Origin: Bacteroides helcogenes
GTDB taxonomy: Bacteria; Bacillota_I; Bacilli_A; RF39; UBA660
DNA: 25,741 nucleotides
Direction: 5' to 3'
NCBI GenBank assembly: GCA_963596555.1
Contig: CAVBMP010000082.1
Location: 1 to 25,741, forward strand
Shown: positions 1 to 25,741 of the stretch, piece after piece
Layout of the letters: each line of letters starts with the position of its first letter
How positions within the stretch are numbered: the stretch's first letter is position 1
Position numbers and translations under genes: made by a program
Notes under the pieces: generated by a model
What the model was told of the DNA's origin: nothing
Databases searched by the model: none
Seen by the model: only the letters and a program-made list of their open reading frames with translations

Positions 1-2
1 AT

Positions 3-371
3 ATAACTATTAGTGTATTCAACTATAAATTCATTATTATTTTTATCAGTTCCAGAATAGAAATATTTATATGCGTTAATATTATTGTGATTTGAAATAC
101 AACTATCAAACCAGAAAGCACATTTATTAATTAATTTTTTACTATTAAATTTTAAGGTGCAATCTATATTATATTTTTCATTTATATATTTAGTTAAATA
201 ATCTTTTACTTGTTTATCAGTTTTAAAATTCATCGAAAAATAGCCAAAAAATCCTGTGATAAATAAAATAATAATAGATACTATTGAACATATTATAACA
301 ATTTTTAGCGTTTTGACCGTTTTTTTCTTTTTAATACATATATTTTGTTTTAAACCAATTTTATCTTCCAT
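3..371 (-). CDS. Hypothetical membrane-anchored protein, truncated by the window edge (not in ORF track)
   Basis: Manual translation from ATG at 371 (SD GAGGT upstream): MEDKIGLKQNICIKKKKTVKTLKIVIICSIVSIIILFITGFFGYFSMNFK... Lys-rich N-region then one hydrophobic helix; frame stays open to position 1. Extended -10 TGG-TATAAT at 398-406. Confidence 0.8.
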   Translation of the reverse strand, partial: MEDKIGLKQNICIKKKKTVKTLKIVIICSIVSIIILFITGFFGYFSMNFKTDKQVKDYLTKYINEKYNIDCTLKFNSKKLINKCAFWFDSCISNHNNINAYKYFYSGTDKNNNEFIVEYTNSY

Positions 372-405
372 ACTTTACCTCATAATACATTGTAATAATT
401 ATACC

Positions 406-435
406 AAAAAAGAGCATTAATTAAAATGCCTTTTT
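406..435 (-). terminator. Intrinsic terminator after the ileS-GLUG unit
   Basis: Minus strand AAAAAG-GCATT-ttaatt-AATGC-T-CTTTTTT immediately after the stop at 436; abuts the next gene's -10. Confidence 0.6.
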
Positions 436-1026
436 CTATTTTAATGATAATATTATGCCTGTCTTATTCTCTTCTGTTTCTTCATGATGATTATCTTTAC
501 CTAGTTTAACAAAAGTATTATTATGTTCTTTAAATGATTCACAACCTCCGAGTGCTAAACCACTACCTCCCATAGCGTCAACTTTAGTAGCGATTAACGA
601 ATCTACTAATTTTGCTTTTTTAGCAAGTCCACAAACACCACCTACGAATGCATTTCCAGATGTTTGACTAATTATTTTTGAATGGATTAGTGTAAGTTTA
701 TTATCAACTCTACCAACTATACTACCAGTGTTACTTTTACCATTAACATGAATATTAAAGAAATTAACATCTTTAATATTTAAATTATTTAATTTTCTAA
801 ATATACCAACATTATCTTCTTCACTTACAATATTTACATTACTGATATTCATACCAAATCCTCTTAATATAAGGTCAACTTTTCCATCAAAATCTATTGG
901 TTCAAAATTTTGTCCTTTAAAATCTAAATCATCTAGTAATATCACAGTAACTCTAGTATCCCCATTAATCTTTCTTAATTCATTAAATTCATCAATATTT
1001 TTTACAAATAATACTTTTGTTTTCAT
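436..1026 (-). CDS. GLUG-motif / ZmpA-ZmpB-like beta-helix protein without signal peptide
   Basis: LLDDLDF..FEPI, ISNVNI....NVGIF...NIKDVNF.NIHVNGKSNTGSIVG and GNAFVGGVCG repeats typical of GLUG regions. SD AGGAG; 8-nt gap after the ileS stop. Confidence 0.65.
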   Translation of the reverse strand: MKTKVLFVKNIDEFNELRKINGDTRVTVILLDDLDFKGQNFEPIDFDGKVDLILRGFGMNISNVNIVSEEDNVGIFRKLNNLNIKDVNFFNIHVNGKSNTGSIVGRVDNKLTLIHSKIISQTSGNAFVGGVCGLAKKAKLVDSLIATKVDAMGGSGLALGGCESFKEHNNTFVKLGKDNHHEETEENKTGIILSLK

Positions 1027-1034
1027 AACAACTC

Positions 1035-4000
1035 CTAACTATTTTTCTTCATTTTAACTGTTAAATTAATATCTTCAAATTTACTTTCAAAGTCACACTT
1101 ATCAAGTTTTTCAACTTTAGCAAGTAATTCAGATTTAATTAATTCTTCATTTTTATTAAGAATATCCATTATACCTTTATCATCACTTTCAAAGTAAATA
1201 GTGATTCTATCATCAACATTAAATTCTGCTTCTTTTCTATATACTTGACATTGTCTTATGATATCTCTTAGTATACCTTCATTTTTTAACTCTTCAGTTA
1301 CATTAACATCAAGTGCGACTGTTATATTATTTTCACATATTACTTTAATATCATCTTTTTCTTTAAATTCTATATTGAATAAATCACTTTCAAGATCATA
1401 TTCTCCTAAAGTAATATTTTTACCTTCTTTAACATTATTAATTAGTTCTTTATCTTCTTTAACACTATTTAATAGTTCTTTAACATCATTTACTTTATCT
1501 TTAAGTACTCTACCAGCATTTTTAAAGTTAAGTGTTAAATATTCATCTTTAAGACTATCAAAGTCATTAACAACTTCTATTTCTTTAACATTAACTTCAT
1601 TTTTAAGGATATTAATGTATTCTTCATCTTTAAGTTCACTTGAAACATATAGTTTATTTAATGGTTGTCTTACTTTAATATTCTTTTCATTTCTAGCTCT
1701 TAATCCCATAGATATTAATTCTCTTAGTTTATCTGTTTCTTCTAAGATATTTTCATCTATTTTATAATCACTAACTACTGGATATTTACTTAGATGTACT
1801 GATGTTGAAACTGATGAGTCATATTTAGTTATAACTGTTTGCCAAATATATTCAGTCATAAATGGAATCATTGGTGCCATTATTTGAGTACATTTCTTTA
1901 TTGAGTCAAATAATACAAAGTATGCAGTTTTCTTATCACTATCATCTTCACTCTTCCAGAATCTTCTTCTATTAATTCTGATATAGAAGTTACTTACTTG
2001 ATCTACATATTTTTCAAAGTCATCTACTACTAACTTAGTTTCATATTTTTCCATTGATTCAGTTGCTTCACGAACAAATTTATCAGTTGAACAAATTAAC
2101 CATTTATCAGATAAAGTTAAGTCTTTTTTATTAGGTTTAAAGTTAGTTAAATCTACTTTATCTATAGATGCATATGTATTAAAGAATACTACCATATTAT
2201 AGTATGCAAGTAATTTCTTTTGAGCATCTTCTCCTAATTTAAAGCCAAATCTTACATCATTAGCGGTATTAGTGCCAAGATAGTTATATCTTAATGCATC
2301 ACTACCTATTGTATTCATAACGTCATATAATGAAAGTGAATTTGTATCAGATTTACTAAATTTAGTTCCATCTTCTTTAACAACCATACCACTAGTTTTG
2401 ATAAATTCATATGGTGCTTTATTTTCAAGTACTGTAGACATAAATAGCATTGAGTAGAACCATAATCTTATTTGTTCATGCATTTCGATTACATATTCAG
2501 CTGGGAAATATTCTTTCCAATACTCTCTATCAGTAAAGTATTTTAATGTAGAGAATGGAACAATTCCTGCATCTAACCATACATCTCCTACTTGTGGTAC
2601 TCTTGATACTTCATGACCACACTTTGGACATTTAATTTTAACATCATCTATCCATGGTCTATGTAATTCAGGTAATGAATCTACTAAGTCTTTATCTACT
2701 GCTTTTTCTCTTAATTCTTCTTTAGAACCAATTACTTCTAAATGTCCACAATCACAGTGATAGAATGGAAGTGGTAATCCATAGAATCTTCTTCTACTGA
2801 TATTCCAGTTACCCATATTTTGTAACCAATCAAGCATTCTCTTTCCTTGATGTTCTGGACTATATTTAACACTTTTAGCATTACGAATTAAGTCATCTCT
2901 TACTACATCAACATCAATAGCCCATTCTTTAGCAAGTCTAAATAATATATCTTCTTTACATCTCCAACAATAAGGATAACTATGTTTATATTTATGTACT
3001 AAGAATAATTTGTTTCTTTTCTTTAATTCCTCAAATACTTCACTAGATATTTCTTTTGCATTTTTTCCACTAAAGAATCCAAATCCATCATAGAATATAC
3101 CATTTTCATCAATAGGCATTACTTTAGCAAGGCCAATACTTTCTCCAAGTTCAAAATCTTCAGCTCCACAACCAGGTGCGATATGAACTATACCAGAGCC
3201 TTCAACATCATCAACTAAATCCCAACATACTACTGGATGTTTTACTCCTTTTTGTGCTTCTAATTCAGGGAAACAAGTTTCAAATTCAAGTCCTTCTAGA
3301 TCTCTACCCTTATATTCTTCTAGGATTTCTCCTTCACCTTTGAATTTCTTTTCAAATATTGTCTTACATAATAATAGTTTATCAGCATCCTTAGGCATTT
3401 TAACTACAACATAATCAAAATCAGGATGAACAGCAAGTGCTACATTCGCAGATAATGTCCATGGAGTTGTTGTCCATACAAGTGCTTTATAATCTTTACC
3501 TATGATAGGTAATTTAAAGAACACTACTTCATGCTCTACTTCATGATAACTACCAGTCATTTCATGTTCTGATAATGAAGTACCACATCTTGAACACCAT
3601 GGCATAGGTTTAAATGTTTCTTTAATCATACCTTTTTCATTACATTTCTTTAAGAAGTGCCAAATACTAGTTATATTCTCATCAGTTAATGTGTAATATG
3701 AATTATCCCAATCCATCCATTGTCCTAATCTAATTGATTGATCAGTTATAATCTTAGAGAACTTTTTAACTCTATCTACACATGCTTTAGTAAATTTATC
3801 AAGTCCATAGTTTTCAATATCTTTTTTAGTTTTAAATCCTAGTTCTTTTTCTACTTCTACTTCTACCCATAGACCTTGTCCATCAAAACCATTTCTATAG
3901 TGACTAGTGTAACCATTCATACCTTTATATCTAATAAAAGTATCTTTTAATGTTCTTCCCCAAGCATGACCTACATGCAATCTATTATTAGCTGTAACAG

Positions 4001-4133
4001 GTCCATCAATAAATCTAAATTTCTTTCCATTTTTATTTTGTTCTAGAAGTTTTTTAAATGTTTGGTCTTCTTCCCAATATTTTAAAACATCTTCTTCATT
4101 TTTAACAAAATCATAATTGTTTTTAAATTCCAT
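1035..4133 (-). CDS. ileS: Isoleucine--tRNA ligase, long type 2 (IleRS2)
   Basis: DGPVTAN..LHVGH (HIGH), GFDGQGL, WTTTPWTL and GIVHIAPGCG.ED (CP1 editing domain), WNISRRRFYG, DVWLDAG, KFSKS (KMSKS). 1032 aa with the IleRS2-type C-terminus. Upstream T-box has an AUC specifier. Confidence 0.97.
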   Translation of the reverse strand: MEFKNNYDFVKNEEDVLKYWEEDQTFKKLLEQNKNGKKFRFIDGPVTANNRLHVGHAWGRTLKDTFIRYKGMNGYTSHYRNGFDGQGLWVEVEVEKELGFKTKKDIENYGLDKFTKACVDRVKKFSKIITDQSIRLGQWMDWDNSYYTLTDENITSIWHFLKKCNEKGMIKETFKPMPWCSRCGTSLSEHEMTGSYHEVEHEVVFFKLPIIGKDYKALVWTTTPWTLSANVALAVHPDFDYVVVKMPKDADKLLLCKTIFEKKFKGEGEILEEYKGRDLEGLEFETCFPELEAQKGVKHPVVCWDLVDDVEGSGIVHIAPGCGAEDFELGESIGLAKVMPIDENGIFYDGFGFFSGKNAKEISSEVFEELKKRNKLFLVHKYKHSYPYCWRCKEDILFRLAKEWAIDVDVVRDDLIRNAKSVKYSPEHQGKRMLDWLQNMGNWNISRRRFYGLPLPFYHCDCGHLEVIGSKEELREKAVDKDLVDSLPELHRPWIDDVKIKCPKCGHEVSRVPQVGDVWLDAGIVPFSTLKYFTDREYWKEYFPAEYVIEMHEQIRLWFYSMLFMSTVLENKAPYEFIKTSGMVVKEDGTKFSKSDTNSLSLYDVMNTIGSDALRYNYLGTNTANDVRFGFKLGEDAQKKLLAYYNMVVFFNTYASIDKVDLTNFKPNKKDLTLSDKWLICSTDKFVREATESMEKYETKLVVDDFEKYVDQVSNFYIRINRRRFWKSEDDSDKKTAYFVLFDSIKKCTQIMAPMIPFMTEYIWQTVITKYDSSVSTSVHLSKYPVVSDYKIDENILEETDKLRELISMGLRARNEKNIKVRQPLNKLYVSSELKDEEYINILKNEVNVKEIEVVNDFDSLKDEYLTLNFKNAGRVLKDKVNDVKELLNSVKEDKELINNVKEGKNITLGEYDLESDLFNIEFKEKDDIKVICENNITVALDVNVTEELKNEGILRDIIRQCQVYRKEAEFNVDDRITIYFESDDKGIMDILNKNEELIKSELLAKVEKLDKCDFESKFEDINLTVKMKKNS

Positions 4134-4147
4134 ATCTTTCTCCCTCC

Positions 4148-4342
4148 AAAATAAAAAGGATAGTACAAGGAGTCATAAAGACGGTACCATCCTTTAATTT
4201 ACTTTATTTAAATAACGCCATTATAGCGAGCTTATCTTATCCATAAGCCTCATCAGAAGTGATCTACAAATAATTTTATTTATTAGTTTCCACCAACCAC
4301 TAACTCTCTATAAACTCTATTACTTATCGTCTTCCTCATTTG
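4148..4342 (-). ncRNA. T-box riboswitch (Ile, AUC specifier)
   Basis: Minus strand shows stem I elements AGAGAG and GGTGGAA, specifier loop GTAG-ATC-ACTTC (ATC at 4261-4263), and antiterminator GGA-TGGTACC-GTC-tttat-GAC-TCC. The UGGU bulge fits tRNA-Ile ACCA. A U-tract precedes SD GGAGG. Confidence 0.92.
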
Positions 4343-4355
4343 ATTTAATAAAATG

Positions 4356-4384
4356 ATTATAACACCACAAAAATTGTTTGTAAA
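4356..4384 (-). promoter_or_regulatory. SigA-type promoter for the T-box/ileS transcript
   Basis: TTTACA-N17-TATAAT with extended TG, directly upstream of the T-box leader. Confidence 0.75.
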
Positions 4385-4426
4385 CCCCATTTTTAAAAAA
4401 ATCAATTTTATGAATTCTAAAAACTA

Positions 4427-4454
4427 TTGATTTAAAAATATAAAATGCTATAAT
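4427..4454 (+). promoter_or_regulatory. SigA-type promoter for the L,D-transpeptidase gene
   Basis: TTGATT-N16-TATAAT with extended TG; SD AAGGAG before ATG 4474. Confidence 0.65.
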
Positions 4455-4473
4455 ACATCTCAAAGGAGAAACA

Positions 4474-5199
4474 ATGAAAAAGAAAAATATTATATCACTA
4501 GGTTTAGCATTAACATTAGTATTAACTAGTGGTTGTCAAATTAATAATAGTAAAAAAGATGAAGAAGAGGTAAAAGAAACAGAAGAAGTTATAGAAGAAG
4601 TGATTTCTACGCCCACACCTACTCCAAGTCCAACACCTGATATATTTTATCAAAATAATGATTTTGCTACTGTCCTTAATGATACTTATTTATATGATGA
4701 ATATGGAAATATTATTGAAATAATTGAAAGATGTCAAAAGGTACTTAGAATAAGTAGTAATTCTACACTATCATTTGTACAAACAGAATCTCTTCAAAAT
4801 GGTTATATAAATAGAAGTGATTTAGAAATATTACCTGATTTATTTGTAGAAGTTGATATAAGTGACCAAACAGTTAAAATGTATAAAGATAATGAAGTAA
4901 TATTAACTACTCTTACAGTAACTGGTAAATCAAGTAGTCCTACAAGGATTGGATACTTTCCTATTACTTATAAAACATATGATACTTATTTAACTGGTCA
5001 AGATTATAAATCACATGTATATTACTGGATGCCTTTTGATGGTGGAATTGGTCTTCATGATGCTGAATGGAGAAGTACATTTGGAGGAGATATTTATATT
5101 AATAATGGTTCTCATGGATGCGTTAATTTACCATATGATGCTGCTAAAGAAATATATGAGAATGTTGATGCTGGTACGATGGTATTGGTGCATAATTAA
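4474..5199 (+). CDS. L,D-transpeptidase (YkuD family) lipoprotein with SH3-like domain
   Basis: Lipobox LTSG-C; Glu-rich and PTPTPSPTP linker; SH3b-like segment ending GYINRSDL; VEVDISDQ, VTGK..PT..G and catalytic H-DAEWR...GSHGCVN motif. Confidence 0.92.
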   Translation: MKKKNIISLGLALTLVLTSGCQINNSKKDEEEVKETEEVIEEVISTPTPTPSPTPDIFYQNNDFATVLNDTYLYDEYGNIIEIIERCQKVLRISSNSTLSFVQTESLQNGYINRSDLEILPDLFVEVDISDQTVKMYKDNEVILTTLTVTGKSSSPTRIGYFPITYKTYDTYLTGQDYKSHVYYWMPFDGGIGLHDAEWRSTFGGDIYINNGSHGCVNLPYDAAKEIYENVDAGTMVLVHN

Positions 5200-5223
5200 A
5201 AGCTTTCAATCCGAAAGCTTTTT
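5198..5223. terminator. Bidirectional intrinsic terminator between convergent genes
   Basis: AAAAGCTTTC-aatcc-GAAAGCTTTT perfect 10-bp stem between the stops at 5199 (+) and 5222 (-). Confidence 0.85.
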
Positions 5224-7855
5224 AGTTTACTTTTAATTTAAACGGATTACTAGAAGTACCATCTCCTGATGTAAACTCTTGAGAAGCATACAAGTATAAT
5301 ACAGGTCTCACATTTTTTGCTTCTGCTGCATCATCAGTTTTAACATGTCCTGCTAAAGTACCTATCTTATTAGCATACCATGCTTTAGATTGCTTATACG
5401 ATGGGGTTAAAAGTCTTTCTACTTCGCTATATGCAAGCCAATCTGAATTTAAACATGCAGATGCCCAGTTATATAATGGTAATGTACAACTACCAGGCGT
5501 TGCACCGTAAGCATGATCAGATGGATATAAAAGACCAATTTTGCCTTCCCAATATCCATTTCTTGACATCGATGGACTATCGTCTGATCCATCATACATA
5601 GAACCATTAGTGCCTCCTCTTTCTTGAACATACAACTTATCAGCATAAAGTTCACCAGAAGCAGGACAATATAAATAATATTTTTCAGTACTTATAAGAT
5701 TTCTAGTTTCATCATTTTTAAGTCCAGTAGATGTAAAATCACAACTAGATGTAGTTAAGTTAGAACCGGTATAACAATTACCAGAACCTGCATTCCAATA
5801 AAGACTATTATTAGCAGACAAACTTTCATATCCAGGGTTCATTAAATTCATTATAGCAGCTCCGGTATAATTATTACTTGTATCTGGATCCCACTTGTTA
5901 ATAGTAGTACCACTATTGCTTGTCCAAGATAATGTTCCGATTGGAATTTGTCTAACTAATTTAACTTTACCATCAAATACACCTATTATTCTCCATGTTT
6001 CACAAGTACTTGATGATTGATTTGAGTAATCACTACAATTAAAGTATACATAATTATCAGGATCAGCACCTGAATATCTTATATTACCAGTAGTAGAAAC
6101 AGTGCCACCAAGTCTATCATCTCTTAAATGAGTTGATGCAGAGTATATATATCCATATGTATTAGACATGGAAGTTTCTTCTTTATCATCAGCATTTTCA
6201 TATAAACCTTCTATATAAGATGCTAGTACAGTTGATTTTTGTAATAATGTTACGTTAATAGAGTGTTCTTCTTTACCCATAGTATAACTTCCAGATTTAC
6301 TATAATACCCATCTTTTGTAACTTCATATGTAACAGAATCTTTATATTCAGCAGATACAGTTGTTTGACCAGTACTTGTAGTTACTACTGTACCATTAAC
6401 TTTTATTACAACATTTGCATCACTTGGGGTTGGATTAACTGTAAATTGATAAGTTGGAATTACTTCAAGTTTAGGAATATATGGATTTTCTGCAGTTCCA
6501 TTTCCCTTTTCCCAATAAATATAACTAGCAAGATTAATAACCGGTCTATATCCATAGCTTACATTTGTATCTGTATTTGTAAGTTTACCATCAGTATCAG
6601 CATATATAACACTAGGGGTATAAGTTTTTGACCATAAGAATGATGTGTAATTAAAACTATAAGGAGTCATTGTATGGTAAGCAGTTCCTGTATACATATA
6701 ATAATTAGTATTGTTAGAACTACTACCACCTGCCATCATAACTTCATCCATAGTAATAGTAGCAATTGGATAAGAAAGTTGTTTAGTACCAGAACTAGAT
6801 GTACTTGGAGTTATATAATATGTACTTGAGCAAGATAAACTTGGTGAACTTGAACTTAATCTTCCAGAACCACTAAAAGTAGCATCAGATGTAGAAGTTG
6901 AGTCCCCATATGAACCACTTGATGTACTATAATCATTACAATATCCAGCATCAGTATCCATATAATCATTTACTGAACTTAAATTAGAACTATACCATGA
7001 ATCAATTGTTGTCCTAATAAGAGGACCTGAATTATAAAAATATCTTACATTAGAATGATATCTTGTACTAGAAGAACTATTATAAGCGCCACTTGATATA
7101 GTACCATTCGCATCAGCAGTAGTTCCTTGGTAAATAAGTCTTACTGAATTATTACCATTTATTCTAACTATTCTCCAATAAAAACCTGCGAATAAAACAT
7201 AATTATTAGTTACATTGCCTCTAAAATAATAACTATCTCCTAGATTATCTGTTGCTTTATATAATGCACCAGTTGAAGTATCAGTACTTGAATAATCAGG
7301 TGTTGCACTATTAATAACATTATCTGCAAGTACCTTTTCATATAATAAATATTTAGCATTTTCTTTGAATATATATTTTAATATTAATGATTTATTTTTT
7401 TTATCACTAGATGAACCAGTAAATGTAATATCAAATGTTAAATCTTGATCTGGCTCAATAGACTCACCAACTACTTCAGGTGAAAATGTGTATGTTATAT
7501 CAGTATTAGAATCCTCAACTGTTTGTATTTCTTCTAATAAATAAACAGTATCTGAATAATTATGTATAGTTACAGTATAAGTTACAGTTGAATTTTCATT
7601 AGGCAAAATAACACCAGTAGTTGTAGTCTCTTTAGAATATCTACTACTAAATTCTTCACTTCCACCTTCACTAGCACTTTTATAAACCAAATTGCTAACT
7701 CTAATATCACTTTTAGCTCTGGCAGTAGCAGTACCAGATATACTCAAAGTCGTGTTTAAAGCAGCATGTCCTATTGATATTAAAGACACACATACTAATG
7801 CTACTGCTATCCAAGCATTCCTCTTATTTAAATATTTTGATATTATCTTACTCAT
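5222..7855 (-). CDS. Large exported/surface protein: N-terminal signal, Ig-like region, two homologous DUF6273-like domains separated by a PEGA-like domain
   Basis: N-terminal hydrophobic helix followed by IGHAALNTTLSISGTA. Duplicated motifs NYV.F...WRI....G.V(R/K)L, (I/L)..(D/S)(E/D), (Y/V)RPV(I/L).L and G.GT..NP(Y/F). Central VNPTPSDANV...VTKDGY. Ser/Thr-rich. Confidence 0.75.
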   Translation of the reverse strand: MSKIISKYLNKRNAWIAVALVCVSLISIGHAALNTTLSISGTATARAKSDIRVSNLVYKSASEGGSEEFSSRYSKETTTTGVILPNENSTVTYTVTIHNYSDTVYLLEEIQTVEDSNTDITYTFSPEVVGESIEPDQDLTFDITFTGSSSDKKNKSLILKYIFKENAKYLLYEKVLADNVINSATPDYSSTDTSTGALYKATDNLGDSYYFRGNVTNNYVLFAGFYWRIVRINGNNSVRLIYQGTTADANGTISSGAYNSSSSTRYHSNVRYFYNSGPLIRTTIDSWYSSNLSSVNDYMDTDAGYCNDYSTSSGSYGDSTSTSDATFSGSGRLSSSSPSLSCSSTYYITPSTSSSGTKQLSYPIATITMDEVMMAGGSSSNNTNYYMYTGTAYHTMTPYSFNYTSFLWSKTYTPSVIYADTDGKLTNTDTNVSYGYRPVINLASYIYWEKGNGTAENPYIPKLEVIPTYQFTVNPTPSDANVVIKVNGTVVTTSTGQTTVSAEYKDSVTYEVTKDGYYSKSGSYTMGKEEHSINVTLLQKSTVLASYIEGLYENADDKEETSMSNTYGYIYSASTHLRDDRLGGTVSTTGNIRYSGADPDNYVYFNCSDYSNQSSSTCETWRIIGVFDGKVKLVRQIPIGTLSWTSNSGTTINKWDPDTSNNYTGAAIMNLMNPGYESLSANNSLYWNAGSGNCYTGSNLTTSSCDFTSTGLKNDETRNLISTEKYYLYCPASGELYADKLYVQERGGTNGSMYDGSDDSPSMSRNGYWEGKIGLLYPSDHAYGATPGSCTLPLYNWASACLNSDWLAYSEVERLLTPSYKQSKAWYANKIGTLAGHVKTDDAAEAKNVRPVLYLYASQEFTSGDGTSSNPFKLKVN

Positions 7856-7861
7856 ATGTAT

Positions 7862-7870
7862 ATTATATCA
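7862..7870 (-). promoter_or_regulatory. Extended -10 promoter, probably leaderless mRNA
   Basis: TGA-TATAAT-atacat-ATG; no SD between the -10 and the start codon. Confidence 0.55.
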
Positions 7871-7907
7871 AATTTAAAAACAAAGGTATATGTTTTTAAT
7901 GTGAAAA

Positions 7908-8021
7908 TCAATTACACTTTTCAATAATTAGTTTTTCTATTTCATCATATGTTTTATTTAGTGAAAAGGATAACTCACTATATAAATATTCTTTTGCCTT
8001 TTCAAAATAATATTTATCTTT
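7908..8021 (-). pseudogene. 3' remnant of a CarD/CdnL-family transcription factor gene
   Basis: Manual translation KDKYYFEKAKEYLYSELSFSLNKTYDEIEKLIIEKCN* resembles Bacillota CarD C-termini (D..YF..AE..LY.E.S.AL..S.DE). No start codon; preceded in frame by TAA TAA TAA. Confidence 0.5.
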
Positions 8022-8050
8022 TTATTATTATATATAAAAAGATAAGTATT
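8009..8050 (-). terminator. Long AT-rich hairpin downstream of the 212-aa gene
   Basis: AATACTTATCTTTTTAT...ATAAAAAGATAAATATT near-perfect inverted repeat about 25 nt after the stop, followed on the minus strand by ATTTTG. Confidence 0.5.
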
Positions 8051-8076
8051 TACCTTACCCAATATAATCCATCTTA

Positions 8077-8715
8077 TTAAAAACTTATTTTTTTATTTTC
8101 TTCTTCTGATGACTCGATTTCTGATAATTGCTTCATTGCTTTTATAAAATGTACAGTCATTAATGCACTAGTTTTCAAATATTTTAATTTTGAAATACTT
8201 AACATTCTACAAGTTTCTTCAGATACTGCTATTTGGGTTGACTTATCTTTACTATCGTAACCAGAAATTCCATAAATTGAAGATATTAAGAATATTTTTT
8301 GTTCTATTTCACTAAAATTGGATAAATATACTCTAGATATTTCACTATCAATAGTTTCAAAAGCAAATTCATTATTTTTCATTTTTTCTAATAAATATTT
8401 TTTAGTAGACATCATAAGTATTGGTCTAAAATTAGTAATAAGTTCTTCCATACTTACATTTTGTTTTAAACTTTTTTCTAAATGTTCATCAAATTTATCT
8501 AAAAGCATATTTAAAATACCATTTCGCAATTCTACACTTGCATTTATTCCAAACAAACCAATTATTAAAGCATCAATTCTATTTTTAAACTCATTGAATT
8601 GTGACATTAGTCTGTTCATTGATTCTGATGAAATTGATTCAAACTTTTCGATAATATTAGTGTACTCGCAACAAACAAAATCATCTAATTTTGTTTGTTT
8701 TCCTTCTTTTTTCAT
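8077..8715 (-). CDS. Hypothetical protein with a degenerate sigma-70 region 4-like C-terminus
   Basis: SD AAGGGAG and own consensus promoter. YLSNFSEIEQKIFLISSIYGISGYD...EETCRMLSIS resembles L..L..RE..II.LRYGL.G...EIA..L.IS. Confidence 0.6.
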   Translation of the reverse strand: MKKEGKQTKLDDFVCCEYTNIIEKFESISSESMNRLMSQFNEFKNRIDALIIGLFGINASVELRNGILNMLLDKFDEHLEKSLKQNVSMEELITNFRPILMMSTKKYLLEKMKNNEFAFETIDSEISRVYLSNFSEIEQKIFLISSIYGISGYDSKDKSTQIAVSEETCRMLSISKLKYLKTSALMTVHFIKAMKQLSEIESSEEENKKISF

Positions 8716-8744
8716 TATTTCTCCCTTTTAATAAATGCGGTTAG

Positions 8745-8773
8745 ATTATATCATATTTTTGATTAAAAGTCAA
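8745..8773 (-). promoter_or_regulatory. SigA-type promoter of the 212-aa gene
   Basis: TTGACT-N17-TATAAT with extended TG. Confidence 0.8.
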
Positions 8774-8857
8774 TCAAAGCTAGTTTCTCATAGTTCCTCG
8801 CATAAATTTTACGGCAAATTTTCTTTAAGTCTAAATTTTTTTACTCATTATTGTAAA

Positions 8858-8885
8858 TAAAAAAATAGTGCATATTTACACTATT
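8858..8885 (-). terminator. Intrinsic terminator of pilC-pilD
   Basis: Minus strand AATAGTGTA-aata-TGCACTATT followed by TTTTT. Confidence 0.7.
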
Positions 8886-8956
8886 CTCATAAAACATATT
8901 TATTTAAATACCATTGATTTAATAAATATTTTTCATCATTCGCCTTTTTATATAAG

Positions 8957-9724
8957 CTAACCTATTATAAATTTATCAATTAATGGAGTTATTACGTTAG
9001 AAAAATATATTGTTATTAATGCTCCAATAAGCAAAAATGGACCAAATGGTATAATACCTTCTTTATTCTTTTTTATTGATATTAATGAAAATATAAGTCC
9101 TACAAACGAACCAATAAATAAAGTTACAAAACTATTAACTAGTCCAAGTCCTAAAGCAATTACTCCCATTAATTTAATATCACCATCGCCTAAAGATTCC
9201 TTTTTAAATGTTATATTGCCACATATTTTAATAAAATACATTACAATAAATATTATTACTGCAGCAATTATGTTATAAAATACATCATGTATATCTAAAA
9301 AATAATAATTAACTGCTAAAAGTGCTAAACTGCCTATAATAAGTACCCTATCAGATATGTAATAGTACATAAAGTCACTAACTATTGTAACTAAAAGCAT
9401 ACATGTAATTATAGTTGATATAAAGAAATTAATAGTAAAGCCAAATAATAAGTAATTGCATAAGAAAAGTAATGCACCAGTTATTTCTACAAATGGATAA
9501 ATAAAGTTTATTGGTTTACCACAATATGCACATTTACCTTTTAAAAAAATATATGATAGTATTGGTATGTTCATATACCATTTTAATGATTTACCACAAT
9601 CAGCACAGAAACTACTTGGATAGGTAGTTTTTATTTTATTTGGAATTCTATATCCCATGCATCCTAAAAAGCTTCCCATAATCGCACCAAGAACCGTTAA
9701 AAATATTATGATCATTATTTGCAT
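8957..9724 (-). CDS. pilD: Prepilin peptidase (A24 family, PilD/ComC)
   Basis: GSFL...YRIP, S.CADC and GKCAYC Cys pairs, NIPILSY, SDF (first Asp), LGDGDIKL (second Asp), IPFGPFL; multiple TM helices. Confidence 0.95.
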   Translation of the reverse strand: MQIMIIIFLTVLGAIMGSFLGCMGYRIPNKIKTTYPSSFCADCGKSLKWYMNIPILSYIFLKGKCAYCGKPINFIYPFVEITGALLFLCNYLLFGFTINFFISTIITCMLLVTIVSDFMYYYISDRVLIIGSLALLAVNYYFLDIHDVFYNIIAAVIIFIVMYFIKICGNITFKKESLGDGDIKLMGVIALGLGLVNSFVTLFIGSFVGLIFSLISIKKNKEGIIPFGPFLLIGALITIYFSNVITPLIDKFIIG

Positions 9725-9739
9725 ATTTCCCCCTATATT

Positions 9740-11266
9740 TTATCCTGCCGCAACTGTTTGATACATACCAAACATTGGAACAAGAACTGAAATAACTATA
9801 AATCCTACAGCTACTGCTAAGAATAAAATCATTGCTGGTTCAATAAATGTTTTGATTTGACCAACTAAATTCTTTTCTTCTTTTAAGTAGTACTCTCCTA
9901 CCTTTTCAAGCATATTACCAAGTTCGCCAGTATTTTCACCTGTAAGAATCATATAAAATGCAAGATCAGGAACTGCCCAGTGATCCTTAAATGTTTCACT
10001 CATCTTATCACCTTTAATAAGATTATCTATTGTTCTATTCATTATATCTTTATATATTTCATTAGAAGTTATCTTACTTAGTATTTCCATACAATCAGTA
10101 AGCATTACACTATTTTTAGTTAGTGTTGCGAATGTACTTGCAAACATACTCATTTCTTTTGCAATTACAAGTTTACCAATAACAGGCAATCTCATACTAA
10201 GTTTTTGCATTAAAACTTTAAACGATTTAATCTTTTTAAATGCAAATATAAATAGTACAACAGCACCTACAATAACACCTATAATCATCATATAATTGTT
10301 AGTTATAAATGCTGATAAATTAAGAGCAAATTGCGTAATAGCAGGTATCTCAGCACCCATAGATACGAATACATCTTTAAATTTAGGAATGATATAAACA
10401 AGCATAAATGTAATAACTCCAATAGCAAAAATAAGAACTATACTTGGATATGTAATTGCACTAATAACTGCTTTTTTGGTATCTTCTATATCTTGATAAT
10501 AATCAGCCATTTCATCTAATGTATCTTCTATTTTACCAATCATTTCTGCTGATTTAATCATATTAACTAATAATTGCGGGAAAGCAGCACCTTGTTTAGC
10601 AAGAGCATCAGAAAATGTTTCACCCATTGTAAGTTCATATATTAGTGAATCATATATAGGTTTATACTTCTTTCTTTTATCTTGTTGTGCTAATATCTTA
10701 ACTGCATCAGCAAGAGGTATGCCTGCCTTAATATAAGTAGATAATTGTGTCAACCAGAATATTAAATCTTTGGTTTTCATCTTAACAGCACCAACTGGAG
10801 ACTCTTTTCTAAAGAAGTTAATCATTGAGTTAGTTTCAATATTATATACAGTCATTCCCTGATCGACTAAGTATGAATAAACATCATATTTAGAATGAGC
10901 AGAAAAATAGTCTTTAATGATAACTCCTTCTTTATTTCTTGCTAGATATCTATATGTTTGTTTCTTATCACTTTTAACTGCATCAGGCCCATCTGGATCA
11001 ATCTTTATTTCAACTAACTTACTTTCATCTATTTTACTTTTTTTAGTTTTTTTACTCTTTTTATCATCAGTTTTAACCTTTTGTGTATTAGTAGTATTCA
11101 CACTTTGTGGTTGAGCAGCAGGAGTTTGTGGTACTTGATTATTAACTGTTTGATTTGATACTGCCGCACTACTTGATGGTGTATTTGTAGTTACATTAGT
11201 AGCCGCATTAGCATTAGCATTAACATTTGTACTACCAGTAGTATTAATATTTGGATTTTCTGCCAT
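9740..11266 (-). CDS. pilC: Type IV pilus platform protein PilC (T2SSF family) with a long low-complexity N-terminal extension
   Basis: YRYLARN..G, QLSTYIKAGIPL.DA, G..FSDAL, FPQLLVNMI.SAE..G, AITYP, IIPKF, GENTGEL..MLEKV, IEPAM, LVPMF. SD GAGGGTG. Confidence 0.93.
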   Translation of the reverse strand: MAENPNINTTGSTNVNANANAATNVTTNTPSSSAAVSNQTVNNQVPQTPAAQPQSVNTTNTQKVKTDDKKSKKTKKSKIDESKLVEIKIDPDGPDAVKSDKKQTYRYLARNKEGVIIKDYFSAHSKYDVYSYLVDQGMTVYNIETNSMINFFRKESPVGAVKMKTKDLIFWLTQLSTYIKAGIPLADAVKILAQQDKRKKYKPIYDSLIYELTMGETFSDALAKQGAAFPQLLVNMIKSAEMIGKIEDTLDEMADYYQDIEDTKKAVISAITYPSIVLIFAIGVITFMLVYIIPKFKDVFVSMGAEIPAITQFALNLSAFITNNYMMIIGVIVGAVVLFIFAFKKIKSFKVLMQKLSMRLPVIGKLVIAKEMSMFASTFATLTKNSVMLTDCMEILSKITSNEIYKDIMNRTIDNLIKGDKMSETFKDHWAVPDLAFYMILTGENTGELGNMLEKVGEYYLKEEKNLVGQIKTFIEPAMILFLAVAVGFIVISVLVPMFGMYQTVAAG

Positions 11267-11336
11267 ATAAAATCACCCTCTTACTATTCTATATATAAAT
11301 TATAGCATACTATTTTTAAAATAAAAACACTTTTTA

Positions 11337-11364
11337 ACTATTTTAATTTTATTTACATATACTA
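11337..11364 (+). promoter_or_regulatory. Putative SigK-type (late mother-cell) promoter
   Basis: AC-N17-CATA-tac-TA, matching the B. subtilis SigK consensus, just upstream of SD AGGTG. The motif is short and the DNA AT-rich. Confidence 0.45.
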
Positions 11365-11379
11365 TTTATAGGTGATTTT

Positions 11380-11631
11380 ATGAGTTTAAATATAATGAGT
11401 CTTTTAAAAACAATCAATGTATCAAATATTATTTCTAATACCAATAAGACACTCAACATCATTAAAAAAAGTATCCCAGTATATAAAGAAGTAAGACCTT
11501 ATTTTAACCATGAAAAATTTTTATTTAAAAAGCCAAAAATTGAGTTAATAGACGAAATAAAAGAAAGTAAGCCATTAAAAGTTAATAAGGAAATTACTTA
11601 TAACAATGATAACTTAACTTTCTTTCAATAA
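11380..11631 (+). CDS. Small VrrA/YqfQ-like (sporulation-associated) protein
   Basis: SD AGGTG. INVSNIISNTNKTLNIIKKSIPVYKEVRPYF resembles the YqfQ core (..L.N.Q+.L......P...Q..P). Stop abuts the lepA stop. Confidence 0.55.
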   Translation: MSLNIMSLLKTINVSNIISNTNKTLNIIKKSIPVYKEVRPYFNHEKFLFKKPKIELIDEIKESKPLKVNKEITYNNDNLTFFQ

Positions 11632-13416
11632 TTATTCTTTAGAATCAGTACTTAATATTGTTAAAAATGCTTCTTGAGGTATAGAAACAGAACCAACTTG
11701 TTTCATTCTCTTTTTACCTTCTTTTTGCTTCTCTAATAATTTTCTTTTTCTTGAAACATCTCCACCATAACATTTAGCAAGTACATTTTTTTTCATAGCA
11801 GATATATCTTCTCTTGCGATTACTTTAGCACCTATACATGCTTGAATAGGTACTTGAAACATTTGTCTAGGTATTATTTTCTTTAGGTTTTCACATATAA
11901 CCTTTCCTCTTTTATACGCAAAATCTTTATGTACAATTACACTTAAAGCATCAACTATCTCACCATTTAATAATATATCCATTTTAACAAGTTTACTTTC
12001 TCTATTACCTATAAAATCATAATCAAATGATGCATACCCTTTAGTATAACTTTTTAATTTATCAAAGAAGTCATAAACTATTTCACTTAATGGAAGTTCA
12101 TACATAACATTAACTCTAGTTTCATCCATATATGAAATATTTTTATAAACTCCTCTTTTATCTTGACATAATTCCATTATAGAACCAACATATTCAGATG
12201 GAACATATATATTTGCTTTAACAAAAGGTTCTAATACTTTACTTATTTTACCTGGATCTGGCATCTTTGATGGTGAATCTACCATAATAGTAGAACCATC
12301 ACTAAGTATTACTTCATAAATAACAGATGGACTTGTTGCGATAATATCTATATTAAATTCACGTTCTATTCTCTCTTGTATTATTTCCATATGTAATAGT
12401 CCTAAAAAACCACATCTAAATCCAAAACCTAATGCTATTGAAGTTTCTGGTTCGAATGTTAAGGCTGCATCGCTAAGTTTAAGTTTTAATAATGCTTCTT
12501 TAAGAGCATTGTATTTAGTACTATCAATTGGATAAATACCTGAGAATACCATAGGTTTCATAGGTTTATAACCTGGTAGAGGTTCTACTATTTTATTAGC
12601 AAGACAAATAGTGTCGCCAACTTCAACTTCCTCAATACTTTTAATTGATGCTGATATAAATCCCACTTCTCCAGCTGACAGTTTATCTTTTTTTACTTCG
12701 TGTGGCGTATGTTTACCAAGTTCTAAAACTTCATAATCTGCTTCACTATTTATAAAATGAATTTTATCTCCCACTTTTAATAAACCATCAAATACTCTTA
12801 CAAGTATTACTACACCTTTATATGGATCAAAATAACTATCAAATATTAGTGCTCTTAAGTTATCACTTTCACTCTTAGGTGAAGGTATTCTTTCAACTAC
12901 AGCATCAAGTAATTCTACAACGCCTTCACCTGTTTTACCAGAACATAATATTATTTCATCTCTTTCAAATCCAATGGTATCTACAAGTTCATCTTTAACC
13001 TTTTCAGGATCAGCATTAGGTAAATCTATTTTATTAATAACTGGTATTATTTTAAGATTAGCATCAAGTGCTAAATATAGATTAGCAAGAGTTTGTGCCT
13101 CTATTCCCTGAGTAGCATCAACTACAAGTATTGCCCCTTCACATGCAGCAAGACTACGACTTACTTCATAACTAAAGTCTACATGCCCAGGAGTATCTAT
13201 TAAATGCAAAATATGATTTTTATATTTAAGTTCAACTGCATTTAATTTAATAGTTATTCCACGCTCACGCTCAAGATCCATCGAATCAAGTATTTGTGCT
13301 TTCTTTTCCCTTTCTGTTACTGCATGACAAACATCAAGTATTCTATCAGCAAGAGTACTTTTTCCATGATCTATATGCGCTATTATGCAAAAATTTCTAA
13401 TATTTTCCTGTTTCAT
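11632..13416 (-). CDS. lepA: Translation elongation factor 4 (LepA)
   Basis: [77 protein letters not shown]. Start moved to ATG 13416 (MKQENIRNF) because the track's GTG lies in a terminator loop. Confidence 0.98.
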
Positions 13417-13423
13417 AAATAAA

Positions 13424-13432
13424 ATTTTATCA
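13424..13432 (-). promoter_or_regulatory. Extended -10 promoter for lepA, probably leaderless
   Basis: TGA-TAAAAT-N7-ATG with no SD; lies just after the upstream terminator's U-tract. Confidence 0.55.
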
Positions 13433-13433
13433 T

Positions 13434-13471
13434 AAAAAGAAAAATAATTAAAGACCACACTTTAATTATTT
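13434..13471 (-). terminator. Intrinsic terminator of the three-gene EF-Tu-domain operon
   Basis: AAATAATTAAAG-tgtggt-CTTTAATTATTT 12-bp perfect stem followed by TTCTTTTT. Confidence 0.75.
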
Positions 13472-13480
13472 CATATAATT

Positions 13481-14389
13481 TTAATATAACTTAGTAACAG
13501 TTCCTTTACCAATTACTTTGTCACCTTTTTTTACATAGAATTTAGTCCCAATTTCCATAACAGTATCAGCAGACAAACTAATAGTTGCATTAGAACTTTG
13601 TCCGGAGCTTAGAGTCTTTATTCCGTTTGAGAAACTAATACTTCCAGAAATATCAGCAGTCCAGAAATGAAATAATTGTTTATCTGTATCATTTATTGTT
13701 ATCTTTTCACCTACATCACTTTCACTATACACTTCAACAGACACATCACACTTCTTATATGTTTTAGCTGAATTTGTTTTCGCTAATACTTGTCCTTTTA
13801 AAACATCATCTCTATTTATATTTTTAAGTAATAAACCTAACTCTATACCAGGAGTACCAACCTCAATATTCTTTCTAAATGCTTCTATACTATCAACTTC
13901 AACTTCTATAACTTCTCTATTTAGCCCTAAAACTTGAATTTTGTCGCCTGATCTAACAGTTCCTCTTAAAACTTTGCCTGTTACTACAGTACCTCTACCA
14001 GTTATAGTAAAGACATCTTCTAATGTCATCAAAAAAGGACCGTTCTCATCACCGATAACATCATTCGTTATAGTAATTGGATACTCACCATTATTGTCAG
14101 ATGCATTATTATTGTTGTTAGAATTATTATTCGTATTATCAGCTGTATTATTTTTATTGTATATCATTTTACCTAGAAATAATCCTAAAACAGCCCCAAC
14201 TATAAATAGAAGTCCACCTATAATATAAAACTTTGCTTTATTATTTTTATCTACTGGTCCACTCGTGTTTACTTGACTATTCATAGTAGGCTGAGGCCCC
14301 ATAGATTGTTGAAAATTTTGTTGTGAATTTGCCTGATTAATTGGTTGATTAAAACCATTGTTTTGATTAAAATTATTATTTTGATCCAT
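13481..14389 (-). CDS. Membrane-anchored protein consisting of EF-Tu domains II and III (no GTPase domain)
   Basis: Q/N-rich aa 1-50, TM helix aa ~54-73, Asn linker, then from P118 PFLMTLEDVFTITGRGTVVTGKVLRG...IEAFRK...GLLL....KGQVLAK (domain II) and FHFWTADISG...GQ...MEIGTKF.VKKGDKVIGKGTVTKL (domain III). No P-loop, DxxG or NKxD. Confidence 0.9.
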   Translation of the reverse strand: MDQNNNFNQNNGFNQPINQANSQQNFQQSMGPQPTMNSQVNTSGPVDKNNKAKFYIIGGLLFIVGAVLGLFLGKMIYNKNNTADNTNNNSNNNNNASDNNGEYPITITNDVIGDENGPFLMTLEDVFTITGRGTVVTGKVLRGTVRSGDKIQVLGLNREVIEVEVDSIEAFRKNIEVGTPGIELGLLLKNINRDDVLKGQVLAKTNSAKTYKKCDVSVEVYSESDVGEKITINDTDKQLFHFWTADISGSISFSNGIKTLSSGQSSNATISLSADTVMEIGTKFYVKKGDKVIGKGTVTKLY

Positions 14390-15020
14390 TATAATTACCT
14401 TCCTTTATTTCATTGACCCAATCCGGATTATATTTTAAATTTAATTCCTTATTTGTTGTTTTACTGTAATTTTTCTTTACTGATTTTGTCATTTTTATTC
14501 CAGACTTATAACAAGTTGTAACATACATATAGCAACTTGCTAACAGTGCTATAAAAGCACAATCTTTACTAGCAGAATATATATCATAATTGTGTAAATC
14601 ATTATATACAATTCCATCTTTATTGATTTCAGCTATTTGTTCATCTTTATAATATAAAGGACATACACCTCTTTTACCCAATCCAATACAATATAGTTTA
14701 TATTCCTTTTGATTATATAAACATTTAATATACTCATATTTAGAAAAAATGTTTTTTCTATATTCTGTTTGAAAAATCTCACCGACTATACTATTGTTTT
14801 CAATTATGTTATATGGCCTAAATTTTATATTTGAACCGGTCAACATTTCATTCACGCAATTTAATGAAAATGTTTTACCATAAAACGTTCCACTAATATT
14901 TGCTTCCATCGAGGCTAATTTGCCTTCGAAAGAAATTTTTCCAACCTGTTCATTGTTATTAAATATTTCAAAATCACCACTGAATAAATCTTTAACTTTT
15001 TGTTCTAATGATAGTTGCAT
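14376..15020 (-). CDS. Hypothetical protein, LURP1/scramblase/tubby-like beta-rich pattern
   Basis: Repeated (F/Y).I.....VG.I units (FEIFNNNEQVGKI, YNIIENNSIVGEI, LYYKDEQIAEI), then YDI and a hydrophobic C-terminal helix AFIALLASCYMY. Overlaps the next gene by 14 nt. Confidence 0.55.
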   Translation of the reverse strand: MQLSLEQKVKDLFSGDFEIFNNNEQVGKISFEGKLASMEANISGTFYGKTFSLNCVNEMLTGSNIKFRPYNIIENNSIVGEIFQTEYRKNIFSKYEYIKCLYNQKEYKLYCIGLGKRGVCPLYYKDEQIAEINKDGIVYNDLHNYDIYSASKDCAFIALLASCYMYVTTCYKSGIKMTKSVKKNYSKTTNKELNLKYNPDWVNEIKEGNYNGSK

Positions 15021-15024
15021 TCCT

Positions 15025-15672
15025 TCACCTCACTTTACTATTATTTTTCTCTTTTAAATATTTTATACTTTTTATAATAAAAATGATTAGAATAGAACTC
15101 ACAAATAATGTAGCAAATAGTAAAATAGTTATAGAATTGCTAACAAAATCATTTGGGTTATCTTTATTATAATAAATTTTTATTTTATCGCCTTCATTAT
15201 ATTTGCATGTGTCGTATTCAAGCTTATTATTATATTTTTGATTATCCGCATTATAATTAATATAAACTTTACATTTTTCTTCCTTCTTTTTATAAGAATT
15301 TCCATCATCGTCATACTCTGTTTTATAATTTATTGTCTTATCAACTTCATAAACTGTTGCGATTGTTTCAATACCATTTATTCTATATGAAATATTTTTA
15401 ATTAATAAGGCTAAACAAACACCAAAAAAACTACAAATAATTATTAAGCATATAAAATATGTATAATTAATATTATGCTTAATCTTTATTCCTTTTTCTT
15501 GTTTAATAACTTTAATGGAATTTAATGTAAACAATAAAGTTAAAGCTCCAAATATTACACTTGCTATAATCCAAACAATATCCTTAGTTGTTACAGCCGC
15601 AAACGTTGAAACAGCAAAAGCTATAAAAAAACCAAGTGTACCTAATATCTGATTCAATATCACTATATTCAT
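15025..15672 (-). CDS. DUF3592-like membrane protein (three N-terminal TMs, soluble domain, C-terminal TM)
   Basis: GIETIATVYEV...VYINY...YNEGDKIKIYYNKDNP between TM helices is the DUF3592 pattern. GGAGG upstream. Confidence 0.7.
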   Translation of the reverse strand: MNIVILNQILGTLGFFIAFAVSTFAAVTTKDIVWIIASVIFGALTLLFTLNSIKVIKQEKGIKIKHNINYTYFICLIIICSFFGVCLALLIKNISYRINGIETIATVYEVDKTINYKTEYDDDGNSYKKKEEKCKVYINYNADNQKYNNKLEYDTCKYNEGDKIKIYYNKDNPNDFVSNSITILLFATLFVSSILIIFIIKSIKYLKEKNNSKVR

Positions 15673-15755
15673 TTATTAAATTGACACCTCCACCTTACAA
15701 TATATATATTAATTTAAAATTACTTCTTTACTCTTACTTTACTTACCTTAATTAT

Positions 15756-15785
15756 ATTATAGCATTCCCCTGCTTTCCTGGTCAA
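15756..15785 (-). promoter_or_regulatory. SigA-type promoter of the three-gene operon
   Basis: TTGACC-N18-TATAAT with extended TG; spacer AGGAAAGCAGGGGAATGC is unusually GC-rich for this window. Confidence 0.7.
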
Positions 15786-15844
15786 TTTACATTTGCTTGA
15801 CATGTTACTGGCTTTGTAAATTATTTATTTAACTTCTCGGCAAT

Positions 15845-15876
15845 AAAAAATAAGCAAATTTTACTTTGCTTATTTT
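15845..15876 (-). terminator. Intrinsic terminator overlapping the stop of the 496-aa gene
   Basis: AAAATAAGCAAA-gtaaaa-TTTGCTTATTTT-TT. Confidence 0.75.
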
Positions 15877-17360
15877 ATTACTCTGTTATATTCTTCTTTT
15901 AATTCATCAAGATTTACTATTTCACAATACTTATTGTATTTTTCCATAAAGCTTTTCTTTATATCTTCATTTTCTTCAATTAATTTTAGATATTTTTTAG
16001 AATATTTTTCTACTCTTTTTTCTTCTTCAAGAGTTATTTCACCATTCTTAATTCTTCTATATGTTTCTTTAACTGAGTCTAAGATATATTCTTTAGTTAT
16101 ACATTCATAAATACTTCCCGCAACTAACAAACCAAATATGCCACTCATAGAACCTAAGAACATATAAATATAGAATGTTAAACCATCAAATCTTGTTTTT
16201 TCATTACTACTATCTTGTGTTAATGTAACATATTTTCTTACAATTCCTTTATTTAAACTAACATTAAAGCTATTACTTGATGATTGACGTTCACTAACTG
16301 TTTGTTCAAAGTTTGCTAAGTTTGCATCTTCATAATTATTCTTATTTATATCACTACCAGTTACATCATATGATATTTCTTTTTTAACAGCCATTCCATT
16401 TTGAGTTTTTTTCCACGGATATGATTCAACTACTAATTCTTGATAACCATTATTTATTTTTGGCATATATTTATCCTCTTGTGTTGTAGTTTCAGAAACA
16501 ATAGTTGTTTTATTAGTTAAATATTCATGAGATACTGAGTGATCATGTGCTACTTTAACTACAGTTAATGCTACTGCTAAAACAGATGCACATGTAACAG
16601 CACTAACTACTACTGGATTATGTTTGCTTTTCTTATTAGGTATTTTTTCTATTTTTTCATTATTTTTACCTATTTGTTTTAAAAAACCTTTAAGTTCATT
16701 CATTACTTCTGTTTTTATATTATCATTGATATATTCAGCAATTCTTTCTTCATTAACTATTTCGATATTTTTGGAATCAATTATTTCTTTAGCAGTATCA
16801 CATTCACTAGGAGAAATCTTATCACTAACTAATATTTCTTCTTCTAGTCTTTTTTTCATATAAGTTCTTAACTTCTTATCATTTTTTGAATACATTAATA
16901 TTTTACTTTTTGAATTATAATCTACTTCTAACTGCATTAATTTGAAGCATATAGAATATAAAGTATTTAATGTTTCATTATCAAAACTATAATTATTTTT
17001 TATTACAATAATAACTTTATTAACTAAATCATCAAGTTCATTCTTATCAATATTTTCATTTTCAACCATAGTTGATATCTTTTCGATTAAAAGGCATGTA
17101 TCTAAGTATTCATTATTTTTAGTATATTCACATTCTATTAGTTTTAATCTCATATATGCGTTTTTATATAGATTTTCTAACATTAACTCTACTAGTGGTG
17201 AAATATATTTTTCTCTAGTTTCTTTACATTTCTTTTCAATATCTGCTTCTAATTTATCAAACATAGAAATATATTTATTTGTATTATTATCAATAAATGA
17301 TAAGTATTTCATTTTTTCCCTATCTAATTTTAATCTTTTTTCAAAATTTTCTTTATTCAT
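15870..17360 (-). CDS. Hypothetical membrane protein with two TM helices and coiled-coil-like termini
   Basis: 496-aa ORF, SD AGGAG, own promoter and terminator. Hydrophobic PVVVSAVTCASVLAVALTVV and FYIYMFLGSMSGIFGLLVAG flank a Thr/Ser-rich loop. No family recognised. Confidence 0.8.
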   Translation of the reverse strand: MNKENFEKRLKLDREKMKYLSFIDNNTNKYISMFDKLEADIEKKCKETREKYISPLVELMLENLYKNAYMRLKLIECEYTKNNEYLDTCLLIEKISTMVENENIDKNELDDLVNKVIIVIKNNYSFDNETLNTLYSICFKLMQLEVDYNSKSKILMYSKNDKKLRTYMKKRLEEEILVSDKISPSECDTAKEIIDSKNIEIVNEERIAEYINDNIKTEVMNELKGFLKQIGKNNEKIEKIPNKKSKHNPVVVSAVTCASVLAVALTVVKVAHDHSVSHEYLTNKTTIVSETTTQEDKYMPKINNGYQELVVESYPWKKTQNGMAVKKEISYDVTGSDINKNNYEDANLANFEQTVSERQSSSNSFNVSLNKGIVRKYVTLTQDSSNEKTRFDGLTFYIYMFLGSMSGIFGLLVAGSIYECITKEYILDSVKETYRRIKNGEITLEEEKRVEKYSKKYLKLIEENEDIKKSFMEKYNKYCEIVNLDELKEEYNRVIK

Positions 17361-17392
17361 AAATCGCTCCTACTGCTTTTGAATTGAACTAT

Positions 17393-17421
17393 ATTTTATC
17401 ATATTTAGTCATAAAAATCAA
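17393..17421 (-). promoter_or_regulatory. SigA-type promoter of the 496-aa gene
   Basis: TTGATT-N17-TAAAAT with extended TG. Confidence 0.65.
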
Positions 17422-17430
17422 CAGATTTAG

Positions 17431-17465
17431 CACTTATGTATTAAAAAAGCTCCAATACATAAGTA
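17431..17465 (-). terminator. Hairpin directly after the uvrA stop (no U-tract)
   Basis: ACTTATGTATT-N11-AATACATAAGT perfect 11-bp stem. No downstream poly-U, so it may be a stabilising 3' hairpin. Confidence 0.5.
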
Positions 17466-20276
17466 TTAAAGCATTTTATTTAAATAATAACCTGTATATG
17501 ATTCTTTGCATTTACTTACTTCTTCAGGTGTACCACAAGCGACAATATTACCTCCACCATCTCCGCCTTCTGGACCTAAATCAATTAAGTAATCTGCTTG
17601 AGCAATTATATCTAAGTTATGTTCAATTACAATAACAGTATCTCCATTATCAACTATTCTATTAAGTATTAAAAGTAATCTTTTTATATCATCTTGATGA
17701 AGACCAGTTGATGGTTCATCTAATATAAATATACTTTTACCAGTAGGTTTCTTTTGAAGTTCCTTAGCAAGTTTTACTCTTGATGCTTCTCCACCACTTA
17801 AAGTTACTGCATTTTGTCCAAGTTTAACATAACCAAGACCAACTTCTTCCATAATTTTAAGTGTTTTATATACTTTAGGTACATTTTCAAATACCTTTAA
17901 TGCATCACTTACAGTTAAATCAAGTACTTCTGATATATTATATCCTTTAAATTTAATTTTTAATGTTTCTTTATTATATCTAGTAGCATTACATACATCA
18001 CATGGTACATAAACATCTGGTAAGAAATGCATCTCTATCTTCTTAAGACCATCTCCACTACATGCTTCACATCTTCCACCTTTTACATTAAAACTAAATC
18101 TACTCTTATCATATCCTCTTATTTTAGCTTCTTTAGTTTGTGCGAATACATCCCTAATTGAATCAAATACTCCTACATATGTTGCTGGATTACTTCTTGG
18201 TGTTCTGCCTATTGGATCTTGACTTATATTTACAACTTTATCTACATTTTCAAGTCCTTTAATAGTTTTATATTTACCAGGTTTATCTTTGGAATTATAT
18301 ATTTTATTAAATAATGTTTTACCAAGTATTTCATTTACAAGCGTACTCTTACCACTTCCTGATACTCCAGTTACACAAATGAATTTACCAAGAGGAAAAT
18401 CAACTTTAATATTTTTAAGGTTATTTTCTTCACACCCAGTAAGTTTTATACTCTTACCATTTCCTTTTCTTCTTTTACAAGGTATCTCTATTTTTTCTTT
18501 GCCACTTAAGTATCTACCAGTGATTGATTCATCACAATTCATAATATCTTCTACACTACCTTCACATACTAAATATCCGCCTTCACTACCAGCATGTGGC
18601 CCGATATCTACTATATAATCGGCAGCAAGCATAGTATCTGTATCATGCTCTACAACTATCAAAGTATTGCCAAGATCTCTCATCTCTTTTAGTGACTGAA
18701 TAAGTTTTTCATTATCTCTTTGATGAAGTCCAATTGAAGGTTCATCAAGCACATAAAGAATACCTGATAATCTACTACCTATTTGAGTAGCAAGTCTAAT
18801 TCTTTGTGCTTCTCCACCACTTAGTGTAGATGCATTTCTAGAAAGAGTTAAATATTCAAGTCCAACATTCTTTAAGAATAATAATCTTTCTTTAATCTCT
18901 TTAATTATTAATGATGATATTTCAAGTTCATGTTCATTAAGTTTTAATTTATCTAAGAAATCTATTAAGTCTTTAATACTCATATTAGTAATTTCAAAAA
19001 TATTTTTATTTTTAATTTTGACAGTTAATACATCACTTTTAAGTCTAGCAGTATGACAACTAGGACAAGGTAACTCAGTCATATATTTTTCTATCCACTC
19101 TCTAATAGATGGAGAAACTGTCTCTATATATCTTCTTTCTAAATTAGAAATAATTCCTTCAAAGTAATCATAACTCTTTAATACGCTTCCACTACGAGTA
19201 GTAATTGATAAATCAAGTTTTTCACTACTACCATAAAGTATTATATCAAGTTCTTTTCTTGTTAAGTCTTTGACTGGTTTATATAAATCAATATTATAAT
19301 GTTTTGCTACTAATCCAAGTTTTTTAAAATAAACATTTAAAGTTTCACCACTTTGAAATGATACTACTGCCCCATCCATAATAGAAAGATTTTTATCTGG
19401 TATTAATATATCTTCATCTATATGTTTTTTAACACCAAGTCCTTTACAGTCAGGACATGCTCCATATGGACTATTAAACGAAAATAATCTTGGTTCAAGT
19501 TCAGGCAAACTAAAATCACATAAAGGGCAAGCATAGTTTTCACTAAATACTATTTCTTTATCTCCAATAATATTTATTACTACTTTACCTTTTGATAACT
19601 TAACAGAAGTTTCTATTGCCTCAAATATTCTACTTCTTGATTCTTCTTTTATAACTAATCTATCTATAATAACTTCTATTCTATGTTTGATATTCTTTTC
19701 AAGATTTATCTCTTCATTTAAGTCTCTTACTTCACCATCTATTCTTGCTCTTACAAAACCATCTTTAACAAGTGAATCTAATAAATCTTTTTGTGTTCCT
19801 TTTTCACCATGTACTACTGGTGACATTATTTCTATTTTAGTACCAACTTCATATTCCAATACTTTATTAGCCATTTCTTCAATACTTTGAGTAGTGACAG
19901 GTATATTATGTTTAGGACAATAAGGAATACCTATTCTTGCATATAAAAGTCTAAGATAATCATATATCTCAGTAATCGTACCAACTGTACTTCTTGGATT
20001 CTTATTAGTTGATTTTTGATCAATACTTATACTAGGGCTAAGTCCTTCTATTGAATCAACTTTTGCTTTACTCATGTTGCCTAAGAATTGTCTTGCATAT
20101 GCACTTAGACTTTCAACATATCTTCTTTGTCCTTCTGCATATATAGTATCAAATGCTAAACTACTCTTACCACTTCCTGATACTCCAGTCATAACTATCA
20201 ATTTATTTTTAGGTAATTCTAAACTTATATTTTTTAAATTATTTTCTCTTGCATTCTTAATAATAATTTTGTCCAT
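17466..20276 (-). CDS. uvrA: Excinuclease ABC subunit A
   Basis: Two ABC modules (GVSGSGKSS / GVSGSGKST, LSGGEAQR / LSGGEASR, LDEPS), AEGQRRYVESLS, zinc fingers, PIGRTPRSNPATY. Confidence 0.99.
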   Translation of the reverse strand: MDKIIIKNARENNLKNISLELPKNKLIVMTGVSGSGKSSLAFDTIYAEGQRRYVESLSAYARQFLGNMSKAKVDSIEGLSPSISIDQKSTNKNPRSTVGTITEIYDYLRLLYARIGIPYCPKHNIPVTTQSIEEMANKVLEYEVGTKIEIMSPVVHGEKGTQKDLLDSLVKDGFVRARIDGEVRDLNEEINLEKNIKHRIEVIIDRLVIKEESRSRIFEAIETSVKLSKGKVVINIIGDKEIVFSENYACPLCDFSLPELEPRLFSFNSPYGACPDCKGLGVKKHIDEDILIPDKNLSIMDGAVVSFQSGETLNVYFKKLGLVAKHYNIDLYKPVKDLTRKELDIILYGSSEKLDLSITTRSGSVLKSYDYFEGIISNLERRYIETVSPSIREWIEKYMTELPCPSCHTARLKSDVLTVKIKNKNIFEITNMSIKDLIDFLDKLKLNEHELEISSLIIKEIKERLLFLKNVGLEYLTLSRNASTLSGGEAQRIRLATQIGSRLSGILYVLDEPSIGLHQRDNEKLIQSLKEMRDLGNTLIVVEHDTDTMLAADYIVDIGPHAGSEGGYLVCEGSVEDIMNCDESITGRYLSGKEKIEIPCKRRKGNGKSIKLTGCEENNLKNIKVDFPLGKFICVTGVSGSGKSTLVNEILGKTLFNKIYNSKDKPGKYKTIKGLENVDKVVNISQDPIGRTPRSNPATYVGVFDSIRDVFAQTKEAKIRGYDKSRFSFNVKGGRCEACSGDGLKKIEMHFLPDVYVPCDVCNATRYNKETLKIKFKGYNISEVLDLTVSDALKVFENVPKVYKTLKIMEEVGLGYVKLGQNAVTLSGGEASRVKLAKELQKKPTGKSIFILDEPSTGLHQDDIKRLLLILNRIVDNGDTVIVIEHNLDIIAQADYLIDLGPEGGDGGGNIVACGTPEEVSKCKESYTGYYLNKML

Positions 20277-20315
20277 AACGCACCTCTAATATTAGTAATC
20301 ACTAAAAGTAAGCAT

Positions 20316-20378
20316 ATTATACTACAAATATGATACAATTGCCAAAATTATTATATAATAAGTACATTTGTTTGTAAA
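20316..20378 (-). promoter_or_regulatory. Tandem uvrA promoters, the distal one containing a putative LexA (Cheo) box
   Basis: Proximal TTGGCA-N18-TATAAT (20316-20345). Distal TTTACA-N17-TATAAT (20350-20378) with CAAACAAATGTACT (20361-20374) vs consensus CGAACRNRYGTTCG. Confidence 0.5.
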
Positions 20379-20406
20379 GCACAAAATTAAAAAAAGAGTA
20401 ATTTTA

Positions 20407-20871
20407 TTAATTACAACTTTTATTATTTTCAGTTATTTTGAAGTCACAGCATTCGCAAGATTTACCTTCACTATTTGCTATACATATAGGATTAGAACCA
20501 TTTCTTTTAATAATACAACTATTTAAAAACTCTTTACTATCTTTGGTTGCTATATATAATCTTATAACATAATCACTTGGTATTTCACTATTATCTGTAG
20601 GATTTTTTAAATCACTATCTATATAATTATTTGACTTTAGTGTACTTATAGGTATATTTAAATATTTATTCTCACGAAAAGAATTTAATGCATTAGAATC
20701 AACATCCATATATAACATAGCGGCATCTTGTATATCAACATAAATACTTTTTAACTCTTCGTCTTTGGTAACATTAGTGGTAGTTTCATACATCACAACA
20801 CTACTTACACCTATTATTGCTGATATTGTTATTACTAGTAAAACCTCCATTAAAGTAAAACCATTCTTCAT
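20407..20871 (-). CDS. Type IV pilin-like protein with Cys-rich C-terminus
   Basis: Class III signal MKNG|FTLMEVLLVITISAIIGV (Gly-1, Phe+1, Glu+5); AA.LY and LKSNNYI...KNP pilin-head motifs. Start set at ATG 20871 by SD AGGTG spacing. Confidence 0.9.
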   Translation of the reverse strand: MKNGFTLMEVLLVITISAIIGVSSVVMYETTTNVTKDEELKSIYVDIQDAAMLYMDVDSNALNSFRENKYLNIPISTLKSNNYIDSDLKNPTDNSEIPSDYVIRLYIATKDSKEFLNSCIIKRNGSNPICIANSEGKSCECCDFKITENNKSCN

Positions 20872-20905
20872 ACACTTCACCTATTATAAATTATACAATA
20901 AATAT

Positions 20906-21067
20906 TTATTTTTTTAAAGTATTATTTTTTCTTAATCCTTCAATATAACCAATATCATATAGTTTAGATAATATTTTCTTTTTATTATATTTTTTGATTT
21001 TAAGTTTTTTTGTTTCTTTCAAGCCTTCTTCATAACCTAAAACTAATGCTCTTATATATTTATACAT
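20906..21067 (-). CDS. Unannotated 53-aa basic protein with an RMF-like GY..G repeat pattern
   Basis: Manual translation MYKYIRALVLGYEEGLKETKKLKIKKYNKKKILSKLYDIGYIEGLRKNNTLKK*. Strong SD AGGAGGTG. Fills the gap between spoIVA and the pilin gene. Confidence 0.7.
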   Translation of the reverse strand: MYKYIRALVLGYEEGLKETKKLKIKKYNKKKILSKLYDIGYIEGLRKNNTLKK

Positions 21068-21130
21068 ATTCACCTCCTATTATTATAATCAGTCATAAAT
21101 TTAAAAAACACTACAAAAAAATAGTCTTTT

Positions 21131-22606
21131 TTACAAGACTATTGCAATTAAGTTATTGCTTCCTTTATTTACCATCTTAGTTATAGTTTGTGATAACTTA
21201 TATTTAGCTGAATCTGGAAGCAAAGATAATTTTGCTTGTATACCTTCTTGTACTATTTCATCTAAACTTCTTCCAAATATTTCACTTTGCCAAATACTTT
21301 CTGGTTCTTTATTATCTTTCATTATATAATCTATTAATTCTTTACTTTGAAGTTCACTTCCTATTATTGGCTCAAAGCTACTTTCAACATCTACTTTTAT
21401 TAAATGAATTGAACTTGCTTTTGCCTTTAGTTTTATACCAAACCTACCACCCTGTTTAATAATTTCGGGTTTTTCTAGTTTCATATCTTTAACCTTTGGA
21501 AGGACAATACCATATCCAGTTTGATAAACTTGTTTTAATGCACCTTTAATAGAATCATATTCATTTCTTCCATCACTCAAATCTTGAAATACTTTTAATA
21601 AATCTCCTTTAGTATTAACAGAAGCACCAACTAATTCTTTTAATATATCATTAAATAATGACTCATTTGCTTCTAGTGTAATAGTTACTTCAGAGTTGTC
21701 AGTATCTAAATTTGATATATATGCTTTACTTATCTCGGGAACATCTTCTAAATTGATATTGATATTTTCAACATCTCTTAATTTGTCCACATTAACAATA
21801 GAATTTTTCATTTTCTCAATAAATTTTTGTTTAACAGGATGCTTACTATTTAAAATCGCAACCCAGTCAGGAATATTAAATTCAATATGATCAACATTAA
21901 ATTCATATAATGCTTCTTTTAATATATTTGTAATATCATTTTCATTCAAATTTTCTACACTAACTGGTATAACAGGTATTTCATATTTTTCATGTAGTTT
22001 TTCTGCTAAAGACTTAGTTTCAGAACTTCCTGGGTGAGTTGAATTTAATACCACTATAAATGGTTTATTTATTTCTTTCAATTCAGTGATTACTTTTTCT
22101 TCTGCTTGTACATAATTACTTCTTGATAATTCACCTATAGAACCATCTGTAGTTACTACTATACCAATAGTTGCATGATCTTTAATTACTTTTTCAGTAC
22201 CAATCTCAGCTGCTTCCATAAATGGTAACTCTTCTGTAAACCATGGGGTTTTAACCATTCTAGGATTTCCAATTTCATCTTGATAACCAAGCGCATCAGG
22301 TGTTACAAAGCCAACACAATCAACTAGTTTAATATTAGTAGTTAACTCATCAATTTTAATATTTGCACCACTGCTTGGTACAAATTTAGGTTCTATTGTC
22401 ATAATTGTTTTACCTTGTGCTGTTTGAGGTATTTCATCCATACATCTTTTCTTTTCTATAGGATCTTCAATATATGGAAGAATTAATGTTTCAATACATT
22501 TTTTAATAAAAGTACTTTTACCAGTTCTAACAGCGCCAACTACACCTAAATATATCTCACCACCTGACTTTTTACCAAGACTTTTTATTATTTGTGTTTT
22601 ATCCAT
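21131..22606 (-). CDS. spoIVA: Stage IV sporulation protein A (spore coat ATPase)
   Basis: GEIYLGVVGAVRTGKSTFIK, DEIPQ..GKTIMT.EPKFVP, VDCVG, RMVKTPWF, AAEIGTEKVI..HATIG.VVTTDGS, IWQSEIFGRSL. Start set at ATG 22606 (SD GAGGG). Confidence 0.97.
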   Translation of the reverse strand: MDKTQIIKSLGKKSGGEIYLGVVGAVRTGKSTFIKKCIETLILPYIEDPIEKKRCMDEIPQTAQGKTIMTIEPKFVPSSGANIKIDELTTNIKLVDCVGFVTPDALGYQDEIGNPRMVKTPWFTEELPFMEAAEIGTEKVIKDHATIGIVVTTDGSIGELSRSNYVQAEEKVITELKEINKPFIVVLNSTHPGSSETKSLAEKLHEKYEIPVIPVSVENLNENDITNILKEALYEFNVDHIEFNIPDWVAILNSKHPVKQKFIEKMKNSIVNVDKLRDVENININLEDVPEISKAYISNLDTDNSEVTITLEANESLFNDILKELVGASVNTKGDLLKVFQDLSDGRNEYDSIKGALKQVYQTGYGIVLPKVKDMKLEKPEIIKQGGRFGIKLKAKASSIHLIKVDVESSFEPIIGSELQSKELIDYIMKDNKEPESIWQSEIFGRSLDEIVQEGIQAKLSLLPDSAKYKLSQTITKMVNKGSNNLIAIVL

Positions 22607-22640
22607 AATTACCCTCTTTCTAAATTCCAAACCTATAGTA

Positions 22641-22669
22641 ATATTTATGAATAATTACACATTTTATTA
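22641..22669 (-). promoter_or_regulatory. Possible SigE-type promoter of spoIVA
   Basis: TAATA-N15-CATAAATAT; partial match to the ATA...CATAnnnT consensus. spoIVA is SigE-dependent in B. subtilis. Confidence 0.35.
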
Positions 22670-22670
22670 C

Positions 22671-22694
22671 AAAAAAATAGACATAAGTCTATTT
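22671..22694 (-). terminator. Intrinsic terminator of the secA/sipW-like unit
   Basis: AAATAGAC-ttat-GTCTATTT-TTTT overlapping the TAG at 22689. Confidence 0.7.
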
Positions 22695-23162
22695 ATTGTA
22701 TACTAGTTCAGGAAATATTGTCCCTACAAATAATAATATAACGAGTGTTATAGGATTTATAAGTATCTTTATAATTGTACTAAATAATGAATTGTTATAA
22801 ACAATTTTAGCAAGTAAGTCTTTATCTTCAAGATTTACTGTTTCATTATTTTCATTTATTACTTTATATTTATATAATTCATTTTCAGTGATTTTTGCAA
22901 CTAAATATTTTTCACCTTCTTGATATACAATATAGTCTCCTTCACTATAACTACTTGTCTTTTCAAATATAAGTAATTTTCCTGCTTCTATATCTGGTGC
23001 TAAAGCATTACCTTCAACTATAATATATGAGTATCCATCCATTACAGTTGGTAATACTTCTTTATATATCTTTCTTTTAGTGAAAAGAATAACTACTATT
23101 AGTGCAAAAATAACTAAATATGTAATTACAATTCCTCTTATTATATTTAAAAATATTTTCAT
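22689..23162 (-). CDS. SipW/S26B signal-peptidase-like protein lacking catalytic residues
   Basis: N-terminal TM; P...GYSYIIVEGNALAPDIEAGKLLIFEK aligns with P.IFGY...VLSGSMEP.I..GDLIIVK; GDYIVY; YLVAKI aligns with ITHRI; C-terminal TM with NP. TAATG overlap with the secA stop. Confidence 0.65.
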   Translation of the reverse strand: MKIFLNIIRGIVITYLVIFALIVVILFTKRKIYKEVLPTVMDGYSYIIVEGNALAPDIEAGKLLIFEKTSSYSEGDYIVYQEGEKYLVAKITENELYKYKVINENNETVNLEDKDLLAKIVYNNSLFSTIIKILINPITLVILLFVGTIFPELVYNK

Positions 23163-25609
23163 TATAATTTCACTCCTTTTTCTTCCATCACAGTTAAATC
23201 TGGAAGATATGTTCCGTATGGTATTGTTGGTTTAAGTGCATAAGCAAGTAGTTCGTTTTGAATATATGGAACTGAACTTTGTGCTAAACTATATGCATAT
23301 AATCTATACTCATCAAATATGTTTTTACCAGCATATGCTTTAAGACCAGCACTCGCTCTATTTTGTGTTAAACGATTTAACATATCGATATAGTAGTCAT
23401 CTACCACACTTAATAATTTGCTTCTTACTTTATCATCATAATTATTTATTTGACCTGATGTTTCTAAAGAACTTATTCCCTTTTTCAATAAAGTACTTAA
23501 TTGTTCTTTAGTTTTTTTACTATTACTAAAATCACATGAATCTATCATAGATGCTGGTACAAATTGTCCAATTAACGATACAATCTCATCATGAGTTTTA
23601 GTTGATAAAAATCCAGAATAACTGTCAATTGTACTATCTAATGCTTCACTAATAGTTTTACTCTTTAGTATTTTATCTCTATTTTTATAGAATATATTTT
23701 TTTGTTCAGTTAGTATTTTACCAAACTCTTCTTCAAATTTTCTAGTCGCAGCATCTTTACTTTCTCTTTTTGCCTGACACATTTTAACTTTTTTACAGAT
23801 AGATTCACTTGTAACTCTACCATAAGGATTAGTTCCTTTTAAATAAGTTACTTTTGGATTGAATGCTAACATAGAATCATTTTCAAGTACTATATCATCT
23901 TCAAGAGACACAAAGCATTTACTACTTCCAGGATCACCCTGTCTTGCTGCACGACCTCTTAATTGATTATCAATTCTTTCACTCTTATTATAAGTTGTAC
24001 TAATAACATGAAGTCCACCTACTTCTAAAACTCCATCACCTAGTTTTATATCTGTACCACGACCAGCCATATTTGTTGTAACAGTTACTTTTCCAAGAAG
24101 CCCAGCATTTTTAACAATACCTGCTTCATTTTCATTTTTAACTGCATTTAATAATTGATGTCTAATACCTGCTTCTTTTAGAAGTTTACTAACCATTTCA
24201 CTTTCTTCTATAGAATCAGTACCAATAAGTACAGGTTGTAGTTTTTCATGACAAGATATTACTTCATTTATTATTGCTTTATATTTTGCTTCTTTAGTTA
24301 AATATACTTCATCTTCATAATCTATTCTAATATTAGGTTTTCTACTCGGTACTTCATATGTTTCTAAATAATATAGATCTCTAAATGCTTCAATATTACT
24401 AGTACCTGTCATACCACATATACCAGAAGAATACATTGAGAAAAAGTCTGGGAATGTACATCTAGCAGTTACAATATTACTTGCTTTAATAGCGACATTT
24501 TCTTTTGCCTCGATTGCTTCATGAAGACCATTAGATAGTCTTTTACCTGTCGCAACTCTACCTGTATTTTTATCTATAATACTTATTTCTTTTCCATTTT
24601 CTACAATATAGTCAATATCTTTATGATAAGCATACTGTGCAAGTATAGCATTAATAACCGCAGCTTTTCTTATACCATGTTCATATACATCATCATTATT
24701 ATTGATATCAAAGTCAGGTATATATTTTTCTATATCATTTGACATTCTTTGTGATAACATTACTTCTTTTTCATCAAGAAAAAGTATACTTCCAGTATAA
24801 GTCATCCCTTCAACATTAACTTTCTGAGGAACTACTTTACAATCATATTTCTTAATAAAATCACGTGCCCATTTGCATAAATTCTCATTATCAAGAGGAT
24901 CTAATGAGTCTTTTTTATTACTACTTAATATCATAGCGGTACTTGCTTCATCTAAAAGTATACTATCAACTTCATCTATAATCGCAAAATTAAATGGTCT
25001 TTTAATATACCTATCTTTTTCATTTTTAACTAAGTTATCATTCAAATAATCAAAACCAACAGTTGATGCCTTAGCATAAACTATATCACAAGCATATAAC
25101 TTTTGTTTTTCTTCACGACTTATTTTCCTAGTTCTATTTTCGGGTACAAAACCACATGAAAGACCAAGAAATTCATATACCTTACTGTTTTCTTTGCAAT
25201 CTCTTTCAGTTAAATAATCATTAGATGTCATAACATGAACACCTTTACCACTAATCGCATTCAAATAAGCAACTAATATTTGTACTAAAGTCTTACCTTC
25301 ACCAGTTTTCATTTCACTAATACAATTATCCTGCATCGCTACTGCTGATGAAAGTTGAACTTCATAATGAAACATACCAAGACATCTTCTAGTTGCTTCT
25401 CTACAAACTGCAAATGCTTCAACCATAATATCTTTTTCAGTTTCACCATTTTTAAGTCTTTTTCTAAAAATATCAGTTTGAGATGAAAGTTCACTATCAG
25501 ACATAGATTTGTATTTGTTTTCAAGCGCACAAATCTCTTTAACAGTTTCATTTATTCTCTTTCTGTTTCTTTGTGTATATGTTCCAAATATTTTATCAGA
25601 CATGCTCAT
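23162..25609 (-). CDS. secA: Preprotein translocase SecA, divergent (probable paralog / SecA2-like)
   Basis: EAFAVCREA, EMKTGEGKTL, NDYL.ERD, GFDYL.DN, AIIDEVDSILLDEA, GLHEAIEAKE, GMTGT, QPVLIGT, TNMAGRGTDIKLG, RIDNQLRGRAARQGDPG. No C-terminal SEC-C motif. Start set at ATG 25609 (SD AGGTG). Confidence 0.9.
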   Translation of the reverse strand: MSMSDKIFGTYTQRNRKRINETVKEICALENKYKSMSDSELSSQTDIFRKRLKNGETEKDIMVEAFAVCREATRRCLGMFHYEVQLSSAVAMQDNCISEMKTGEGKTLVQILVAYLNAISGKGVHVMTSNDYLTERDCKENSKVYEFLGLSCGFVPENRTRKISREEKQKLYACDIVYAKASTVGFDYLNDNLVKNEKDRYIKRPFNFAIIDEVDSILLDEASTAMILSSNKKDSLDPLDNENLCKWARDFIKKYDCKVVPQKVNVEGMTYTGSILFLDEKEVMLSQRMSNDIEKYIPDFDINNNDDVYEHGIRKAAVINAILAQYAYHKDIDYIVENGKEISIIDKNTGRVATGKRLSNGLHEAIEAKENVAIKASNIVTARCTFPDFFSMYSSGICGMTGTSNIEAFRDLYYLETYEVPSRKPNIRIDYEDEVYLTKEAKYKAIINEVISCHEKLQPVLIGTDSIEESEMVSKLLKEAGIRHQLLNAVKNENEAGIVKNAGLLGKVTVTTNMAGRGTDIKLGDGVLEVGGLHVISTTYNKSERIDNQLRGRAARQGDPGSSKCFVSLEDDIVLENDSMLAFNPKVTYLKGTNPYGRVTSESICKKVKMCQAKRESKDAATRKFEEEFGKILTEQKNIFYKNRDKILKSKTISEALDSTIDSYSGFLSTKTHDEIVSLIGQFVPASMIDSCDFSNSKKTKEQLSTLLKKGISSLETSGQINNYDDKVRSKLLSVVDDYYIDMLNRLTQNRASAGLKAYAGKNIFDEYRLYAYSLAQSSVPYIQNELLAYALKPTIPYGTYLPDLTVMEEKGVKL

Positions 25610-25636
25610 ATTAAACACCTATTTTCCATTAATATA

Positions 25637-25665
25637 AATATATCATTTTTTATAAAGAATTTCAA
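25637..25665 (-). promoter_or_regulatory. SigA-type promoter of secA
   Basis: TTGAAA-N17-TATATT with extended TG. Confidence 0.55.
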
Positions 25666-25741
25666 TCAAACTTTAAAAATAATAATAAAGGTGTTAAACA
25701 TTAGTTAAAATTATACCGATTTATAATTATAGATAACAAAC

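Follow-up and report, generated by a model that had tools for sequence, protein, structure and literature searches.

Membrane-anchored derivatives of EF-Tu in gut Bacilli: an apparently undescribed protein family with a possible binding role at the cell surface

Introduction

EF-Tu at the bacterial surface has been reported for two decades. A selected function there is hard to tell from leakage, because tuf is essential and its product bears no export signal. Moonlighting surface EF-Tu is described for M. pneumoniae, M. hyopneumoniae and S. aureus (PMC5593925) and for L. johnsonii and others (PMC6822514); in these cases the product of tuf is what reaches the surface, having no signal motif and leaving the cell non-classically. 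The protein studied here is encoded in a stretch of 25,741 nucleotides, below called the window. It resembles the moonlighting proteins in belonging to the low-GC Firmicutes and in the exposure of domains II and III at the surface, which is predicted in our case and in theirs includes processed fragments. It differs in being the product of a separate gene with its own signal-anchor, in having no translation function and in having diverging paralogues.

Several other described systems share single features with the window protein. Bacterial EF-Tu (TIGR00485, PRK00049; PDB 1EFC, 1D8T) has the same domain II-III sequence and fold and the same natural C-terminus. Unlike it, the window protein has no G domain, carries a membrane anchor and a stalk, is changed at T-stem and G-domain-facing residues, evolves several times faster, and scores 141-150 bits against bacterial EF-Tu families whose cut-offs are 449-522 (141 vs 522 for TIGR00485). 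A domain-II-like barrel without a GTPase domain is described in Thermococcales (Pbp11, Q9UZY3; NF041207; PMC9540759), but it is an archaeal, soluble, cytoplasmic 11 kDa partner of the proteasome. NF041207 gave no match for the window protein, and the single-barrel relative P0122 scored 31 against its cut-off of 100. TcaA-like proteins with a zinc-ribbon or Q/N tail and a helix (NF053815; PF13240) have the same anchor cassette, and the relative P0019 matches TcaA weakly over its N-terminal 74 residues (E 4.5e-4). The ectodomain of our family is by contrast a captured translation factor, with no TcaA C-terminal region. Finally, EF-Tu is a cofactor of toxins (CdiA-CT NC101, PDB 5I4Q, PMC5737660; Tse6, PDB 4ZV4), which shows isolated domains II-III to fold and to bind a toxin; unlike the present proteins, these systems use the victim's cytoplasmic EF-Tu.

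The initial annotation of the window knew of no description of such an architecture, and we found none. No NCBIfam family covers the anchored II-III layout, the ESM Atlas offers automatically named II-III clusters (score 0.89, a lead), the words 'membrane' and 'truncated' did not occur in a word search of the translational GTPase survey PMC4342817, and no anchored EF-Tu decoy was found in the literature. Our literature search lay largely outside subscription journals, so that absence from print is unproven. The proteins thus apparently form an undescribed family. What is new is the family and its architecture; the function may turn out to be of a known kind, such as that of an adhesin.

The anchored gene and its product

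The window belongs to genome G000, a fragmented bin of 232 contigs (1.23 Mb, 26% GC, 85% complete), which retains an ordinary tuf on contig C199, after rpsL-rpsG-fusA. An intact open reading frame with one transmembrane helix, EF-Tu domains II and III and no G domain had been read from the sequence, and this was borne out by Pfam, AlphaFold2 and Foldseek (Table 1). Pfam placed GTP_EFTU_D2 at residues 133-203 (E 4.9e-15) and D3 at 208-301 (E 8.1e-7), and the same search found no GTP_EFTU (PF00009), that is, no G domain. There is one hydrophobic segment (residues 54-72, Kyte-Doolittle 2.54). AlphaFold2, supplied with a family alignment of 41 sequences, predicted a helix at 52-77, disorder at 1-51 and 78-104, and barrels with a pLDDT of 92-98; Foldseek matched this model to EF-Tu domains II-III with an rmsd of 1.2-1.9 A across about 190 columns. 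An internal helix near the N-terminus, preceded by basic residues, corresponds to a type II (N-in, C-out) single-pass layout, and the positive-inside rule places the tail on the cytoplasmic side.

Alignment to E. coli EF-Tu confirmed the residues listed earlier as retained (E215, D216, F218, R223, T228, E259, F261 and R262) and as changed (G257S, N273E, GGRHTPF replaced), and most aminoacyl-end pocket residues of domain II are present. The loss of GGRHTPF, although true of the window protein, is peculiar to its subfamily, most relatives retaining the motif. The Shine-Dalgarno-like site sits within the 3' end of the upstream reading frame, an arrangement of translational coupling, and a promoter scan gave 16 sites where 21 were expected, the sole strong one at 15785-15756. 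Five of the 975 reading frames in G000 fit the anchor cassette, and by tblastn the window gene is the only EF-Tu-like one among them.

Table 1. Positions of the anchored gene, its parts, its neighbours and related forms (positions without a locus name refer to the window).
Feature	Position	Strand	Basis or remark
Gene, membrane-anchored EF-Tu domain II-III protein, 302 aa	13481..14389	-	ORF, Pfam, AlphaFold2, Foldseek
Shine-Dalgarno-like AAGGAAGG	14398..14405	-	seen in sequence; 8 nt 5' of ATG
Q/N-rich disordered N-terminal tail, aa 1-53, basic KNNKAK at its end	14231..14389	-	predicted cytoplasmic
Single transmembrane helix, aa 54-72, type II signal-anchor	14174..14230	-	hydropathy, AlphaFold2
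Asn-rich, acidic, disordered stalk, aa 73-113, where the G domain would stand	14051..14173	-	sequence, AlphaFold2
EF-Tu domain II barrel, aa 114-207	13769..14050	-	Pfam, alignment, dN/dS 0.04-0.05
EF-Tu domain III barrel, aa 208-302	13484..13768	-	T-stem motifs lost; dN/dS 0.11-0.14
lepA (EF4)	11632..13458	-	directly downstream of the anchored gene
Upstream gene pair on the same strand: tubby-C/LOR-like lead of 214 aa; membrane protein with DUF3592	14376..15672	-	Pfam, locus comparison
Tandem anchored G+III and II+III genes	L054:4392-6570; L057:5496-7260; L059:5496-7580		EF-Tu divided between two membrane proteins
Signal-peptide proteins with L7/L12 and EF-Tu II-III (P0246, P0259, P0384)			

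The gene is real and under purifying selection

The fragmented state of G000, three broken relatives (L046, L122 and L124) and the random tuf fusions that occur in databases (7 of 71 helix-bearing representatives) would suit an assembly chimera or a neutrally decaying duplicate, two of the dangers that the initial annotation had named. Both are refuted and keep a negligible probability. Of the 120 homologue clusters listed, the best 64 share one layout, a membrane helix and domains II-III with the G domain missing; the remaining 56 are ordinary EF-Tu or fragments. Single contigs from runs X4 and X5, which belong to two independent studies, span 13374-14405 across the junction, and the gene is also present in runs X1 and X2, split over two pieces. 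The dN/dS of the barrels, measured against the orthologues L048 and L061, which occupy the same place upstream of lepA, was 0.08 (bootstrap 0.03-0.17) and 0.07 (bootstrap 0.02-0.15), respectively, far below 1; lepA gave 0.03-0.04 and a pilus-assembly gene 0.10-0.14. Across the family, 16 of 17 pairs of anchored genes gave 0.06-0.39, the 17th pair being near-identical (4 changes) and uninformative. The barrels are moreover only 37% identical to the host tuf. These results confirm that the gene is real and selected, not decaying.

Orientation in the membrane

Among 61 diverse members, the net charge before the helix exceeds that after it in 50, equals it in 6 and is lower in 5, and a zinc ribbon stands at the N-terminal start in 24. 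Three members carry lipoprotein-type signal peptides as judged by eye; a strict lipobox pattern matched none of the 61 and missed these cases. Lgt and LspA are encoded in G000. Cys-containing stalks occur in the family, and at L046, L050, L054 and L066 neighbouring genes carry VWA/TSP3 ectodomains on the same zinc-ribbon-helix cassette. Because of the charge bias, the zinc-ribbon tails, the lipoprotein-type variants and the cassette shared with VWA/TSP3 proteins, the barrels very probably face outwards, as had been proposed from the basic residues before the window helix.

If the barrels faced the cytoplasm instead, they might tether tRNA, ribosomes or MreB to the membrane. Lysines do flank both sides of the window helix (three before, two after), an EF-Tu-MreB interaction is mentioned in PMC6822514, and lepA directly follows the anchored gene in the window's species group, both close orthologue loci (L048 and L061) included. 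The lepA linkage is however absent outside close relatives, and charge bias, zinc-ribbon tails, lipoprotein-type variants, Cys-containing stalks and the VWA/TSP3 cassette all oppose an inward orientation, which we regard as highly improbable. We treat the adjacency of lepA as context, with a functional link that is putative at most.

Layouts and distribution of the family

The layout of a helix followed by domains II and III, though real, is one of several in its family, whose exported forms include the G domain and full-length EF-Tu as well, a point that had gone unnoticed. In a profile search of 1.84 billion representatives, 71 of the best 150 matches had a membrane helix, and after 7 chance fusions to near-native tuf were set aside 64 were retained. 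Fifty of these are II-III, 6 are full-length G-II-III, 3 have II-III twice, 2 are II-III-III, 2 are II-III-II and 1 is III-II-III; the 64 include four signal-peptide proteins that are of a different type. A search with the gene adjoining an orthologue added six clusters of anchored G+III and one full-length form. Domain II alone is anchored in genome G106, directly behind tuf, and domain III alone in G320; domain III is present in every layout except TM-II. The G106 protein (L036:2265-2669), 135 residues of membrane helix and domain II, is perhaps a separate local capture. A lipoprotein in G303 (L135:790-1770) has a weak Band-7/SPFH match followed by a weak match to EF-Tu domain III.

In three assemblies (L054=L056, L057 and L059) an anchored G+III gene is directly followed by an anchored II+III gene. 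The tandem genes at L054 share 88% DNA identity across their first 327 bases and therefore point to a duplication with subsequent reciprocal domain loss. Three divergent II+III copies stand in tandem in genome G186. The G186 copies, the divergence of subfamilies and the broken copies suggest birth-and-death evolution as in surface-protein families. We considered whether tandem G+III and II+III products might reassemble into a split EF-Tu, and we set this low. Residues facing the missing domain are lost in each form: R204, P300 and H301 are changed in 3 of 3 paired II+III copies and R230/E232 likewise in 3 of 3 (positions that we take to face the G domain, a set chosen after the data had been seen), and the FYFRTTD hairpin is lost from domain III of all eight G+III proteins.

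A motif scan of species genomes gave 18 loci from 16 assemblies, the three with tandem G+III and II+III genes among them. The distribution is patchy: at least 12 of 50 genomes of the window's genus, G000 included, carry an anchored form, and at least 13 of 250 other genomes of the order have a second domain III match, these counts being lower bounds. Eight of the 13 proved on inspection to be intact anchored genes (one a weak lipoprotein case); among the others, one was assigned by matching coordinates, two are broken, one is a second tuf and one is a tuf split at a contig end. Ordinary tuf was seen in 9 of the 10 carrier genomes searched. No mobile carrier appeared in a motif scan of viral contigs, and tblastn against phages and plasmids gave no record covering 80% of the query. 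In G152 (contig C15) two identical anchored II-III copies (L045 and L058) lie 6.6 kb apart within a block that is itself duplicated and also holds genes for TnpV, a resolvase and YhcG, either a real duplication or an assembly repeat. A second, divergent full-length tuf in G121 (L037:2148-3344, contig C46), 74% identical to the host type and present beside the ordinary tuf, may reflect transfer or contamination.

Probable origin from tuf

In a tree of domains II-III, the 76 anchored sequences form one clade (SH-aLRT 91) that is sister to the host-family tuf genes (81); this is a quick tree without bootstrap, whose root and branching order are provisional. A smaller quick tree gave the anchored clade (20 rows) a support of 80. 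The comparison with host tuf, proposed in the initial annotation, thus gives a single anchored clade. Five full-length anchored proteins branch first in it, and two others are nested among the II+III forms. Descent of the anchored forms from tuf by way of anchored full-length forms has good support, and the simplest path would be a tuf duplication, fusion to an anchor cassette and repeated loss of domains. Transfer is suggested by a carrier titled Clostridia, whose tuf is only 76% like that of the host. General gene conversion from tuf was rejected, since the anchored genes of 12 genomes did not show consistently higher codon identity to the resident tuf than to others. The full-length anchored form of G191 (L105:3707-5254, compared with L116) has patches in domains II-III that are near-identical to tuf at synonymous sites, and its G domain is 34% identical to tuf; here conversion of domains II-III from tuf is probable.

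Domains II-III are also found in four database proteins whose signal peptides are cleavable or of lipoprotein type. Three of them have in addition several L7/L12 C-terminal domains (Table 1), one of these three with a PASTA domain. Their sequences look unrelated to gut Bacilli and branch apart in both trees. An independent origin of the L7/L12-fused forms was put to an AU test, which did not reject a single clade (p=0.47). No extra L7/L12 copies were found in the window's genus, exactly one being present in 42 of 50 genomes. The proteins P0420-P0427 have two to seven L7/L12 C-terminal domains and no signal peptide, and two of them come from Myxococcales bins.

What the exported domains keep and lose

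None of 16 anchored G domains has all of G1-G4 intact. The P-loop is kept in the G+III group, NKxD is intact in two and His66 in one, so that these domains are probably pseudo-GTPases. The model of a G+III protein fits GDP-form EF-Tu (TM 0.67-0.68) better than the GTP forms (0.47), which makes G+III and II+III each a natural rigid sub-assembly. Site rates were computed over 74 sequences, and residue sets were compared with other tuf-invariant sites. Five sets were tried. The polar residues of the aminoacyl-end pocket were the slowest functional set, below the rate of the remaining polar tuf-invariant sites (P=0.02). By the residue lists that we take to represent this pocket and the tRNA T-stem contacts, the window protein keeps 8 of 10 pocket and 1 of 9 T-stem residues, and its aminoacyl-tRNA interface is not intact. 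Both sets are almost whole in 21 of the 74 members, the pocket is kept without the T-stem set in 13, the window protein among them, and the pocket is lost in 11. The members keep differing surfaces, and no single EF-Tu ligand explains them all.

One explanation is a surface decoy, in which the barrels would mimic EF-Tu and intercept EF-Tu-binding toxins, phage proteins, peptides or antibodies, the various layouts baiting different binders. Every EF-Tu surface is indeed exported in one form or another while catalysis is lost, evolution is fast and patchy, and the tuf-like patches of the G191 form look as if refreshed to stay tuf-like. CdiA-CT NC101 binds domain 2 only, via E259, F261, R262 and D266, in the contact description of PMC5737660, and the window protein keeps three of these four residues. 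Across the family, however, these four contacts were not slower than background (P=0.89), and neither were the 12 GE2270A contacts given in PMC8183687 (P=0.98), of which the window protein keeps 8 and has changed 4. The initial annotation had named G257S as a GE2270A-resistance change and offered a decoy for EF-Tu-targeting molecules as one reading. The argument for a GE2270A decoy is not supported, because a resistance-type change such as G257S would weaken a decoy, not create one; moreover, G257 is kept in 49% and N273 in 68% of 69 family sequences. Together with the decay of the GTPase and the differing surfaces, the failure to keep the GE2270A contacts preferentially makes a thiopeptide decoy unlikely. 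A375, which we take to have a role in kirromycin binding, is substituted throughout the anchored family. With no more than 30-45% identity to the host tuf, many members would be poor mimics. A few copies lie near CBASS, YafQ or MazF genes, but most loci adjoin housekeeping or surface genes, not defence islands. On balance we find a decoy rather unlikely.

The slow pocket residues would suit a catcher or sensor of RNA or translation components (tRNA 3' ends, EF-Ts, ribosomes) released from lysed cells, which might feed a salvage-dependent cell or signal the death of a neighbour via the cytoplasmic tail. The G+III proteins, whose best model fit is to GDP-form EF-Tu, mostly keep the EMVMPG tip of domain III, presumably the EF-Ts contact. 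Exported domains II-III fused to L7/L12 C-terminal domains exist, and Pbp11, a stand-alone domain-II-like barrel, is reported to bind tRNA (PMC9540759). This binding requires the basic N-terminal tail of Pbp11. Relative to tuf, the barrels of the present family are acidic (median net charge -5 vs -1; window protein +1). The loss of eight T-stem contacts and N273E in the window protein also count against a catcher, as does the clade largely without the domain II pocket, which is still under purifying selection (dN/dS 0.06-0.31, 15 pairs). There is free variation among the tails, which lipoprotein forms lack, and no transporter or nuclease is conserved beside the anchored genes at the loci examined. 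We judge this explanation improbable.

It is also conceivable that the fold alone matters, the barrels being a generic stalk tip or a scaffold in envelope complexes and their EF-Tu-like residues fading relics. Members down to about 30% identity are still intact, the invariant columns of the family alignment are glycines and core residues, and the barrels are duplicated and shuffled like modules across the family. Yet the surface polar residues E215, D216, E315 and E378 are kept in 78-89% of the 74 members, and the dN/dS of window domain II (0.04-0.05) is close to that of lepA. We therefore consider a purely structural role quite improbable.

A proposed role at the cell surface

A dead enzyme fold on a stalk that undergoes shuffling, duplication and loss and diverges between subfamilies is in keeping with a family of surface binders. 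One idea of the initial annotation, a dedicated surface adhesin or receptor, is the leading proposal on sequence grounds, and we give it a probability of roughly 0.45: the anchored forms may be dedicated, diversifying surface binding proteins that arose from the moonlighting adhesion of EF-Tu. The path would begin with a tuf duplicate that was joined, in a single event within or close to this group of gut Bacilli with small genomes, to a type II anchor cassette, with a Q/N-rich or zinc-ribbon tail inside, one helix and a flexible stalk outside. Free of translation duty, the exported copy would have lost GTPase function and shrunk to units that stand by themselves, namely G+III, II+III and barrels in single or repeated form; the window protein is of the II+III kind. 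Its two beta-barrels, held some 40 residues off the membrane, would bind macromolecules around the cell; candidate ligands are host mucin, matrix glycoproteins and other surfaces, and the task would be the one that moonlighting EF-Tu performs. Different ligands would have come to be bound by the various subfamilies and tandem copies.

Fibronectin-binding regions of M. pneumoniae EF-Tu are assigned to the domain I/II boundary and to most of domain III (PMC5593925), and L. johnsonii EF-Tu is reported to bind mucin and intestinal cells (PMC6822514). Some evidence counts against an adhesin. Moonlighting binding is ascribed to basic motifs in PMC5593925, whereas the family barrels are acidic. The slow polar residues of the pocket would fit an RNA- or toxin-type ligand as well, and 21 of 74 members keep both tRNA-binding sets nearly complete despite there being no general conversion from tuf. 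Exported II-III with L7/L12 also occurs outside apparent gut Bacilli, where host adhesion is less obvious.

A broader alternative, which we find doubtful, is that a modular, catalytically dead EF-Tu is displayed as a receptor or bait for tRNA ends, EF-Ts, ribosomes, EF-Tu-dependent toxins or phage proteins. The G+III, II+III and single-barrel forms would then each present one EF-Tu binding face, occasional gene conversion from tuf would keep some copies current, and export of II-III joined to L7/L12 domains would be how other bacteria came to a comparable design. If true, this would define a class of extracellular translation-factor mimics.

The two jobs of EF-Tu are apparently split here, one of them falling to a non-essential, anchored, GTPase-dead paralogue under purifying selection. 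The usefulness of EF-Tu folds at the envelope thereby gains genetic evidence, and separate genes seem to have taken over what the household EF-Tu does on the side at the cell surface. The family amounts to a natural domain-deletion series (full, G+III, II+III, II, III), in which every anchored form can be produced, removed or displayed with translation left intact and can reveal which EF-Tu face matters. Few cases are documented in which an envelope protein has come from a core translation factor, and this one belongs to an uncultured gut lineage that is abundant.

Genomic surroundings

Gene neighbourhoods of the anchored EF-Tu genes are not conserved past genus level. The two genes upstream of the window gene are not part of the element, because close relatives have a pilin-like DUF6273 gene in their place, which marks a variable slot. 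At L046, L050, L054 and L066 a recurring cluster precedes the anchored gene, in the order lipoprotein, 126-aa unknown, ~940-aa zinc-ribbon-helix-TSP3-VWA protein, 196-aa membrane protein and anchored EF-Tu; in L039 and L040 its place is taken by an SPFH and zinc-ribbon cluster. Elsewhere in the window, a prepilin peptidase, PilC/T2SSF and a pilin-like gene (8957-11266 and 20407-20880) point to type IV pilus or competence machinery, and a divergent SecA-like gene (23162-25618, 818 aa), possibly a second SecA, stands beside spoIVA and a signal-peptidase-like gene.
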